Shown here: piece by piece, positions 1 to 64,000 of the stretch | How the letters are laid out: every line of letters begins with the position of its first letter | Numbering within the stretch: the first letter of the stretch is position 1 | Source of the DNA: Escherichia coli | Lineage (GTDB): Bacteria > Pseudomonadota > Gammaproteobacteria > Enterobacterales > Enterobacteriaceae | Length of the DNA stretch: 64,000 bases | Assembly: GCF_002854065.1 (NCBI RefSeq) | Contig: NZ_CP024147.1 | Reading direction: 5' to 3' (one strand) | Position numbers and translations under genes: made by a program | The notes under the pieces: model-generated | What the model was told of the DNA's origin: nothing | Seen by the model: only the letters and a program-made list of their open reading frames with translations | The model's database searches: none

Positions 1-570
1 TCCGGGCAGTTCGAGCTACTGGAGCGCGCCAACCATAAGCTGAAACTCATGGTGCCGATGACACTGATGATCATCTTCGTGCTGTTGTATCTGGCATTCC
101 GTCGGGTGGGCGAAGCGTTGCTGATTATCAGCAGCGTACCGTTTGCGCTGGTGGGCGGCATCTGGTTGCTGTGGTGGATGGGCTTTCATCTTTCTGTGGC
201 GACGGGCATCGGTTTTATTGCCCTTGCCGGGGTCGCCGCCGAATTTGGCGTGGTGATGCTGATGTATTTACGTCACGCCATAGAGGCCGAGCCGTCGTTG
301 AATAATCCGCAAACATTCAGCGAGCAGAAGCTGGATGAGGCGTTGTATCACGGCGCGGTACTGCGCGTGCGCCCGAAAGCGATGACGGTGGCGGTGATTA
401 TCGCTGGTCTGCTGCCGATTCTGTGGGGAACAGGAGCAGGGTCAGAGGTGATGAGCCGGATTGCCGCGCCGATGATTGGCGGCATGATCACCGCGCCTTT
501 GCTGTCGCTGTTTATTATCCCGGCGGCGTATAAGCTGATGTGGCTGCACCGACATCGGGTACGGAAATAA
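1..570 (+). CDS. cusA: Cu(I)/Ag(I) RND efflux pump CusA, C-terminal fragment (5' end lies outside the window)
   Basis: Frame 1 reads without a stop from position 1 ([16 protein letters not shown]...) into the track ORF 49..570; the C-terminal transmembrane segment matches recalled CusA; pheP follows as in E. coli. Confidence 0.85.
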
Positions 571-671
571 AAGCAGGATACCCCGTTTAACCGTGTGGAT
601 TGTGTCTTGCGACGATGGGCACTAAATGTTAAAAGGTGCCCCTCAACAAAAAAGACACACAGGGGAAAGGC

Positions 672-2048
672 GTGAAAAACGCGTCAACCGTATCGGAAGA
701 TACTGCGTCGAATCAAGAGCCGACGCTTCATCGCGGATTACATAACCGTCATATTCAACTGATTGCGCTGGGTGGCGCAATTGGTACTGGTCTGTTTCTT
801 GGCATTGGCCCGGCGATTCAGATGGCGGGTCCGGCTGTATTGCTGGGCTACGGCGTCGCCGGGATCATCGCTTTCCTGATTATGCGCCAGCTTGGCGAAA
901 TGGTGGTTGAGGAGCCGGTATCCGGTTCATTTGCCCACTTTGCCTATAAATACTGGGGACCGTTCGCGGGCTTCCTCTCTGGCTGGAATTACTGGGTGAT
1001 GTTCGTGCTGGTGGGAATGGCAGAGCTGACCGCTGCGGGCATCTATATGCAGTACTGGTTCCCGGATGTTCCAACGTGGATTTGGGCTGCCGCCTTCTTT
1101 ATTATCATCAACGCCGTTAACCTGGTGAACGTGCGCTTATATGGCGAAACCGAGTTCTGGTTTGCGCTGATTAAAGTGCTGGCAATCATCGGTATGATCG
1201 GCTTTGGCCTGTGGCTGCTGTTTTCTGGTCACGGCGGCGAGAAAGCCAGTATCGACAACCTCTGGCGCTACGGTGGTTTCTTCGCCACCGGCTGGAATGG
1301 GCTGATTTTGTCGCTGGCGGTGATTATGTTCTCCTTCGGCGGTCTGGAGCTGATTGGGATTACTGCCGCTGAAGCGCGCGATCCGGAAAAAAGCATTCCA
1401 AAAGCGGTAAATCAGGTGGTGTATCGCATCCTGCTGTTTTACATCGGTTCACTGGTGGTTTTACTGGCGCTCTATCCGTGGGTGGAAGTGAAATCCAACA
1501 GTAGCCCGTTTGTGATGATTTTCCATAATCTCGACAGCAACGTGGTAGCTTCTGCGCTGAACTTCGTCATTCTGGTAGCATCGCTGTCAGTGTATAACAG
1601 CGGGGTTTACTCTAACAGCCGCATGCTGTTTGGCCTTTCTGTACAGGGTAATGCGCCGAAGTTTTTGACTCGCGTCAGCCGTCGCGGCGTGCCGATTAAC
1701 TCGCTGATGCTTTCCGGAGCGATCACTTCGCTGGTGGTGTTAATCAACTATCTGCTGCCGCAAAAAGCGTTTGGTCTGCTGATGGCGCTGGTGGTAGCAA
1801 CGCTGCTGTTGAACTGGATTATGATCTGTCTGGCGCATCTGCGTTTTCGTGCAGCGATGCGACGTCAGGGGCGTGAAACACAGTTTAAGGCGCTGCTCTA
1901 TCCGTTCGGAAACTATCTCTGCATTGCCTTCCTCGGCATGATTTTGCTGCTGATGTGCACGATGGATGATATGCGCTTGTCAGCGATCCTGCTGCCGGTG
2001 TTGATTGTATTCCTGTTTGTGGCATTTAAAACGCTGCGTCGGAAATAA
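672..2048 (+). CDS. pheP: Phenylalanine-specific APC-family permease PheP
   Basis: Track ORF 636..2048; recalled PheP (458 aa) starts MKNASTV, which corresponds to a GTG at 672 preceded by aggggaaagg (ribosome-binding site). Confidence 0.9.
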   Translation: MKNASTVSEDTASNQEPTLHRGLHNRHIQLIALGGAIGTGLFLGIGPAIQMAGPAVLLGYGVAGIIAFLIMRQLGEMVVEEPVSGSFAHFAYKYWGPFAGFLSGWNYWVMFVLVGMAELTAAGIYMQYWFPDVPTWIWAAAFFIIINAVNLVNVRLYGETEFWFALIKVLAIIGMIGFGLWLLFSGHGGEKASIDNLWRYGGFFATGWNGLILSLAVIMFSFGGLELIGITAAEARDPEKSIPKAVNQVVYRILLFYIGSLVVLLALYPWVEVKSNSSPFVMIFHNLDSNVVASALNFVILVASLSVYNSGVYSNSRMLFGLSVQGNAPKFLTRVSRRGVPINSLMLSGAITSLVVLINYLLPQKAFGLLMALVVATLLLNWIMICLAHLRFRAAMRRQGRETQFKALLYPFGNYLCIAFLGMILLLMCTMDDMRLSAILLPVLIVFLFVAFKTLRRK

Positions 2049-2079
2049 GGCATTCACGCTACATCCGACAAAACGATGT

Positions 2080-2113
2080 CCGCTCTCATCCATTCGATGA
2101 GAGCGGTTTTTTT
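2080..2113 (+). terminator. Rho-independent terminator after pheP (hairpin ccgctctcatc...gatgagagcgg plus T-run)
   Basis: Inverted repeat followed by 7 T residues, read directly, between convergent pheP and ybdG. Confidence 0.6.
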
Positions 2114-2115
2114 AA

Positions 2116-3411
<1,296 letters not shown>

Positions 3412-3470
3412 TTATGCAAATCAGGAGAATCTGAGGGGAAATAGCCGGGCAGATGCCCGGCAAGAGAGAA

Positions 3471-4124
3471 TTACACTTCGGTTAAGGTGATGTTTTGCGG
3501 CAGACGAGATTTCGGCAGCGTAGCGTTAAAATCTTCAACGCTGTGATGACCTACCGGAACAACCACCAGACTGGTGTAGCCTTTCTCTTTCAGACCAAAT
3601 TCTGCATCGAGGATGGCGGCGTCAAAACCTTCGATGGGTACCGCGTCCAGACCCAGAGCCGCCACGCCGAGCAGGAAGTTACCGACGTTGAGATAAACCT
3701 GTTTTGCCATCCACTCTGCATCATCATGCAGATCTTTACGGTGCATATCAGCGAAGAACTTGCGACCTTTATCGTTCGCGGCTTTCGCTTCCGGCGTGGC
3801 AAAGCGGCCATCGGCATCTTCCTGGTCAACAACCAGCTTCAGCCAGGCATCGTCCATCGCGGTTTTTGCACAGAACACCACGACGTGCGAGGCATCAAGC
3901 ATTTTACGCTCGTTGAACACGTAATTACCGGCAGCGGATTTGGCAACACGCGCTTTACCTTCTTCCGTGCTGGCAACAATAAAATGCCACGGCTGGGAGT
4001 TGGTGCTGGACGGGCTGTATTGCAGTAGCGTTTTGATCTGCTCGGCCTGTTCCGGGGTAAGTTTTTTGCTGGCATCAAATGCCTTAGTGGAATGACGCTT
4101 TAAGGCGACAGAAATGATATCCAT
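3471..4124 (-). CDS. nfsB: Oxygen-insensitive NAD(P)H nitroreductase NfsB
   Basis: Track ORF 3471..4175; recalled NfsB (217 aa) starts [17 protein letters not shown]. Confidence 0.9.
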
Positions 4125-4217
4125 AAAGACTCCATGTGTAAGTAATTTTGCGTGCCAGCAGATTACAAGGTTCAACGAGAAATGGTAAGCGAGAAAAATG
4201 CGCTATAGATTTCCGCT

Positions 4218-4586
4218 TTACCCTGGACGCACTCTTTTTTGATCGCGTTTAGCTAAGCCATCAACCACCAGATTCCACGAATCGTTGATCAGATCGCAAA
4301 GTAACGCTGCGGAGATTTCCTCGCCGGGATAAACCGAAATCCAGTGCTTTTTATTCATGTGATACCCTGGCTTAATGCTCGGGTATATCTGCTGATTTAA
4401 CAGGGATTTTTGTGGATCGGACTTCAGATTGATAAACGGAATGCCGCGCATCTCCGACGACAACATAAAAATCTTGCCGCCAATTTTAAAAACATCGAAC
4501 TCCGGGCCAAACGGCCAGCAAAGCTCGACAAAAGGTAGCTCAAGGGCCAGGCGTTTCGCCGTTTCGTGCAGTGATTGCTTATCCAT
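4218..4586 (-). CDS. ybdF: Uncharacterised protein YbdF
   Basis: 122-aa ORF matching recalled YbdF; conserved position between nfsB and ybdJ. Confidence 0.8.
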
Positions 4587-4649
4587 AAACTTTCCTTAGG
4601 CGAAGGAGAATAAGCAAAGTATGCCGCGAAGTTCGGCGATAATCGACGT

Positions 4650-4898
4650 TTAATCCGCCAGCGAGAACCAGCGTCGCCAGATAAAGCGCAGAATAAAATA
4701 CTCGATAGCGCCCAGCGCTAAAAACCACAGGCAAAACAATAAAGTGTAAAGCTGGCTAAGATCCATCAGATGGAACGTGGTCACCAGTTTCTGTGCCAAC
4801 GTCAGTCCCAGTGCGGGGGCGGGCAGCAGCAGGCAAGAGAGGAAAGCCATCAGTAAAATGCCTGCTGCGGTGGTCAAGGTTTCTAAAGGGTGTTTCAT
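4650..4898 (-). CDS. ybdJ: Small inner-membrane protein YbdJ
   Basis: 82-aa ORF with two hydrophobic segments, matching recalled YbdJ. Confidence 0.8.
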   Translation of the reverse strand: MKHPLETLTTAAGILLMAFLSCLLLPAPALGLTLAQKLVTTFHLMDLSQLYTLLFCLWFLALGAIEYFILRFIWRRWFSLAD

Positions 4899-4963
4899 AA
4901 CATTGTTAAATGTAAGTTAAAACACCATTGTCAGGGATATTCTTCTGTAAGGCAATTCCCGAC

Positions 4964-6091
<1,128 letters not shown>

Positions 6092-6419
6092 TTATGTTGG
6101 CGTTTTCTATTCAGTATAGAAGTCGGAGCGGCTGGGCGAGATGCGGAAGTTCTGGAATGTTTCTTTTTTTGGTGATGGTGAACTGATGGTGCCTGAAGCA
6201 ATTTGGCTACTTTTGCAATGTGACAAGTTATGGCACGGCTGGCTGGTGGCGAAGAATTTTGACGATTGAGGCATGCAGAAAAAACGGGCTCAGCTTCAGT
6301 TGATTAAATGAGGAGTGAGAAGTCCGAAACAGGATTTACTGTATAAATAAACAGCTATTTTGTTGAGGAAGGGTAAGATAACGGCGGGTGCCTGAAGCTT
6401 TCCGGTTTCAGGTTTACTC

Positions 6420-6495
6420 TGAGGTCTGGAAAGATGAAGCCCCAGGAGATATTTCTATCAACCCTGGGGCTGCCACTCCAAACCAGACAATTTGG
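6420..6495 (-). ncRNA. sokE: Putative Sok-type antisense RNA region for copy 1 (position inferred, not resolved)
   Basis: In hok/sok loci the antisense RNA is transcribed opposite the leader and covers the mok/hok translation-initiation region; placed by analogy only. Confidence 0.3.
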
Positions 6496-6531
6496 ATGGT
6501 AGTTCCTTCTTCGCATGGAGGCAATATAAAC

Positions 6532-6684
6532 ATGCTGACGAAATATGCCCTTGTGGCAGTCATAGTGCTGTGTTTGACGGTACTGGGATTTACGCTTCTG
6601 GTCGGAGACTCGCTGTGTGAGTTTACGGTGAAGGAACGTAATATTGAGTTCAGGGCTGTTCTCGCTTACGAACCGAAGAAGTAG
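6532..6684 (+). CDS. hokE: Hok-family type I toxin (50 aa), copy 1; an in-frame upstream ATG at 6496 gives a 12-codon mok-like extension
   Basis: [50 protein letters not shown] is a Hok-family sequence; the ybdK-entD position is where hokE lies in E. coli. Confidence 0.85.
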
Positions 6685-6923
6685 CCGTTGTGCGGGGAGT
6701 AATCCCCGCATATCCGGTTGTCAGGTCAGGATGGTAAGGCACCTGCTTTACACTTTCGCCCGCGGTCAGTGATGGCTGCGGGCGGTTTCGTTTTAAGAGC
6801 AATGATGAGTTTTGCCGACAGAAGTCCGAAACAGGATTCACTGTATAAATAAACAGCTATTTTGCTAAGGAAGGGTAAGATAACGGCGGGTGCCTGAAGC
6901 TTTCCGGTTTCAGGTTAACTCTG

Positions 6924-6998
6924 AGGTTTGGAAAGATGAAGCCCCAGGAGATATTTCTATCAATCCTGGGGCTGCCACTCCGAACCTGAACAACTCGG
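6924..6998 (-). ncRNA. sokE: Putative Sok-type antisense RNA region for copy 2 (position inferred)
   Basis: By analogy with hok/sok architecture; the leader sequence is duplicated along with hok. Confidence 0.3.
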
Positions 6999-7034
6999 AT
7001 GGTAGTCCCTTCTTCGCATGGAGGCAATATAAAC

Positions 7035-7187
7035 ATGCTGACGAAATATGCCCTTGTGGCAGTCATAGTGCTGTGTTTGACGGTGCTGGGATTTACGCTT
7101 CTGGTCGGAGACTCGCTGTGTGAGTTCACCGTAAAGGAACGTAATATTGAGTTTAAGGCTGTTCTCGCTTACGAACCGAAGAAGTAG
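7035..7187 (+). CDS. hokE: Hok-family type I toxin (50 aa), copy 2 (R41K relative to copy 1); in-frame upstream ATG at 6999
   Basis: [50 protein letters not shown]; second unit of the tandem repeat. Confidence 0.85.
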
Positions 7188-7308
7188 CCGTTGTGCGGGG
7201 AGCAATCCCCGCATATCCGGTTGTCAGGTCAGAGTGGTAAGGCACCTGCTTTACACTTTCGCCCGCAGTCAGTGATGGCTGCGGGCGAATCGTACCAGAT
7301 GTTGTCAA

Positions 7309-7929
7309 TTAATCGTGTTGGCACAGAGTTATGACTATTTTTTCTTTTATCTGCCAGTGCACAGCAAACATCTCATTCTCACGATGAATGATGATCTGCT
7401 GTTTATTCCAGCTAATTATCTGATAGTCCAGAAAACCTGCATCAGTTTGGATCTCACTTGCCTTAAATGCGCTCTCTTTGGCGGAAAATGCCAGTGTCAG
7501 CGCCAGAGAAAAGGCTAAACCGCAGTCTGCGAGTCGCTCGTGTTCTGCTGGTGTAATAATGTTGTCTGTCAATTCGGTCGCTGTTTGCGCAGAAAAAATT
7601 TCTTCGATATCAACGCCAATCGGTTGACGGGAAACCACGGCTAATGCCGTAGCCCCGCAGTGGCTAATACTGCCGTATACCTCCGCAGGCCACACCGGTT
7701 GGCGTAGCTCGCCGATTGCGGGCACACATTTATAGCCATATTCCCGCAAGGCATAAACAGCAGCGATCCGTCCGGCTAAATGCTCTGTTTTACGTTTACG
7801 TCCAGCGTGTTGCAGTTGTGCGTAGTGCGGCAGCCAGAGTAAATCCTGCTCACAAAAATTCGCCGGATCGAACTCAACAAAATGCAGCGTATGTCCGGCA
7901 AAGGGGAGGGAGGTATGCGTAGTTTTCAT
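7309..7929 (-). CDS. entD: Phosphopantetheinyl transferase EntD (enterobactin synthase component D)
   Basis: Track ORF 7309..8079; recalled EntD (206 aa) starts MKTTHTSLPFAGHTLHF. Confidence 0.9.
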   Translation of the reverse strand: MKTTHTSLPFAGHTLHFVEFDPANFCEQDLLWLPHYAQLQHAGRKRKTEHLAGRIAAVYALREYGYKCVPAIGELRQPVWPAEVYGSISHCGATALAVVSRQPIGVDIEEIFSAQTATELTDNIITPAEHERLADCGLAFSLALTLAFSAKESAFKASEIQTDAGFLDYQIISWNKQQIIIHRENEMFAVHWQIKEKIVITLCQHD

Positions 7930-7966
7930 ATCGACCATATTCGAGACTGATGACAAACGCAAAACT

Positions 7967-8065
7967 GCCTGATGCGCTACGCTTATCAGGCCTACATGGT
8001 CCTGCAATATATTGAATTGGCAAGATTTTTGTAGGCCGGATAAGGCGTTCACGCCGCATCCGGCA
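7967..8065 (+). repeat. REP/BIME elements in the entD-fepA spacer
   Basis: gcctgatgcgctacgcttatcaggcctac and gtaggccggataaggcgttcacgccgcatccggca are canonical E. coli REP palindromes. Confidence 0.75.
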
Positions 8066-8103
8066 TGAACGACGCGCACTTTGTCAACAATCTGACGTTA
8101 GCA

Positions 8104-10344
8104 TCAGAAGTGAGTGTTTACGCTCATATACCACGTACGTCCCGGCTCGTTATAGGTATACGCCCCGGCACCGGCGATATAGTTGGCCCCTGCCAAATCG
8201 CCCGTGGTCTGGGCATTACCCGCACGCCACAAACGTTTGTCGAACAGATTGTCCACGCCGCCGGTCAGACTGACATTCTTCGTCACATCCCACGTCGCGC
8301 TCAGCCCAACAATGCTGTAAGGACTAATTTCTTTGGTTTCCGGTCCAACCGCTGGCTGACCTTTATAGTTGTACTTCTTCGGCTGCTGCTTACCGTACCA
8401 GGTGAAGGTCGTTTGCATCGACAAATCTTCTCGTGCCTGCCAGCTCAGCGTTGAGTTCAACGTATACTCCGGGATGATCGACAAACGGTCGCCCGTGGTT
8501 TTGTTTTCACTCTTCAGCATATAAGTGATGTTATTAGTCCACATCACCGTTTCGCTAACCGGTACGTTTAACGATCCTTCCAGACCTTCAACCACCGCTT
8601 TCGGCACGTTATCCCACTGATAGAGATCGGTGCCGACTGCGTTTTGCCCTACAGCAACATAGCCTGCTTCAATCTTATTGCGATAATCGTTGCGGAACCA
8701 GGTCACACCCGCCAGCCAACCGTCGCGTTTGAACTCCAGACCAATCTCCTTGTTGATGCTGGTTTCTGCTTTCAGGTCATCGTTACCTTGCAGATAGCAG
8801 CCGCCCGCGCTGGCATAGCAGCCCTGGCCTTTACTATAGAGGATATAGTTAGGGTTAGTCTGGTACAGGCTCGGCGCTTTATAAGCACGGGCAATGCCCA
8901 TTTTGAGCGTGAAGTCATCGCCTAAACCTTGCGATATGTTCAGCGCCGGGCTCCAGTTATTGCCGACAATACTGTGATGATCGAAACGCAGCCCCGGCGT
9001 TACGATGGTGCTGTCAGTCAGCTCCATGTTGTTTTCGGCAAACAGCGAGAAAATTTCTGCTTTTGAATACGGGCTACGGTCGGTGGCACTCACGCCATCA
9101 ATAGCGCCACCGGTATTCGTTCCGGTCAGTGCCTGGGTGTTGGAACTTAAGTCCTTCATCCGTTGCTGATTCCACTCCGTACCCAGCGTCAGCGTTTGGT
9201 TAACGAGGAAATCAATCGGCAGGTTAACTTCGCTGTGCAGCATCACGTCATCAAGATCGATATCGACGAAATCCTGTGTCGCTTTTTCGTTAAATTTCCC
9301 TTCGGTGCCACCCGCCAGACCTTCCGGAATACGCGAGTTACGGGTGTGTTCATACTGCACCCAGTTGCTGGTGGTCACGCCGTTATCCCAGCCGCCGTTC
9401 CAGGTCAGCGAGTAGTTCTGGCGATACAGGCGGTTGGTTTCATCGCCATATTTCGAGCGAGTATAGGAGTCAGAGTTGGTGTTCTGGGTATCGCCCGCAT
9501 ACAGGTTACCCTGGCGGCTGTAGCCCGCTTCCAGTTCCAGCGATTGCAATGGTGCGAAGTCCCAGCGCACCACGCCGTTAATATCTTTATTGATCACCCC
9601 TTCGCGCCCGGCTGGTAACGTCGTGGCATACGTTCCGGCACGCGCGGACTGATGGCCCTGGTTGATATCCCACGCGTCAGCCTGAGTTTTGTCGAGGTTG
9701 CCATACAAGCGGAAGCTGAATTCGTCGCCCAGCGGACCGGTCAGGCTAAAGTTAGTGCGTTTGGTGGCACCTTCCTCTTTATGTTCTGGCGCATTGAAAT
9801 ATGCGTCCCAGGAGCCGTGCCACTCGCCGCTGCCTTTTTTGGTAATGATGTTAACCACGCCGCCCGCCGCGCCGTTGCCATAACGCGCAGCTGCCGGACC
9901 ACGCAGAACTTCAATACGTTCAATCATTTCAGGTGGCACCCAGGAGGTATCACCACGGGTATCGCGCTCGCCACGCCAGCCCTGGCGCACCGAGTTACGG
10001 CTGCTTACCGGCTTGCCGTCAATCAAAATCAGCGTGTTTTCCGGACCCATACCGCGAATATCAATCTGTCGGTTATTCCCTCGCTGACCACTGGTGGAGT
10101 TACCGGTCAGGTTAACGCCTGGCATGGTACGGATGATCTCCGACACATCGCGGGCAACGGGGTTTTTGCGGATTTCATCTGCGGTGATGGTCGAAACGCC
10201 AGGCGCCTGTAAGTTCTGCTCGGCGGCGGTAACGACAATGGTATCGTCATGTGAAACAGGAGTATCGGTCGGCTCTTGTGCCTGCGCTACCCCATAAATC
10301 CCCAGATTGACCAACAAGGCCATGGAATGAATCTTCTTGTTCAT
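8104..10344 (-). CDS. fepA: TonB-dependent ferric enterobactin outer-membrane receptor FepA
   Basis: Track ORF 8104..10404; recalled FepA (746 aa) starts MNKKIH with signal peptide ...GVAQA; C-terminal beta-barrel ending in F. Confidence 0.95.
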   Translation of the reverse strand: MNKKIHSMALLVNLGIYGVAQAQEPTDTPVSHDDTIVVTAAEQNLQAPGVSTITADEIRKNPVARDVSEIIRTMPGVNLTGNSTSGQRGNNRQIDIRGMGPENTLILIDGKPVSSRNSVRQGWRGERDTRGDTSWVPPEMIERIEVLRGPAAARYGNGAAGGVVNIITKKGSGEWHGSWDAYFNAPEHKEEGATKRTNFSLTGPLGDEFSFRLYGNLDKTQADAWDINQGHQSARAGTYATTLPAGREGVINKDINGVVRWDFAPLQSLELEAGYSRQGNLYAGDTQNTNSDSYTRSKYGDETNRLYRQNYSLTWNGGWDNGVTTSNWVQYEHTRNSRIPEGLAGGTEGKFNEKATQDFVDIDLDDVMLHSEVNLPIDFLVNQTLTLGTEWNQQRMKDLSSNTQALTGTNTGGAIDGVSATDRSPYSKAEIFSLFAENNMELTDSTIVTPGLRFDHHSIVGNNWSPALNISQGLGDDFTLKMGIARAYKAPSLYQTNPNYILYSKGQGCYASAGGCYLQGNDDLKAETSINKEIGLEFKRDGWLAGVTWFRNDYRNKIEAGYVAVGQNAVGTDLYQWDNVPKAVVEGLEGSLNVPVSETVMWTNNITYMLKSENKTTGDRLSIIPEYTLNSTLSWQAREDLSMQTTFTWYGKQQPKKYNYKGQPAVGPETKEISPYSIVGLSATWDVTKNVSLTGGVDNLFDKRLWRAGNAQTTGDLAGANYIAGAGAYTYNEPGRTWYMSVNTHF

Positions 10345-10512
10345 TGTTTTATTCCTGCATTTTTGCCACGAATTGCAACTGTCGGGCATGGTCGTCCTCA
10401 ACACGACGCATCCCGCTACCGCGAAAACCTTTGATCCTGAAAGACACGCAGTGCAGTTGGTTAATTAATGTCCGCGCTTCCCACGGCGCGCCATTACGCT
10501 ATTGCAAATGCA

Positions 10513-10539
10513 AATAGTTATCAATAATATTATCAATAT
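10513..10539 (+). promoter_or_regulatory. Fur box in the divergent fepA / fes promoter region
   Basis: aatagttatcaataatattatcaatat resembles the Fur consensus GATAATGATAATCATTATC; this region is a known iron-regulated bidirectional promoter. Confidence 0.65.
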
Positions 10540-10586
10540 ATTTCTGCAATCAATGAAAAATTGCACAGTAAACATGGGGTTATGGT

Positions 10587-11789
10587 GTGACGGCGTTAAA
10601 AGTAGGAAGTGAGAGCTGGTGGCAGTCGAAACATGGCCCGGAATGGCAGCGTCTGAATGACGAAATGTTTGAGGTCACTTTCTGGTGGCGTGATCCCCAA
10701 GGTTCTGAAGAATACTCGACGATAAAGCGCGTATGGGTCTACATCACTGGCGTGACTGATCACCATCAGAACAGCCAGCCCCAGTCGATGCAGCGAATTG
10801 CAGGTACTGATGTCTGGCAGTGGACGACACAACTCAATGCCAACTGGCGCGGCAGCTACTGCTTTATTCCCACCGAACGCGATGACATTTTTTCTGCACC
10901 ATCCCCCGATCGCCTCGAATTACGTGAAGGCTGGCGAAAACTATTACCCCAGGCAATAGCCGATCCGCTGAATCCACAAAGCTGGAAAGGCGGGCGAGGG
11001 CACGCTGTTTCTGCACTCGAAATGCCGCAAGCGCCTCTGCAACCGGGATGGGATTGTCCGCAAGCGCCAGAAATACCAGCCAAAGAAATTATCTGGAAAA
11101 GTGAACGGTTGAAAAATTCACGTCGTGTATGGATTTTTACCACCGGCGATGTAACAGCAGAAGAACGCCCGCTGGCAGTTTTGCTCGATGGCGAATTTTG
11201 GGCGCAAAGTATGCCCGTCTGGCCTGTGCTGACTTCGCTGACCCATCGTCAGCAACTTCCTCCCGCCGTGTATGTGTTGATCGACGCTATCGATACCACG
11301 CACCGCGCCCACGAACTGCCGTGTAATGCGGATTTCTGGCTCGCAGTACAGCAAGAGTTATTACCCCTGGTGAAAGCTATTGCCCCTTTTAGCGATCGTG
11401 CCGATCGCACCGTGGTTGCCGGGCAGAGTTTTGGTGGGCTTTCCGCGCTGTATGCCGGACTGCACTGGCCTGAACGCTTTGGCTGTGTATTAAGCCAGTC
11501 AGGATCGTACTGGTGGCCGCATCGGGGCGGGCAGCAAGAGGGCGTGTTACTTGAAAAGCTAAAAGCTGGTGAAGTTAGCGCCGAAGGTCTGCGCATTGTG
11601 CTGGAAGCGGGTATTCGCGAGCCGATGATCATGCGGGCCAATCAGGCGCTGTATACGCAATTACACCCTATAAAAGAATCCATTTTCTGGCGTCAGGTTG
11701 ACGGCGGACATGATGCGCTTTGTTGGCGCGGTGGCTTGATGCAGGGGCTAATCGACCTCTGGCAACCACTTTTCCATGACAGGAGTTGA
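10587..11789 (+). CDS. fes: Enterochelin (ferric enterobactin) esterase Fes
   Basis: 400-aa ORF MTALKVGSESWWQSKHGPEWQRL..., GTG start as given by the track; matches recalled Fes. Confidence 0.9.
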   Translation: MTALKVGSESWWQSKHGPEWQRLNDEMFEVTFWWRDPQGSEEYSTIKRVWVYITGVTDHHQNSQPQSMQRIAGTDVWQWTTQLNANWRGSYCFIPTERDDIFSAPSPDRLELREGWRKLLPQAIADPLNPQSWKGGRGHAVSALEMPQAPLQPGWDCPQAPEIPAKEIIWKSERLKNSRRVWIFTTGDVTAEERPLAVLLDGEFWAQSMPVWPVLTSLTHRQQLPPAVYVLIDAIDTTHRAHELPCNADFWLAVQQELLPLVKAIAPFSDRADRTVVAGQSFGGLSALYAGLHWPERFGCVLSQSGSYWWPHRGGQQEGVLLEKLKAGEVSAEGLRIVLEAGIREPMIMRANQALYTQLHPIKESIFWRQVDGGHDALCWRGGLMQGLIDLWQPLFHDRS

Positions 11790-11791
11790 AT

Positions 11792-12010
11792 ATGGCATTC
11801 AGTAATCCCTTCGATGATCCGCAGGGAGCGTTTTACATTTTGCGCAATGCGCAGGGGCAATTCAGTCTGTGGCCGCAACAATGCGCCTTACCGGCAGGCT
11901 GGGACATTGTGTGTCAGCCGCAGTCACAAGAGTCCTGCCAGCAGTGGCTTGAAGCCCACTGGCGTACTCTGACACCGGCGAATTTCACCCAGTTGCAGGA
12001 GGCACAATGA
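11792..12010 (+). CDS. ybdZ: MbtH-like protein YbdZ (enterobactin synthesis accessory protein)
   Basis: MAFSNPFDDPQGAFYILRNAQGQFSLWP... begins at the ATG at 11792 inside track ORF 11786..12010; 4-nt overlap with the entF start. Confidence 0.9.
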   Translation: MAFSNPFDDPQGAFYILRNAQGQFSLWPQQCALPAGWDIVCQPQSQESCQQWLEAHWRTLTPANFTQLQEAQ

Positions 12011-15000
12011 GCCAGCATTTACCTTTGGTCGCCGCACAGCCCGGCATCTGGATGGCAGAAAAACTGTCGGATTTACCCTCCGCCTGGAGCGTGGCGCATT
12101 ACGTTGACTTAACCGGAGAGGTTGATGCGCCATTACTGGCCCGCGCGGTGGTTGCCGGATTAGCGCAAGCAGATACGTTGCGGATGCGTTTTACGGAAGA
12201 TAACGGCGAAGTCTGGCAATGGGTCGATGATGCGCTGATATTCGAACTGCCAGAAATTATCGACCTGCGAACCAATATTGATCCGCACGGTACTGCGCAG
12301 GCATTAATGCAGGCGGATTTGCAACAAGATTTGCGCGTCGATAGCGGTAAACCACTGGTCTTCCATCAGCTGATACAGGTGGCGGATAACCGCTGGTACT
12401 GGTATCAGCGTTATCACCATTTGCTGGTCGATGGCTTCAGTTTCCCGGCCATTACCCGCCAGATCGCCAATATTTACTGTACATGGCTGCGTGGCGAACC
12501 AACGCCTGCTTCGCCGTTTACGCCTTTCGCTGATGTAGTGGAAGAGTACCGGCAATACCGCGAAAGCGAAGCCTGGCAGCGTGATGCGGCATTCTGGGTA
12601 GAACAGCGTCGCCAACTGCCACCGCCCGCGTCACTTTCTCCGGCACCTTTACCGGGGCGTAGCGCCTCGGCAGATATTCTGCGCCTGAAACTGGAATTTA
12701 CCGACGGGGAATTCCGCCAGCTGGCTATGCAATTTTCAGGTGAGCAGCGTACCGATTTAGCTCTTGCGCTGGCGGCTTTGTGGCTGGGGCGATTGTGCAA
12801 TCGCATGGACTACGCTGCCGGATTTATCTTTATGCGTCGACTGGGGTCGGCGGCGCTGACGGCTACCGGACCTGTGCTCAACGTTTTGCCGTTGGGTATT
12901 CACATTGCGGCACAAGAAACGCTGCCGGAACTGGCAACCCGACTGGCGGCTCAACTGAAAAAAATGCGTCGCCATCAACGTTACGATGCCGAACAAATTG
13001 TCCGTGACAGCGGGCGAGCGGCAGGTGATGAACCGCTGTTTGGTCCGGTACTCAATATCAAGGTATTTGATTACCAACTGGATATTCCTGATGTTGAGGC
13101 GCAAACCCATACCCTGGCAACCGGGCCGGTTAATGACCTTGAACTGGCCCTGTTCCCGGATGAACACGGTGATTTGAGTATTGAGATCCTCGCCAATAAA
13201 CAGCGTTACGCTGAGCCAACGTTAATCCAGCATGCTGAACGCCTGAAAATGCTGATCGCCCAATTCGCCGCGGATCCGGCGCTGTTGTGCGGCGATGTCG
13301 ATATTATGCTGCCAGGTGAGTATGCGCAGCTGGCGCAGATCAACGCCACTCAGGTTGAGATTCCAGAAACCACGCTTAGCGCGCTGGTGGCAGAACAAGC
13401 GGCAAAAACACCGGATGCTCCGGCGCTGGCAGATGCGCGTTACCAGTTCAGCTATCGGGAAATGCGCGAGCAGGTGGTGGCGCTGGCGAATCTGCTGCGT
13501 GAGCACGGCGTTAAACCAGGGGACAGCGTGGCGGTGGCATTACCGCGCTCGGTCTTTTTGACCCTGGCGCTACATGCGATTGTTGAAGCCGGTGCGGCCT
13601 GGTTACCGCTGGATACGGGGTATCCGGACGATCGCCTGAAAATGATGCTGGAAGATGCGCGTCCGTCGCTGTTAATCACCACCGACGATCAACTGCCGCG
13701 CTTTGCCGATGTTCCAGATTTAACCAACCTTTGCTATAACGCCCCGCTTACACCGCAGGGCAGTGCGCCGCTGCAATTTTCACAACCGCATCACACGGCT
13801 TATATCATCTTTACCTCTGGCTCCACCGGCAGGCCGAAAGGGGTAATGGTCGGGCAGACGGCTATCGTCAACCGCCTGCTGTGGATGCAAAACCACTACC
13901 CGCTTACAGGCGAAGATGTCGTTGCCCAAAAAACGCCGTGCAGTTTTGATGTCTCGGTGTGGGAGTTTTTCTGGCCGTTTATTGCCGGGGCTAAACTGGT
14001 GATGGCTGAACCGGAAGCGCACCGCGACCCGCTCGCTATGCAGCAATTCTTTGCCGAATATGGCGTAACGACCACGCACTTTGTGCCGTCGATGCTGGCG
14101 GCATTTGTTGCATCGCTGACGCCCGAAACCGCTCGCCAGAGTTGCGCGACGTTGAAACAGGTTTTCTGTAGTGGTGAGGCCTTACCGGCTGATTTATGCC
14201 GCGAATGGCAACAGTTAACCAGCGTGCCGTTGCATAATCTGTATGGTCCAACGGAAGCGGCGGTGGATGTGAGCTGGTATCCGGCTTTTGGCGAGGAACT
14301 GGCACAGGTGCGCGGCAGCAGTGTGCCGATTGGTTATCCGGTGTGGAATACGGGCCTGCGCATTCTCGATGCGATGATGCATCCGGTGCCGCCGGGTGTG
14401 GCGGGAGATCTCTATCTCACCGGTATTCAACTGGCGCAGGGGTATCTTGGACGACCCGATCTGACCGCCAGCCGTTTTATTGCCGATCCTTTTGCCCCAG
14501 GTGAACGGATGTATCGTACCGGAGACGTTGCCCGCTGGCTGGATAACGGCGCGGTGGAGTACCTCGGGCGCAGTGACGATCAGCTAAAAATTCGCGGGCA
14601 GCGTATCGAACTGGGCGAAATCGATCGCGTGATGCAGGCGCTGCCGGATGTCGAACAAGCCGTTACCCACGCCTGTGTGATTAACCAGGCGGCAGCCACC
14701 GGTGGTGATGCGCGTCAGTTGGTGGGCTATCTGGTGTCGCAATCAGGTCTGCCGTTGGATACCAGCGCATTACAGGCACAGCTTCGCGAAACATTGCCGC
14801 CGCATATGGTGCCGGTCGTTCTGCTGCAACTGCCGCAGTTGCCACTTAGCGCCAACGGCAAGCTGGATCGCAAAGCCTTACCGTTGCCTGAACTTAAGGC
14901 ACAAACGCCGGGGCGTGCGCCGAAAGCGGGCAGTGAAACGATTATCGCTGCGGCATTCGCGTCGTTGCTGGGTTGTGACGTGCAGGATGCCGATGCTGAT

Positions 15001-15888
15001 TTCTTCGCGCTTGGCGGTCATTCGCTACTGGCAATGAAACTGGCAGCGCAGTTAAGTCGACAGTTTGCTCGTCAGGTAACGCCGGGGCAGGTGATGGTCG
15101 CGTCAACTGTCGCCAAACTGGCAACGATTATTGATGGTGAAGAGGACAGCGCCCGGCGCATGGGATTCGAAACCATTCTGCCGTTGCGTGAAGGTAATGG
15201 CCCGACGCTGTTTTGTTTCCACCCGGCATCCGGTTTTGCCTGGCAGTTCAGCGTGCTCTCGCGTTATCTCGATCCACTATGGTCGATTATCGGCATTCAG
15301 TCGCCGCGCCCTCATGGCCCCATGCAGACAGCGACGAACCTGGATGAAGTCTGCGAAGCGCATCTGGCAACGTTACTTGAACAACAACCGCACGGCCCTT
15401 ATTACCTGCTGGGGTATTCCCTTGGCGGTACGCTGGCGCAGGGCATTGCGGCGCGACTACGTGCCCGTGGCGAACAGGTGGCATTTCTTGGCTTGCTGGA
15501 TACCTGGCCGCCAGAAACGCAAAACTGGCAGGAAAAAGAAGCTAATGGTCTGGACCCGGAAGTGCTGGCGGAGATTAACCGCGAGCGCGAGGCCTTCCTG
15601 GCGGCACAGCAGGGAAGTACTTCAACGGAGTTGTTTACCACCATTGAAGGCAACTACGCTGATGCTGTGCGCCTGCTGACGACTGCTCATAGCGTACCGT
15701 TTGACGGTAAAGCGACGTTGTTTGTTGCTGAACGCACGCTTCAGGGAGGTATGAGTCCTGAACGCGCCTGGTCGCCGTGGATTGCGGAGCTGGATATCTA
15801 TCGTCAGGATTGTGCGCATGTGGATATTATCTCTCCAGGGGCATTTGAAAAAATTGGGCCGATTATTCGCGCAACGCTAAACAGATAA
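12007..15888 (+). CDS. entF: Enterobactin non-ribosomal peptide synthetase EntF (condensation, adenylation, carrier and thioesterase domains)
   Basis: 1293-aa ORF with NRPS adenylation motifs (FTSGSTGRPKGV, YRTGD) and a GGHSL carrier-domain serine motif. Confidence 0.95.
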   Translation: MSQHLPLVAAQPGIWMAEKLSDLPSAWSVAHYVDLTGEVDAPLLARAVVAGLAQADTLRMRFTEDNGEVWQWVDDALIFELPEIIDLRTNIDPHGTAQALMQADLQQDLRVDSGKPLVFHQLIQVADNRWYWYQRYHHLLVDGFSFPAITRQIANIYCTWLRGEPTPASPFTPFADVVEEYRQYRESEAWQRDAAFWVEQRRQLPPPASLSPAPLPGRSASADILRLKLEFTDGEFRQLAMQFSGEQRTDLALALAALWLGRLCNRMDYAAGFIFMRRLGSAALTATGPVLNVLPLGIHIAAQETLPELATRLAAQLKKMRRHQRYDAEQIVRDSGRAAGDEPLFGPVLNIKVFDYQLDIPDVEAQTHTLATGPVNDLELALFPDEHGDLSIEILANKQRYAEPTLIQHAERLKMLIAQFAADPALLCGDVDIMLPGEYAQLAQINATQVEIPETTLSALVAEQAAKTPDAPALADARYQFSYREMREQVVALANLLREHGVKPGDSVAVALPRSVFLTLALHAIVEAGAAWLPLDTGYPDDRLKMMLEDARPSLLITTDDQLPRFADVPDLTNLCYNAPLTPQGSAPLQFSQPHHTAYIIFTSGSTGRPKGVMVGQTAIVNRLLWMQNHYPLTGEDVVAQKTPCSFDVSVWEFFWPFIAGAKLVMAEPEAHRDPLAMQQFFAEYGVTTTHFVPSMLAAFVASLTPETARQSCATLKQVFCSGEALPADLCREWQQLTSVPLHNLYGPTEAAVDVSWYPAFGEELAQVRGSSVPIGYPVWNTGLRILDAMMHPVPPGVAGDLYLTGIQLAQGYLGRPDLTASRFIADPFAPGERMYRTGDVARWLDNGAVEYLGRSDDQLKIRGQRIELGEIDRVMQALPDVEQAVTHACVINQAAATGGDARQLVGYLVSQSGLPLDTSALQAQLRETLPPHMVPVVLLQLPQLPLSANGKLDRKALPLPELKAQTPGRAPKAGSETIIAAAFASLLGCDVQDADADFFALGGHSLLAMKLAAQLSRQFARQVTPGQVMVASTVAKLATIIDGEEDSARRMGFETILPLREGNGPTLFCFHPASGFAWQFSVLSRYLDPLWSIIGIQSPRPHGPMQTATNLDEVCEAHLATLLEQQPHGPYYLLGYSLGGTLAQGIAARLRARGEQVAFLGLLDTWPPETQNWQEKEANGLDPEVLAEINREREAFLAAQQGSTSTELFTTIEGNYADAVRLLTTAHSVPFDGKATLFVAERTLQGGMSPERAWSPWIAELDIYRQDCAHVDIISPGAFEKIGPIIRATLNR

Positions 15889-15903
15889 ATTAACATTATC
15901 TAT

Positions 15904-15936
15904 AAACCCATAATTGCAGGAAATAATTATGGGTTT
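15904..15936 (+). terminator. Perfect 12-bp AT-rich inverted repeat (aaacccataatt-9 nt-aattatgggttt) just after entF; terminator or protein-binding palindrome
   Basis: Read directly; followed by a T-rich tract (atcatttatttaatttat). Confidence 0.4.
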
Positions 15937-16103
15937 ATCATTTATTTAATTTATAAGGTTGCTGGTTATTTTTCTTAAATAGAGTGAATGTTGCATTCAG
16001 TGGAATGAATTTACAAACTTCAGCTTCGGATAATTCTCACCAACTGGTAAAGTGAGCGCCGTGGAGATTTCCCCCTATTGGACTCATTTTCAGGTTATAC
16101 CCC

Positions 16104-17237
16104 ATGTCATCACTGAATATTAAACAGGGAAGTGACGCTCATTTTCCCGATTATCCTCTGGCGTCGCCCAGTAATAATGAAATTGATTTACTTAATCTAA
16201 TCTCAGTTTTATGGCGGGCCAAAAAAACGGTCATGGCGGTCGTTTTTGCGTTTGCCTGTGCAGTCTTGCTGATCTCTTTCATCCTGCCGCAAAAATGGAC
16301 CAGCGCGGCGGTTGTCACGCCTCCAGAACCTGTTCAGTGGCAAGAGTTGGAGAAAACATTCACTAAGCTTCGTGTGCTGGATCTGGATATCAAAATTGAT
16401 CGTACAGAAGCATTTAACCTGTTTATCAAGAAGTTTCAGTCGGTTAGCTTGCTGGAAGAGTACCTGCGTTCATCACCTTATGTGATGGACCAATTAAAAG
16501 AGGCGAAAATCGACGAACTGGATTTGCATCGCGCAATTGTCGCATTGAGCGAAAAAATGAAAGCGGTTGATGACAATGCCAGTAAGAAAAAAGATGAACC
16601 GTCACTGTATACCTCCTGGACGCTAAGTTTTACCGCGCCAACCAGTGAAGAGGCGCAGACCGTTTTGAGCGGGTATATCGATTATATCTCTGCGTTGGTG
16701 GTGAAAGAGTCGATAGAAAACGTCCGTAATAAACTGGAGATCAAAACCCAGTTTGAAAAAGAAAAACTGGCTCAGGACCGCATTAAAATGAAAAATCAAC
16801 TTGATGCAAACATTCAGCGCCTCAATTATTCACTCGACATTGCCAACGCGGCAGGAATTAAAAAGCCCGTTTACAGTAATGGTCAGGCCGTTAAAGATGA
16901 CCCCGATTTCTCTATTTCTCTCGGCGCAGACGGTATTGAACGCAAACTGGAAATTGAAAAAGCGGTCACTGACGTTGCGGAACTGAACGGTGAATTACGT
17001 AATCGTCAGTATCTTGTTGAGCAGTTAACAAAAGCAAATATCAACGATGTGAATTTTACGCCGTTTAAATATCAGTTAAGCCCGTCATTGCCAGTGAAAA
17101 AAGACGGTCCGGGTAAGGCGATTATTGTGATCCTTTCCGCGCTGATCGGCGGGATGGTGGCTTGTGGTAGCGTGTTATTGCGCTATGCGATGGCATCCAG
17201 AAAACAGGATGCCATGATGGCAGACCACTTAGTTTAA
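16104..17237 (+). CDS. fepE: Wzz-family polysaccharide chain-length regulator FepE
   Basis: 377-aa ORF with N- and C-terminal transmembrane segments; matches recalled FepE. Confidence 0.9.
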   Translation: MSSLNIKQGSDAHFPDYPLASPSNNEIDLLNLISVLWRAKKTVMAVVFAFACAVLLISFILPQKWTSAAVVTPPEPVQWQELEKTFTKLRVLDLDIKIDRTEAFNLFIKKFQSVSLLEEYLRSSPYVMDQLKEAKIDELDLHRAIVALSEKMKAVDDNASKKKDEPSLYTSWTLSFTAPTSEEAQTVLSGYIDYISALVVKESIENVRNKLEIKTQFEKEKLAQDRIKMKNQLDANIQRLNYSLDIANAAGIKKPVYSNGQAVKDDPDFSISLGADGIERKLEIEKAVTDVAELNGELRNRQYLVEQLTKANINDVNFTPFKYQLSPSLPVKKDGPGKAIIVILSALIGGMVACGSVLLRYAMASRKQDAMMADHLV

Positions 17238-18049
17238 CTATTTGCGGTTGAAGGTGCCGTTCGTCCGAGCGGCACCACGAGCGGCGTTCCGGCTACCGGA
17301 TCGTCAATGATCATGCAGCGGAGACCATAAATGCGCTCAATCAGTTCAGCAGTGACAATCTCCTTCGGCGCTCCCTGAGCAACAATTTTCCCTTCTCGCA
17401 ATGCAATCAAATGGCTGGCGTAACGACAGGCCTGATTAAGATCGTGCAGCACCGCCGCCAGGGTATAGCCTTTCTCGCGGTTCAGTTCGCTTAACAGTTC
17501 CAGCAAATCAATCTGATGACTGATATCCAGCCAGGTCGTGGGTTCGTCGAGCAGCATAATTGCCGTTTCCTGGGCCAGCACCATCGCGATCCACGCTCGC
17601 TGGCGTTGCCCACCGGAAAGGGTATCCACGCTTTGATCTGCAAGATGAGTTATTCCCGTGGCCTGCATCGCTTTCGTTACCGCCTCTTCATCTTCTTTGC
17701 GCCAACGGGTAAACAGCGGTTGATGCGGATAACGCCCACGCGCCACCAGCTCCTGCACGGTGATATCGCCCGGCGTGGTAGCATTTTGCGCCAACAGACC
17801 AATCCGGCGTGCAACTTCTTTACTGGCGTAATGTTGAATGTGCTCGCCATCCAGCCAGACATGCCCGTGAGTAGGCGTCATCAGGCGGCTTAAGGTACGC
17901 AGCAACGTGGATTTACCGCAGCCATTTGGCCCGATAATTGCCGTGAAGTGACCATCAGGTATTTCTACAGTCAGATTTTCCGCAACGGTATATTTGCCAT
18001 ATCCCAGGGTTAACTGTTCGCCGCGCAAACGGGCTACTGATTCGGTCAT
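17234..18049 (-). CDS. fepC: Ferric enterobactin ABC transporter ATP-binding protein FepC
   Basis: Track ORF 17234..18190; recalled FepC (271 aa) starts MTESVARLRGEQ; Walker A GPNGCGKST and signature LSGGQRQR present. Confidence 0.9.
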   Translation of the reverse strand: MTESVARLRGEQLTLGYGKYTVAENLTVEIPDGHFTAIIGPNGCGKSTLLRTLSRLMTPTHGHVWLDGEHIQHYASKEVARRIGLLAQNATTPGDITVQELVARGRYPHQPLFTRWRKEDEEAVTKAMQATGITHLADQSVDTLSGGQRQRAWIAMVLAQETAIMLLDEPTTWLDISHQIDLLELLSELNREKGYTLAAVLHDLNQACRYASHLIALREGKIVAQGAPKEIVTAELIERIYGLRCMIIDDPVAGTPLVVPLGRTAPSTANS

Positions 18050-19038
18050 TTTTTGCGAGACTCCTGAATTAACAAGACGATAAGGTAAATACCGCCGAGG
18101 CTGACGGTAACGACGCCAACCGGAAGTTGATACGGCATAAACAGTTGTTGGGCGCAGAGATCGGCCGCCAGCAGTAACAACGCCCCGCACAGCGCCGCCT
18201 GGGTTAGCCCCCAGCGAGCGGTGCCGCTAATGCGTCGGGCAATGTGCGGCGCGACTAAAGCAATAAAGGAAATCGGCCCGGCAAGCGCTGTTGCCGCAGC
18301 GGTAAGCACCACTGCAACCAGCATCATTAACAGACGCGAACGTTCGACGCTGACGCCCAGCGCACACGCGGTATCATCGCCCATTTCCAGCAAGCGCATC
18401 CGGCGTACCAGTAAGGCGGCGGCAATTAGCATCAATATAATGATGGGTGCGGAAGGCGAGGTTTTTGCCCACGTCAGGCCGTTGAGCGATCCGGCATTCC
18501 ACAAACCTGCTGTTAGCGCCGTTTCTAAAGACGCTTTCAGCAACAGCCAGGTATTAAAGGCCACCAGCATGGCGCGAACGCCGATACCGATAATAATCAA
18601 CCGAAAGGTGTCGATACCGTTACGCCAGGCGAGCAGCCAGACCAACAGCGAAGTGATAATGCCGCCCACCATTGCTGCCAGCGCGATAGCCGTCAGGTCC
18701 TGACCAAACAGCACCATCGCCACCAGCACGCCGCTCCACGCCCCGGTGTTAAAACCCATTACGTCAGGGCTGCCGAGCGGGTTACGCATCAGCGACTGAA
18801 AAATCGCGCCACTGACGCCCAGTGCTGCGCCAATCAACAGCGCCATCAGCACGCGTGGTAAACGCCATTCGGTGACCACCATCGTCATACTGCGCGGCGC
18901 ATCGCCCATCAGCGCGGCGAATACCTGCGAGGTTTCCAGCGTGACGGCACCGCTGCGTAATCCCCAGATACCTGCAACCACACAGGCGGAAATCAGCAGC
19001 AAACAGGTGATGAGTAATCGGCGAGAGACGTAAATCAT
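18046..19038 (-). CDS. fepG: Ferric enterobactin ABC transporter permease FepG
   Basis: 330-aa polytopic membrane ORF; 4-nt overlap with fepC. Confidence 0.9.
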   Translation of the reverse strand: MIYVSRRLLITCLLLISACVVAGIWGLRSGAVTLETSQVFAALMGDAPRSMTMVVTEWRLPRVLMALLIGAALGVSGAIFQSLMRNPLGSPDVMGFNTGAWSGVLVAMVLFGQDLTAIALAAMVGGIITSLLVWLLAWRNGIDTFRLIIIGIGVRAMLVAFNTWLLLKASLETALTAGLWNAGSLNGLTWAKTSPSAPIIILMLIAAALLVRRMRLLEMGDDTACALGVSVERSRLLMMLVAVVLTAAATALAGPISFIALVAPHIARRISGTARWGLTQAALCGALLLLAADLCAQQLFMPYQLPVGVVTVSLGGIYLIVLLIQESRKK

Positions 19039-20039
19039 GCACCACCTCGCGTTTTACGTCGCACGAGGAAGATCAGCACCGGTGCACCAATAAACGCACT
19101 GACCACAGAAACGCGCAGTTCACCGGGCACAATCACCCGCCCGATGATATCGGCAAACAGCAGCAGGGCAGGGGTAGCAAGTAGCGTGACGGGCAGCGAC
19201 CAGCGATGATCGGCACCCACCAGCCAACGCGCCATATGCGGCATCATCAGGCCAATAAAGGCAATCGGGCCAACTACCGCCGTCGCACTACCACAAAGCA
19301 CGGTAATCGCCAGCAGACCAATCAACTGTGTGCGCGCCACGCGACTGCCCAGCGCCGTCGCGGTGTCACTGCCGAGGCTCAAACTGTTCAGCGCGCGGCT
19401 CAGTAATAGCGCGGTTGCTCCGGCGATCAGCACCGGGATCAGCACCACTTTTAAGGTATGTAGATTGCGAATATCCAGCGAACCGGCTTGCCAGAAACGC
19501 AGTTGATCGTAGACGTCAGGATTAAGCAGGGCGATGCCGCTGGTCAGCCCTTCCAGCACCGCCGCCAGCGCCACGCCCGCCAGGGTTAAACGCACCGGAC
19601 TTAACTGCCCGCCGCCCTGGCTGCCGGTAAAGGCAACAATCAATGAGGCCACCAGCGCCCCGGCGAAGGCCATCGCCAGTTGTTCCTGTGCGGAAGAGTA
19701 ACCAAACAGCGCCGCACCCAGCACAATGGCAAAGCTGGCTCCGGCGTTCACGCCAAGCAAGCCGGGGTCGGCAAGTGGGTTTCGGGTGAGGGTTTGCATT
19801 AACGCCCCGGCAAGGCCAAGCGCGCCGCCTGCCAGTAAACCGGCAAGGGTACGCGGCAGCCGCGCGTCGAGCACGATGGTGCAGTCGGCGCTCTGGCAGG
19901 TGCCGGAGAAGGCCTCCAGCACTACGGAAGCGGGGAGTGATTTTGCCCCAATGAGCAGACTTAATGCCGTCGCGATAATCAGTAATAACAGCAATCCGGG
20001 CACGGCAATGGCGCGTGTCACGGCAACAGAACCAGACAT
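19035..20039 (-). CDS. fepD: Ferric enterobactin ABC transporter permease FepD
   Basis: Track ORF 19035..20051; recalled FepD (334 aa) starts MSGSVAV, 4 codons in; the start at 20051 remains possible. Confidence 0.85.
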   Translation of the reverse strand: MSGSVAVTRAIAVPGLLLLLIIATALSLLIGAKSLPASVVLEAFSGTCQSADCTIVLDARLPRTLAGLLAGGALGLAGALMQTLTRNPLADPGLLGVNAGASFAIVLGAALFGYSSAQEQLAMAFAGALVASLIVAFTGSQGGGQLSPVRLTLAGVALAAVLEGLTSGIALLNPDVYDQLRFWQAGSLDIRNLHTLKVVLIPVLIAGATALLLSRALNSLSLGSDTATALGSRVARTQLIGLLAITVLCGSATAVVGPIAFIGLMMPHMARWLVGADHRWSLPVTLLATPALLLFADIIGRVIVPGELRVSVVSAFIGAPVLIFLVRRKTRGGA

Positions 20040-20051
20040 ACGAACTTCCAT

Positions 20052-20076
20052 GATAATGAAATTAATTATCGTTATC
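20052..20076 (+). promoter_or_regulatory. Fur box in the divergent fepD / entS promoter region
   Basis: gataatgaaattaattatcgttatc closely resembles the Fur consensus. Confidence 0.65.
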
Positions 20077-20149
20077 GATCTTATTTGGATATGTTAGCAT
20101 GTGCAGCCTAAGAATAGGTATTTAAAATATTTGATGGCAAGGCATTGTA

Positions 20150-21400
20150 ATGAATAAACAATCCTGGCTGCTTAACCTCAGCCTGTTGAAAACGCACCCG
20201 GCGTTTCGCGCAGTATTCCTCGCTCGTTTCATCTCTATTGTTTCTCTGGGTTTGCTCGGCGTCGCGGTGCCGGTGCAGATCCAGATGATGACACATTCCA
20301 CCTGGCAGGTGGGGCTTTCGGTGACGCTGACCGGCGGCGCGATGTTTGTTGGCCTGATGGTCGGCGGTGTGCTGGCGGATCGCTATGAGCGCAAAAAAGT
20401 GATTTTGCTGGCGCGCGGCATCTGTGGCATTGGCTTCATTGGACTGTGCCTGAACGCGCTGCTGCCGGAGCCGTCATTGCTGGCAATCTATTTACTTGGT
20501 TTATGGGATGGTTTTTTCGCATCGCTTGGCGTTACGGCGCTATTGGCGGCGACACCTGCACTGGTAGGGCGTGAAAACTTAATGCAGGCCGGGGCGATCA
20601 CCATGTTGACCGTGCGTCTGGGGTCGGTGATTTCGCCCATGATTGGCGGTTTACTGCTGGCGACTGGCGGTGTGGCCTGGAACTACGGACTGGCGGCGGC
20701 GGGCACGTTTATTACCTTGCTACCGTTGTTAAGCCTTCCGGCACTGCCACCGCCACCGCAGCCGCGTGAGCATCCGTTGAAATCATTACTGGCAGGATTT
20801 CGTTTTCTGCTCGCCAGCCCGCTGGTGGGAGGGATTGCGCTGCTGGGTGGTTTATTGACGATGGCGAGTGCGGTGCGGGTACTGTATCCGGCGCTGGCTG
20901 ACAACTGGCAGATGTCAGCGGCACAGATTGGTTTTCTCTACGCGGCGATCCCGCTCGGCGCGGCTATTGGTGCGTTAACCAGCGGGAAGCTGGCACATAG
21001 TGCGCGACCAGGGTTATTGATGCTGCTCTCCACGCTGGGATCGTTCCTCGCCATTGGTCTGTTTGGCCTGATGCCGATGTGGATTTTAGGCGTGGTTTGT
21101 CTGGCGCTGTTCGGCTGGCTGAGCGCGGTTAGTTCGTTGCTGCAATATACAATGCTGCAAACGCAAACTCCGGAAGCGATGTTAGGGCGGATTAACGGTT
21201 TGTGGACGGCGCAGAACGTGACGGGCGATGCCATAGGCGCAGCGCTGCTGGGCGGTTTGGGAGCGATGATGACACCGGTTGCTTCCGCAAGCGCGAGCGG
21301 TTTTGGTTTGTTGATTATCGGCGTGTTGTTATTGCTGGTGCTGGTGGAGTTGCGACGTTTTCGCCAGACGCCGCCGCAGGTGACAGCGTCTGACGGTTAA
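20150..21400 (+). CDS. entS: Enterobactin exporter EntS (MFS transporter)
   Basis: 416-aa 12-TM ORF matching recalled EntS (YbdA). Confidence 0.9.
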
Positions 21401-21403
21401 TGC

Positions 21404-22360
21404 TTAAAACAGCGCCTTAAGTCGTTCCAGCACTTGCATGGCGCTGTAGTAATCCAGACGGAACGTCTCGGTTCCCAACGCATAAACCTGCTTGTTTTGT
21501 ACTGCAGGCAGGTGCGCGAGCAGCGGATTAGCATAAATAGCATCGGCATCTTTCTGATCACCGGCGAACAGGAATAGTGACTCGCCATTTAACCCTGCAG
21601 CCAGATTTTCCCCACCAAGCTGAATGATGTCATGGCGTTTACCCTGACTTTGGCTGGCATTTAACCCTGCGGGTAACTTCGCCAGCGTAAAGCCGAGTTG
21701 TTCCAGCATCTGCCCTTGTGCTGATTCCGGCGTCCAGAGATTGGCACTGTGTGCAGCGGCAGTATAGACAATGGCAGTGACCGGCTGCGGCGGTAATTTG
21801 ATTTGCTCTTTCGCCGCCGCCAGTTGCTTATCAAACTGCGCAATCCGCTCTGCCGCTTGTTTCTCATGCCCGGTAATTTCGCCAAGTTGCGTTAACAGCG
21901 CCTGCCAGCTTTTGTCGTCGTAATTGATGATTAATGTCGGAGCGATGGTGGAAAGCTGATCGTACAGCGCCAGCGCCGAATCACCGCCGGTTGCGCTAAT
22001 TAAAATCAGATCCGGCATTTGCGCGGCAACGGCTTCTGCACTCGGTTCGCCGATATAGAGCCGTTGCAGTTTGCGTTCTTTCGCCACCTTGCTCCACTGG
22101 CGTAAAAAGCCCTGGTCATCCGCGACGCGGTTATTTGGCGTGGTCGCGCCGCTGGCGATCACCGGAGCATCAATCGCCAGCAGTGAGCCGGTCAGGGTGA
22201 CGCTGGTGGAAACAATACGCTGCGGCTGGCTTTCCAGGGTATGAATGCCACGGCTGTCAGTAATCTGACGCGGCCAGTCGGCGGCCTGAACTGCGGCTAT
22301 TCCTGAAAGCAAAAGTCCTGTTAATAGAAGGGCATTGCGGTAGAGCGGGGCGAGTCTCAC
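21404..22360 (-). CDS. fepB: Periplasmic ferric enterobactin-binding protein FepB
   Basis: 318-aa ORF with signal peptide ...AAVQA; matches recalled FepB. Confidence 0.9.
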
Positions 22361-22458
22361 AAATCAGCTTCCTGTTATTAATGAAGTTAATGCTTCTCAT
22401 TTTCATTGTAACCACAACCAAATGCAACCCCGAGTTGCAGATTGCGTTACCTCAAGAG

Positions 22459-22487
22459 TTGACATAGTGCGCGTTTGCTTTTAGGTT
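22459..22487 (+). promoter_or_regulatory. Candidate sigma70 promoter for entC (ttgaca, 17-nt spacer, taggtt)
   Basis: Consensus -35 and a plausible -10 at correct spacing, read directly; the Fur box lies immediately downstream. Confidence 0.45.
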
Positions 22488-22496
22488 AGCGACCGA

Positions 22497-22522
22497 AAAT
22501 ATAAATGATAATCATTATTAAA
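22497..22522 (+). promoter_or_regulatory. Fur box in the divergent fepB / entC promoter region
   Basis: ataaatgataatcattattaaag is a near-perfect match to GATAATGATAATCATTATC. Confidence 0.75.
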
Positions 22523-22548
22523 GCCTTTATCATTTTGTGGAGGATGAT

Positions 22549-23724
22549 ATGGATACGTCACTGGCTGAGGAAGTACAGCAGACCATGGCAACACTTGCGC
22601 CCAATCGCTTTTTCTTTATGTCGCCGTACCGCAGTTTTACGACGTCAGGATGTTTCGCCCGCTTCGATGAACCGGCTGTGAACGGGGATTCGCCTGACAG
22701 TCCCTTCCAGCAAAAACTCGCCGCGCTGTTTGCCGATGCCAAAGCGCAGGGCATCAAAAATCCGGTGATGGTCGGGGCGATTCCCTTCGATCCACGTCAG
22801 CCTTCGTCGCTGTATATTCCCGAATCCTGGCAGTCGTTCTCCCGTCAGGAAAAACAAACTTCCGCACGCCGTTTCACCCGCAGCCAGTTGCTGAATGTGG
22901 TGGAACGCCAGGCAATTCCGGAACAAACCACGTTTGAACAGATGGTTGCCCGCGCCGCCGCACTTACCGCCACGCCGCAGGTCGACAAAGTGGTGTTGTC
23001 ACGGTTGATTGATATCACCACTGACGCCGCCATTGATAGTGGCGTATTGCTGGAACGGTTGATTGCGCAAAACCCGGTTAGTTACAACTTCCATGTGCCG
23101 TTGGCAGATGGTGGCGTCCTGCTGGGGGCCAGCCCGGAACTGCTGCTACGTAAAGACGGCGAGCGTTTTAGCTCCATTCCGTTAGCCGGTTCCGCACGTC
23201 GTCAGCCGGATGAAGTGCTCGATCGCGAAGCGGGTAATCGTCTGCTGGCGTCAGAAAAAGATCGCCATGAACATGAACTGGTGACTCAGGCGATGAAAGA
23301 GGTACTGCGCGAACGCAGTAGTGAGTTACACGTTCCTTCCTCTCCACAATTGATTACCACGCCGACGCTGTGGCATCTCGCAACTCCCTTTGAAGGTAAA
23401 GCGAATTCGCAAGAAAACGCACTGACTCTGGCCTGTCTGCTGCATCCGACCCCCGCGCTGAGCGGTTTCCCGCATCAGGCCGCGACCCAGGTTATTGCTG
23501 AACTGGAGCCGTTCGACCGCGAACTGTTTGGCGGCATTGTGGGTTGGTGTGACAGCGAAGGTAACGGCGAATGGGTGGTGACCATCCGCTGCGCGAAGCT
23601 GCGGGAAAATCAGGTGCGTCTGTTTGCCGGAGCGGGGATTGTGCCTGCGTCGTCACCGTTGGGTGAGTGGCGCGAAACAGGCGTCAAACTTTCTACCATG
23701 TTGAACGTTTTTGGATTGCATTAA
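22549..23724 (+). CDS. entC: Isochorismate synthase EntC
   Basis: Track ORF 22537..23724; recalled EntC (391 aa) starts MDTSLAEE at the ATG at 22549. Confidence 0.9.
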
Positions 23725-23733
23725 GGAGCGATG

Positions 23734-25344
23734 ATGAGCATTCCATTTACCCGCTGGCCAGAAGAGTTTGCCCGTCGCTATCGGGAAAAAGGTTACTGGC
23801 AGGATTTGCCGCTGACCGACATTCTGACTCGCCACGCTGCGAGTGACAGCATCGCGGTTATCGACGGCGAGCGGCAGTTGAGTTATCGGGAGCTGAATCA
23901 GGCGGCGGATAACCTCGCGTGTAGTTTGCGCCGTCAGGGAATTAAACCTGGTGAAACCGCGCTGGTACAACTTGGTAACGTCGCTGAACTTTATATTACC
24001 TTTTTCGCGCTGCTGAAACTGGGCGTTGCGCCGGTGCTGGCGCTGTTCAGCCATCAGCGTAGTGAACTGAACGCCTATGCCAGCCAGATTGAACCGGCGT
24101 TACTGATTGCCGATCGCCAACATGCGCTGTTTAGCGGGGATGATTTCCTCAACACATTTGTTGCAGAGCATTCTTCTATTCGCGTGGTGCAACTGCACAA
24201 CGACAGCGGTGAGCATAACTTGCAGGATGCGATTAACCATCCGGCAGACGGTTTTACTGCCACGCCGTCACCTGCTGATGAAGTGGCCTATTTCCAGCTT
24301 TCCGGCGGCACCACCGGCACACCGAAACTGATCCCGCGCACTCATAACGACTACTACTACAGCGTGCGTCGTAGCGTCGAGATTTGTCAGTTTACGCAAC
24401 AGACGCGCTACCTGTGCGCGATCCCGGCGGCTCATAACTACGCCATGAGTTCGCCAGGATCGCTGGGCGTCTTTCTTGCCGGAGGAACGGTTGTTCTGGC
24501 GGCCGATCCCAGCGCCACGCTCTGTTTCCCATTGATTGAAAAACATCAGATTAACGTTACCGCGCTGGTGCCGCCGGCAGTCAGCCTGTGGTTGCAGGCG
24601 CTGACCGAAGGCGAAAGCCGGGCGCAGCTTGCCTCGCTGAAACTGTTACAGGTCGGCGGCGCACGTCTTTCAGCCACGCTTGCGGCCCGTATTCCCGCTG
24701 AGATTGGCTGCCAGTTGCAGCAGGTGTTTGGCATGGCGGAAGGGCTGGTGAACTACACCCGTCTTGATGATAGCGAGGAGAAAATTATCCATACCCAGGG
24801 TTACCCAATGTGTCCGGACGATGAAGTGTGGGTTGCTGATGCCGAAGGAAATCCACTGCCGCAAGGGGAAGTTGGACGCCTGATGACGCGCGGGCCGTAC
24901 ACCTTCCGCGGTTATTACAAAAGCCCGCAGCACAATGCCAGTGCCTTTGATGCCAACGGTTTTTACTGTTCCGGCGATCTGATCTCTATTGATCCAGAGG
25001 GTTACATCACCGTGCAGGGGCGCGAGAAAGATCAGATCAACCGTGGCGGCGAGAAGATCGCTGCCGAAGAGATCGAAAACCTGTTGCTGCGCCATCCGGC
25101 GGTGATCTACGCCGCACTGGTCAGTATGGAAGATGAGCTGATGGGCGAAAAAAGCTGTGCTTATCTGGTGGTAAAAGAGCCGCTGCGCGCGGTGCAGGTG
25201 CGTCGTTTCCTGCGTGAACAGGGTATTGCCGAATTTAAATTACCGGATCGCGTGGAGTGTGTGGATTCACTTCCGCTGACGGCGGTCGGGAAAGTCGATA
25301 AAAAACAATTACGTCAGTGGCTGGCGTCACGCGCATCAGCCTGA
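23734..25344 (+). CDS. entE: 2,3-dihydroxybenzoate-AMP ligase EntE
   Basis: Track ORF 23731..25344; recalled EntE (536 aa) starts MSIPFTRW; adenylation motifs present. Confidence 0.9.
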
Positions 25345-25357
25345 AGGAGAGAACACG

Positions 25358-26214
25358 ATGGCTATTCCAAAATTACAGGCTTACGCACTGCCGGAGTCTC
25401 ACGATATCCCTAAGAATAAAGTCGACTGGCCCTTTGAACCGCAACGTGCCGCGTTGTTAATCCATGATATGCAGGACTATTTTGTCAGCTTCTGGGGTGA
25501 GAACTGCCCGATGATGGAGCAGGTGATCGCGAATATTGCGGTACTGCGCGACTACTGCAAACAGCACAATATCCCGGTTTATTACACCGCCCAGCCGAAA
25601 GAGCAAAGCGATGAAGATAGGGCGCTGTTGAATGATATGTGGGGGCCGGGCCTGACCCGCTCGCCGGAACAGCAAAAGGTGGTGGATCGCCTGACGCCAG
25701 ATGCCGACGACACGGTGCTGGTGAAGTGGCGCTACAGCGCGTTTCATCGTTCTCCGCTGGAGCAAATGCTCAAAGAGAGTGGACGTAACCAGCTGATTAT
25801 TACAGGGGTATATGCCCACATTGGCTGTATGACCACCGCAACCGACGCATTTATGCGCGATATTAAACCGTTTATGGTGGCGGATGCGCTGGCCGATTTC
25901 AGCCGTGACGAGCATTTGATGTCGCTGAAATATGTGGCCGGACGTTCTGGCCGGGTGGTGATGACCGAAGAATTACTGCCAGCACCTATCCCCGCCAGCA
26001 AAGCGGCGCTGCGTGAGGTTATCCTGCCGTTGCTGGACGAGTCCGATGAACCGTTCGATGACGACAACCTGATCGACTACGGTCTGGATTCGGTGCGCAT
26101 GATGGCGCTGGCGGCGCGCTGGCGCAAAGTGCATGGCGATATCGACTTTGTCATGCTGGCGAAAAACCCGACCATCGACGCCTGGTGGAAGCTACTCTCC
26201 CGCGAGGTGAAATA

Positions 26215-26215
<1 letters not shown>
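25358..26215 (+). CDS. entB: Isochorismatase / aryl carrier protein EntB
   Basis: 285-aa ORF MAIPKLQAYALPESHDIP...; C-terminal carrier domain with DSV serine motif. Confidence 0.9.
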
Positions 26216-27377
<1,162 letters not shown>

Positions 27378-27557
27378 ACCCGACAGAATTAAATGAGATT
27401 GCAGGAAAACTCGGTTAACGGAGTGATCGAGTTAACATTGTTAAGTTAAATATTGGTTTCAACTCCGATTTACATGGTTGCCGTGTTGTTAAATTGTACA
27501 AAGATGTTATAGAAACAAAATGTAACATCTCTATGGACACGCACACGGATAACAACT

Positions 27558-29663
27558 ATGAACAAATCAGGGAAATACCTCGTCTGGACAGTGCTCTCTG
27601 TAATGGGAGCATTTGCTCTGGGATACATTGCTTTAAATCGTGGGGAACAGATCAACGCGCTGTGGATTGTGGTGGCGTCGGTCTGTATCTATCTGATCGC
27701 TTACCGTTTTTATGGGCTGTATATCGCCAAAAATGTGCTGGCGGTTGACCCGACGCGTATGACGCCAGCGGTGCGCCATAACGACGGGCTGGACTATGTG
27801 CCGACGGACAAGAAAGTGCTGTTCGGTCACCATTTTGCGGCCATTGCCGGAGCAGGTCCGTTGGTTGGGCCGGTACTGGCGGCGCAAATGGGTTACCTGC
27901 CGGGGATGATCTGGCTACTCGCCGGGGTGGTTCTCGCCGGTGCAGTGCAGGATTTCATGGTGCTGTTTGTTTCTACGCGTCGTGACGGTCGCTCGCTGGG
28001 TGAGCTGGTCAAAGAAGAGATGGGGCCAACCGCCGGGGTGATAGCGCTGGTGGCCTGCTTTATGATCATGGTCATTATCCTTGCAGTACTGGCGATGATC
28101 GTGGTGAAAGCCCTGACTCATAGCCCGTGGGGAACGTATACCGTTGCGTTCACCATTCCGCTGGCGATTTTTATGGGAATCTACCTGCGCTATCTGCGTC
28201 CGGGGCGTATTGGTGAAGTGTCGGTCATCGGTCTGGTATTCCTGATTTTTGCCATTATCTCTGGCGGCTGGGTGGCAGAAAGTCCGACCTGGGCACCGTA
28301 CTTTGACTTTACCGGCGTGCAGCTAACCTGGATGCTGGTGGGTTACGGTTTTGTGGCGGCGGTGCTGCCGGTGTGGTTGCTGCTGGCTCCGCGTGACTAC
28401 CTCTCTACCTTCCTGAAAATCGGGACGATCGTCGGTCTGGCGGTAGGCATTTTGATTATGCGCCCGACGCTGACCATGCCTGCACTAACTAAATTTGTTG
28501 ATGGTACTGGCCCGGTATGGACCGGTAACCTGTTCCCGTTCCTGTTTATCACCATCGCCTGTGGCGCGGTGTCTGGCTTCCATGCGCTGATCTCTTCCGG
28601 CACCACGCCGAAGATGCTGGCGAACGAAGGGCAGGCGTGCTTTATCGGCTACGGTGGAATGTTAATGGAATCCTTCGTGGCGATTATGGCACTGGTTTCC
28701 GCCTGTATCATCGATCCGGGCGTGTACTTCGCCATGAACAGCCCGATGGCGGTGCTGGCTCCGGCAGGGACGGCTGATGTGGTCGCTTCTGCCGCGCAAG
28801 TGGTGAGTAGCTGGGGCTTTGCGATTACTCCGGATACGCTCAACCAGATTGCCAGCGAAGTGGGGGAACAGTCGATCATTTCCCGTGCGGGCGGTGCGCC
28901 GACGTTGGCGGTGGGGATGGCTTACATCCTGCACGGTGCGCTGGGTGGTATGATGGATGTGGCGTTCTGGTATCACTTCGCCATTCTGTTTGAAGCTCTG
29001 TTTATTCTGACGGCGGTGGATGCAGGTACGCGTGCTGCGCGCTTTATGTTGCAGGATCTGCTGGGCGTGGTTTCTCCGGGCCTGAAACGGACCGATTCAC
29101 TGCCTGCTAACCTGCTGGCAACGGCGCTGTGCGTGCTGGCGTGGGGCTACTTCCTGCATCAGGGTGTGGTCGATCCGCTGGGCGGTATTAACACTCTGTG
29201 GCCGCTGTTTGGTATTGCCAACCAGATGCTGGCAGGGATGGCGCTGATGCTCTGTGCCGTGGTGCTGTTCAAGATGAAACGTCAACGTTACGCCTGGGTG
29301 GCGCTGGTACCAACGGCCTGGCTGCTGATTTGTACCCTGACCGCTGGCTGGCAGAAAGCGTTTAGCCCGGATGCGAAAGTCGGCTTCCTGGCCATTGCTA
29401 ACAAGTTCCAGGCAATGATCGACAGCGGCAATATTCCGTCGCAGTATACTGAGTCACAGCTGGCGCAACTGGTGTTCAACAACCGTCTGGATGCCGGGTT
29501 AACCATCTTCTTTATGGTGGTCGTGGTGGTTCTGGCACTGTTCTCGATTAAGACGGCACTTGCGGCATTGAAAGATCCGAAGCCAACGGCGAAAGAAACG
29601 CCGTATGAGCCGATGCCGGAAAATGTTGAGGAGATCGTAGCGCAGGCGAAAGGCGCGCACTAA
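27558..29663 (+). CDS. cstA: Carbon starvation protein A CstA (peptide/pyruvate transporter family)
   Basis: 701-aa polytopic membrane ORF matching recalled CstA. Confidence 0.9.
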   Translation: MNKSGKYLVWTVLSVMGAFALGYIALNRGEQINALWIVVASVCIYLIAYRFYGLYIAKNVLAVDPTRMTPAVRHNDGLDYVPTDKKVLFGHHFAAIAGAGPLVGPVLAAQMGYLPGMIWLLAGVVLAGAVQDFMVLFVSTRRDGRSLGELVKEEMGPTAGVIALVACFMIMVIILAVLAMIVVKALTHSPWGTYTVAFTIPLAIFMGIYLRYLRPGRIGEVSVIGLVFLIFAIISGGWVAESPTWAPYFDFTGVQLTWMLVGYGFVAAVLPVWLLLAPRDYLSTFLKIGTIVGLAVGILIMRPTLTMPALTKFVDGTGPVWTGNLFPFLFITIACGAVSGFHALISSGTTPKMLANEGQACFIGYGGMLMESFVAIMALVSACIIDPGVYFAMNSPMAVLAPAGTADVVASAAQVVSSWGFAITPDTLNQIASEVGEQSIISRAGGAPTLAVGMAYILHGALGGMMDVAFWYHFAILFEALFILTAVDAGTRAARFMLQDLLGVVSPGLKRTDSLPANLLATALCVLAWGYFLHQGVVDPLGGINTLWPLFGIANQMLAGMALMLCAVVLFKMKRQRYAWVALVPTAWLLICTLTAGWQKAFSPDAKVGFLAIANKFQAMIDSGNIPSQYTESQLAQLVFNNRLDAGLTIFFMVVVVVLALFSIKTALAALKDPKPTAKETPYEPMPENVEEIVAQAKGAH

Positions 29664-29667
29664 AGTC

Positions 29668-29752
29668 AGAGTGAGGGGGGATGTTGGCGAATGTTGGCAT
29701 AGTGCCGAGGGTTCCCCCTCACCCTAACCCTCTCCCCGATGGGGCGAGGGGA
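29668..29752 (+). repeat. BoxC-like GC-rich imperfect palindromic intergenic repeat
   Basis: gtgaggggggatg ... ccccctcaccctaaccctctccccgatggggcgagggg resembles the E. coli BoxC repeat family; assignment from memory. Confidence 0.45.
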
Positions 29753-29777
29753 CTGACCGAGCGCGTTGATAGCATTT

Positions 29778-29812
29778 GTAGGCCGGATAAAGCGTTCACG
29801 CCGCATCCGGCA
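29778..29812 (+). repeat. REP element
   Basis: gtaggccggataaagcgttcacgccgcatccggca is a canonical REP palindrome. Confidence 0.75.
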
Positions 29813-29844
29813 CTCTTTCAGCAACATGGTTAGCGGAGGCCAAG

Positions 29845-30042
29845 ATGTTTGATTCACTGGCAAAAGCCGGAAAATATTTAGGTCAGGCGGCGAAGCTGAT
29901 GATTGGTATGCCTGATTACGACAACTATGTCGAACATATGCGGGTTAACCATCCCGATCAAACGCCGATGACCTACGAAGAGTTTTTCCGTGAGCGGCAG
30001 GACGCGCGCTACGGTGGAAAAGGCGGCGCGCGCTGCTGCTAA
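29845..30042 (+). CDS. ybdD: Small protein YbdD (DUF466), partner of CstA
   Basis: 65-aa [36 protein letters not shown]... matching recalled YbdD. Confidence 0.85.
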
Positions 30043-30051
30043 ATTTGCACG

Positions 30052-31140
30052 TCAGGCTTTAAACGATTCCACTTTTTCGAACGCTGCACGCAACGTATCT
30101 GGTGTCAGCGTGACCGGCAGGTAATGAATGGATTCCACCGGACGTAAGGTGTGGGCAATCACTTTGTCGATCTCCGCCTGATTATTGATATCCACTTCCA
30201 GCTCCGCCAGCGTAGTCGGCAGATGAAAACGCTGATACGCTCCAGTTAATTGCGCCAGAACATCATCCTGACCCAGCAAGGCGCTTTGCACCAGAATTCC
30301 GTAGGCGACTTTGGTGCCGTGAAGAAACTTCTCGGTTTGCGGCAGCACGGTCAGACCGTTATGCACGGCATGAGCCGCCGCCACACGCGTAAAACGATCG
30401 CCCAGACCACCGACCATCCCACCACCAGCAATAATAGCATCCACCACATCGCAAAATGATTGCGTTAACTGTTGATTTTGCTGATCGCTCAGCGCCTGTT
30501 CGCTACTGTTTAACAAGACGTCGCGAATGGCCTGCGCATTATTGATTCCCAGCCGCACGGTTAGCGGCAACGTTTCTGGTTGCGGAGCCAGCACCACCGC
30601 TTCATACCATTTCGCCAGCGTATCACCGATCCCCGCCAGCAGATATTGTTGCGGCGCATTGAGGATAATCTCCGGTTCCACCAGCACCATAAAATTGGCG
30701 TCGTCGAAAATCTCATAATGCAGCGCCTGTCCGGCATCGTTATACCAGACGGAGAGCGGTGTCCAGGCGGCGCAGGTGGCGGCGATCGTCGGAGCGGCAA
30801 CAAATGGCAGATCGAGACGGCGGGCGAGGGCTTTCGCGGTGTCGAGCAGTGCGCCGCCGCCGACGCCAATCACCACGCTGCGATCGTCACCGGACTCAGC
30901 CGCCAGTTGCTGTACATCGCTTTCGCTGCAATGACCACGAAACAAAATATGCTTTGCCCCTGGAAGTCCAAACGCTGGCGGAAGTTTGGTTTGCGCCGCA
31001 GCAATGGCGCGTTTGCCGTAGATCCACACCGCGCGAGAAAGTTGTTCATCAGTGAAAAAATCGTGCAGGTGATTGAAACTTCCTGGATGTGAAAAGTAGT
31101 TAGCCGGGCCGACGACCACGCGGATAGGATTGTGAGGCAT
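30052..31140 (-). CDS. ybdH: Iron-containing alcohol/hydroxycarboxylate dehydrogenase family protein YbdH
   Basis: 362-aa ORF matching recalled YbdH. Confidence 0.85.
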   Translation of the reverse strand: MPHNPIRVVVGPANYFSHPGSFNHLHDFFTDEQLSRAVWIYGKRAIAAAQTKLPPAFGLPGAKHILFRGHCSESDVQQLAAESGDDRSVVIGVGGGALLDTAKALARRLDLPFVAAPTIAATCAAWTPLSVWYNDAGQALHYEIFDDANFMVLVEPEIILNAPQQYLLAGIGDTLAKWYEAVVLAPQPETLPLTVRLGINNAQAIRDVLLNSSEQALSDQQNQQLTQSFCDVVDAIIAGGGMVGGLGDRFTRVAAAHAVHNGLTVLPQTEKFLHGTKVAYGILVQSALLGQDDVLAQLTGAYQRFHLPTTLAELEVDINNQAEIDKVIAHTLRPVESIHYLPVTLTPDTLRAAFEKVESFKA

Positions 31141-31248
31141 GTTGTGTTGTCCTTATTGTTTTATTTAGACATCTAAACGTCTTGATTGCCAAATACTAGC
31201 ATCGTGTTATAGTGCCTTCAACTCGCAACTTCGTCAGGTACAATAAAA

Positions 31249-32409
31249 ATGACAAATAACCCTCTGATTCCACAAAGCAAACTTCCACAACTTGGCACCA
31301 CTATTTTCACCCAGATGAGCGCGCTGGCGCAGCAACACCAGGCGATTAACCTGTCGCAAGGCTTTCCTGATTTTGATGGTCCGCGCTATTTACAGGAGCG
31401 GCTGGCGTACCACGTTGCCCAGGGGGCAAACCAATACGCGCCCATGACCGGCGTGCAGGCCTTGCGCGAGGCGATTGCTCAGAAAACGGAACGTTTGTAT
31501 GGCTATCAACCAGATGCCGATAGCGATATCACCGTAACGGCAGGGGCGACGGAAGCGTTATACGCGGCGATTACCGCACTGGTGCGCAATGGCGATGAAG
31601 TGATTTGTTTTGATCCCAGCTATGACAGTTACGCCCCCGCCATCGCGCTTTCTGGGGGAATAGTGAAGCGTATGGCACTGCAACCACCGCATTTTCGCGT
31701 TGACTGGCAGGAATTTGCCGCATTGTTAAGCGAGCGCACCAGACTGGTGATCCTCAACACACCACATAACCCTAGCGCTACTGTCTGGCAGCAGGCTGAT
31801 TTCGCCGCTTTGTGGCAGGCGATCGCCGGGCACGAGATTTTTGTCATTAGCGATGAAGTCTACGAGCACATCAACTTTTCACAACAGGGCCATGCCAGTG
31901 TGCTGGCGCATCCGCAGCTGCGTGAGCGGGCAGTGGCGGTGTCATCGTTTGGCAAGACCTATCATATGACCGGCTGGAAAGTGGGTTATTGCATAGCGCC
32001 AGCGCCCATCAGTGCCGAAATTCGCAAGGTACATCAGTATCTGACCTTTTCGGTAAATACCCCGGCACAGCTGGCAATTGCGGATATGCTACGTGCAGAA
32101 CCTGAGCATTATCTTGCGTTACCGGACTTTTATCGCCAGAAGCGCGATATTCTGGTGAACGCCTTAAGTGAGAGTCGGCTGGAGATTTTACCGTGCGAAG
32201 GCACATACTTTTTGCTGGTGGATTACAGCGCCGTATCTACCCTGGATGATGTTGAGTTTTGCCAGTGGCTGACGCAGGAGCACGGCGTAGCGGCGATTCC
32301 GCTATCGGTGTTTTGCGCCGATCCCTTCCCACATAAACTGATTCGTCTCTGTTTTGCCAAGAAGGAATCGACGTTGCTGGCAGCAGCTGAACGCCTGCGC
32401 CAGCTTTAG
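31249..32409 (+). CDS. ybdL: PLP-dependent methionine aminotransferase YbdL
   Basis: 386-aa ORF with aminotransferase class I features (SFGKTY lysine motif); matches recalled YbdL. Confidence 0.85.
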   Translation: MTNNPLIPQSKLPQLGTTIFTQMSALAQQHQAINLSQGFPDFDGPRYLQERLAYHVAQGANQYAPMTGVQALREAIAQKTERLYGYQPDADSDITVTAGATEALYAAITALVRNGDEVICFDPSYDSYAPAIALSGGIVKRMALQPPHFRVDWQEFAALLSERTRLVILNTPHNPSATVWQQADFAALWQAIAGHEIFVISDEVYEHINFSQQGHASVLAHPQLRERAVAVSSFGKTYHMTGWKVGYCIAPAPISAEIRKVHQYLTFSVNTPAQLAIADMLRAEPEHYLALPDFYRQKRDILVNALSESRLEILPCEGTYFLLVDYSAVSTLDDVEFCQWLTQEHGVAAIPLSVFCADPFPHKLIRLCFAKKESTLLAAAERLRQL

Positions 32410-33039
32410 CTATTTAACCGTCCAGGCGCGGGAATATTGACGGTCGGCAAACAACTCTTGCAGGCCGTTAATTTGCTTCAGGCGCAGCACTTCGTCGCTG
32501 TCCATTCCCAGCTCTTTGCCAATTTTATTATCGTCCCATCCCAACTGGCTAAGTTCACGGACGATTTCCGACATGGCGGTGATTTGATGGCGTCCACGAG
32601 CGCGATTATGACGAATAGTCGCGGCGATGCGTTGATTACGCGTACCTTCCAGACAGGTCACCGGCAAATAACCTTTTAAGCGTAATTGTAATGATGATGA
32701 GCCTTTACCAATTTCATGGCGGTGAAAACCATCCACGATTTCCAGAGCATTTTTATCCGTATGCGTGACCACAATGGGTTGGGTAAAACCATCTATTTCA
32801 ATGGATTTTTGCAGCAGTTTCTTCTCTGGCGGTGCCACATTATTGGGATTGTAATCATTTGGCACGAGCTGGCTATTTTTCACCCACAGAACGCAATCCA
32901 CTGGCTCTTCACGAAAGGGGCTAACCTGATGGATCGCCATGCGGATTTCATTAATCGCTTTGATGCGATCATCTTCCGGCAAGCTGGCGAGAAATTGCGT
33001 TAAATCCTGCGTTAATCGTTGTTGCATAGTATCCCCCAT
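32410..33039 (-). CDS. ybdM: ParB-like nuclease-domain protein YbdM
   Basis: 209-aa ORF matching recalled YbdM; 28-nt overlap with upstream ybdN. Confidence 0.8.
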   Translation of the reverse strand: MGDTMQQRLTQDLTQFLASLPEDDRIKAINEIRMAIHQVSPFREEPVDCVLWVKNSQLVPNDYNPNNVAPPEKKLLQKSIEIDGFTQPIVVTHTDKNALEIVDGFHRHEIGKGSSSLQLRLKGYLPVTCLEGTRNQRIAATIRHNRARGRHQITAMSEIVRELSQLGWDDNKIGKELGMDSDEVLRLKQINGLQELFADRQYSRAWTVK

Positions 33040-34232
33040 TCCTGACGTTTTCCTTTTATCCGTTCGTTATAACGCTGATAGTTCTTCGCTTTCGTAGGAC
33101 TAAATGATAATGCCCGACACCAGTAATCGTTATTGAGTAAAACTTTGCATATCCGCCGCCAGGAGGGGATATCTTTCGCGCCAATGTCCCCTTGCTGGGT
33201 TTGTGGAACCTCGATGCCTTTTTTCTGATACCAGTGCAAATAAATGGCGATTTTATTGCGGTAATGCTCAGCTGTTTTTTCCGGCATGCTATTGAGCAGC
33301 AATAATGCATATTCTTGCCAGTCTAAATGTTCTGGCTTGAGGATTTTCCGATGCCCATAGAAATGATTGTCATGTCCGGCGTAAATGCCGCCACTTTTTA
33401 CCCCGCTGACTCGTGCGCACATAGCAGCCCAGCGATCCGGTTCGATAACGTGATAGAGCCATAATCCTTGTCGTTGCTCCGGGCCAAAAGGTTCGCAAAT
33501 TCGCATATGACGCAGAGGAACGCCTGCCTGATACATCAGGTTATACAGTGGGTTGCAGAGACTTTGATGATTTGCATACCAGGTCCAGATATCAGCCACT
33601 TTCCAGTCGTAAATGGGATAAATGTACCAGCTATGACCGCCTGGTGCGGCCGTAGTCCAGGGTTTATCGTCGGCAAAACGTTGTTTATTTAAACTGGCGA
33701 TGGCGACAAAACGGTTGTAGGACTCATCCGCACGGATGCCGATCATCATCGCCGCCGGACGTTTTTGTGAAAACCATTCGGCAAACTCACGTACAAATTG
33801 TTCGAAGGTCATGCCTGGCTGGTAAAAGGAGAAAAAGTCAGGATCGGTTATCGCATCTTGCGGGGGCTGACGCACCCATTCGACATCAGGTTCCCAGCAC
33901 TGCCATTCGGGTTGGTATTGTGAAAGGGAATTTTGCGTCGTAAGCGGGAGCGCAACCCAGTAAAACTCTTCGATGACATCGGTGTACAACTCGTGCAGGG
34001 ACTGAACATAATTAATGGTGCAAGAGAATTGCGCCTCCCAGTCGATAAACAAAACGCAGATTTTTTTGCCCATTTGTCGGGCAAGTTCGGCTGTCAGATG
34101 CAGCATTAAACCAGAGTCTTTGCCGCCAGAAAATGAGACACAAACGCGGGGTAGGGTGTTGAGTGTCCAGGTAATACGCTCTCGTGCAGCTTCCAGAATA
34201 TTGAGCGGAAGAGGAATTTTATAAATAGACAT
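33012..34232 (-). CDS. ybdN: PAPS-reductase-like (adenine nucleotide alpha-hydrolase) protein YbdN
   Basis: 406-aa ORF with an N-terminal SFSGGKDS PP-loop motif; matches recalled YbdN. Confidence 0.8.
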   Translation of the reverse strand: MSIYKIPLPLNILEAARERITWTLNTLPRVCVSFSGGKDSGLMLHLTAELARQMGKKICVLFIDWEAQFSCTINYVQSLHELYTDVIEEFYWVALPLTTQNSLSQYQPEWQCWEPDVEWVRQPPQDAITDPDFFSFYQPGMTFEQFVREFAEWFSQKRPAAMMIGIRADESYNRFVAIASLNKQRFADDKPWTTAAPGGHSWYIYPIYDWKVADIWTWYANHQSLCNPLYNLMYQAGVPLRHMRICEPFGPEQRQGLWLYHVIEPDRWAAMCARVSGVKSGGIYAGHDNHFYGHRKILKPEHLDWQEYALLLLNSMPEKTAEHYRNKIAIYLHWYQKKGIEVPQTQQGDIGAKDIPSWRRICKVLLNNDYWCRALSFSPTKAKNYQRYNERIKGKRQEWGILCNND

Positions 34233-34774
34233 CTGAAGACGCTCTCTGAACGTTACAGGGTGATCAGTGAGATAAGACTGTTAATTATAAAGTAAACACT
34301 GAAAAGCAGAGTGTTTTATTTTTCATTCGCGCTGTGAATAAATAGGTGAAAGTTATAGTAGCTGTCTGAGGTTATATATCAAAAACACTCATTTAGACGG
34401 TCAATGAATCGTGAGAACACCAGATTGTTTAAAGAAGATTTATTATAGGAAATGTAAAGCTTTATTGAAGGTAACGGATGTTCTAGTTTTATCTCTTTTA
34501 AATTAAGAAAGTCACGGTGGGAGTTATAAAGTTCATAGGGGACTATTCCCAGTAAATCTGTAACTGCAATGCTATTAATGATTGTCAGCAAAGAGGAACC
34601 ACGAAATGAAATTTTGCGATTCATAAATCTCTCGTCTATTTCCATTTGAATATCATCAACCCCTGCTGATTTAGATATTAATTGGGTGAACTCTTCTGCC
34701 ATAATTTGTTCATAAGTGCGGTGATGCTGCCAACTTACTGATTTAGTGTATGATGGTGTTTTTGAGGTGCTCCA

Positions 34775-35050
34775 GTGGCTTCTGTTTCTATCAGCTGTCC
34801 CTCCTGTTCAGCTACTGACGGGGTGGTGCGTAACGGCAAAAGCACTGCCGGACATCAGCGCTATCTCTGCTCTCACTGCCGTAAAACATGGCAACTGCAG
34901 TTCACTTACACCGCTTCTCAACCCGGTACGCACCAGAAAATCATTGATATGGCCATGAATGGCGTTGGATGCCGGGCAACCGCCCGCATTATGGGCGTTG
35001 GCCTCAACACGATTTTCCGCCATTTAAAAAACTCAGGCCGCAGTCGGTAA
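34775..35050 (+). CDS. insA: IS1 InsA
   Basis: 91-aa [27 protein letters not shown]... (zinc-finger/HTH protein of IS1). Confidence 0.95.
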
Positions 35051-35472
35051 CCTCGCGCATACAGCCGGGCAGTGACGTCATCGTCTGCGCGGAAATGGAC
35101 GAACAGTGGGGATACGTCGGGGCTAAATCGCGCCAGCGCTGGCTGTTTTACGCGTATGACAGGCTCCGGAAGACGGTTGTTGCGCACGTATTCGGTGAAC
35201 GCACTATGGCGACGCTGGGGCGTCTTATGAGCCTGCTGTCACCCTTTGACGTGGTGATATGGATGACGGATGGCTGGCCGCTGTATGAATCCCGCCTGAA
35301 GGGAAAGCTGCACGTAATCAGCAAGCGATATACGCAGCGAATTGAGCGGCATAACCTGAATCTGAGGCAGCACCTGGCACGGCTGGGACGGAAGTCGCTG
35401 TCGTTCTCAAAATCGGTGGAGCTGCATGACAAAGTCATCGGGCATTATCTGAACATAAAACACTATCAATAA
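34969..35472 (+). CDS. insB: IS1 InsB reading frame (transposase made as InsAB' by -1 frameshift at the aaaaaac motif near 35027..35033)
   Basis: 167-aa ORF ...[21 protein letters not shown]...; the slippery a6c motif lies within the insA/insB overlap. Confidence 0.9.
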
Positions 35473-36268
35473 GTTGGAGTCATTACCCATAAGTGCTATT
35501 GTCAGTAATTCGTGGATGCCTATTACTACAAATTAGAGTATTGCGAATCGTATGCAATGGCATGCAAATGACGGAACGGCTGATCACTGGCATTTGGGTG
35601 ATCACCAGATCGGCTTTGCGGTGAACCAACAGTTCTTCAGCATTCTCTGCTGACATGAGGATATCATGGCACTCAATCTCGACAGAGGAATCTTGTCGTA
35701 GGCAGCGGATCAGCATACTATTATTAGAGCAAGAAATGAGCTGAGGGCCGTGAATAATAAAGTTTTTCTTTAGTTCGGACTTATTGACTATATTAATTGT
35801 TTGTTCAAGGCCTCTGAGATTTTTCTCAAGATGGTGATGCAGATTTAACCCTGTTGTCGTCGGCGCGATACCTTTTCCTGAGCGAATGAATAAAGGGTCA
35901 TTAAATTGCGCACGTAAGCGTTGTAACGACTGGCTCACGGCTGATGGGGTGATATATAGTGATTCAGCAGCTTTGCTAATGCTTAAATGCTGGTAAATAC
36001 ACTCAAATATGACAAGAAGATTTAAGTCGAACTTTTTCAAGTCGTAGAGATTGGTCATACACTACTCCGGTTATATTTTTCTTCCATGATATATTCACTT
36101 AATCAATGTTTTTTTTGCGTATATATTTTTATTGGTTATGTTTTTTTGCTTAACTCAGGATTAAGTTTTTCTAAAATAGCACAGCCACTTAGGGCAGAGC
36201 GAGCAATTCATGCTTTTTTAGGATGGTTGAAAAGCAGGGATATAGTTCAACCATCCATGAATTACCTT

Positions 36269-37015
36269 TTATTTATTTCCCATAATGATATTAAGCGTTT
36301 TCTGATCGGGCAACCCCACGGCCTGTTGCAGCGTATTTTCCTTACTCATGTAATAGATAGCCGGAGTGACATTTGCCCCCAGATCGTCCATCAGTTTCTC
36401 ATTGTCACTTAACACTTTCATTTGCTCTGTACTTACGTTTGCAGGCACGTTTAGCTTAAGCTTGCCACCAGAGGCTTCATATTGTTGCCAGGTTTTTGCG
36501 GGATCTTTGGAGGCAAGAATTGCCGCGGCTGTCGCCGGACTTTCTGGTTTGATAACCCCAACCAACAATGTTCTCAACTGTACTTTGCCAGAATCTACCC
36601 ACGGGCGCGCCTGCTGCCAGAACTGTTTACAATATGGGCAGAACGGATCGGCGAAGACGTAGACAATGACCGGCGCATCTTTTTTACCGTCGAGGAGCCA
36701 GTGGGATTGTTCCATCCGTTGCCACATTTCGCGTCCGGCTGGTGCGTAAATTTCTTTTTCGATAAGTGTGTTACTCAGGTTTTCACCTTTCTCGTTGTAC
36801 ATGTAACCAGAGATAGCGTGCTTACCATCTGGAGTCAGGTAGATGGTGACGCCCATATCCTGATACTTTCCGAGATAACCTTTCATTCCTCCGGGGGCAT
36901 CGAACGCTTTGATGATCGTAATACCCTGTTTTTCAATCGCTTTTACTGGAGCAGGAAGTTCCTCTGCGAAGGCGATTGCAGGAAGCAGAGCCAGTAAAAG
37001 TATCTTTTTTAACAT
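36269..37015 (-). CDS. dsbG: Periplasmic thiol:disulfide interchange protein DsbG
   Basis: Track ORF 36269..37075; recalled DsbG (248 aa) starts [17 protein letters not shown]; CPYC active site present. Confidence 0.9.
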
Positions 37016-37199
37016 TAATTTGTCCTTTTCAGTCAGTGCAAAAGTCGAGTAAAAGGCATAACCTATCATTGTCATAGGTAAGAGCTTAGATCAGGTGATT
37101 GCCCTTTGTTTATGAGGGTGTTGTAATCCATGTCGTTGTTGCATTTGTAAGGGCAACACCTCAGCCTGCAGGCAGGCGCTGAAGATACCAAAGGGTAGT

Positions 37200-37386
37200 T
37201 CAGATTACACGGTCACCTGGAAAGGGGGCCATTTTACTTTTTATCGCCGCTGGCGGTGCAAAGTTCACAAAGTTGTCTTACGAAAGTTGTAAGGTAAAAC
37301 TTATCGATTTGATAATGGAAACGCATTAGCCGAATCGGTAAAAATTGGTTACCTTACATCTCATCGAAAACACGGAGGAAGTATAG
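37200..37386 (+). promoter_or_regulatory. ahpC promoter region (expected OxyR-regulated; exact site not resolved)
   Basis: ahpCF is known to be OxyR-activated; I could not pinpoint the operator by eye. Confidence 0.3.
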
Positions 37387-37950
37387 ATGTCCTTGATTAA
37401 CACCAAAATTAAACCTTTTAAAAACCAGGCATTCAAAAACGGCGAATTCATCGAAATCACCGAAAAAGATACCGAAGGCCGCTGGAGCGTCTTCTTCTTC
37501 TACCCGGCTGACTTTACTTTCGTATGCCCGACCGAACTGGGTGACGTTGCTGACCACTACGAAGAACTGCAGAAACTGGGCGTAGACGTATACGCAGTAT
37601 CTACCGATACTCACTTCACCCACAAAGCATGGCACAGCAGCTCTGAAACCATCGCTAAAATCAAATATGCGATGATCGGCGACCCGACTGGCGCCCTGAC
37701 CCGTAACTTCGACAACATGCGTGAAGATGAAGGTCTGGCTGACCGTGCGACCTTCGTTGTTGACCCGCAAGGTATCATCCAGGCAATCGAAGTTACCGCT
37801 GAAGGCATTGGCCGTGACGCGTCTGACCTGCTGCGTAAAATCAAAGCAGCACAGTACGTAGCTTCACACCCAGGTGAAGTTTGCCCGGCTAAATGGAAAG
37901 AAGGTGAAGCAACTCTGGCTCCGTCTCTGGACCTGGTTGGTAAAATCTAA
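37387..37950 (+). CDS. ahpC: Alkyl hydroperoxide reductase peroxiredoxin subunit AhpC
   Basis: 187-aa [24 protein letters not shown]... with peroxidatic FTFVCPTEL motif. Confidence 0.95.
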
Positions 37951-38078
37951 GTTCCGCAATCGCGTAATTAATCGGGTGCTGCGGCACCCGATTTTCTTCC
38001 CCGCACCATGATGCAAGCTGCATCCAGGTAGCCGCAGAGGCCGCTTGCATGATGATGTTTAAAGCCCAGGAGATAAAC

Positions 38079-39644
38079 ATGCTCGACACAAATATGAAAA
38101 CTCAACTCAAGGCTTACCTTGAGAAATTGACCAAGCCTGTTGAGTTAATTGCCACGCTGGATGACAGCGCTAAATCGGCAGAAATCAAGGAACTGTTGGC
38201 TGAAATCGCAGAACTGTCAGACAAAGTCACCTTTAAAGAAGATAACAGCTTGCCGGTGCGTAAGCCGTCTTTCCTGATCACCAACCCAGGTTCCAACCAG
38301 GGGCCACGTTTTGCAGGCTCCCCGCTGGGCCACGAGTTCACCTCGCTGGTACTGGCGTTACTGTGGACCGGTGGTCATCCGTCGAAAGAAGCGCAGTCCC
38401 TGCTGGAGCAGATTCGCCATATTGACGGTGATTTTGAATTCGAAACCTATTACTCGCTCTCTTGCCATAACTGCCCGGACGTGGTGCAGGCGCTGAACCT
38501 GATGAGCGTATTGAACCCGCGCATCAAGCACACTGCAATTGACGGCGGCACCTTCCAGAACGAAATCACCGATCGCAACGTGATGGGCGTTCCGGCAGTG
38601 TTCGTAAACGGGAAAGAGTTTGGTCAGGGCCGCATGACGTTGACTGAAATCGTTGCCAAAATTGATACTGGCGCGGAAAAACGTGCGGCAGAAGAGCTGA
38701 ACAAGCGTGATGCTTATGACGTATTAATCGTTGGTTCCGGCCCGGCGGGTGCAGCGGCAGCAATTTACTCCGCACGTAAAGGCATCCGTACCGGTCTGAT
38801 GGGCGAACGTTTTGGTGGTCAGATCCTCGATACCGTTGATATCGAAAACTACATTTCTGTACCGAAGACTGAAGGGCAGAAGTTGGCAGGCGCACTGAAA
38901 GTTCACGTTGATGAATACGACGTTGATGTGATCGACAGCCAGAGCGCCAGCAAACTGATCCCAGCAGCAGTTGAAGGTGGTCTGCATCAGATTGAAACAG
39001 CTTCTGGCGCGGTACTGAAAGCACGCAGCATTATCGTGGCGACCGGTGCAAAATGGCGCAACATGAACGTTCCGGGCGAAGATCAGTATCGCACCAAAGG
39101 CGTGACCTACTGCCCGCACTGCGACGGCCCGCTGTTTAAAGGCAAACGCGTAGCGGTTATCGGCGGCGGTAACTCCGGCGTGGAAGCGGCAATCGACCTG
39201 GCGGGTATCGTTGAGCACGTAACTCTGCTGGAATTTGCGCCAGAAATGAAAGCCGACCAGGTGCTGCAGGACAAACTGCGCAGCCTGAAAAACGTCGATA
39301 TTATTCTGAATGCGCAAACCACGGAAGTGAAAGGCGACGGCAGCAAAGTCGTTGGTCTGGAATATCGAGATCGTGTCAGCGGCGATATTCACAACATCGA
39401 ACTGGCCGGTATTTTCGTCCAGATTGGTCTGCTGCCGAACACCAACTGGCTGGAAGGCGCAGTCGAACGTAACCGCATGGGTGAGATTATCATTGATGCG
39501 AAATGCGAAACCAACGTCAAAGGCGTGTTCGCAGCGGGTGACTGTACGACGGTTCCGTACAAGCAGATCATCATCGCCACTGGCGAAGGTGCCAAAGCCT
39601 CTCTGAGTGCTTTTGACTACCTGATTCGCACCAAAACTGCATAA
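38079..39644 (+). CDS. ahpF: Alkyl hydroperoxide reductase flavoprotein subunit AhpF
   Basis: Track ORF 38049..39644; recalled AhpF (521 aa) starts [16 protein letters not shown]; CHNC and CPHCDG redox motifs. Confidence 0.95.
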
Positions 39645-39673
39645 GAAGAAGTAAGATTCACCTGCAATCGCTT

Positions 39674-39704
39674 AGCCGCCGGGGTCAAACCTGGCGGCTT
39701 TTTT
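39674..39704 (+). terminator. Rho-independent terminator after ahpF
   Basis: agccgccggggtcaaacctggcggc hairpin followed by tttttt. Confidence 0.65.
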
Positions 39705-39712
39705 ATGGCAAT

Positions 39713-39746
39713 AAAAAGCCCCGCCGGGATGGCTCCGGGCAGGGCT
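39713..39746 (-). terminator. Putative terminator after uspG
   Basis: GC-rich hairpin (gccccgccggg...ccgggcagggc) preceded on the plus strand by aaaaa, i.e. a U-run on the minus strand. Confidence 0.5.
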
Positions 39747-39764
39747 GGAGACTTATTCTGACAA

Positions 39765-40193
39765 TTAACGCACAACCAGCACCGGCAGATTGGCGTGGCG
39801 GATCACGCTCGAGGCGTTAGAACCTAACAGATGGGTCGAAATCGATGGGTTGCGAGAACCGATAACTACAACATCAGCCCCCAGTTCTTCTGCCAACTCA
39901 TTGACTTCATCCCGCACGCTACCAAAACGGACATGTTGTTTAATGCGGGAAGGATCGATGGTGAAGTGGCTGACCATCGTTTGCAGACGTTCTTCTGCTT
40001 CATGTTGCAGATGCTCTTCAAAACGACGCACATCAGCGGCAAAACGGTGCAGGCTTAGGCTGGCTGACCCGGGTAGTACGTGAAGTAGATGAATAACTCC
40101 GTCATCCTGGGCGAGGAATTCAGCGTGGCGAACAGCTTTGTCGCTCAATTCCATTTCAAATACATCAACTGGCATAATGATTGTCTTATACAT
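39765..40193 (-). CDS. uspG: Universal stress protein UspG
   Basis: 142-aa ORF matching recalled UspG. Confidence 0.9.
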
Positions 40194-40413
40194 AACCCTT
40201 TCTCCCTGTTAATCATGAACAAATCATTCGCCATGATTATAATATTTATCCCTGATATTTGTCTGGTTCTTTTTCCTTACGAACGGTTTCTGTGATTAAT
40301 ATATTCTCACTGAACACCAGGAATTCTCCCAAAACCTGCGGTACCGCCCGTTTTCCCGCTGTGATAGCTACCCTTAAAGACTGACTTTTTTTTGAACTGT
40401 CTCTGGAGGTTGC

Positions 40414-41652
40414 ATGAAAGCATTGACTTATCACGGCCCACATCACGTTCAGGTAGAAAATGTTCCCGATCCGGGCATTGAACAGGCAGATGATATTATT
40501 CTGCGTATTACGGCAACGGCGATCTGTGGCTCTGACCTCCATCTTTATCGAGGCAAAATACCCCAGGTTAAACATGGCGATATTTTTGGTCATGAATTTA
40601 TGGGGGAAGTAGTTGAAACCGGGAAGGACGTAAAAAATTTGCAAAAAGGCGACCGGGTGGTAATTCCGTTCGTCATTGCTTGTGGCGACTGTTTTTTCTG
40701 TCGAATGCAGCAATATGCCGCCTGCGAAAATACCAATGCGGGTAAAGGCGCTGCGCTCAATAAAAAACAGATACCTGCTCCCGCGGCATTGTTTGGTTAT
40801 AGTCACCTGTATGGTGGCGTTCCTGGCGGGCAGGCGGAATATGTCCGCGTCCCTAAAGGGAATGTGGGGCCGTTTAAAGTACCGCCTTTGCTTTCAGATG
40901 ATAAAGCGCTTTTCCTTTCTGATATTCTGCCAACGGCATGGCAGGCAGCAAAAAATGCGCAGATCCAACAAGGTTCAAGCGTTGCAGTCTATGGTGCCGG
41001 TCCTGTGGGATTGTTGACAATCGCCTGTGCACGGTTGCTCGGTGCGGAACAGATTTTTGTTGTTGATCATCATCCCTACCGCTTGCGTTTCGCCGCCGAC
41101 CGCTACGGCGCGATCCCGATTAATTTTGATGAAGATAGCGATCCGGCACAGTCAATTATTGAACAAACGGCAGGTCACCGTGGCGTGGATGCAGTAATAG
41201 ACGCCGTCGGTTTTGAAGCGAAAGGCAGCACCACGGAAACGGTGCTGACTAACCTGAAACTGGAGGGCAGCAGCGGTAAAGCGTTGCGCCAGTGTATTGC
41301 GGCGGTCAGGCGTGGCGGCATTGTTAGCGTACCGGGCGTCTACGCTGGATTTATTCACGGTTTCCTGTTTGGCGACGCCTTTGATAAAGGGTTGACGTTT
41401 AAAATGGGACAGACCCACGTTCACGCATGGCTGGGAGAATTATTACCGTTAATTGAGAAAGGATTACTGAAACCAGAAGAAATTGTTACCCACTATATGC
41501 CGTTTGAAGAGGCCGCCCGGGGATATGAGATTTTCGAAAAACGTGAAGAGGAGTGCCGTAAGGTGATTCTGGTACCCGGTGCACAAAGCGCAGAGGCGGC
41601 GCAGAAGGCGGTTTCAGGTCTGGTGAATGCGATGCCGGGGGGAACAATATGA
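40414..41652 (+). CDS. ybdR: Zn-dependent medium-chain dehydrogenase family oxidoreductase YbdR
   Basis: 412-aa ORF with zinc-ADH features (CGSDLH, GHEFMG) and a Rossmann GAGPVG motif. Confidence 0.85.
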
Positions 41653-41882
41653 TCGTCAGGAGTGGTTTTCGAGGTAAAGGACAGCCATGACGATAATCGC
41701 CGCCATAATCAGAAATCCTATCAGGATGTAAAATGCTTCTGCCATGGTTATTCCCACAAACGAAACGGAATAATTTTGCAGCAAAAGTGAACAGTGAGAA
41801 CCAGGAAAAATTGCTGATTTTGCGTAAAGAGGATGCGAGTGCATCCTCTGGGCAAAGCGAGTTATCGCTTGTGCAGATGGGA

Positions 41883-42293
41883 TTAAAGCAGGTAGTCGCC
41901 AGCAGCTTCTGGCTGGTATTCGAGTTCCAGCACTTCAAGGTGGGTTGCAACGCCGCCCGGAAGTTCCCAGTGAATGGAATCGCCAACGCGCAGTCCCAGC
42001 AGTGCGGCACCTACCGGAGCCATAACGGAAAGCTGAGTATTGCTATCGGTCATTTTTGCCGGATACACCAGCGTGCGCACACGCACTTCGCCATCGCTAA
42101 GATTGCGGAATTTAACCCGGCTGTTCATTGTCACCACGTCGTGTGGCATCTCTTCTGGCGAACACATTTGGGCGCGATCCAACTCTGCGTTTAACGCGTC
42201 GGCGATTGGCAAACCAGCATAGGCGGGTTGCTCCAGCAGAATATCGATGCGTTCGGCATCCAGGTCGTTAATGATGATAGTTGGTCTGGACAT
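41883..42293 (-). CDS. rnk: Regulator of nucleoside diphosphate kinase Rnk (GreA/GreB-like)
   Basis: 136-aa ORF matching recalled Rnk. Confidence 0.9.
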
Positions 42294-42522
42294 TTTTACT
42301 CCATGTCGTCGGTACTGCGAGTGTCGCAGATAAACATACCCAAAAGAAAACCCTCACCGTCAGGCGGCGAGGGTTTAACTCACATGATGATACTGACTGT
42401 TGCTCACTCTTTGAAGTGATTTGCGTCACATTCAGGGAATTCCTCAATGCAGCGCATTATGTATAAATCTTAATCGCCTTGGTTTATGGAAGACGAATTA
42501 GCGTGTTTTGTAAATCAGAGGA

Positions 42523-43329
42523 TTAATAACCCGCTTTATCAATCACAAAGGTTTTGCCACAGTTACCTGGGTGTGGTTGTGGCAAGAATGAGTTTGCAGA
42601 AAGCGGAGCGTTGATGGCGTCAGCTTTGATCGAGATCTGAATTTCAGTCAAATACGCAGGGTTACCCTGGCACGTTAGCTTAACTGCTTTCACGTTCTCT
42701 TTTCCCCAGCTTTTGGCAAAGGCGGCGTCAAAGTCACGGCGGCTCACTGTTTTACCGTAATTATCCGCAAGGAATTTTCCGGCTTCGCTCTCTTTAATTT
42801 CTTGATTCAGGCGTACCATCGTACCGAAGTATGCGTCCGGATCAAAACCAAAGCAGGCACCGTGTTTGGCATATTCGTAGCGTTCCAGGCAGGAACGTCC
42901 GCCAGCTCCTGGCATGACTTCACTTAGTTTAGCGGCCGTTTCCAGTGATAATCCGGTTTCCGGCGATGAACACATCCGGCTGGCGCGCGCTTCTGGTAGA
43001 TTCGGGATTGGGCGAGTAGCGCAACCGAAGCGCATCCAGCGGCGTTCATCAACACCACGGGCAGCGACCGATTTAGGCAATCCTGGCCACAGACCATGTA
43101 CGGTCAGAAAATCAGCTTTGTTGGTCGTTTCGGTTTGCAGGCGACATTCATCTCGTTCGTTACGATTTCGATCGTGTTGACTCTGGCAAAATCCGGTTTG
43201 CCAGGAGAGGGCCAGGACATAGCGATCAAAATCGCCATACTGTTTTGCCTGCAACGCTACGGCGTTGGCAGAAGAGAAGGGAAGCAGAGAAACCGCGAGC
43301 AACGCGGCGTTACGCCAGAATGCTTTCAT
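42523..43329 (-). CDS. rna: Periplasmic ribonuclease I (RNase T2 family)
   Basis: Track ORF 42523..43347; recalled RNase I (268 aa) starts MKAFWRNAALLAVSLLPFSSANA. Confidence 0.9.
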   Translation of the reverse strand: MKAFWRNAALLAVSLLPFSSANAVALQAKQYGDFDRYVLALSWQTGFCQSQHDRNRNERDECRLQTETTNKADFLTVHGLWPGLPKSVAARGVDERRWMRFGCATRPIPNLPEARASRMCSSPETGLSLETAAKLSEVMPGAGGRSCLERYEYAKHGACFGFDPDAYFGTMVRLNQEIKESEAGKFLADNYGKTVSRRDFDAAFAKSWGKENVKAVKLTCQGNPAYLTEIQISIKADAINAPLSANSFLPQPHPGNCGKTFVIDKAGY

Positions 43330-43375
43330 AATGGGTGTGGAACTCATACATACACTGAATACTATCTATTAAATC

Positions 43376-43411
43376 ATAAAAAAGCCCGCCAGGTGGGCTT
43401 ACCTGGCGGGC
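43376..43411 (-). terminator. Rho-independent terminator after citT
   Basis: cccgccaggt...acctggcggg hairpin preceded on the plus strand by aaaaaa. Confidence 0.6.
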
Positions 43412-43442
43412 GTGATGATTTATTCAGCGTTTGGCGAACGTA

Positions 43443-44906
43443 TTAGTTCCACATGGCGAGAATCGGCCAGCCAACCAACAGCAGCATAGAGATGTAAATC
43501 ACCCCGAAGATTGCGCCAAGACGCCAGTAATCTTTTGATTTCACATAGCCACAGCCGTAAATAATCACCCCAGGACCGGTTGCATACGGCGTCAGACAGC
43601 CCATGATACCGATAGACAGCACCAGCAGGATACACAGTTGTTCCATTGGTACGCCCGGGATCCCTTTACCGACGGCCAGAATAACCGGCAGCATGGTTGC
43701 GGTGTGCGCAGACAGGCTGGCAAACAGGTAGTGTGCAAAGTAGAACACCAGAACCAGTACAATCACCGTTGCGTTTGGTGAGAATCCTTCCAGGTGCGTA
43801 CTCATGGTACCGGCGAACCAGTCAATAAAACCAGAACGAGTCAGGCCGTTAGCCATCACAACCAGAGTTGCCAGGTTGACCAGCGTGTTCCATGCGCTGT
43901 TATAGCGGGTAATGTCTTTCCACGGCACAACGTGCAGGGCCAGCATTAGCGAAACTGCCAGCAGACCAACCGCAGTAGCATTAATGACTTCACTGCCAAA
44001 TACCCACAAACCTAAGCTGAGCAATACAAGGCCAATCAGCGTCCACTCTCTGCGTGTCAGCACACCCATGGTTTTTAGTTCATCACCCGCCCAAGTTGCC
44101 ACTTCTTCACTGTGTGTGATTTCCGGTTTGTACAGCACGTAGGAAAGCCACGGCGCAATGATAAGCAAGATAACCCCAACCGGCAGGAAGCAGAGGAACC
44201 ACTGCAACCAGCTAATCTGGATACCGGCAATTTTGCTGACGAACTCCAGACCCAGCACGTTTGGTGCCGCACCGGTGACAAACATGGACGAACTCAGACT
44301 GGTACTAATGACCATCATCCACATCAAATAGCCGCCAATACGACGCGCGGACGGATCGTTCGGGAATGATTTAAACAGCGGCGGCAGGTTTTTAATGACC
44401 GGAAAAACCGTACCCCCGGTACGCGCGGTGTTGGACGGTGTAAACGGTGCCAGCAGAATGTCGATAATGACAATCGCATAACCCAACGTCAGCGTGCGTT
44501 TGCCCATGAATTTCACCAGGAAAAGGGCAATGCGACGACCTAACCCGGAAACTTCATACCCTAATGCAAAAATAAATGCGCCAAATACCAGCCATACCGT
44601 GGTGCTGGAAAAACCAGCCAGACCCCATTTCAGCGCCTGTTTTTGCGCATTAAACGCTGGGTCAGCTAATTCTTTGGCATCAAAGAGCAGGTAATTACTG
44701 CCAATAACGCAAATAGTAACCGCAATAAAACTGATCGCTGTTGCCGGAATTGGCTCGAGGATCATGCCGACAATCATTGCCACAAACACAGCGAAGTAAT
44801 GCCATGCCTGCGGCGGCATACCGTCGGGGACAGGGATAAGAAACATGACGCCCATCACCACCAGTGGGGCCAATAGTTTCCATATATTATCTTTTGCTAA
44901 AGACAT
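43443..44906 (-). CDS. citT: Citrate:succinate antiporter CitT
   Basis: 487-aa polytopic membrane ORF matching recalled CitT. Confidence 0.9.
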   Translation of the reverse strand: MSLAKDNIWKLLAPLVVMGVMFLIPVPDGMPPQAWHYFAVFVAMIVGMILEPIPATAISFIAVTICVIGSNYLLFDAKELADPAFNAQKQALKWGLAGFSSTTVWLVFGAFIFALGYEVSGLGRRIALFLVKFMGKRTLTLGYAIVIIDILLAPFTPSNTARTGGTVFPVIKNLPPLFKSFPNDPSARRIGGYLMWMMVISTSLSSSMFVTGAAPNVLGLEFVSKIAGIQISWLQWFLCFLPVGVILLIIAPWLSYVLYKPEITHSEEVATWAGDELKTMGVLTRREWTLIGLVLLSLGLWVFGSEVINATAVGLLAVSLMLALHVVPWKDITRYNSAWNTLVNLATLVVMANGLTRSGFIDWFAGTMSTHLEGFSPNATVIVLVLVFYFAHYLFASLSAHTATMLPVILAVGKGIPGVPMEQLCILLVLSIGIMGCLTPYATGPGVIIYGCGYVKSKDYWRLGAIFGVIYISMLLLVGWPILAMWN

Positions 44907-44956
44907 ACGGGTTCTCCGAAAATTAATATTTCAAAATTTATCAAGTGCTTAAATAA

Positions 44957-46361
<1,405 letters not shown>

Positions 46362-46364
46362 GGC

Positions 46365-47897
46365 TTATTCCTTCACCTGATGCACAACATCGATCACCGA
46401 GCCATCGCGGTAACGCACAACGGCAACGACGCGGTCGGTGAATTCAATCGGCTGTGGTTCACCGGTCAACAGACGCGCACGTTCGCGCAGCCACTCAATG
46501 GAAACCACTTTAATGCCCGCTTCCTGCAGACGTTCTGCCAGTTCCGGACGTGCCGGGTTAACTGCGATACCGTGGTCTGTGACCAGAATATCGACACTGG
46601 AGCCTGGGGTGATGCAGGTCAGCACGTTATCCACCAGAGTCGGAATACGACCACGTACCAGCGGCGCGACGATGATGGAAAGCGCAGAGGCAATCGCGGT
46701 ATCGCAGTGACCACCGGAAGCACCACGCAGTACGCCGTCAGAGCCGGTCAGCACGTTAACGTTGAACTGGGTGTCAATTTCCAGCGCGCTCAGTACCACC
46801 ACGTCGAGACGATCAACCGATGCGCCTTTCGATCCCCAGTTAGCGTACTGGTTGGCGCTGATTTCGATGTGATTGGGGTTACGGGCCAGCGATTGCGCAG
46901 CATGGCTGTCAAAGCTCTGCACATCCAGCAGTTTGCGGATCAGACCTTTTTCGTGCAGGTCAACCATCGTCGCGGTAATACCGCCAAGGGCGAAGTCGGC
47001 GCGAATATCGCGGCTACGCATTTTGTCTTCCAGGAAACGGGTTACCGCCAGCGATGCGCCGCCGGTGCCGGTTTGCATGGAGAAACCTTCTTTGAAGTAG
47101 CCAGAGTTGACAATCACATCCGCAGCGCTACGGGCAATAAGCAGTTCGCGCGGGTTAGTGGTCATACGGGTCGCGCCAGCGCCGATTTTTGCAGCATCGC
47201 CAACGCGATCAACTTTGACGATCAAATCAACCTGATCTTGCTCAATGCTTGCCGGATTATGCGGATAAGGCAGCAGTTCTTCGGCAAGCATCACAACCTG
47301 TTTTGCGTTGTCGGCATCAACCATTGCATAGCCGAGGGAGCCGCAGCAGGCTTTACCGGTGTAGCCGTTGGCATTACCGAATTCATCACAGGACGGGACG
47401 CCGAGGAAAGCCACGTCGATATTCAGTTCGCCGCTCTGTACCAGATGCACACGATCGCCGTGAGAGTGGATCTGCACCGGTTCTGCCAGCAGACCACGGG
47501 AGATCTCTTCCGCCAGTGGACCACGCAGGCCGGAGGTATAAATGCGGGTAACCACGCCCTGGCGAATGTGTTCTACCAGCGGCGCATGGCAATCACTCAG
47601 GGAGCTGGATGCCAGGGTCAGGTTTTTAAAGCCCATCTTCGCGATGACGTCCATCACCATATTGACGGTCAGGTCACCGCCACGGAAAGCGTGATGGAAG
47701 GAAACCGTCATGCCGTCCTGTAAACCTGAGCGACGAATCGCTTCTTCCAGGTTGGCGCACAGTTTGCGATCGCGCGCTTTTTCAGCCTGGTAGGTTTGCT
47801 TTGGCGAGTTCTGGAAAGCGGCAAGATCGCATTCAGCGCGACGATTCCAGGCCGCTACCCGTTCTTGTCGTTGAGATTGTTCAATTTTCTGCGTCAT
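46365..47897 (-). CDS. citF: Citrate lyase alpha subunit CitF (citrate CoA-transferase)
   Basis: Track ORF 46365..47939; recalled CitF (510 aa) starts MTQKIEQSQRQERVAAW. Confidence 0.9.
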   Translation of the reverse strand: MTQKIEQSQRQERVAAWNRRAECDLAAFQNSPKQTYQAEKARDRKLCANLEEAIRRSGLQDGMTVSFHHAFRGGDLTVNMVMDVIAKMGFKNLTLASSSLSDCHAPLVEHIRQGVVTRIYTSGLRGPLAEEISRGLLAEPVQIHSHGDRVHLVQSGELNIDVAFLGVPSCDEFGNANGYTGKACCGSLGYAMVDADNAKQVVMLAEELLPYPHNPASIEQDQVDLIVKVDRVGDAAKIGAGATRMTTNPRELLIARSAADVIVNSGYFKEGFSMQTGTGGASLAVTRFLEDKMRSRDIRADFALGGITATMVDLHEKGLIRKLLDVQSFDSHAAQSLARNPNHIEISANQYANWGSKGASVDRLDVVVLSALEIDTQFNVNVLTGSDGVLRGASGGHCDTAIASALSIIVAPLVRGRIPTLVDNVLTCITPGSSVDILVTDHGIAVNPARPELAERLQEAGIKVVSIEWLRERARLLTGEPQPIEFTDRVVAVVRYRDGSVIDVVHQVKE

Positions 47898-47907
47898 TTT
47901 GATTGCC

Positions 47908-48816
47908 TTATTCTTCGCGAATGCCGGAAAGTTCTGCACGGGAGAGCACCAGACGGGCGCGATCGATAACCGGACCGTCCACCATCTTGCCGTTCAGGGA
48001 AACCACGCCGAGGCCTTCGCGAGCGGCGGCTTCAGCGGCTTCTACGACGCGGCGGGCGTGATCCACTTCTTTCTGGGGCGGTGCGTAGAGGTTGTGCAGC
48101 AGATCAATCTGACGCGGGTTGATCAGCGATTTGCCGTCAAAGCCCAGCTGTTTGATGTGGGCGGCTTCTTGCAGGAATCCGGCTTCGTTGTTAGCGTCGG
48201 AATAGACGGTATCGAACGCCTGAATACCCGCAGAGCGCGCGGCCTGCAAAATGGAACAGCGTGCGAACAGCAGTTCAGTTCCTTCCGGGGAGCGTTCTGT
48301 ACGCAGGTTGCGCACATAGTCTTCTGCACCGAGGGCGATACCGATCAAACGCTCGGAAGCGTGAGCGATTTCCACTGCGCGGGTAATGCCCAGCGGAGAT
48401 TCAATCGCTGCCAGCAGGCCGGTGCTGCCGGGTTCACGACCACAGGCTTTTTCGATGCGCAGGATCTCTTTTTCGATATCCAGAACATCCTGAGCGGTAT
48501 CGGTTTTCGGCAGACGCACAACGTCCGCACCACCGCGAACGACGGCTTCCAGGTCGTTAACACCCCATTCGGAATCCAGCGCGTTGACACGCACAATGGT
48601 TTCAATATCGCGATACAGCGGATGTTGCAGCGCGTGATAAACCATGCGGCGGGCGGTGTCTTTTTCACGTAATGCCACGGAGTCTTCGAGGTCAAACATC
48701 AGGGCATCTGCCGGGTAGATGAAGGAGTTGCTGACCATCGCGGCATTGGCACCAGGCACAAACAACATGCTGCGGCGGGTGCGAGTTTTACGTTGTTGCA
48801 GCGAAGCGGAAATCAT
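47908..48816 (-). CDS. citE: Citrate lyase beta subunit CitE (citryl-CoA lyase)
   Basis: Track ORF 47908..48831; recalled CitE (302 aa) starts [22 protein letters not shown]. Confidence 0.9.
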
Positions 48817-49109
48817 TGGCAATCCTCCCATGGCAGAGCCGGGATACCGCTGGCGCGTGCCAGCAGGGCTTCCAGTCGTGCACGTAAAATGCAGTCCAGT
48901 GCGCCTTTGTCATCGACATTCAGCTGTACGCCGCGCACGTTGTAGCGGGCGAGAACGTCCAGAATGGTGGTGCGAATTGCATCGCCAAACTGTTTCTCAA
49001 CGCTGCTATTGATTTGCAGGTCGATATCCTGCGTATCGAGTGGGGCGATGCGTATCATCACATCCCCAGACTCAAGGGTGCCTGCAACGGCGGGCTGGTT
49101 TATTTTCAT
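48813..49109 (-). CDS. citD: Citrate lyase acyl carrier protein CitD (gamma subunit)
   Basis: 98-aa [27 protein letters not shown]... Confidence 0.9.
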
Positions 49110-49123
49110 TTTTCACCTGTTTC

Positions 49124-50182
49124 TCATGCGGGGGTCTTTTGACGAGCTGCCGCGTCCTGGCGGGAGTGCTCAAGCAGGTTCTGCAAATAATGCAGCGTGA
49201 CTGCAGGGACCAGCGGCGCGATAGCCGTGAGATCGTTTTTCGCCAGCAGTTGACGTACCCGGGAAGCGGATATCGGCATCTCCTGGTAACGCAGCCGCTC
49301 AATTTCAACCAGTTCGATGGGCGGTGCGGAGATAGTCGGCGTTTCCAGCCAGTAGCGCATATCCTGGTTGTACTGGGCGGTAACGCGACAAAAGGGTTCA
49401 GTACCGACAAAGCGGTGAGTTACACCCAGCGCGGGAGCGAGGTACTGACGGAAAATCTTCAGATCAATTTCGGTGTAACAATGGTTAATGACGCTCTGTT
49501 CTTTAATGAAGTAGCAAGGGAACGTAGCGCGGGAGATGATGTATTCGGAGCCGCGATGCACAGTCAGGCGTGGAATATCGGCGGTGCCTTTTAACACCAG
49601 ATCCAGCCGGTCTTCATAGGGGAAGCGTGAAGAATCTTCTTTGACTAAAAACAGATGCAACCAGTCGCACTGTGCCGCAGCTTGTTGAATCAGATAACGG
49701 TGACCCTTCGTAAAGGGATTGGCGTTCATCACAATGCAGCCAATCTTGTTCCCGGGATGACGAAATTTTTTCAGCGATTCGGCATAGCGTTTCAATCGCG
49801 TGGCGCTGTTTTCCATCAGCACCATCACGCCTGGTACGCTGGTCAACGTGGAAAAACCGCACTGGCGGAACAGCGCCTCGTATTCGGTTTTGGTATAAAT
49901 AAACAGATGCGTGCTGTGCCGCTCATAGGCGAGGTTTATCAGTTCAGTGGCTAATGTCAGCGCCAGTCCTTCACCGCGAACGGATTCACTGATAGCAACG
50001 CATTTAATAATATTTCCGGCAATTCCACCGCACGCGATAAGCTTTTCATCGCGGGTTACGGTAATAAATACTTCGACTGTGGTGTCAACGCTCAAATCAT
50101 TTTCATGCAGGAATTGGGCGATTTTCGCCATTTTTTTATTTTCTGAACGTTTTACGCGGGTGAAAATATCATTGCCGAACAT
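49124..50182 (-). CDS. citC: [Citrate (pro-3S)-lyase] ligase CitC
   Basis: Track ORF 49124..50269; recalled CitC (352 aa) starts MFGNDIFTRVKRSENKKM. Confidence 0.85.
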   Translation of the reverse strand: MFGNDIFTRVKRSENKKMAKIAQFLHENDLSVDTTVEVFITVTRDEKLIACGGIAGNIIKCVAISESVRGEGLALTLATELINLAYERHSTHLFIYTKTEYEALFRQCGFSTLTSVPGVMVLMENSATRLKRYAESLKKFRHPGNKIGCIVMNANPFTKGHRYLIQQAAAQCDWLHLFLVKEDSSRFPYEDRLDLVLKGTADIPRLTVHRGSEYIISRATFPCYFIKEQSVINHCYTEIDLKIFRQYLAPALGVTHRFVGTEPFCRVTAQYNQDMRYWLETPTISAPPIELVEIERLRYQEMPISASRVRQLLAKNDLTAIAPLVPAVTLHYLQNLLEHSRQDAAARQKTPA

Positions 50183-50561
50183 AATAAATAGTATCCTGAA
50201 GGTGCATGTTGTTATCGATTTGCAACGAATGTTGTTCAATGTTGCAAACTGATAACCTTTTATTTTCACTTGGGAGAAAGGGGGGTGATCGAGGTATATC
50301 TTTTTCTCCTTTCGCTATACATCCTAAGGAGTATTTTGGCGTGAAATTTTGATTTATTTCACATAGAGTTAGTGGTTTTTTATTTATTTAATAGTTTTAA
50401 GTTTTTTAATTAATGTAATTACGAAATGACCCGCAGGTTTAATTGATTTAATTGATTTAATGAATGAAATTTGCCACGATTATAATTAATATCTATGTAT
50501 TTTGATTCAACATTTTAATTACATCCGTCAAAGAGGATCGGGACAACCCGCAAGGAAAACA
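50183..50561 (+). promoter_or_regulatory. AT-rich divergent citC / citA control region with short tandem direct repeats (aattgattt x2 near 50441..50470)
   Basis: About 380 bp of AT-rich sequence between divergent operons; this spacer is a reported target of the DpiA (CitB) response regulator. Confidence 0.5.
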
Positions 50562-52220
50562 ATGTTGCAGCTTAACGAGAATAAACAGTTTGCATTTTTC
50601 CAAAGACTGGCATTTCCGCTGCGTATCTTTTTGCTGATTCTGGTGTTCTCAATATTTGTCATTGCAGCCCTGGCGCAATATTTTACGGCCAGTTTTGAGG
50701 ACTATTTAACGCTTCATGTACGCGACATGGCAATGAATCAGGCGAAAATTATTGCTTCTAATGACAGTATCATCAGCGCAGTAAAAACGCGTGACTACAA
50801 ACGGCTGGCGACCATCGCTAACAAATTACAAAGAGATACCGATTTTGATTATGTGGTGATTGGCGACCGGCACTCGATCCGCCTTTACCATCCTAATCCG
50901 GAGAAAATTGGTTATCCTATGCAGTTCACCAAACAGGGCGCGCTGGAGAAAGGGGAGAGCTACTTCATTACCGGGAAAGGGTCAATGGGTATGGCGATGC
51001 GCGCCAAAACGCCAATCTTTGATGACGATGGAAAAGTCATCGGCGTGGTGTCGATTGGCTACCTGGTGAGTAAAATCGATAGCTGGCGGGCTGAGTTTTT
51101 ATTACCGATGGCAGGTGTGTTTGTCGTGCTGTTAGGGATTCTGATGTTGCTGTCGTGGTTCCTGGCCGCGCATATCCGTCGGCAGATGATGGGCATGGAG
51201 CCAAAGCAAATCGCACGCGTGGTCCGTCAGCAAGAGGCGCTGTTTAGTTCGGTTTATGAAGGGCTGATTGCGGTGGATCCGCACGGTTACATTACCGCCA
51301 TCAATCGTAACGCAAGAAAGATGCTGGGGCTGAGTTCCCCCGGACGGCAATGGTTGGGTAAACCCATTGCTGAAGTGGTCAGGCCCGCCGATTTCTTTAC
51401 CGAACAGATTGATGAAAAACGTCAGGATGTGGTGGCTAACTTTAACGGTCTGAGCGTTATTGCCAATCGGGAAGCTATTCGTTCAGGTGATGATTTGCTG
51501 GGGGCCATTATCAGCTTTCGTAGTAAAGACGAAATTTCCACCCTCAATGCGCAACTGACGCAAATAAAACAATACGTCGAGAGCCTTCGTACATTGCGAC
51601 ACGAGCATCTCAATTGGATGTCGACGCTCAATGGTCTGTTGCAGATGAAAGAGTATGATCGCGTGCTGGCGATGGTGCAGGGGGAGTCTCAGGCCCAGCA
51701 ACAGCTTATTGACAGTCTGCGCGAGGCGTTTGCCGATCGCCAGGTGGCGGGGCTGCTTTTTGGTAAAGTGCAGCGCGCCCGCGAACTGGGGCTAAAAATG
51801 ATCATCGTCCCCGGTAGCCAGCTTTCGCAACTGCCGCCAGGACTGGATAGCACCGAGTTTGCCGCCATTGTTGGCAATTTACTTGATAACGCCTTCGAAG
51901 CCAGCCTGCGTAGCGATGAAGGAAACAAGATCGTTGAATTATTCCTCAGCGATGAAGGCGATGATGTGGTGATTGAAGTCACCGATCAGGGCTGCGGCGT
52001 TCCAGAGTCTCTACGAGACAAAATATTTGAGCAGGGGGTCAGTACGCGTGCTGACGAGCCCGGTGAACATGGCATTGGGTTGTACTTGATTGCCAGCTAC
52101 GTAACGCGCTGCGGTGGTGTTATCACTCTCGAAGATAATGATCCCTGCGGTACCTTATTTTCAATCTATATTCCGAAAGTGAAACCTAATGACAGCTCCA
52201 TTAACCCTATTGATCGTTGA
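50562..52220 (+). CDS. citA: Citrate-sensing histidine kinase CitA (DpiB)
   Basis: Track ORF 50502..52220; recalled DpiB (552 aa) starts MLQLNENKQFAFF; two TM segments around a periplasmic sensor domain, then histidine-kinase ATPase motifs. Confidence 0.9.
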   Translation: MLQLNENKQFAFFQRLAFPLRIFLLILVFSIFVIAALAQYFTASFEDYLTLHVRDMAMNQAKIIASNDSIISAVKTRDYKRLATIANKLQRDTDFDYVVIGDRHSIRLYHPNPEKIGYPMQFTKQGALEKGESYFITGKGSMGMAMRAKTPIFDDDGKVIGVVSIGYLVSKIDSWRAEFLLPMAGVFVVLLGILMLLSWFLAAHIRRQMMGMEPKQIARVVRQQEALFSSVYEGLIAVDPHGYITAINRNARKMLGLSSPGRQWLGKPIAEVVRPADFFTEQIDEKRQDVVANFNGLSVIANREAIRSGDDLLGAIISFRSKDEISTLNAQLTQIKQYVESLRTLRHEHLNWMSTLNGLLQMKEYDRVLAMVQGESQAQQQLIDSLREAFADRQVAGLLFGKVQRARELGLKMIIVPGSQLSQLPPGLDSTEFAAIVGNLLDNAFEASLRSDEGNKIVELFLSDEGDDVVIEVTDQGCGVPESLRDKIFEQGVSTRADEPGEHGIGLYLIASYVTRCGGVITLEDNDPCGTLFSIYIPKVKPNDSSINPIDR

Positions 52221-52869
52221 GGACGAAACGCCGCTGGCAGAGATGCATGCGGAATATATTCGTCACATTCCCGGATTCAGTCAGATATTACTGGCGGGAA
52301 ACCTGGCGCAGGCCCGAATGATGATCGAGCGTTTTAAGCCGGGGCTAATCTTGCTCGATAACTATCTTCCTGACGGTAGAGGGATTAATTTATTGCATGA
52401 ACTGGTGCAGGCGCATTATCCCGGCGACGTGGTGTTTACCACTGCAGCCAGCGATATGGAAACGGTGTCTGAAGCCGTACGTTGTGGTGTATTTGATTAT
52501 CTCATTAAGCCAATTGCCTATGAACGGCTGGGGCAAACGCTAACCCGTTTCCGCCAGCGTAAACATATGCTGGAAAGTATTGATAGCGCCAGCCAGAAGC
52601 AAATTGATGAGATGTTTAATGCTTATGCTCGCGGTGAACCTAAGGACGAGCTACCGACCGGCATTGACCCCTTGACGCTAAACGCGGTGCGAAAACTGTT
52701 CAAAGAGCCGGGTGTGCAACATACGGCAGAAACGGTGGCGCAGGCACTGACCATCAGTCGCACCACTGCCAGGCGTTATCTTGAATATTGCGCCAGCCGC
52801 CATCTGATTATTGCTGAAATTGTTCACGGCAAAGTTGGCAGACCGCAACGCATATACCACAGTGGGTGA
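52189..52869 (+). CDS. citB: Response regulator CitB (DpiA)
   Basis: 226-aa ORF with receiver-domain features (LLIVEDE, ILLD aspartate); overlaps the citA 3' end by 32 nt. Confidence 0.9.
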   Translation: MTAPLTLLIVEDETPLAEMHAEYIRHIPGFSQILLAGNLAQARMMIERFKPGLILLDNYLPDGRGINLLHELVQAHYPGDVVFTTAASDMETVSEAVRCGVFDYLIKPIAYERLGQTLTRFRQRKHMLESIDSASQKQIDEMFNAYARGEPKDELPTGIDPLTLNAVRKLFKEPGVQHTAETVAQALTISRTTARRYLEYCASRHLIIAEIVHGKVGRPQRIYHSG

Positions 52870-52909
52870 CATGATAAAGCCGGAGGAAACTTGCCTCCGG
52901 CATTACTAT

Positions 52910-54295
52910 TTACTTGCCTGTGACCGCTGCTGCTGTTCCTGGCACCATCAGCTCTGTAGCAACGATAACAATCACCAGCCCAACAAGCACCGGCACCGAG
53001 GTGCGTTTTACGACTTCAAATGGTGAGATTTTCGCCATCCCGGCAACCGCAACGACTACGCCAGAAACGGGCGAAAGGGTACGGCCGAGGTTTGACGCCT
53101 GCAGCATCGGGATAGTCAAATACGCCGGGTTAATGCCGGAAGAGTGCGCCAGTTTCGGGATCATCTCAACAAACGCATAAAACGGCGCATTGCCTGAACC
53201 GGTCGTGACTGCCGCCAGCATTGTCAGAATCACCAATACCAGCATCAGGATGATACTCGCCGAACCAAACGAGGTAGCGATAGAAATCAGACTTTGAATA
53301 AAGCCGATGGTGCTAAGCCCCTGAGCGAATACCCCAGCGGCAACCAGCAGCATCACCACGTTAGCAAACGCATCTGCCATCCCGCGATAAGCCACTTCCA
53401 GACCAGAGAAAACTTTCTGGGTATTAAAGCTGCGGAGGAACTCCAGAATGGAGGCAATCAGCATACAAATCACCAGAATAGTGATGATGTGTAATTGCGG
53501 ACCCCATTTACCGTCAAAAATCAGTACACCGATGATCGGCGTGAACGGCAAAATGGCATAAAACGCAGGAGCAGTGGTGGTGATTTCACTGACATCTAAC
53601 ATTTCATGAGAGATGTGCTCTTTTTTATCCAGATAACGTTGCCAGAAGAAGTGGGCGATCGCCATGCCGATAATTGCAGCAATTGAGATAGGCAGCGTCG
53701 TTTTGAAGGCGAAGTCAATCAGCGACATTTCGGAAGCTTGCGCCGCCAGCACCACATCCCCTGAAGTCGGTGCGAGAATAATCGCCGCCGGGGAGGCACA
53801 AATGGCAGCTGCTGCCCCACGACTGATACCAACGTTTACCATCACCGGAAACAGGGTTGCCATCAGCAAAACACCCAGACCGGTTGCGGAAGAGACGGCC
53901 AGTGACATCAGACAGGCAACAAAATAGGCGGCAATCATCAGCAGGTAGGGGGAGTTAATATACTGCAATGGTTTTGACGCCAGCTTGACCACCATATCAT
54001 TCGCGCCGATATGGGTCATGTAAGCGGCAAAGCCACACAGCATCATAATCATCATGCCGAGGTCGCCGCCGCGGCTCATTAGCAATATTTTAACGTATTC
54101 AACGATATCCGTGGCGCTGTAGCCTGTTGAAGCTTGGCTGGACGGTAACACTTTGTGCCCCATAATGGCACTGATAATCAGCAATAACAGGCCACCGACA
54201 AATAACACACCAGTGGCGGAATACCCTTTAATGATGTAGCGAGCTACACCCACAATAACCACAACCCCAATAAGGAGTTCAATGAATGTCAGCAT
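52910..54295 (-). CDS. dcuC: Anaerobic C4-dicarboxylate transporter DcuC
   Basis: 461-aa polytopic membrane ORF matching recalled DcuC. Confidence 0.9.
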   Translation of the reverse strand: MLTFIELLIGVVVIVGVARYIIKGYSATGVLFVGGLLLLIISAIMGHKVLPSSQASTGYSATDIVEYVKILLMSRGGDLGMMIMMLCGFAAYMTHIGANDMVVKLASKPLQYINSPYLLMIAAYFVACLMSLAVSSATGLGVLLMATLFPVMVNVGISRGAAAAICASPAAIILAPTSGDVVLAAQASEMSLIDFAFKTTLPISIAAIIGMAIAHFFWQRYLDKKEHISHEMLDVSEITTTAPAFYAILPFTPIIGVLIFDGKWGPQLHIITILVICMLIASILEFLRSFNTQKVFSGLEVAYRGMADAFANVVMLLVAAGVFAQGLSTIGFIQSLISIATSFGSASIILMLVLVILTMLAAVTTGSGNAPFYAFVEMIPKLAHSSGINPAYLTIPMLQASNLGRTLSPVSGVVVAVAGMAKISPFEVVKRTSVPVLVGLVIVIVATELMVPGTAAAVTGK

Positions 54296-54880
54296 AATTT
54301 TTCCTGTCTCCAGGCCCCAAAGTAAATAATAAAAAATTCCTAAAGCTTAAGGAAAAAATATGCCCAATAAATTGGCGGTGGATGCTGATTAAAATCAAGA
54401 AAAACTGCCATTAAGACATTGAAGTTGCTGTTTTTATACGTAGATAACAAAACGCATATTTAGCGGTTGGCAATTATCACATAATAATGTGTGTAAATTG
54501 ATGGAGGATTGATGCAAATTTGTTAATCGCAATGGTGTTAGCTGCGGTTGCGTGCTCAGAAAATAATCTACCATGAGCATGGGTTGACGATATATATTAT
54601 ATGCTTCGTTAAGATGATTGTTGTATTTCATTGAAAAATAAAGAAATATTTCCTTGATTGCATTTTGTCATCAAAAAAGACTTGGTTTTTTTTTGACTAT
54701 TCCCATCGAAGAAAACGACGCATCATCTTTAATCGATGCGCGGAAATATTTAACTTAAACAAGCGGAAATAAATAGAGCAGCTATTCAGATTATTCTTTA
54801 TGTTGGGGCTATTAAGGTTATGTTAATTGTAGCTTTGCTATGCTAGTAGTAGATTTTTGATAAATGTTTTATGGTCACAA

Positions 54881-55441
54881 ATGAACGTGAGTAAATATGT
54901 CGCTATCTTTTCCTTTGTTTTTATTCAGTTAATCAGCGTTGGTAAAGCTTTTGCTAACGCAGATGAGTGGATGACAACGTTTAGAGAAAATATTGCACAA
55001 ACCTGGCAACAGCCTGAACATTATGATTTATATATTCCTGCCATCACCTGGCATGCACGTTTCGCTTACGACAAAGAAAAAACCGATCGCTATAACGAGC
55101 GACCGTGGGGTGGCGGTTTTGGCCTGTCGCGTTGGGATGAAAAAGGAAACTGGCATGGCCTGTATGCCATGGCATTTAAGGACTCGTGGAACAAATGGGA
55201 ACCGATTGCCGGATACGGATGGGAAAGTACCTGGCGACCGCTGGCGGATGAAAATTTTCATTTAGGTCTGGGATTCACCGCTGGCGTAACGGCACGTGAT
55301 AACTGGAATTACATCCCTCTCCCGGTTCTACTGCCATTGGCCTCCGTGGGTTATGGTCCAGTGACTTTTCAGATGACCTATATTCCGGGTACCTACAACA
55401 ATGGCAATGTGTACTTTGCCTGGATGCGCTTTCAGTTTTGA
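54881..55441 (+). CDS. pagP: Lipid A palmitoyltransferase PagP (CrcA)
   Basis: Track ORF 54857..55441; recalled PagP (186 aa) starts [25 protein letters not shown]. Confidence 0.9.
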
Positions 55442-55615
55442 GACAAATGAAGTTTTAGTAAATTCTTTAAAATCAATGAGTAAAATAATTAACATCAAAA
55501 ATAACGCGACTTTTATCACTTTTTAGTAAAGTTGCACTGGACAAAGCGTACCACAATTGGTGTACTGGTAACCGACACAGCATTTGTGTCTATTTTTCAT
55601 GTAAAGGTAATTTTG

Positions 55616-55825
55616 ATGTCTAAGATTAAAGGTAACGTTAAGTGGTTTAATGAGTCCAAAGGATTCGGTTTCATTACTCCGGAAGACGGCAGCAAAGACG
55701 TGTTCGTACACTTCTCTGCAATCCAGACTAATGGTTTTAAAACTCTTGCTGAAGGTCAGCGCGTAGAGTTCGAAATCACTAACGGTGCCAAAGGCCCTTC
55801 TGCTGCAAACGTAATCGCTCTGTAA
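55616..55825 (+). CDS. cspE: Cold-shock-domain protein CspE
   Basis: Track ORF 55532..55825; recalled CspE (69 aa) starts [20 protein letters not shown]. Confidence 0.95.
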
Positions 55826-55845
55826 GATACGTCAGCAAGAATTCA

Positions 55846-55873
55846 AAACCCGCTTAATCAGCGGGTTTTTTTT
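55846..55873. terminator. Bidirectional rho-independent terminator between convergent cspE and crcB
   Basis: aaacccgcttaatcagcgggttttttttg: hairpin flanked by an A-run and a T-run. Confidence 0.7.
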
Positions 55874-55878
55874 GGTCT

Positions 55879-56262
55879 TTAGTGTGCGGTTGAGGCCGAA
55901 AACAGCCAGAAAGCCAGTGCGGTCATGGCAAAAGACCCCAGAAGGTTGACGAAAACGTTCAGTAACGCCCAGCCAAAGCGGCCCTCTTGTAACAAAAACA
56001 CCACTTCTGCCGAAAATGTTGAGAAGGTTGTTAGACCGCCACAAAATCCGGTGGTGATTAATACTTTCCACACGGGATCAATGTTCGTCATCCTGCTGAA
56101 CCAGGCGAATCCCATTCCTATGATGAATGCCCCAATCAGGTTTGCTGCCAGCGTCCCCAACGGAATCGCCTGATGCAGCGGGTTAAATCGCATACTTAAC
56201 AGCCATCTCGCCACGCTTCCTGTACCACCGCCAATAAAAACTGCTAAAAGAAGTTGTAACAC
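55879..56262 (-). CDS. crcB: Fluoride ion channel CrcB (Fluc)
   Basis: 127-aa 4-TM ORF matching recalled CrcB. Confidence 0.9.
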
Positions 56263-56354
56263 TGCAAAATCCTGCTATTTGATTTGTATGAGTGATAAGT
56301 GTAACGCCGAATAATCGTCGTTGGCGAATTTTACGACTCTGACAGGAGGTGGCA

Positions 56355-57143
56355 ATGCTGGTTGCTGCAGGACAGTTTGCTGTTACATCTGTGTGGGAAA
56401 AGAACGCTGAGATTTGTGCCTCGTTGATGGCGCAGGCGGCGGAAAACGACGTATCGCTGTTTGTCCTGCCGGAAGCATTGCTGGCACGCGATGATCATGA
56501 TGCAGATCTATCGGTTAAATCAGCACAGCTGCTGGAAGGCGAATTCCTCGGACGTTTACGGCGAGAAAGTAAACGTAACATGATGACGACAATTCTGACG
56601 ATTCATGTTCCTTCAACGCCGGGGCGCGCATGGAATATGCTGGTGGCACTTCAGGCAGGAAACATCGTCGCCCGTTATGCCAAACTGCATCTCTATGATG
56701 CATTTGCCATTCAGGAATCACGCCGTGTTGATGCTGGTAATGAAATCGCTCCGTTACTGGAGGTGGAAGGGATGAAGGTCGGTCTGATGACCTGTTATGA
56801 CTTACGCTTTCCAGAGCTGGCGCTGGCACAGGCATTACAGGGAGCTGAAATCCTGGTACTTCCTGCCGCCTGGGTTCGCGGGCCGCTCAAAGAGCATCAC
56901 TGGTCAACGTTGCTTGCCGCTCGTGCGCTGGATACCACCTGTTATATGGTGGCGGCGGGGGAGTGCGGGAACAAAAATATCGGGCAAAGCCGGATTATAG
57001 ATCCCTTTGGCGTCACCATTGCGGCAGCGTCAGAAATGCCTGCACTCATTATGGCGGAAGTGACGCCCGAACGTGTGCGTCAGGTGCGCGCGCAACTGCC
57101 CGTCTTAAACAACCGTCGCTTTGCGCCGCCGCAATTATTATGA
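56355..57143 (+). CDS. ybeM: Carbon-nitrogen hydrolase (nitrilase superfamily) YbeM, apparently intact here
   Basis: Track ORF 56349..57143 (GTG start); the ATG at 56355 gives a 262-aa ORF matching recalled YbeM. Confidence 0.8.
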
Positions 57144-57271
57144 TGTTTTTTTACTCGGCGCTTGATTCACCTTGTTACAGATTGCTATTGTGTGCGCGCG
57201 TCGAATGACCGTTAATATTCTCTGGTTTTTAAGGCGCGTTCTGTTGCCGGTTATATGTCAAGAAGGTATCT

Positions 57272-57475
57272 ATGGGTGAGATTAGTATTACCAAACTGCT
57301 GGTAGTTGCGGCGCTGGTCGTTCTGCTGTTTGGGACTAAGAAGTTACGTACGCTGGGCGGAGACCTTGGAGCGGCCATTAAAGGGTTCAAGAAGGCGATG
57401 AATGATGACGATGCTGCGGCGAAAAAAGGCGCAGACGTTGATCTTCAGGCTGAAAAGCTCTCTCATAAAGAGTGA
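57272..57475 (+). CDS. tatE: Twin-arginine translocase subunit TatE
   Basis: 67-aa [36 protein letters not shown]... (TatA/E family). Confidence 0.95.
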
Positions 57476-57514
57476 CGTGGCGAGCAGGACGCTCCCTCAA
57501 TATCTTGTTCGATA

Positions 57515-57546
57515 CAAAAAACCCGCTTCAAAAAGCGGGTTTTTTA
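57515..57546. terminator. Bidirectional rho-independent terminator between convergent tatE and lipA
   Basis: aaaaaacccgcttcaaaaagcgggttttttat: perfect hairpin flanked by A- and T-runs. Confidence 0.75.
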
Positions 57547-57575
57547 TCAGACAGATGTAAGTAATTATTACAGGA

Positions 57576-58541
57576 TTACTTAACTTCCATCCCTTTCGCC
57601 TGCAAATCGGCGTGGTAAGAAGAGCGGACAAACGGACCGCATGCAGCATGGGTAAAGCCCATCGCCAGCGCTTCGGCTTTCATTTCGTCGAACTCATCCG
57701 GGCTAACGTAACGTTGAACCGGCAGGTGATGGCGGCTTGGCTGCAAATATTGCCCCAGCGTTAACATCGTCACACCATGACGGCGCAGGTCGCGCATTAC
57801 CTCAATAATTTCTTCATTGGTTTCACCCAGTCCCACCATCAGACCAGACTTGGTCGGGATTTCCGGATGTGCTTCTTTAAAGCGTTCCAGCAGCTTCAGC
57901 GACCAGTTGTAATCTGCACCAGGCCGTACCTGACGGTAAATACGCGGTACGTTTTCCAGGTTATGGTTGAACACATCTGGTGGCGTTGCAGTCAGAATAT
58001 CCAGAGCACGATCCATACGACCGCGGAAATCCGGCACCAGAGTTTCAATTTTGATTTGCGGGCTTTTTTCCCGAATGGCAGTAATGCAATCCGCAAAGTG
58101 CTGGGCACCGCCATCGCGCAGGTCATCACGGTCAACGGAGGTGATAACCACATAACGCAGCGCCATATCGGCAATGGTCTGCGCCAGTTTCACTGGCTCA
58201 TTGGCATCAGGAGCTACCGGCCGACCGTGGGCAACGTCACAGAACGGACAACGGCGGGTACAAATAGCGCCGAGGATCATAAACGTTGCTGTGCCGTGGT
58301 TGAAGCATTCCGCCAGGTTAGGGCAGGAGGCTTCCTCGCAGACAGAATGCAGGCCATTTTTGCGCATTGCGGCTTTGATGCCCTGGATACGTGTAGAGTC
58401 CGCTGGAAGCTTGATTTTCATCCATTCCGGCTTGCGCAGCAGGGCTTCGCGCTCTGTTGCCACGTTTTTAACCGGGATAAGGGCCATCTTATCGGCATCG
58501 CGGTATTTAACACCGCGTTCCATCACAATGGGTTTACTCAT
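57576..58541 (-). CDS. lipA: Lipoyl synthase LipA (radical SAM)
   Basis: 321-aa ORF with two cysteine clusters for the [4Fe-4S] centres; matches recalled LipA. Confidence 0.95.
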
Positions 58542-58749
58542 AGCGTGCGTGTTCCAGTTGCGAATTACGAAGGAAAGCGTTTCAATTCAATAGATTGTTG
58601 TAATTATCAACTATTTTTGAATTAACGACTGGCAGTATATCATTGAAACGGACCTGAAAGCAGCCAAAGCGGTCGCGAAAATGTAAAATTGTTGTTGGAT
58701 TGTGCCATTTTATCGTTCTGCGCTGTGATCTGGCTGTAACAATACTTTT

Positions 58750-59702
58750 TCAAAATGCATTACGGATAACATCTATTACTCCGTGCAGGATGGGATCACG
58801 CAGGCTGAATTTGTTGTAGTGGATAGAGAAATCTATTTGCTCCTCATTTAAGGACGGAAAAGGCAGTTTTTCCAGCGGCCAGCAACGGCTAAACAGGTTA
58901 TAAAAACGGCTGGGAATAATCGCTAACATGTCACTGTTGGCAACCAGTGCAGCGATTGTCAAAATGTTGTAGCTGGTGAAGCTGATCTGCCGGTCCGGAA
59001 ACATCTCTTGAATTCTCTGCCGCAGACCGCTGAAATTTTGTCCTTCCGGTAACAGGAGTACATGTGCAGCGTTGTCGATAGTCTCTCTGTCATCTTCTAA
59101 AGAGAGTAGTGGATTTCCCTCGCGGCAAATTAACACCATATTGTCGGTGAACAGAACATGATGTTGCACCGTACGATTGGTGCAAAACATGTTATCGATG
59201 ATGAGATCGGTTTGAAACTGACTGAGTTGGTTTTCCGCGTCGCTGATGGGAGGGTTGCGCAGTAAAAGCTGCGGATAGTGAGTTTTAATCGCCCGATAAA
59301 TGACAGGAAGGACCAGGGCTCCGACCGAGGGGGTGGTCGCGATAGTTATCGTTCGTTGCTTATCATAGCTTCCTTCGATATCCAGCGCGCCAAGAATGGA
59401 TTCAAGGCCCTGACTGATATACTCATGTAGATGCATCGCAAATGCGGTAGGAGTGACACCCTGGCCTTTGCGAATAAACAATGGGTCAGGGATATAACGC
59501 GCAGTTTCTGTATAGACTGACTGATTGCCGAGGGGGTCAGATTAAGCACTTTCGCTGCATTAACGATCCCTTTATGTACATATACAGCTTCAAAAATAGT
59601 CAGAAGGTTAAGATCAATATTTCGTAAGGTTGTAAATATTTGTGGTTTACCTTCTGACGACTTTCTGCTTAAACAGGGTTCGATTTGATTATTACTATCC
59701 AC
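58750..59702 (-). pseudogene. ybeF: LysR-family regulator YbeF, split into two out-of-frame ORFs (59346..59702 HTH part; 58750..59481 effector part) by an apparent 1-bp deletion near 59478..59485
   Basis: The N-terminal ORF has the LysR HTH (LNLTPSAISQSIQKLRVI) then runs into nonsense; the next frame continues with the conserved PDPLFIRKGQG motif. Restoring one T in the tatatcc tract would give a single ORF of about 317 aa. Confidence 0.7.
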
Positions 59703-59961
59703 GCACTTACTCCAATTTTATTCATGGAAAAATAATATTTAAAAAAATTACAATAATCTTATGTCTAATTGGAACGGAACGCTTTTGCTCACCATAATCA
59801 ACTATTTCAATAAGTTAATCAATGGGGTGAGTTACGGAGCAAGGCGTAGCATCGCATTTCTGCAAGTGATAAAGAAAATATACAAACGCGAAGGAGATGT
59901 AAAGCATTAGCAGGTGTTATGAGTAATGACCCAGTGTAAATTGGGCCATTGAGGTATGAAA

Positions 59962-60603
59962 TTAAGCGGTAATATATTCGAAGTCAGGATTGTTTAGTAG
60001 CGCTAAAATATTTTCCAGTAAACGTGGTGCAATATTATTAGTCGTCGCTTCGGGTTTCCATTGTGATATTTTAGCCATTTCCATTCCGGCATACCCACAA
60101 GGATTAATACGTAAAAATGGTGAAAGATCCATATTGACGTTTAATGCCAGACCGTGGAATGAACAACCGCGTCGAATACGTAAACCCAGTGAGCAAATTT
60201 TCTTTTCCCCAACATAGACACCTGGCGCGTCAGCCCGAGGATGCGCTTCTATACCCAGTTCAGCCAGGGTATTCACCACTGTTTGCTCAAGCAAGGTCAC
60301 CAGTTCACGCACACCGAGTTTACGGCGTTTCAGGTTAAGCAATACATACATCACCTGTTGCCCCGGCCCGTGATAAGTCACCTGCCCACCGCGATCGCTC
60401 TGAATCACCGGAATATCACCCGGCATTAAAATGTGCTCCGCTTTTCCTGCTTGCCCTTGGGTGAATACCGGATAGTGCTCGACCAGCCAGATTTCATCAA
60501 GGGTACTATCATCGCGGGTATCGGTGAATTCATGCATAGCCTGGGAGATTGGCTCGTAAGGCTGAAGACCGAGCTGGCGGACAAGAATTTTATCCTGATA
60601 CAA
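59962..60603 (-). CDS. lipB: Octanoyl-ACP:protein N-octanoyltransferase LipB
   Basis: 213-aa ORF matching recalled LipB. Confidence 0.95.
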
Positions 60604-60703
60604 AACGGCATCTCCGTGGAGAATGAGTAAAAGTGGGGGAAAAGTATATCACAGCGAGGAGAGGGGAGTTACCCGACCAGGGGCCGGGTAACGGAGAAGC
60701 GAG

Positions 60704-60967
60704 TTACAGAACCATGCGGACAATATCGATTTTGCCCAGTTCTTCATACAGTGTTTCAACCTGCTCGATATGAGTGGCGTTGATAGTGATAGATACCGAG
60801 TGGTAGTTGCCTTTGCTGCTTGGTTTTACCGTTGGGGTGTAGTCACCTGGCGCATGGCGCTGTACCACTTCAACCACCTGATCAACCAGCTCAGGTAACG
60901 CCTGCCCCATAACTTTGTAAGTAAAAGGAGTAGGGAATTCAAGCAGTTCGTTAAGTTTGGTTTTCAT
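60704..60967 (-). CDS. ybeD: UPF0250 protein YbeD
   Basis: 87-aa ORF matching recalled YbeD. Confidence 0.9.
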
Positions 60968-60992
60968 GTCAGCTCCGGCGTAACGTAATTAA

Positions 60993-61026
60993 ATAGCAAC
61001 TCCCGCCAGAAGGCGGGAGTTTTTTA
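60993..61026. terminator. Hairpin between dacA and ybeD (ctcccgccagaaggcgggag plus T-run); likely dacA terminator or attenuator
   Basis: Perfect 8-bp stem, 4-nt loop, followed by tttttt on the plus strand; orientation relative to minus-strand dacA is ambiguous. Confidence 0.45.
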
Positions 61027-61076
61027 CTGATGCTTAGTATATGGGGACGAAAATTACACTTTCAAGTGTTCGATTT

Positions 61077-62288
61077 TTAACCAAACCAGTGATGGAACAT
61101 TAATTTAATGTAATCAATGATTTTGCCGAAGAAGTTACCTTCCGGGATTTCTTGCAACACAACCAGCGGGCGTTGTTCGATTGTTTTGCCATCAAGCTGG
61201 AAGTTGATAGTTCCTACGACCTGATTCTTTTGCAGCGGCGCATGCAATTCACTGCTGTTCAGCACATAGCTGGCTTTCAGATCTTTCATGCGACCACGCG
61301 GAATGGTCAGGTACACGTCTTTATCAACCCCTAACGAAGCGCGATCAGAATCACCAAACCAAACCGGTTCAGAGGCGAACTCTTTACCTACTTTCAGTGG
61401 GTTAACGGTTTCGAAGAAACGGAAGCCCCAGGTTAGCAGTTTTTTACTTTCGGCTTCACGGCCTTTAAAAGTACGTCCGCCCATCACCGCAGAGATCAAG
61501 CGCATCTGGCCTTCAGTCGCAGAAGCAACAAGGTTGTAACCTGCTTTGTCAGTGTGTCCGGTTTTGATGCCATCGACATTCAGGCTGTTATCCCATAACA
61601 GGCCGTTACGGTTCAGCTGGCGAATACCGTTAAACGTAAATTCTTTTTCTTTATAGATCGAGTATTCATTCGGTACGTCACGGATCAATGCCTGGCCGAT
61701 CAGCGCCATATCGCGCGCGGAGCTGTACTGACCATCAGCATCCAGACCATGTACCGTCTGGAAGTGGGTATTTTTCAGGCCCAGGGCGTTAACGTAGCTG
61801 TTCATCAAGCCAACAAAAGCGTCCTGGCTACCAGCGGCAAAATCGGCCATGGCGACACAAGCATCGTTACCCGATTGCAGGTTTATACCGCGGATCAGCT
61901 GAGAAACCGGAACCTGCATGCCCGGTTTGAGGAACATCAGCGAAGAACCTTTAAACACCGGGTTACCGGTGGCCCATGCGTCGTTGCCGATAGTGACTAA
62001 ATCAGTTTCTTTAAATTTACCGGCTTTCATTGCCTGGCCGATAACGTAACTGGTCATCATTTTGGTCAGGCTGGCAGGATCGCGGCGGACATCTGCGTTC
62101 TGTTCGGCGAGCACTTTGCCGGAGTTATAGTCAATCAGGATGTAGGACTCCGCGTCGATCTGCGGTACACCCGGGATCATAGTTTTGATATTCAGGTCAT
62201 CGGCATGTGCAGCAGAGATAAAGGCTGTGCAAAGAGCCGTGGTGAGCGCCAGGCGCTTCATGATACGAGCGGAAAAAATGGTATTCAT
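61077..62288 (-). CDS. dacA: D-alanyl-D-alanine carboxypeptidase DacA (PBP5)
   Basis: 403-aa ORF with signal peptide, SXXK (SLTK) and SGN motifs; matches recalled PBP5. Confidence 0.95.
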
Positions 62289-62427
62289 GGTCTGAACTAC
62301 GACATCCGTGATGGAATTAAAAAAAGTGCCCTACTATAGCAAATGCACTACCGGCAGGCATCTGACTTTCCGCGTGACTTTGTTAACGTCATTTACAGAA
62401 ATTGACACATCAGATGCCTGCTTTACG

Positions 62428-63516
62428 CTACTGCGCGGTGGTAATAAATGACTGTAATTGGGCTTCGGTTTGCAAACGTTGCTGCAAGGTACTGGCTTCG
62501 GCTTTGTTGGCGAATGGGCCAAGCTGGATCCGCCAGACCGCGCCATTTTGAGTTACGCGACCGGGGACGCCGAACTTCTGTCCCAGTTGCTGTTGGTACT
62601 GTTGCGCACGAGCCTGATCGCTTACGGCCCCGACCTGCACCATAAAGTTGCCGCTGGCGCTTTGCGAGGCGGCTTGCGGTGTCACCATTGCAGGCGAGGT
62701 TGCAGGCGTTGTCGACGGAGCTGTAACAACGGGCTGTGGCGCAGGCGTCGGTTCGCTGCCTTCCAGTACACCTGGCGCTAAGGTCGTTGGTGCGCCGAGG
62801 AAACCGCTACTGGTTACCGGCGCGCCGGTCGGATCTTCGCTTTTTAGCGTCGAATTACTGACCGGAAGAATGTCACCCTGCGGGCCAGACACTGAACTTG
62901 TTCCCGCGCCACCGCTTAAATCGGGAGGTGCAGGCAGGGCGTAAGTCTGTTTGGCGACTGTGGTACAAGCCATACCAGGACCAGAAAGCGAACCATCCTG
63001 GGCGACAATAATCGGATCTATACGAACTTTGGTGTTGTTGGACGTGTTAAGACGGTCAGCTGCCGCGCGAGAAAGCGAAATAACGCGGTCGTTGCCGTAA
63101 GGGCCGCGATCATTAATGCGCACCACGATCATTCGCCCGTTAGCCAGGTTAGTGATTCTGGCGTAGCTGGGGATCGGAAGCGTTGGATGGGCCGCCGTCA
63201 GCTGTGTCGGATCGAAAGCTTCGCCAGAGGCCGTCAGGTTACTGCCTGGTTCGGCATCATAGATTGCCGCCAGTCCCGCCTGGCTAAATCGAGACGGATC
63301 CTGCACGATTTTGTAGCTTTTACCGTCGCGCTGGTAATCCTGATTTGCCGTCGCGTTCAGTGGTTCGAAACGCGGGTCCGCCCCGCTAATTTCAACTATG
63401 GGGCCGTTACATACCGCAGGCTGCGGTACACTTACCGTCTGTTGCTGACCATCATCGCTTGTACATGCCGCGAGCATTCCTGCCGCGATGCAGATCCCGA
63501 GCCACTGCTTACGCAT
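62428..63516 (-). CDS. rlpA: Septal-ring lytic transglycosylase RlpA (rare lipoprotein A) with C-terminal SPOR domain
   Basis: 362-aa ORF with lipoprotein signal (LAAC) and a Pro/Thr/Ala-rich linker; matches recalled RlpA. Confidence 0.9.
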   Translation of the reverse strand: MRKQWLGICIAAGMLAACTSDDGQQQTVSVPQPAVCNGPIVEISGADPRFEPLNATANQDYQRDGKSYKIVQDPSRFSQAGLAAIYDAEPGSNLTASGEAFDPTQLTAAHPTLPIPSYARITNLANGRMIVVRINDRGPYGNDRVISLSRAAADRLNTSNNTKVRIDPIIVAQDGSLSGPGMACTTVAKQTYALPAPPDLSGGAGTSSVSGPQGDILPVSNSTLKSEDPTGAPVTSSGFLGAPTTLAPGVLEGSEPTPAPQPVVTAPSTTPATSPAMVTPQAASQSASGNFMVQVGAVSDQARAQQYQQQLGQKFGVPGRVTQNGAVWRIQLGPFANKAEASTLQQRLQTEAQLQSFITTAQ

Positions 63517-63526
63517 TGCGCACCTC

Positions 63527-64000
63527 TTACACGCTTTTCGACAACATTTTCCTGTGGGTGTGGATTGACATTACAATCCCGAACCCAGCCATCAGCACAA
63601 TTAGCGCCGATCCTCCATAACTGACCAGTGGGAGCGGAACCCCTACAACCGGCAGAATACCGCTTACCATACCAATATTTACGAAGACATAAACGAATAA
63701 TATCAGCATTAAGCCACCAGCCATGACGCGACCAAAGGTGGTTTGCGCTCTGGCGGCTATCCACAGCCCGCGCATGATCAGCAGAATGTAGAGAGCGAGC
63801 AGAATCAGAATGCCCACTAATCCCAGCTCTTCCGCCAGTACCGCGAAGATAAAGTCAGTATGGCGTTCGGGGAGAAATTCAAGCTGTGACTGAGTGCCGT
63901 GCAGCCAGCCTTTGCCGCGTAATCCGCCGGAGCCAATAGCAATTTTAGACTGAATAATGTGATAGCCCGCGCCGAGTGGGTCTGATTCCGGGTCCAGGAG
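63527..64000 (-). CDS. mrdB: Peptidoglycan glycosyltransferase RodA (MrdB), C-terminal part (5' end lies beyond the window)
   Basis: Track ORF 63527..63817 gives the RodA C-terminus (...[36 protein letters not shown]); the frame continues to the window edge. Confidence 0.85.

Follow-up and report, generated by a model that had tools for sequence, protein, structure and literature searches.

The 29-codon open reading frame that lies downstream of rnk in the Escherichia coli DNA analysed here (the window, a stretch of 64,000 nucleotides) is very probably yldA, a true E. coli gene that is translated, was catalogued before this analysis and encodes a 29-residue single-pass inner-membrane protein. 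Since RefSeq, UniProt, NCBIfam and Pfam, together with a protein detection in 2018, already cover yldA, finding the frame amounts to a rediscovery: from 2018 on the gene has had a name, a detected product and family models, and the sole part with some novelty is the relationship between YldA and the small membrane protein YoaI, along with the mechanism that this relationship suggests. The case shows that a genuine small membrane protein gene is recognisable from raw sequence alone. Furthermore, the kinship with YoaI, which includes the glutamate critical for the interaction with EnvZ, gives the orphan YldA a testable hypothesis, and two deeply divergent E. coli yldA haplotypes, one with and one without ybdR, offer natural variants for function tests.

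Identification of the open reading frame as yldA

The initial annotation had described a hydrophobic minus-strand frame of 29 codons after rnk, and the sequence together with the ORF list contains the ATG, the frame and the stop as claimed (Table 1); the product reads MAEAFYILIGFLIMAAIIVMAVLYLENHS. RefSeq holds a 90-nt CDS at exactly this position, annotated as "yldA: small membrane protein YldA", and the record of MG1655 contains the identical protein, WP_000796528.1, between rnk and ybdR. The region is 100% identical to that of an E. coli O18ac:H14 strain and 99.8% identical to that of K-12. At least 1,000 public contigs carry the exact YldA sequence, named "small membrane protein YldA" there, and its UniProt entry is YLDA_ECOLI. 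Indeed, the peptide matched two curated models over positions 1-29 of 29, namely NCBIfam NF041476 (membrane_YldA), with 57.9 bits against a cutoff of 45, and Pfam PF23689 (YldA-like), with 73.6 bits against a cutoff of 27.

YldA has also been detected as a protein. VanOrsdel et al. 2018 (PMC6001520) tagged each ORF with SPA at its 3' end on the chromosome and analysed rich-medium cultures by immunoblot, with YldA among the 36 small proteins detected. Table 1 of that paper gives yldA with the flanks ybdR/rnk, the MG1655 position 643330-643419, a length of 29 and a sequence identical to that of the window, so that YldA of K-12 and the product of the window ORF are the same in sequence, in locus between ybdR and rnk, in strand and in 29-aa length. 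The peptide is strongly hydrophobic (best 19-residue Kyte-Doolittle mean 2.97, at residues 7-25), and a membrane location is predicted from this hydropathy. The earlier proposal of a translated 29-aa peptide with a single predicted helix is borne out by the annotation as yldA, by the SPA-tag detection (PMC6001520), by the end-to-end model matches and by the purifying selection described below. The published record of YldA comprises the detection (PMC6001520), one RNA-seq excludon catalogue (PMC12288877) and one NaF transcriptome table (PMC10100675); no functional study of YldA was found in the searchable literature.

Two details of the initial annotation were adjusted. The ribosome-binding-like GGGAA that it had pointed out is present, at a spacing of 5 nt from the ATG instead of the claimed distance of about 6 nt. 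A G-rich block (GGGGA, GGGAA or GGAA) is found at equal spacing before the ATG in the orthologous yldA loci, and GGGAA is the putative translation site. Likewise, yldA does end beside the stop codon of the convergent ybdR, and the two stop codons are separated by 3 nt, the previously given 4 nt being a difference in coordinates.

Table 1. Positions of yldA, its signals and the neighbouring features in the window
Feature	Position	Strand	Remarks
yldA CDS	41656..41745	minus	29 codons + TGA stop; encodes small membrane protein YldA
yldA start codon (ATG)	41745..41743	minus	
yldA stop codon (TGA)	41658..41656	minus	
Shine-Dalgarno-like GGGAA	41751..41755	minus	5 nt 5' of yldA ATG
ybdR (zinc-dependent alcohol dehydrogenase)	40414..41652	plus	convergent with yldA
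Gap between yldA and ybdR stop codons	41653..41655		
rnk (nucleoside diphosphate kinase regulator)	41883..42293	minus	upstream same-strand neighbour of yldA; synteny anchor
rnk 3' hairpin AGAGGATGC-ACTC-GCATCCTCT, then TTT only	41828..41849	minus	fold; 9-bp stem
62-aa ORF in the yldA frame	41656..41844	minus	upstream, frame open over 63 codons; spurious
ATG of the 62-aa ORF	41844..41842	minus	within 5' arm of rnk hairpin
rnk leader (Rfam RF01771)	42339..42447	minus	upstream of rnk; 124.9 bits, E 8e-25
Terminator-like hairpin of the rnk leader	42376..42348		
Segment variable between E. coli haplotypes	40211..41821		1,611 bp
uspG and its start region	39707..40210		flank into which the divergent block seems to reach

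Relationship of YldA to YoaI

YoaI (b1788, 34 aa), a small membrane protein induced by PhoB, builds up when Mg2+ is low, binds EnvZ and activates it (PMC11429745). In the family scan, YldA matched the YoaI model, NCBIfam NF041475, besides its own. All of the 34 distinct YldA sequences gave this match, with a best E value of 1.2e-8, and other families were matched by three members at most. In the reverse direction, the YldA model was the second best match for all six of the tested YoaI-family sequences, with residues 8-32 of YoaI in register with residues 3-27 of YldA.

We then compared the two families as alignments. For YoaI, a full HMMER scan across 1.84 billion representatives supplied the relatives, which were trimmed to 18 sequences. 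The hhalign comparison of the YoaI set with the YldA alignment returned a probability of 96.7% (E 3.3e-10, score 39.4) over 27 columns, and none of 300 column-shuffled YldA alignments reached this score (9.8 +/- 2.6, maximum 24.9). Moreover, an HMM made from YoaI only retrieved yldA alone among the 2,321 small-ORF candidates of the window, with an E value of 1.4e-4 against 2.3 for the next best candidate. The shuffle controls, the reciprocal matches and the YoaI-only HMM thus indicate that the similarity lies in the order of the residues and not in mere composition. Pairwise BLASTP of YldA against YoaI produced no alignment, and the equivalog cutoff of the YoaI model, 45 bits, is missed by both E. 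coli alleles of YldA (22.5 bits for the window allele and 30 bits for the second allele), which match model positions 8-33 or 8-34 only.

Three residues of YoaI, S26, V27 and E31, are invariant, and the replacement E31A or E31Q abolishes both the binding and the activation of EnvZ (PMC11429745). They align with A21, V22 and E26 of YldA, all of which are invariant in YldA; two of the three pairs are identical, including the glutamate. Taken together, the comparisons provide good support for YldA as a homologue of YoaI, and we consider their shared ancestry likely; convergence remains conceivable for peptides so short. A partner shared with YoaI is not implied, since YldA falls below the YoaI cutoff and is without the N-terminal MNDQM. 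The YoaI paper (PMC11429745) makes no mention of YldA or of any paralogue, nor did the searchable papers mention homology or a shared action of YldA and YoaI.

Conservation and selection in Enterobacteriaceae

To follow yldA across genera, we used 82 loci, comprising 80 rnk-anchored loci with one genome per species and two E. coli reference loci, and searched their small ORFs with a YldA profile. An ATG-initiated ORF of exactly 29 codons was found on the rnk strand at 36 of these loci, and the orthologous start codon was usually located 128-150 nt past the rnk stop. The gene is present in Escherichia, E. albertii among them, in several Citrobacter and many Enterobacter, in Lelliottia, Leclercia, Phytobacter and Pseudenterobacter, and in one Kosakonia, as a single copy at one syntenic locus across the genera. 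It was not found at the rnk loci of Salmonella, the C. freundii group, Kluyvera, Trabulsiella and most Kosakonia, which marks yldA as dispensable. Four Enterobacter loci (L033, L034, L040 and L046, at about 3408..3560) have kept ybdR and lost yldA, with a spacer between rnk and ybdR that is shorter by ~100 nt; a recent deletion of yldA is suggested, because L040 still has sequence that is found upstream of yldA in its relatives.

The substitutions among the 36 distinct CDSs follow the yldA frame. The pooled pN/pS was 0.385 in the yldA frame and rose to 1.24 and 1.43 when the frame was shifted. Each of the 28 third-codon positions varies, as do 19 first-codon and 18 second-codon positions, and stop codons occur in the shifted frames of 33 and 27 of the 36 sequences, respectively. 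Residues M1, E3, A21, V22, L25 and E26 are invariant within the consensus MxExLxITLxFLIxxAIIVxAVLYLERHW, in which the window allele has the tail ENHS instead of ERHW. Judging from these patterns, the amino-acid sequence of YldA is under purifying selection. Conservation and a synonymous-versus-nonsynonymous comparison were among the checks proposed in the initial annotation, and both, with the frame kept in 36 of the 82 loci and off-frame ratios above 1.2, uphold the reading frame.

Two E. coli haplotypes and the convergent gene ybdR

Among 5,426 complete E. coli genomes, essentially every one has either of two yldA alleles. About 3,600 of them have the arrangement of the window, in which rnk and yldA are followed by the convergent ybdR and then uspG, and ~1,816, including ST131, NC101 and UTI strains, are without ybdR and carry the yldA allele MSEALGITAFYIFIAAIIVAAVLYLEQRW between rnk and uspG. 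The two alleles are identical at 49 of 90 nucleotides (54%), with a pS of 0.80 and a pN of 0.36, and despite this low nucleotide identity both retain the 29-aa architecture and the invariant residues. The segment that differs between the haplotypes (Table 1) corresponds to 276 bp in the ybdR-less reference locus (L002 4180..4455). Of its flanks, rnk is 99.6% and uspG 91.5% identical between the haplotypes, and because the latter value is so low, the divergent block seems to reach into uspG. The protein of the ybdR-less allele is identical to YldA of E. albertii, and its nearest relatives outside Escherichia are Citrobacter alleles that are also without ybdR; the window allele comes nearest to that of the C. 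amalonaticus type. This distribution suggests that the haplotype pair is an old polymorphism or the result of an imported segment. The second allele (L002 4261..4350) obtained 59 bits with the NCBIfam model and 22.9 bits with Pfam PF23689, which is under the gathering cutoff of 27, and PF23689 therefore under-covers YldA.

A distance of 2-11 nt separates the stop codons of yldA and ybdR in all 13 of the loci that contain both genes, and the pair is catalogued as a convergent excludon that appears in 50% or more of RNA-seq samples (PMC12288877). In genomes that have ybdR, transcription converging across yldA may reduce yldA expression. The 82 loci include 13 with both genes, 23 with yldA only, 10 with ybdR only and 36 with neither; as all four combinations of presence and absence occur, a functional linkage of yldA and ybdR was rejected.

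The tight spacing of the stops and the reported excludon would be compatible with a role of yldA translation in cis only, for instance in the formation of the rnk 3' end or in interference with ybdR, in which case the peptide itself would have no function. However, such a role leaves the similarity to YoaI unexplained, and the purifying selection on the amino acids, with its six invariant residues, and the retention of yldA without ybdR in 23 loci and ~1,816 E. coli genomes likewise make it very unlikely. According to a further explanation, YldA would act as a type I toxin-like hydrophobic peptide that damages the membrane and is repressed by an antisense RNA produced by read-through from the 3' end of ybdR. 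YldA is indeed small and hydrophobic, the antisense transcripts overlap (PMC12288877), and overexpression of YoaI delays growth (PMC11429745). However, type I toxin peptides are characterised by a dedicated antisense sRNA, toxicity and often multiple copies, whereas yldA is a syntenic single copy across genera, neither multicopy nor on a mobile element, and a third of E. coli genomes keep it despite having no ybdR, hence no such antisense partner. YldA is also detectable in cells growing in rich medium (PMC6001520), and the NCBIfam and Pfam searches revealed no similarity to known toxin families. We therefore give the toxin explanation very little credence.

The initial annotation also raised a non-coding rnk 3' UTR; the frame would then have arisen by chance, in the UTR or the spacer, and no peptide would be made from it. 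Short ORFs are indeed abundant, with 60 frames of 20 aa or more over 3.5 kb and 2,321 nested candidates for small ORFs across the window, and the length of the yldA ORF alone is therefore not significant; the case rests on conservation and on the published detection. The Shine-Dalgarno-like site is weak, no upstream promoter was called, and YldA is not among the tetracycline ribosome-profiling positives listed by VanOrsdel et al. (PMC6001520). However, the SPA-tagged protein was detected from its chromosomal locus (PMC6001520), 36 loci share the same length, start and stop under the in-frame constraint given above, and the E. coli alleles keep their architecture across the 54% nucleotide identity. 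With the protein detected and the frame under purifying selection across genera, the non-coding alternative was discarded as extremely improbable.

The rnk 3' hairpin and the expression of yldA

The spacer between rnk and yldA contains a hairpin (Table 1), the stem sequence of which is invariant in 55 of 81 loci, with or without yldA. The hairpin belongs to the 3' end of rnk, as it is equally conserved where yldA is absent, and it was rejected as a part of yldA for the same reason. In the form GAGGATGC-loop-GCATCCTC-TTT, an invariant stem with a variable loop recurs across many genera; strict sequence conservation of this kind, rather than covariation, is unusual in the stem of a terminator, and the U-tract is a short one. 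The hairpin is probably a weak terminator or a 3'-end stabiliser between rnk and yldA, and it was not called in the terminator scan because of its short U-tract. The promoter scan found no convincing sigma-70 promoter between the hairpin and yldA, and its single nearby match lies inside the yldA CDS and is probably due to chance. The Rfam scan gave nothing over yldA or the spacer. The rnk leader, with a terminator-like hairpin of its own, was recognised upstream of rnk (Table 1). Because the 3' hairpin is U-poor and uncalled and no convincing promoter was found, we infer that yldA would be expressed mainly by read-through of this hairpin, or from a weak, unrecognised promoter of its own.

In an anaerobic NaF transcriptome (PMC10100675), yldA belongs to a cluster of 100 genes that is induced in a dose-dependent manner. 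The same cluster also holds osmotic-stress genes (proP, otsBA, osmC and osmY), envelope-stress genes, pspABCDE and phoPQ (PMC10100675), and the membership of yldA is weakly suggestive in view of the link between YoaI and EnvZ.

The frame of the window allele is open beyond the yldA ATG, and a few deposited annotations call a 33-aa version with a GTG start. A longer 62-aa product was considered in the initial annotation; it would start at the ATG within the hairpin stem or at a nearby GTG or TTG. It was rejected as having next to no probability, given that an in-frame stop interrupts 13 of the 36 orthologous loci at 8-16 codons 5' of the conserved ATG, the second E. coli allele, one of these, has just 9 open codons upstream and no start among them, the curated YldA models cover residues 34-62 of the long form only, the extension is not conserved across loci, and the upstream ATG, embedded in the rnk hairpin with its invariant 9-bp stem, has no properly spaced Shine-Dalgarno sequence.

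Predicted topology and proposed mode of action

Lysine or arginine occurs at the N-terminus of none of the YldA orthologues and in the C-terminal tail of 28 of 34. The charge distribution fits the N-out/C-in topology predicted for YoaI; the argument is weaker for the window allele, because its ENHS tail is without a basic residue. In the 29-residue form supported above, YldA would insert with its N-terminus out and its C-terminus in, placing residues about 4-25 in the membrane and leaving a cytoplasmic tail of four residues that opens with the invariant Glu26. The inserted peptide may then modulate a larger inner-membrane protein, the likeliest being a sensor kinase (EnvZ or another), as YoaI does, and would contact this target through the helix face bearing A21 and V22 together with the Glu26 tail.

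By analogy, a YoaI-like mode of action, with YldA as a membrane-embedded modulator, is the mechanism that we find most likely, and we put it forward tentatively. Against it speak the missed YoaI cutoff, the missing MNDQM, the alanine in place of the invariant serine, the ENHS tail of the window allele and the failure of pairwise BLASTP to align the two proteins. In its specific form the proposal, which is possible and no firmer than the general one, would make YldA an N-terminally shortened paralogue of YoaI, a connector that binds a sensor histidine kinase through the juxtamembrane Glu26. If this is true, E. coli has a second small protein of the YoaI type that tunes two-component signalling, and this protein exists as two divergent alleles.

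Comparison with known small membrane proteins

YldA and YoaI are both single-pass hydrophobic peptides with the same order of residues over 27 columns, and in addition to the three residue pairs described above, E8 of YoaI corresponds to E3 of YldA. The tail LE[RK]x and the predicted N-out/C-in topology are common to both. Each gene has a convergent neighbour in a stop-to-stop arrangement, yeaK in the case of yoaI and ybdR in the case of yldA. At the reference locus, the yoaI CDS (L083 6079..6183) directly abuts the yeaK CDS tail-to-tail, and the equivalent of this junction for yldA in the window is 41653..41658. On the other hand, YldA is without the MNDQM at the N-terminus of YoaI, A21 takes the place of S26, and the YldA locus is that of rnk, whereas YoaI is encoded at that of yeaK. 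With its 22-30 bits, YldA counts as a relative of the YoaI equivalog family without belonging to it, and the regulation by PhoB, the interaction with EnvZ and the response to Mg2+ are known for YoaI alone.

The pairs MgrB-PhoQ, MgtS-MgtA/PitA and SafA-PhoQ represent further cases of small transmembrane regulators of E. coli membrane proteins (PMC11429745). The NCBIfam, Pfam and family scans showed no sequence similarity of YldA to MgrB, MgtS or SafA. What these proteins share with YldA is their class, a single helix in a peptide under 50-70 aa, and each of them binds a larger membrane protein.

Follow-up and report, generated by a model that had tools for sequence, protein, structure and literature searches.

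The spacer between the divergent citC and dpiB (citA) genes of Escherichia coli carries the pentamer TTTAA seven times on its plus strand and not once on its minus strand, and six of these seven copies form two triplets in which the pentamers follow one another at exactly 9 bp, start to start. One of the triplets, the one nearer to citA, coincides with a short tandem repeat singled out in a first-pass annotation of the window (the whole 64-kb stretch of DNA analyzed here). We consider it likely that this repeat is the citA-proximal half of an operator for phosphorylated DpiA (DpiA~P; DpiA is also called CitB), made up of all six pentamers in their two triplets. The location of the pentamers, their nonrandom architecture, their deep conservation, and their coincidence with the region reported for DpiA are direct observations. 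That the spacer is the DpiA/CitB control region of E. coli is already known.

The boundaries of the spacer are exact, being set by the citC ATG (50182, minus strand) and the dpiB (citA) ATG (50562, plus strand), which leaves 50183-50561, or 379 bp. Its GC content is 30.9%, falling to 20.5% in the core at 50350-50520, compared to about 50% in the flanking genes. The first-pass annotation had described an AT-rich spacer of roughly 380 bp with citC to the left, citDEFXG-citT beyond it, and citAB to the right, and this assignment is correct, citA being dpiB and citB being dpiA. Both regulator genes, which encode the DpiB/DpiA (CitA/CitB) two-component system for citrate sensing directly to the right of the spacer, are intact, so that the window holds the cognate sensor-regulator pair. 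The features to which we refer are as follows.

49124-50182, minus strand: citC, citrate lyase ligase, first gene of citCDEFXG-citT (from the annotation of near-identical genomes and K-12)
50318-50333, unstranded: NarL-like 7-2-7 site, TACATCC-TA-AGGAGTA, a strongly conserved block
50326 to 50321, minus strand: candidate citC -10 element, TAGGAT, overlapped by the NarL-like site
50347-50363, unstranded: CRP/FNR-type site TTTTGATTTATTTCACA, invariant, which reads TTTGA-N6-TCACA or TTGAT-N4-TTCAC
50376-50381, unstranded: T6 run between the CRP/FNR-type site and pentamer cluster 1, corresponding by alignment to K-12 position 652,049
50387-50409, plus strand: pentamer cluster 1, candidate DpiA~P site nearer citC, with TTTAA at 50387, 50396, and 50405
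50438-50460, plus strand: pentamer cluster 2, the repeat of the first-pass annotation and candidate DpiA~P site nearer citA, with TTTAA at 50438, 50447, and 50456
50509-50523, plus strand: invariant block AACATTTTWATTACA, candidate -10 region of the dpiB (citA) promoter
50525-50537, plus strand: ChiX (RybC)-complementary sequence CCGTCAAAGAGGA in the dpiB leader, with exact complementarity
50562-52220, plus strand: dpiB (citA), citrate sensor kinase, intact, 552 amino acids (Pfam sCache_3_2, PAS, SPOB_a, HATPase_c)
52189-52869, plus strand: dpiA (citB), response regulator expected to bind the spacer, intact, 226 amino acids (Pfam Response_reg and HTH_64, "DpiA-like HTH")

Pentamer architecture and natural variation in E. 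coli

The six phased pentamers span 50387-50460, that is, 205-278 bp upstream of the citC ATG. When the spacer was shuffled 5000 times, a pattern of two 9-bp triplets never arose, and a single triplet arose once. The same is apparent at the scale of the window, where four of the five matches to TTTAA-N4-TTTAA lie in the spacer, compared to 0.22 expected. The sole match elsewhere in the 64 kb, at 37409-37422 on the minus strand, is a single pair (TTTAAAAGGTTTAA). Clusters 1 and 2 were also paired with each other by a repeat finder, which reported them as a 34-nt direct repeat with 79% identity and a distance of 51 bp.

Within cluster 2, Tandem Repeats Finder reported a tandem repeat at 50438-50461 of 24 nt, with a period of 9, 2.7 copies, and a 100% match. 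Dinucleotide-preserving shuffling, repeated 5000 times for each, produced a perfect tandem of 24 nt or more once with the spacer and four times with its AT-rich core, and the window holds no second one besides 50438-50461. The string quoted in the first-pass annotation maps to 50441-50467. Two perfect copies of the direct repeat claimed there are real, but the third "copy," aatgaatga, matches at only five of nine positions. The unit that is conserved is the 9-bp-phased TTTAA pentamer rather than the 9-mer, and of the repeat clusters the second triplet was recognized, whereas the first was missed.

The perfect two-copy state hinges on the T at position 50443. Using a 34-nt allele-specific probe, we found this T in 142 of 5426 E. 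coli genomes, compared to a G in 5203, including K-12; in K-12 and the other G-allele genomes, the first unit reads TTTAAGTGA. The repeat copies are thus already imperfect in about 96% of genomes, and the perfect tandem is a rare minority allele, i.e., a peculiarity of the strain. The 80-nt haplotype that the window carries around the repeat has an exact match in only 4 of the 5426 genomes. As for copy number, an extra 9-bp unit was found in none of the 5426 genomes, and one unit is missing from three of them (E. coli DETEC-E223, 2-331, and N24; the gap aligns to 50438-50446). Because the three losses occurred on differing single-nucleotide polymorphism (SNP) backgrounds, with differing units retained, they indicate independent and rare slippage events. 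These three strains represent natural two-pentamer forms of cluster 2.

More broadly, a 551-nt query spanning the spacer matched 5419 of the 5426 complete E. coli genomes. Over the aligned query, the window differs from K-12 MG1655 by eight substitutions and one indel in a G-run (98% identity). The regional haplotype (50100-50650) is uncommon, with at least 99% identity over 551 nt in 76 of the 5419 matching genomes; the nearest haplotypes are those of strain 100416 (human stool, Gambia), the bovine strains XJ34 and XJ6-3, and the wastewater strain CUWW06. The G-run in question (50280-50285) has six G residues in the window, as in strain 100416, and five in K-12, which accounts for a spacer of 379 versus 378 bp and breaks the frame through a 48-codon open reading frame (ORF) at 50206-50352.

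Conservation of the clusters across Enterobacterales

To compare the spacer between species, dpiB homologues were taken from one genome per species and the adjoining citC-citA spacers were extracted. An alignment of 16 spacers from Escherichia, Citrobacter, and Salmonella contains four invariant runs: 50347-50363 (17 nt, the CRP/FNR-type site), 50395-50412 (TTTTAAGTTTTTTAATTA), 50447-50460 (TTTAATTGATTTAA), and 50509-50523, for which the share of invariant columns is 88%. Two of these runs overlap the pentamer clusters. The flanks are variable: the share of invariant columns drops to 6% for 50421-50437 and to 19% for 50462-50508. Accordingly, the central unit of the 9-mer repeat is constant over the three genera and the first unit is semiconserved; outside Escherichia, both triplets begin with a pentamer conserved only as TTTWA.

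The phasing extends considerably further. Across 62 species with the divergent arrangement, reaching as far as Hafnia, Edwardsiella, Yersinia, and Providencia, the citC-citA spacers contain 131 pairs of TTTAA at a distance of 9 bp and 57 at 18 bp, compared to 1 at 8 bp, 11 at 10 bp, and 0 at 11 bp; these spacers share ancestry, so that the pairs do not count as independent events, although the sequence surrounding them has diverged freely. In 379 kb of DNA flanking the same loci, only one TTTAA pair at 9 bp was found. The positions of the pentamers relative to the citA ATG are also kept, near -175, -166, -124, and -115. The pentamer clusters are hence under purifying selection, as an operator would be. 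Such conservation demonstrates constraint and does not by itself identify the protein that imposes it.

The case for DpiA and the alternatives

The position of the clusters speaks for DpiA. In the passage of PMC10610042 that cites Scheu 2012, the distance between the citC start codon and the DpiA site upstream of it is given as 190-280 bp; this second-hand interval converts to 50373-50463 in the window and holds the tandem repeat (50438-50461) as well as all six pentamers. The suggestion of the first-pass annotation that the repeats are candidate DpiA (CitB) sites, to be compared with the published DpiA region, is supported by this overlap and by the invariance of the core at 50447-50460. In the homologous spacer of Citrobacter rodentium, removal of the DpiA sites, which had been placed by alignment to E. 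coli, abolished the citrate response according to a preprint, and the same promoter was controlled by the host's DpiAB, NarL, and cAMP-CRP. A literature search that covered sources other than the primary footprint papers yielded neither a recognition consensus for DpiA or the CitB family nor a description of phased pentamers. In a PDB sequence search with DpiA, the receiver domain was matched and the HTH_64 domain was not. Phased TTTAA is absent from the AT-rich origin region of plasmid pSC101, which has been reported as a DpiA target; TTTAA phasing can therefore not be the whole of DpiA specificity.

The locus itself is the citC-dpiB DpiA region studied in E. coli (Yamamoto 2008, 2009; Scheu 2012), with the same regulator genes and DNA that is 98% identical to that of K-12, from which the window differs in its rare haplotype and in the T at 50443 that makes the tandem perfect. 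A related logic is known from the citS/citC control region of Klebsiella pneumoniae, where CitB is reported to bind A+T-rich targets between its own divergent cit operons, with CRP as a coactivator (Meyer, Dimroth and Bott 1997; Meyer et al. 2001). The window resembles this case in that an invariant CRP/FNR-type site adjoins the AT-rich boxes between divergent cit operons and differs from it in gene order, citC facing citS-oadGAB-citAB in Klebsiella and citAB in the window. The closest paralogous regulator to DpiA is DcuR. In 2004 work by Abo-Amer et al., DcuR (of the DcuS/DcuR system) is said to act at dcuB through tandem short AT-rich hexamers located far upstream of the promoter, a case that differs from that of DpiA in regulator, target, and repeat unit.

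The main alternative is that the spacer is architectural AT-rich DNA, bound by nucleoid proteins (H-NS, IHF, or Fis) or acting as a UP-element-like or curved stretch that sets basal promoter activity. Very AT-rich DNA does attract H-NS, IHF, and Fis; GC content drops to 20-23% over 50350-50520; the minus strand of the repeat (AATCAATTAAATC) is, by eye, one mismatch away from the IHF consensus WATCAANNNNTTR; and RNA polymerase holoenzyme alone binds the spacer in genomic SELEX. However, intrinsic curvature requires a phasing of about 10-11 bp, and the spacing found here is strictly 9 bp and thus not helical (among the 62 species, the 131 pairs contrast with 11 at 10 bp and none at 11 bp). Moreover, every pentamer lies on the same strand, the pattern is essentially confined to citC-citA spacers, with one case in 379 kb of flanks, and its location matches that reported for DpiA. 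The strict spacing, the single orientation, and the confinement to cit spacers together favor a specific reader protein, and we regard a purely architectural role as improbable.

Two further explanations concern the 9-mer itself. That it is a slippage-prone contingency locus, switching the expression of cit or dpiBA, might be suggested by the three E. coli genomes that each lost exactly one 9-bp unit independently; yet against these three genomes with one unit fewer stand none of 5426 with an extra unit, the array has 2.7 copies at most, its copies are imperfect in about 96% of genomes, and its central unit is invariant across genera. On these population counts, which show no frequent variation in copy number, we reject a phase-variable repeat as very improbable. 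Still harder to credit is that the repeat is a functionless chance product of low-complexity AT-rich sequence, even if the perfect tandem depends on one minority SNP and its third unit is only 5/9 identical: shuffling produced the tandem in 1/5000 trials and the two-triplet pattern in 0/5000, the core is invariant in Escherichia, Citrobacter, and Salmonella, and the 9-bp phasing is kept as far as Providencia and Yersinia. Shuffles and conservation together exclude such an origin.

Predicted promoter organization and regulatory inputs

For the bases contacted by DpiA, the stoichiometry of binding, the positions of the promoters, and the identity of the coregulators, we infer the following scheme for the DpiA~P operator. 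Under anaerobic conditions in the presence of citrate, DpiB phosphorylates DpiA, and several DpiA~P molecules would then bind the direct repeats head to tail and activate both divergent promoters. Cluster 1, together with the CRP/FNR-type site at 50347-50363, would serve the activation of citC; cluster 2, which precedes the invariant block at 50509-50523 by about 70 bp, would serve the autoregulation of dpiBA.

A scan for consensus σ70 promoters returned nothing in the spacer, and consensus scans for CRP, NarL, and FNR gave matches at chance frequency in the 64 kb, so that these three assignments derive from invariance combined with hints in the literature. The CRP-type site has one mismatch to the CRP consensus, which is at chance level (1.9 matches expected per 64 kb), and the invariant TTTGA-N6-TCACA is also readable as a pair of FNR half-sites. 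Both CRP and FNR have been named as regulators of citC, and either may be the protein that binds 50347-50363. The NarL-like site, with two mismatches to TACYYMT-N2-AKRRGTA, is not significant on its own. Judging from conservation, the citC promoter would have its -10 element at the TAGGAT overlapped by this site, and the block at 50509-50523 may hold the -10 region of dpiB. In genomic SELEX, RNA polymerase-RpoS holoenzyme alone gave a peak in the spacer at K-12 coordinate 651466, classed as a divergent "constitutive promoter" site, and the flagellar sigma factor gave a second, weaker peak inside dpiB (PMC5493296).

An amoxicillin-selected variant has been described whose only mutation is a 1-bp deletion at K-12 position 652,049, at a distance of 193 bp upstream from the citC ATG (PMC10610042). 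In the window this position falls in the T6 run that separates the CRP/FNR-type site from cluster 1, and the loss of one base here would change the distance from the DpiA boxes to the citC promoter by 1 bp.

Downstream of the candidate dpiB promoter, the leader appears to carry a target of the small RNA ChiX (RybC). The 13 nt of CCGTCAAAGAGGA are perfectly complementary to nt 46-58 of K-12 chiX (UCCUCUUUGACGG), which constitutes contiguous complementarity to the seed region upstream of the dpiB start codon. Position 50537 is an A in the window, allowing 13 bp, versus a C in K-12, allowing 12 bp. The spacers of Escherichia sp. MOD1-EC7003, Escherichia sp. E1V33, and E. whittamii carry a disrupted site, and those of Citrobacter and Salmonella lack it altogether. 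Our call is based on the exact 13-nt complementarity and not on duplex energy, since the RNAduplex energies calculated for whole-molecule ChiX did not stand out against background segments. Repression of dpiBA by RybC has been published (Mandin and Gottesman 2009).

Several other features were observed on the citC side of the spacer. A 101-codon ORF with a GTG start at 49947-50252 (plus strand) overlaps the 5' part of citC on the opposite strand and extends into the spacer by 70 nt; it agrees in length and position with nog1, a "novel overlapping gene" of enterohemorrhagic E. coli (EHEC) with 306 bp in frame -2 of citC (PMC4683798). The same study used a longer EHEC citC of 381 amino acids, whose GTG start corresponds to 50269 in the window, and the spacer would then begin at 50270. 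A consensus scan, and no other method, revealed a terminator-like hairpin at 50117-50139 (plus strand; GGCGATTTTCGCC followed by ATTTTTTTAT), which lies inside citC on the antisense strand and within the nog1 ORF. An inverted repeat proximal to citC (50211-50226 and 50241-50256) has arms of 16 nt with 88% complementarity. The hairpin that this repeat would form in the citC leader was considered as a conserved RNA, with a folding energy of -18.2 kcal/mol in E. coli, but was rejected, given an RNAalifold energy of 0.00 and no consensus structure over 16 genomes; Rfam contained no RNA family with a match at an E value of ≤1 in 49900-50800. The same stretch (50207-50256) contains TGTTR/TGATA-like words about 10 bp apart, at 50210, 50230, 50240, and 50250, and GCAAnnTGATAAC (50243-50256) is conserved across genera. 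It is tempting to guess that 50207-50256 may be an operator for another regulator, with ArcA-like direct repeats.

DpiA binding to the spacer had been established before, so that the repeat brings no new biology. The spacer controls anaerobic citrate fermentation in E. coli and, via DpiA, feeds into the β-lactam-induced SOS response and plasmid stability. What the present analysis contributes is modest: a conserved candidate operator architecture of two times three TTTAA pentamers at 9-bp phasing, along with a catalogue of natural, testable operator variants. Going further, we raise the possibility, less likely than not, that a same-orientation array of TTTAA at a strict, nonhelical distance of 9 bp, in two triplets that each serve one divergent promoter, is the recognition code of the DpiA/CitB family and that the natural variants (T/G at 50443, the 9-bp deletions, and the 1-bp deletion in T6) alter both citrate induction and the DpiA-dependent β-lactam/SOS response. 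The architecture could be of use in interpreting footprints, in building motif models of the CitB family, and in designing citrate biosensors.

Follow-up and report, generated by a model that had tools for sequence, protein, structure and literature searches.

The dcuC-pagP control region is already known, and its main inputs, FNR, PhoP, H-NS/SlyA as well as RcsB-GadE, are published. For the dcuC side, Myers 2013 (Table S6) gives the 14-mer CTGATTAAAATCAA at K-12 position 655,281 as the dcuC/pagP FNR site, reports FNR ChIP peaks at 655,298 and 655,340 and shows dcuC to be FNR-activated in K-12; the same study marks dcuC as ‘TSS not in peak region’ and lists the FNR motif itself without an H-NS ChIP signal. 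For the pagP side, dependence on PhoP/EvgA is cited for E. coli, while in Shigella PhoP binds a pagP upstream fragment in gel shift assays and pagP expression is PhoPQ-dependent. For Salmonella, the mapped pagP promoter has been assigned TATTAT as its -10, and the distance between PhoP site and transcription start was put by Harari et al. 2010 at 32 bp for E. coli crcA and at 44 bp for Salmonella pagP.

H-NS occupies two regions of the K-12 chromosome here, 654,590-655,558 and 655,584-656,283 by ChIP-chip, and the dcuC/pagP spacer was flagged for H-NS by gSELEX. Deletion of hns in K-12 derepresses pagP-lacZ 18-fold, SlyA counteracts H-NS, and Fig. S6B of Chalabaev 2014 places three putative SlyA sites at the pagP promoter. 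RcsB-GadE is a further input to pagP. In K-12, anaerobic sigma-70 ChIP-seq places only two peaks in the gap, 655,235 and 655,742. Finally, ArcA sites consist of two to five direct repeats spaced 11 bp centre-to-centre (Park 2013); the same study predicted an ArcA site in the gap with a position weight matrix (at least 15 bits) and found no ChIP binding at the locus. In an arcA mutant, expression falls for both dcuC (-4.1-fold) and pagP (-2.8-fold).

Here we describe this region in a stretch of 64,000 nucleotides of the E. coli contig NZ_CP024147.1, which is analysed as a whole and referred to as the window; positions are those of the window unless K-12 is named. The analysis places the published sites on the window at base resolution. 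We consider it very probable that the gap is a shared divergent dcuC-pagP regulatory region, made up of an FNR promoter, a PhoP promoter, an H-NS coating and drifting filler, and that it contains no separate gene. About 260 of its 585 bp carry AT-richness only and are under no sequence constraint.

Results

Extent and composition of the dcuC-pagP gap

The minus-strand gene dcuC (461 aa) starts at 54295 and runs down to 52910, and pagP (186 aa) begins with an ATG at 54881, the same start as in the RefSeq annotation; the gap between them therefore extends from 54296 to 54880 and measures 585 bp. It is flanked by dpiBA upstream of dcuC and by cspE and crcB downstream of pagP. In 200-bp windows, GC content is 0.30-0.35 in the gap versus about 0.47-0.57 in the flanking genes. 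An AT content well above the surroundings, as is typical of H-NS-type regions, is found likewise in all genera examined: the gaps of every genus have kept their AT-richness (GC 0.32-0.42 versus 0.51-0.57 in dcuC) but not their sequence. No ORF of at least 25 aa in the gap is conserved among nine Escherichia sequences, and seven E. coli strains already suffice to show that none retains its start or reading frame. Thus, the AT-rich, non-coding gap of about 585 bp that a preliminary description of this DNA had proposed from the letters alone is indeed what is found.

The central 261 bp carry no RefSeq annotation among the matches listed, which come from 5,379 E. coli genomes with a match, and 5,375 of 5,426 complete E. 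coli genomes contain them once, without annotation. Over positions 54200-54980, the window is 100% identical to E. coli strain CUWW06 and 96.4% identical to K-12. In E. coli strain 23AR1101 (locus L088, 3029-4203), an IS5-like element, ISKpn26, lies between dcuC and pagP and replaces essentially the whole intergenic region, so that pagP begins immediately behind the transposase gene. In laboratory strains, cassettes have been placed in the dcuC-pagP gap.

Some observations concern the neighbouring genes. PagP (54881-55441) evolves much faster than its neighbour DcuC (52910-54295), diversity at 4-fold sites within E. coli being 0.127 versus 0.075. Amino acid identity of PagP between E. coli and other Escherichia (cryptic-clade species and E. 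albertii) is 84-88%, and that of DcuC is 98% in two cryptic-clade loci. Downstream of crcB, ybeM (deaminated glutathione amidase, 56349-57143) is an intact ORF of 264 aa here and is annotated as frameshifted in the K-12 record. A match below threshold to RF01766, the cspA thermoregulator of Rfam (34 bits versus a gathering threshold of 78, E 1e-6), covers positions 55431-55700, in the spacer between pagP and cspE and the beginning of cspE, and breaks off where the searched sequence stops; it is plausibly a homologous cold-shock-type 5’ UTR of cspE.

Projection of K-12 data and constraint profile

The FNR 14-mer fixes the map between the two genomes: a window position equals the K-12 coordinate (older numbering) minus 600,896, with 3 more bases to be subtracted downstream of a T-run indel near 54694. 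All in vivo data used here are those of K-12, which differs from the window by 4% over the gap and by 7% in the spacer. On this map, the H-NS regions fall at 53694-54662 and 54688-55384, so that H-NS coverage takes in the gap and the greater part of pagP. The two sigma-70 peaks fall at 54339, in the predicted dcuC promoter, and at 54843, in the pagP promoter on the hexamer TATGCT, while both FNR ChIP peaks fall over the FNR box.

Constraint was profiled with seven E. coli alleles and two cryptic-clade Escherichia sequences, taking the 4-fold sites of dcuC and pagP as reference. The features that emerge from this profile and from the comparisons described below are collected in Table 1.

Table 1. 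Features of the dcuC-pagP gap, with diversity within E. coli (pi) and divergence to the cryptic clades
Feature	Position	Strand	pi	Divergence	Remark
4-fold sites of dcuC and pagP			0.075-0.127	0.43	Reference
dcuC promoter region	54296-54400	-	0.020	0.19	Reduced variation
Predicted dcuC 5’ UTR, about 55 nt	54296-54349	-			Start predicted near 54350 from the FNR box position
Predicted dcuC -10 CATATT (CACATT in other genera)	54357-54362	-			Inside conserved block AAAT(A/G)TGCC
FNR box CTGATTAAAATCAA	54385-54398				9/10 match to TTGAT-N4-ATCAA; its centre lies 96.5 bp upstream of the ATG of dcuC
Upstream block under constraint in Escherichia	54401-54529		0.019	0.23	About half the neutral value
Palindrome CACAT-AATA-ATGTG	54480-54493				Inside the constrained block
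Direct repeats TTGATG-N5-TTGATG-N5-TTGTTAAT, 11-bp spacing	54498-54527	+			Cross-genus pattern
Unconstrained AT-rich spacer	54530-54790		0.107	0.52
Terminator-like hairpin, the only one in the gap	54741-54718	-			Broken by substitutions in other E. coli strains
pagP promoter region	54791-54880	+	0.035	0.27
Candidate PhoP-type direct repeat TATTAAGGTTATGTTAA, TATTAA-GGTTA-TGTTAA	54810-54826	+			Repeat conservation and geometry
pagP -10 TATGCT	54839-54844	+			Aligns with Salmonella TATTAT and Citrobacter TATAAT or TACAAT
Predicted pagP 5’ UTR, about 30 nt	54851-54880	+			Length estimated from the -10 position

An FNR-dependent promoter at the dcuC end

A PagP scan with one genome per species yielded 80 loci, 48 of which have dcuC as the divergent neighbour with an aligned start codon. 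The length of the gap varies widely: it is about 270-300 bp in Klebsiella and Raoultella, 403 bp for the S. arizonae locus, about 460 bp in Citrobacter and 558-588 bp in Escherichia, with longer gaps elsewhere. An alignment of 13 gaps shows conserved islands that are promoter-proximal only, one at each end of the gap.

At the dcuC end, the block AAAT(A/G)TGCC and the palindrome CTGAT-N4-ATCAA hardly vary across genera. Forty-five of 49 species have the FNR box, and with the exception of one locus its distance to the dcuC ATG is 85-99 bp; in the window it is the very 14-mer reported for K-12. A Shine-Dalgarno sequence, AGGA (the reverse complement of 54302-54305), can be read 6 nt upstream of the dcuC ATG. 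If the centre of the FNR box is set at -41.5, the hexamer CATATT would span -12 to -7, and the dcuC promoter would accordingly be of the class II FNR-activated type with the start predicted in Table 1. We thus propose that under anaerobiosis FNR bound at about -41.5 would recruit RNA polymerase to the CATATT hexamer of a minus-strand promoter reaching from 54296 to about 54400.

The predicted dcuC start site is also spanned by a near-perfect 18-bp palindrome, TTCCTAAAGCTTAAGGAA (54337-54354). Only its two central bases vary among E. coli strains, and the palindrome is not preserved in the cryptic clades. It has 3 mismatches to TTCYTACA-N2-TGTARGAA, which we take to be the EvgA box.

A PhoP-type promoter at the pagP end

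At the other end of the gap, the best candidate for a PhoP site is the direct repeat TATTAAGGTTATGTTAA, which differs at 3 positions from (T/G)GTTTA-N5-(T/G)GTTTA. Consensus matching alone does not pick it out, because such matches are common in the AT-rich gap: 8 of this quality are present versus about 1.7 expected from the density in the window. The remark in the preliminary description that no clean PhoP box could be identified by eye was therefore a fair one. What singles out this repeat is its conservation and its geometry. A repeat of the form yGTTAAG-N4-yATTmA, followed after 12 nt by a TAnnnT hexamer, occurs in 60 of the 80 loci, across many genera. Here, TATTAAGGTTATGTTAA lies in direct orientation 12 nt from TATGCT, one of the spacings expected of a PhoP promoter (12 or 21-23 nt). 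From the position of this -10, transcription of pagP is predicted to start near 54851, 6-7 nt after TATGCT, which puts the centre of the repeat about 33 nt from the start, in agreement with the 32 bp published for crcA. The PhoPQ-regulated pagP promoter that had been suspected from the AT tracts of the gap is thus supported by the conserved repeat and by its distance to the start. The sigma-70 peak of K-12 at 655,742 (window 54843) is about 10-fold higher anaerobically.

In this strain, we infer that PhoP binds at TATTAAGGTTATGTTAA. PhoP-P would occupy the repeat, overlapping the -35 position 12 nt upstream of TATGCT, in a plus-strand promoter covering about 54795-54880, and transcription from near 54851 would produce a pagP leader of about 30 nt.

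H-NS coverage in K-12 and neutral drift of the spacer

Between the constrained parts of the gap lies a spacer in which diversity and divergence are equal to or above those of 4-fold sites (Table 1), and these about 260 bp therefore evolve neutrally or slightly faster. The spacer has no blastn similarity outside E. coli, and the short gaps of Klebsiella and Raoultella (270-300 bp) do not contain it. The allele found here is rare: identity to it reaches 99% or more in only 2 of 5,379 genomes and is 90-95% in 3,777 and 80-90% in 1,556. Between K-12 and the window, the spacer is 92.8% identical, i.e. 7% different, as compared with about 1% difference in dcuC and pagP. Neutral drift suffices to account for these allele differences, because the ratio of diversity to divergence is that of 4-fold sites. 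No counterpart of the E. whittamii spacer allele was found in E. coli genomes.

A decayed gene or mobile element was considered as the origin of the spacer and rejected, since blastn and tblastx against 80 related loci returned nothing and the spacer is single-copy in E. coli genomes. In some other genera, dcuC-pagP gaps of 900-1,000 bp (Kosakonia oryziphila, locus L057, 1477-2500; also loci L052 and L058) contain extra DNA with ORF fragments that resemble remnants of an RND efflux pump. One piece of 59 aa from these long gaps matches Pfam ACR_tran with E 2e-6 and 26 bits, just below the cut-off of 28, and the remaining fragments tested, those of L052 and L058 included, gave no Pfam match. With tblastn of ORFs from the longer gaps of other genera, no trace of an RND-type gene was detectable in the E. 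coli gap.

Most of the spacer lies within the K-12 H-NS ChIP regions, and we infer that it serves as an H-NS platform. That the region is bound by H-NS, as the preliminary description had supposed, is borne out by the K-12 ChIP-chip regions over the gap together with the 18-fold derepression of pagP upon hns deletion. Within the predicted pagP 5’ UTR, TTGATAAATG (54857-54866) matches 8 of 10 positions of TCGATAAATT, which we take to be the H-NS high-affinity motif; this match is weakly suggestive at most. For SlyA, the gap holds no match to the motif TTAGCAAGCTAA with fewer than 4 mismatches, and scans of the gap for SlyA, sigma-54, CRP, IHF, Fur, RcsAB, GAD box and ArcA motifs returned nothing above chance. 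We envisage that H-NS would coat the AT-rich stretch extending from within dcuC across the gap to pagP, silencing pagP, and that SlyA and RcsB-GadE would counteract it; the middle 260 bp would act as filler, whose AT-richness is kept while its sequence drifts neutrally.

A constrained block with 11-bp repeats next to the FNR box

Adjacent to the dcuC promoter is a block, 54401-54529, which is the only middle part of the gap that blastn aligns to the cryptic Escherichia clades (79%). It includes a short palindrome (Table 1). In E. whittamii, both arms of this palindrome are changed together, to AACAT...ATGTT, which is what one would expect if the dyad were a binding site or formed a small hairpin.

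Further along the block, three direct repeats start at 54498 (TTGATG), 54509 (TTGATG) and 54520 (TTGTTA), a number and a spacing that correspond to those of ArcA boxes (2-5 repeats, 11 bp). The pattern TTG..-N-TTGAT.-N-TTGTTAAT-N-TG is kept in Escherichia, Citrobacter, Enterobacter and Lelliottia at a distance of 85-140 nt past the FNR box, its conserved positions being separated by variable columns. As a reference for the sequence itself, we used the 15-mer GTTAATTAAATGTTA, which we take to be the ArcA box consensus. The best match in the E. coli gap has 10 of 15 positions, no better than in shuffled sequences, and thus falls short of this consensus; the Citrobacter match reaches 12-13 of 15. 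The PhoP-type repeat at the pagP promoter also scores 10 of 15 against the same 15-mer.

Judged by their pattern, the repeats are a candidate site that may bind an OmpR-family regulator, ArcA or PhoP, acting on one or both genes. A more specific proposal, that they form a shared distal OmpR-family site (ArcA or PhoP) coupling the anaerobic induction of dcuC and pagP, we put forward tentatively and regard as rather doubtful. Such an element could explain the ArcA dependence of both genes and, if the proposal is true, would link C4-dicarboxylate efflux (dcuC) with lipid A palmitoylation (pagP) under anaerobiosis.

Alternative functions of the gap

Three other readings would give the gap a function of its own. 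Firstly, the pagP strand could encode a separate small RNA, corresponding to ‘Ssr31’ of Shigella, or pagP could have a long regulatory leader. From a search for promoters and terminators, Wang et al. 2016 predicted Ssr31 in S. flexneri 301 as a unit of 295 nt that lies between dcuC and pagP and is oriented like pagP, and found it positive by RT-PCR; RT-PCR alone, however, shows neither a discrete nor a strand-specific RNA. In the window, a weak A-run/T-run hairpin at 54672-54697 on the plus strand is readable as a terminator, and RNA polymerase holoenzyme binds the spacer in vitro (gSELEX). Yet our promoter scan found no sigma-70-like site in the gap, K-12 sigma-70 ChIP-seq shows no peak between the dcuC and pagP promoters, and a permissive Rfam scan of 54000-55700 yielded no hit with E < 1 inside the gap. 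Fold z-scores of the middle are about -1.2 on both strands, and the region concerned is neutral and unalignable outside E. coli. The Term-seq tables of Adams 2021 point weakly the same way, showing no pagP or dcuC 3’ end under the limited conditions sampled there. As to a long leader, the conserved -10 implies one of about 30 nt. A small-RNA gene would be expected to have its own promoter and terminator and either conservation above neutral or a known RNA family, and the gap shows neither combination. The small RNA or regulatory leader that the preliminary description had allowed for is therefore not borne out: the predicted leader is short, sigma-70 peaks are at the two promoters only, the middle evolves neutrally, and the gap has no Rfam match, conserved terminator or stable fold. 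We consider this reading very improbable.

Secondly, additional working promoters could be situated in the middle of the gap, recognised either by sigma-54 (RpoN/NtrC) or by sigma-70 at ‘constitutive’ sites deduced from gSELEX. The gSELEX peaks of RpoN holoenzyme and NtrC in the dcuC/pagP spacer are at 655,760, but this position corresponds to window 54861, on the known pagP promoter and not mid-gap, and the best matches to TGGCAC-N5-TTGCW have 3 mismatches (3 found versus 3.0 expected). RpoD gSELEX suggested ATGACA-17-AATTAT for dcuC and TTAAGA-17-TAAAAA for pagP, both within 54609-54671; these hexamers are motif guesses in a neutral segment, their -10 hexamers differ here (TATTTC and TGAAAA), and no in vivo sigma-70 ChIP peak is seen mid-gap. 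Such promoters are thus very unlikely.

Lastly, a hidden small protein gene is extremely improbable: although mechanical ORFs of 28-65 aa are present in the gap, among them the candidates considered here (a minus-strand ORF of 65 aa at 54434-54631 and plus-strand ORFs of 34-35 aa within 54654-54772), the 65-aa ORF has no Shine-Dalgarno sequence upstream, lacks the ATG in K-12 and is interrupted by a frameshift or a stop in 4 of 6 other E. coli strains, the 34-35-aa ORFs have TTG starts, stops in other strains and no cryptic-clade counterpart, RefSeq annotates nothing over any of them, and this loss of frame conservation effectively refutes the reading.

Discussion

The shared divergent regulatory region is therefore the reading we retain. 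Taken as a whole, the preliminary description is supported in its main reading, an H-NS-bound and PhoPQ-regulated pagP promoter, and not supported in its suggestion of a small RNA or leader; it missed the FNR-dependent dcuC promoter, in the other third of the gap.

The closest system is the K-12 dcuC-pagP (crcA) region, which is the same locus with the same order, dpiBA-dcuC / pagP-cspE-crcB. No base differs from K-12 in the FNR 14-mer, in the second PhoP half-site or in the -10, and one differs at 54808, just upstream of the repeat. The K-12 gap measures 588 bp versus 585 bp here, the T-run being 3 bp longer in K-12.

The pagP promoter of Salmonella enterica (architecture IV, Zwir et al. 2012) is orthologous and has a single PhoP-dependent start with a short leader. 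The aligned -10 is TATTAT in Salmonella and TATGCT here, and the half-site TGTTAA is common to both. The footprinted Salmonella box, CTGTTTATAGTTTGTTAAG, ends 23 nt from the -10, whereas in E. coli the distance is 12 nt, the repeat lying nearer to the -10 by one half-site. The 403-bp gap of the S. arizonae locus does not contain the E. coli spacer.

On the dcuC side, the comparison is with class II FNR promoters such as those of dmsA and yfiD, which like dcuC combine a near-consensus TTGAT-N4-ATCAA with a -10-like hexamer at the -41.5 spacing; in K-12, FNR is reported to occupy the site by ChIP and anaerobic induction to depend on FNR, and dcuC is a predicted member of this class.

As a long stretch of AT-rich, H-NS-bound DNA, the gap also resembles the upstream regions of pagC and ugtL, which are H-NS-silenced and counter-silenced by SlyA/PhoP, and long ‘sensory integration’ regions such as the 750 bp upstream of gadE. 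It differs from these in that pagP is ancestral, not horizontally acquired, and in that its PhoP site is promoter-proximal and in direct orientation. Unlike in the pagC, ugtL and gadE regions, most of the DNA upstream of pagP is free of sequence constraint. What pagP shares with all of them is the convergence of several activators on one promoter, here PhoP, SlyA, RcsB-GadE and, via PhoPQ, EvgA.

Follow-up and report, generated by a model that had tools for sequence, protein, structure and literature searches.

The 64,000-nucleotide stretch of Escherichia coli DNA analysed here (the window) carries ybeM as what we consider, with high confidence, to be an intact and functional allele; its product belongs to the Nit1 branch of the CN-hydrolases and is most likely a deaminated glutathione (dGSH) amidase, and the window itself comes from a background that is neither K-12 nor B and lies near the isolate CUWW06. 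The gene is already known and ordinary, its name being curated and its function published, and since an intact ybeM is the normal state in E. coli its presence has little significance by itself. The only mildly new point concerns the natural breadth of the frameshifted ybeM allele found in K-12. The features defining the locus are the following:

56355..57143, plus strand: ybeM coding sequence, an open reading frame of 789 nt comprising 262 codons and a TGA stop, with no interruption
56344..56349, plus strand: AGGAGG, a Shine-Dalgarno sequence read off the sequence 5 nt before the ybeM ATG, putative ribosome-binding site
55879..56262, minus strand: crcB (fluoride channel), open reading frame, divergent upstream neighbour of ybeM
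57272..57475, plus strand: tatE, from its open reading frame and the annotation of homologous loci, downstream of ybeM on the same strand

The list of open reading frames together with direct reading of the sequence gives an ATG at position 56355 as the start of ybeM and a TGA that finishes at 57143, the mechanical list itself opening the frame two codons earlier, at a GTG in position 56349. The ATG was retained because the GTG overlaps the AGGAGG sequence and because PGAP calls the same 789-bp coding sequence in CUWW06 (1503692..1504480, corresponding to 56355..57143 of the window and nucleotide-identical to it). The order of crcB and ybeM is that of MG1655 and CUWW06, and the more extended arrangement crcB-ybeM-tatE-lipA is shared with MG1655, ET350, CUWW06 and REL606. 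Using megablast with a 1.1-kb region, the ybeM locus was recovered from 5,424 of 5,426 complete E. coli genomes, always flanked by crcB and tatE, and the name given by PGAP to its product in complete E. coli genomes is deaminated glutathione amidase.

The region between crcB and ybeM, which is common to both divergent genes, measures 92 bp. A simple promoter scan of this intergenic region revealed no sigma-70-like promoter on the plus strand for ybeM; on the minus strand the scan returned a promoter-like site (56355..56328) that is directed at crcB. No convincing terminator was found between ybeM and tatE in a terminator scan. Screening of positions 55000–58000 against Rfam yielded neither an RNA element within or upstream of ybeM nor a fluoride riboswitch before crcB, the only match above its gathering score being the cspA thermoregulator RF01766 in the cspE mRNA region (55431–55873, plus strand; 127.6 bits for a gathering score of 78). 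A whole-word search of the full-text literature for ybeM gave incidental mentions only, in the contexts of NsrR ChIP in CFT073, a conjugation GWAS and tetracycline transcriptomics. The first of these sources assigns an NsrR ChIP peak to ybeM in K-12 and CFT073 alike and gives an expression about 3-fold lower under nitric oxide stress in a CFT073 mutant (PMC5320621). These published NsrR data suggest a possible regulation by nitrosative stress in the crcB-ybeM region (approximately 56263–56700 of the window).

Comparison of YbeM with the Pfam entry CN_hydrolase (PF00795) gave an E-value of 8.3e-41 and 140.4 bits for a cutoff of 23.2, residues 3–245 aligning with profile positions 2–255 of 256, which places the protein in the superfamily. 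With the NCBIfam entry NF033621 (deaminated glutathione amidase, E. coli type) a score of 452 bits was obtained for a cutoff of 355, and residues 3–261 align with profile positions 2–260 of 260, so that 259 of the 260 positions are covered and YbeM belongs to this family as well. Together with the open frame described above, these two matches show a real gene, well beyond a chance open frame, and bear out the original prediction, which had described ybeM as an intact 262-codon gene of the nitrilase superfamily. The catalytic residues of the superfamily were located by alignment with the Nit domain of C. elegans NitFhit (PDB entry 1EMS):

56472..56474, plus strand: codon of the catalytic Glu40 (VLPEA motif), aligned with Glu54 of 1EMS
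56682..56684, plus strand: codon of the catalytic Lys110 (YAKLHLYD motif), aligned with Lys127 of 1EMS
56793..56795, plus strand: codon of the catalytic nucleophile Cys147, aligned with Cys169 of 1EMS

Thus, Glu40, Lys110 and Cys147 fall residue for residue on Glu54, Lys127 and Cys169 of 1EMS, which form the catalytic triad of that structure (Pace et al. 2000). NitFhit is also the first of the solved structures retrieved with YbeM (3e-29), followed by yeast Nit2 (4H5U, 1e-26), and both are of the Nit1 branch; mouse Nit2 (2W1V, 3e-22) and yeast Nit3 rank below them. The margin in bit score is modest, with 105 and 97 for the Nit1-branch structures vs. 82 for the ω-amidase type (Nit2). Yeast Nit2 (4H5U/4HGD) is, despite its name, the Nit1 orthologue. 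YbeM shares with the Nit1 branch (1EMS, 4H5U/4HGD) the fold family and the alignment of the triad, whereas the sequence similarity is only moderate (E-values of 1e-26 to 1e-29); it is not fused to Fhit as NitFhit is, and it is shorter than yeast Nit2, whose insertions it does not have.

The reaction that we propose for YbeM follows the chemistry of the family. The proposed substrate, dGSH, is a useless side product of transaminases acting on glutathione. Cys147 would attack the amide to form a thioacyl-enzyme intermediate, with the glutamate acting as the presumed general base and the lysine probably stabilising the tetrahedral intermediate, and the predicted outcome of the amide hydrolysis is 2-oxoglutarate and Cys-Gly (EC 3.5.1.128). 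YbeM is presumably expressed, and its enzymatic activity is predicted from the family annotation and from published Nit1/YbeM biochemistry. The study of Peracchi et al. 2017 (PNAS 114:E3233, PMC5402446) is cited in PMC5714238 and PMC8711792, and according to the summary in PMC5714238, dGSH is hydrolysed by mammalian Nit1 and by its yeast orthologue; dGSH hydrolysis is the reaction proposed for YbeM and the Nit1 branch alike.

It might be argued that YbeM is an intact CN-hydrolase whose physiological substrate is not dGSH, the enzyme being an ω-amidase with 2-oxoglutaramate or 2-oxosuccinamate as its substrate, as Nit2 and YafV, or another amidase or nitrilase. Substrate specificity in the nitrilase superfamily is indeed hard to deduce from sequence; the Nit2/ω-amidase group (mouse 2W1V, E. 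coli YafV-type NF007757) has the superfamily and the triad in common with YbeM, both would be amidases of 2-oxo-acid amides, mouse Nit2 is still matched at the E-value given above, and weaker matches extend to other CN-hydrolase families such as aguB, archaeal nitrilase and the YafV-type amidohydrolase. Nevertheless, YbeM exceeds the cutoff of NF033621 by 97 bits and stays far under those of the other NCBIfam models, with 58.4 bits vs. 249 for NF007757 (ω-amidase/YafV-type amidohydrolase), 60.2 vs. 500 for NF040852 (true nitrilase) and 61 vs. 410 for the aguB model. The solved structures closest to it are those of the Nit1 branch, the Nit2 type coming after, and the E. coli Nit1 homologues are reportedly excellent, efficient dGSH amidases. 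We therefore regard a substrate other than dGSH as improbable and retain dGSH amidase as the function of YbeM. The NCBIfam model of the Yersinia-type deaminated glutathione amidase (NF043013) was scored as well and gave 82.5 bits for a cutoff of 500; it describes another subfamily.

The copy of ybeM in MG1655 (b4581, NC_000913.3) occupies the same locus and is orthologous. The original prediction had described it as a pseudogene, and it is indeed annotated as such, at 658031..658818, with a length of 788 bp and one G missing; W3110 carries a 788-bp allele identical to that of MG1655 and flagged as frameshifted. The corresponding position in the window is:

56554, plus strand, codon 67: G absent from K-12, whose presence keeps the frame open (pairwise alignment, 70-mer census and sequence context)

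At codon 67 the sequence GGA CGT TTA of the window becomes GGA CTT TA in MG1655, and the deleted base does not lie in a homopolymer. Over the whole gene the pairwise alignment of MG1655 with the window shows this one deleted G and five substitutions (99.2% nucleotide identity). Because the G is deleted, the product read in frame 0 in K-12 is only 75 residues long, retaining Glu40 and devoid of Lys110 and Cys147. A rescue of the K-12 gene by -1 ribosomal frameshifting was considered and dropped, as the stretch that runs from the deletion to the first stop contains no slippery heptamer of the form X_XXY_YYZ. Two of the differences between the alleles, V33A and V37A, are T-to-C missense changes situated 12 bp apart (MG1655 658128 and 658140, corresponding to 56452 and 56464 of the window).

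The REL606 protein (WP_000959109.1) is, on the other hand, identical to that of the window and is encoded in the same context, with crcB divergent upstream and tatE downstream. The two ybeM genes differ at 7 nucleotides, and all 7 differences are synonymous, a pattern consistent with purifying selection.

In order to count the K-12 deletion allele, exact matches were sought for a 70-mer that has the MG1655 deletion at its centre, which gave 860 of the 5,424 complete genomes. The codon-67 deletion is accordingly not found in 4,564 genomes (approximately 84%), a figure that covers this lesion alone, and the intact form of ybeM is both the ancestral one and that of most E. coli. An exact 70-mer covering both V33A and V37A matches 365 genomes, and the five carriers that were sampled are all laboratory K-12 derivatives, which makes the pair a compact K-12-specific marker. 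Approximately 495 genomes share the frameshift and do not have the missense pair, with wild isolates among them. Among the carriers of the frameshift are one human stool isolate from Mozambique and another from Ecuador, in which PGAP annotates the gene as frameshifted; over 3 kb these isolates differ from MG1655 by two bases only, namely those of V33A and V37A, where they show the wild state V33/V37. Since wild carriers of the frameshift keep V33 and V37, the frameshift is older than the two missense changes, which were added in K-12 afterwards.

Tentatively, and with rather more doubt than conviction, we propose that the ybeM frameshift, which serves as a hallmark of K-12, could be a natural allele with loss of function that a sizeable lineage of wild E. 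coli has inherited, and not a laboratory lesion. If this is true, K-12 would naturally lack a conserved metabolite-repair enzyme, and in the frameshift lineage dGSH repair would be dispensable, would have a backup in another amidase (YafV, for example), or would even be selected against. As there is a natural lineage that does without ybeM, the function of the gene is dispensable in at least some backgrounds. K-12 work on glutathione-related metabolite repair would then have been carried out in a natural ybeM null, and the census (860 carriers, 365 with the missense pair) could guide a study of whether the loss of the dGSH amidase is neutral. In practice, an intact ybeM quickly rules out K-12 as well as the natural lineage with the same frameshift; being the common state, it does not identify a strain.

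We further compared the whole window with reference genomes in order to place its background. Alignment with MG1655 (601288–665674) gives collinear blocks of 97.5–98.9% identity and over 1,100 mismatches in all, and none of the loci named in the original prediction is identical in the two, which firmly supports its proposal of an origin other than MG1655. This level of identity, the structural differences and the intact ybeM lead us to exclude MG1655 and any other K-12. With 98.6–99.2% identity to REL606, the window is not E. coli B either. The closest complete genome is that of CUWW06, a wastewater isolate from Thailand, from which the window differs over 64 kb by 13 SNPs, one indel (in ybeF) and an IS1. 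ET350 matches the window at 100% over 1.1 kb around ybeM but at only 98.7% in the surrounding 5 kb (54000–59000), a pattern that speaks for mosaicism by recombination at the ybeM locus. Two intergenic segments of MG1655 are missing from the window: 183 bp between fepB and entC (624541–624723; window approximately 22390) and approximately 130 bp between ahpC and ahpF (639509–639638; window approximately 37950–37965). Both are probably intergenic repeats of the REP/BIME type.

Two other explanations of the open frame have to be weighed against these comparisons. An intact frame would be uninformative on strain background if the window came from a K-12 derivative in which ybeM had been repaired or had reverted. 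The gene order is the same as in K-12, and nothing further speaks for such an origin, which is refuted by the more than 1,100 mismatches to MG1655 and by the absence of IS186B; the tandem duplication of hok/sok in the window, the five substitutions in ybeM, where the K-12-specific A33 and A37 are not found, and the mere 13 SNPs that separate the window from CUWW06 also argue against it. In addition to the identity of 97.5–98.9%, all the markers of the K-12 lineage that were considered are thus lacking, with the codon-67 G present, V33 and V37 kept and IS186B absent, and we attach next to no probability to a repaired K-12. The same negligible weight is given to an artefact of sequencing or assembly, in which a spurious extra G would have opened the frame. 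Single-base indels are the commonest assembly error and the window does contain one private 1-bp deletion, in ybeF, that occurs in no other genome; but the G at 56554 lies outside any homopolymer, three independent assemblies agree with the window at 100% in the 1.1-kb ybeM region, and approximately 4,564 complete genomes have the intact allele; the last two results refute an artefact of this kind. We therefore maintain that the window carries a genuine intact ybeM in a background that is not K-12.

Other loci of the window are changed as well, and the three alterations that the original prediction had listed beside ybeM, i.e., a hok locus without IS186, an IS1 in ybdO and a frameshift in ybeF, were all recovered. 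At the hok locus, MG1655 has a single copy of hokE followed by IS186B (608007–609351), and this element is absent from the window. The window has two tandem copies of the hokE/sokE type I toxin-antitoxin module (6318–6784 and 6820–7287), which are 95.3% identical, and two hokE coding sequences are annotated in CUWW06. The remaining two loci are as follows:

59492, minus strand: 1-bp deletion of an A (GGGAATAT to GGGATAT) that splits ybeF, a LysR-type regulator, into two open reading frames (58750–59481 and 59346–59702)
34720–35487, plus strand: IS1 of 768 bp inside citR (formerly ybdO), with the canonical terminal repeats GGTGATGCTGCCAACTTACTGAT and GGTAATGACTCCAACTTATTGAT

Of the 4,377 complete genomes that match at this site, none has the exact ybeF deletion; it stems either from a mutation private to the source strain or from an error of assembly. 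The IS1 in citR is flanked by a 9-bp target duplication (CATAAGTGC), and its exact junction with citR occurs in no complete genome. Either the source strain is therefore absent from the genomes compared, or the ybeF deletion and the IS1 junction are private or erroneous changes. In 197 genomes an IS1 lies elsewhere in citR, within tens of bp of this site, which suggests that citR is a recurrent target of this element.

Follow-up and report, generated by a model that had tools for sequence, protein, structure and literature searches.

Between lipB and lipA, the 64,000-nucleotide stretch of Escherichia coli DNA analyzed here (referred to as the window) carries two overlapping open reading frames on the minus strand where related strains have a single regulatory gene. 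This raises the question of whether the locus holds a genuine pseudogene, a sequencing error or a functional gene that is read in two frames. The gene found at this position is ybeF, which encodes a LysR regulator of unknown function and is located between lipB and lipA in E. coli, Salmonella, Klebsiella and Enterobacter (PMC4398509). In the window, the whole span of the locus (58750..59702, minus strand) comprises 953 nt, compared with 954 nt for the intact CDS, and it matches the CDS annotated as ybeF in strains 100416 and CUWW06 at every base except the missing one. Both neighbors are intact and lie in the same orientation. The upstream one is a 213-aa ORF (59962..60603, minus strand) annotated as lipB in CUWW06 and 100416, and the downstream one is a 321-aa ORF (57576..58541, minus strand) annotated as lipA in the same two genomes, with its start 208 nt past the ybeF stop. 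A promoter and terminator scan of the locus returned weak consensus matches only, and neither a lipA promoter nor a ybeF terminator could be called with confidence.

In the ORF listing and its translations, the first frame (ORF1; 59346..59702, minus strand) opens with a GTG codon at the annotated ybeF start and encodes 118 aa, of which the first 70 are native YbeF residues and the remaining 48, up to the stop, are out of frame. The native residues cover the N-terminal extension and the winged HTH (wHTH) helices through the recognition helix (...SAISQSIQKLRVI). The in-frame part ends with ...SIQKLRVI (...LTPSAISQSIQKLRVI), beyond which ORF1 is out of frame. The second frame (ORF2; 58750..59481, minus strand), listed as 243 aa from an in-frame TTG, contains YbeF residues 75-317, comprising the rest of the wing, the linker helix and the LysR substrate-binding domain. 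The two ORFs overlap by 136 nt in different frames, in agreement with a preliminary description of this DNA, which had reported overlapping HTH and effector-domain ORFs. It had also stated that a conserved LysR segment is read in the second frame straight after ...QKLRVI, and direct reading of the sequence bears this out, as ORF2's frame reads IPDPLFIRKGQG... at the junction. Phe71 is the sole YbeF residue that is missing from ORF1 and ORF2 combined.

The NCBIfam equivalog model for YbeF (NF008554.1, YbeF family transcriptional regulator; 317 positions, curated cut-off of 277 bits) was matched by ORF1 over profile positions 1-76 (E=9.5e-38, 129.9 bits) and by ORF2 over positions 75-317 (E=5.8e-136, 452.6 bits), and the two together tile the model. 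Since both ORFs match this equivalog model, the two-ORF pattern does not reflect chance. The restored allele, which is that of the intact gene in strain 100416, scores 613 bits over positions 1-317 of 317 and passes the cut-off, and the location between lipB and lipA, which is conserved in Enterobacteriaceae, also fits membership of the YbeF family. In the intact protein, the Pfam domain HTH_1 occupies residues 31-89 (profile positions 1-59) and LysR_substrate occupies residues 116-316, whereas in the window HTH_1 (PF00126) is found at residues 31-68 of ORF1 only (profile positions 1-38 of 60) and LysR_substrate (PF03466) lies on ORF2 (residues 42-242). The window therefore does not encode the complete winged HTH expected of a functional LTTR. 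Nor does it encode HTH and LysR_substrate on one polypeptide of about 300 aa, as the two domains are in different frames, parted by a 1-bp deletion.

Alignment of the locus to the intact ybeF of 100416 and of O157:H7 TR01 revealed a single gap, at which both intact alleles read ATATTCCC and the window reads ATA-TCCC. The lesion (59491..59493, minus strand) leaves a single T at 59492 in place of the TT of intact alleles, so that CDS nt 211/212 in codon 71 (TTC, Phe) is deleted. At the other 1,061 columns, the window and 100416 show no difference. The proposal that one missing T frameshifts ybeF was exactly right, although the site had been placed about 10 nt away, at about 59478..59485. This is a minor coordinate error, as the tatatcc tract is located at 59496..59490. 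The designation of the site as a homopolymer was overstated for a run consisting of a 2-nt TT. Because the allele has undergone no other change relative to the intact allele of 100416, with no sign of secondary decay, the event appears to be recent.

We then considered whether the deletion is real. If it arose from a sequencing or assembly error, the strain would have an intact ybeF, and one T would have been lost in base-calling or consensus building. In a megablast search with the ybeF locus of the window, none of 5,426 complete RefSeq E. coli genomes contained an identical copy, and the 40 best matches span 1,062 nt versus 1,061 nt in the window. A 68-nt probe bearing the deletion matched 5,004 complete genomes over at least 80% of the probe length; none of these matches reached ≥99% identity, and all fell in the 90-99% bands. 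No complete genome carries the deletion on this sequence background. The lack of the deletion in every complete RefSeq E. coli genome tested is in favor of an error, as is the finding that the window's own genome is outside the searched complete set, in which no 100% match was obtained. The same searches answer another point of the preliminary description, namely whether intact orthologs share the two-frame structure. They do not, as the best 40 alleles have the intact length and none of the 5,004 is identical to the window across the deletion site.

Evidence against an error comes from a second assembly. The NCBI draft GCA_035821435.1 contains the same T deletion on contig JAPQBK010000029.1 (58,456 bp), in which 6,687 nt are 100% identical to the window. 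This contig stops about 70 nt into an IS1 element, at the same citR junction as in the window. Since the window reads through the IS1 where the draft contig ends, it must come from a different assembly. In addition, the draft differs from the window by two SNPs in 17.4 kb, at window positions 50125 (citC codon 20) and 36907 (dsbG codon 37). Because two non-identical genomes share the deletion, it is best explained as inherited within a small clone and not as an assembly artifact. The draft and the window would not be fully independent if the complete genome had been polished with the draft or derived from the same DNA preparation, but the two SNPs argue against this. Moreover, comparison with the nearest genome, CUWW06 (NZ_CP182139.1), over the 64 kb identified 13 SNPs, one 768-bp IS1 insertion and, as the sole 1-bp indel, the one in ybeF. 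With so few indels, the source assembly does not appear to be indel-prone. The lesion affects a run of two nucleotides; alignment to intact alleles shows no indel in longer homopolymers, for example the T7 run at about 59740 upstream of ybeF. An error of sequencing or assembly is thus very unlikely. The preliminary description had left a genuine pseudogene and a sequencing error as two options; the former is favored and the latter is not, given that a genome two SNPs apart carries this deletion too. The ORF is disrupted relative to intact orthologs and the lesion is reproduced in a second data set (GCA_035821435.1), and we conclude with high confidence that the window contains a genuine and recent loss-of-function allele of ybeF that has become fixed in a small clone of E. 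coli.

With one T of the TT in codon 71 lost, translation from the normal GTG start would yield the 118-aa product, in which 70 native residues, ending just past the recognition helix (...PSAISQSIQKLRVI) of the LysR wHTH, precede 48 nonsense residues. The frameshift at this point deprives the product of the native start of its wing (FPDPLFIRKGQGVTPT), its linker helix and its complete effector domain. In LTTRs, the linker helix is the dimerization helix. Judged by the architecture of LTTRs, a fragment devoid of the wing, the linker helix and the effector-binding domain is predicted to be unable to oligomerize, to bind DNA as an LTTR or to respond to a ligand, and we infer that the allele is null. 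The 243-aa frame of ORF2 is probably not expressed, because it has no evident RBS and is positioned inside the translated, out-of-frame ORF1. Direct reading of the upstream sequence found no SD-like sequence ahead of either its TTG (59481) or its ATG (59436). An exact-sequence look-up returned zero records for both the 118-aa and the 243-aa products. The product on record is a 228-aa protein that starts at the ATG (59436) and is present, as an exact match, on about 13-23 public contigs. Gene callers probably drop the overlapping N-terminal ORF, and hence only the 228-aa product has been recorded.

The phenotype expected of the clone would be that of a ybeF deletion, and, as E. coli can dispense with ybeF, the lesion is tolerated. 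In K-12, deletion of ybeF resulted in 67 differentially expressed genes, including a 3.5-fold decrease in lrhA, and in an increase of the FlhDC (flagellar) iModulon, while three YbeF binding sites were detected by ChIP-exo (PMC9068703).

Besides an error, a functional interpretation of the two frames has to be considered, in which programmed -1 ribosomal frameshifting yields full-length YbeF, or each half is translated on its own and the two cooperate. It is consistent with the overlap of the ORFs, which jointly retain all YbeF residues but one. However, the two-frame structure is not conserved, being absent from the 5,004 other genomes and from the best 40 alleles, all of intact length. The junction, read directly as GTT ATA TCC CTG ACC, contains no slippery heptamer of the X XXY YYZ type, and neither potential start of ORF2 is preceded by an SD-like sequence. 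The break also falls inside the wHTH fold. In LTTRs, the DNA-binding domain must be covalently joined to the effector domain via the linker helix, which counts against a split gene. Programmed frameshifting was rejected on account of the missing heptamer and the lack of conservation, and we regard a recoded or split functional gene as extremely improbable. An equally improbable proposal, that ybeF is toggled by slipped-strand mispairing as a reversible phase-variable switch, gains something from a C5 run that varies by +1 and -1 in other lineages, which suggests that short runs in ybeF mutate recurrently, but it was rejected because the lesion is in a TT dinucleotide far shorter than the runs of known contingency loci, the window and the draft, as members of one clone, are both in the same OFF state, and the variant occurs in no complete genome tested.

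The reading of the window allele as a genuine null mutation can be placed among other losses of ybeF in E. coli. In 1,056 of 5,423 complete E. coli genomes (19.5%), ybeF was matched only partially, within nt 1-524; O127:H6 (LT903847.1) is among them. The single example of this class that was examined, strain 4/4 (NZ_CP023826.1; L043 901-1425), is annotated by PGAP as a pseudogene (frameshifted; incomplete; missing C-terminus), and alignment revealed the loss of about 392 internal nt (nt ~525-916) together with two indels. This allele is an old, internally deleted pseudogene. The idea that the approximately 1,056 partial matches represent a divergent effector-domain allele was considered as well, and it is wrong for strain 4/4. 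Further, independent disruptions include a nonsense mutation, Q81* (C241T), in several Logan/ENA contigs, and an additional T near ybeF nt 110 in the complete genome of SCU-482, where PGAP labels the gene as frameshifted. From these alignments and annotations, ybeF is recurrently lost in E. coli, and about a fifth of complete genomes appear to carry a broken copy already. The window allele is a new and young null of an already known kind, and its appearance is an ordinary event. We also observed variation at a C5 run in ybeF nt 167-171 (CCCCC, window ~59532-59536), which, in public assemblies, is shortened by one nucleotide at L007, L010, L013 and L041 and extended by one at L008. The variants occur on two or more allele backgrounds and reflect either a minor hotspot for mutation or assembly errors that recur.

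Compared with intact ybeF (b0629 in K-12; WP_000378030.1 in 100416, CUWW06 and O157:H7 TR01), the window gene occupies the same lipB/lipA locus and, once the frame is restored, has the same architecture of wHTH and LysR_substrate; it differs in lacking one T in codon 71, so that no continuous 317-aa ORF remains. The pseudogenes of SCU-482 and strain 4/4 affect the same gene through the same kind of event (indel or deletion) and are tolerated in natural isolates. However, their lesions (+T and the ~392-nt deletion, respectively) differ from, and are independent of, the T deletion of the window, and the window allele, having no other change, is much younger. For annotation, ybeF should be labeled here as a frameshifted pseudogene instead of a pair of genes, and the missing T should not be "corrected" as if it were a mistake. 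As one more independent null allele, it lends support to YbeF being conditionally dispensable.

A second LysR regulator is also inactivated in this clone. CitR (YbdO), encoded near the cit operon, belongs to the same family as YbeF. The citR/ybdO gene (about 34379-36058, minus strand) is interrupted by a 768-bp IS1 (34720-35487) flanked by a 9-bp target duplication (CATAAGTGC), so that a chimeric N-terminal ORF of 191 aa and a C-terminal ORF of 107 aa remain. CUWW06 lacks this IS1, and the same junction is found in GCA_035821435.1. It is a different gene from ybeF, 23 kb away, and was disrupted by an IS1 insertion instead of a 1-bp deletion. The two lesions are the only structural differences from CUWW06 in the 64 kb. 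CitR is a paralog of YbeF with ~30% identity, and its deletion in K-12 likewise led to lower lrhA and higher FlhDC (PMC9068703). The clone is a natural CitR/YbeF double mutant, which may be used for testing the proposed link from CitR/YbeF through lrhA to FlhDC. It might be suggested, post hoc, that the two paralogous regulators were lost within 24 kb through selection or coordinated relaxation and not through two accidents, a suggestion that we consider rather doubtful; the target of such selection could be the citrate-lyase regulatory module or the shared output on lrhA and FlhDC (motility).

Strain 100416 (NZ_CM128593.1; L024 28538-32518, L025 3331-4028) carries, close to the 3' end of citR, a composite insertion bounded by IS1, which includes extra hypothetical genes, dinQ and arsC. 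Its site is equivalent to window ~34442-34456 and is different from that of the window's IS1. IS1 has therefore struck citR twice, independently, in this small lineage.

Several other differences were observed in the window. Three non-synonymous changes relative to both CUWW06 and 100416 were detected in the cit genes: G148D (within the HSHGGR stretch) and T205A in CitF (window 47455 and 47285, respectively), and E20K in CitC (50125). In the protein collection, the combination of D148 and A205 in CitF has been recorded only as AUJ95256.1/WP_101969356.1, and A205 is present in other assemblies. K20 of CitC is absent from the sister draft GCA_035821435.1. A look-up for further clone members in the gene-position index returned neither the window's CitC (K20) nor its CitF (D148/A205). 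The window's dsbG carries A37, the common E. coli allele; thus, alleles that differ from CUWW06 and 100416 cannot simply be regarded as derived. Finally, a tandem duplication of about 468 bp, with copies ~95% identical (6318-6784 and 6820-7287), corresponds to the pair of hokE toxin loci in the CUWW06 annotation.
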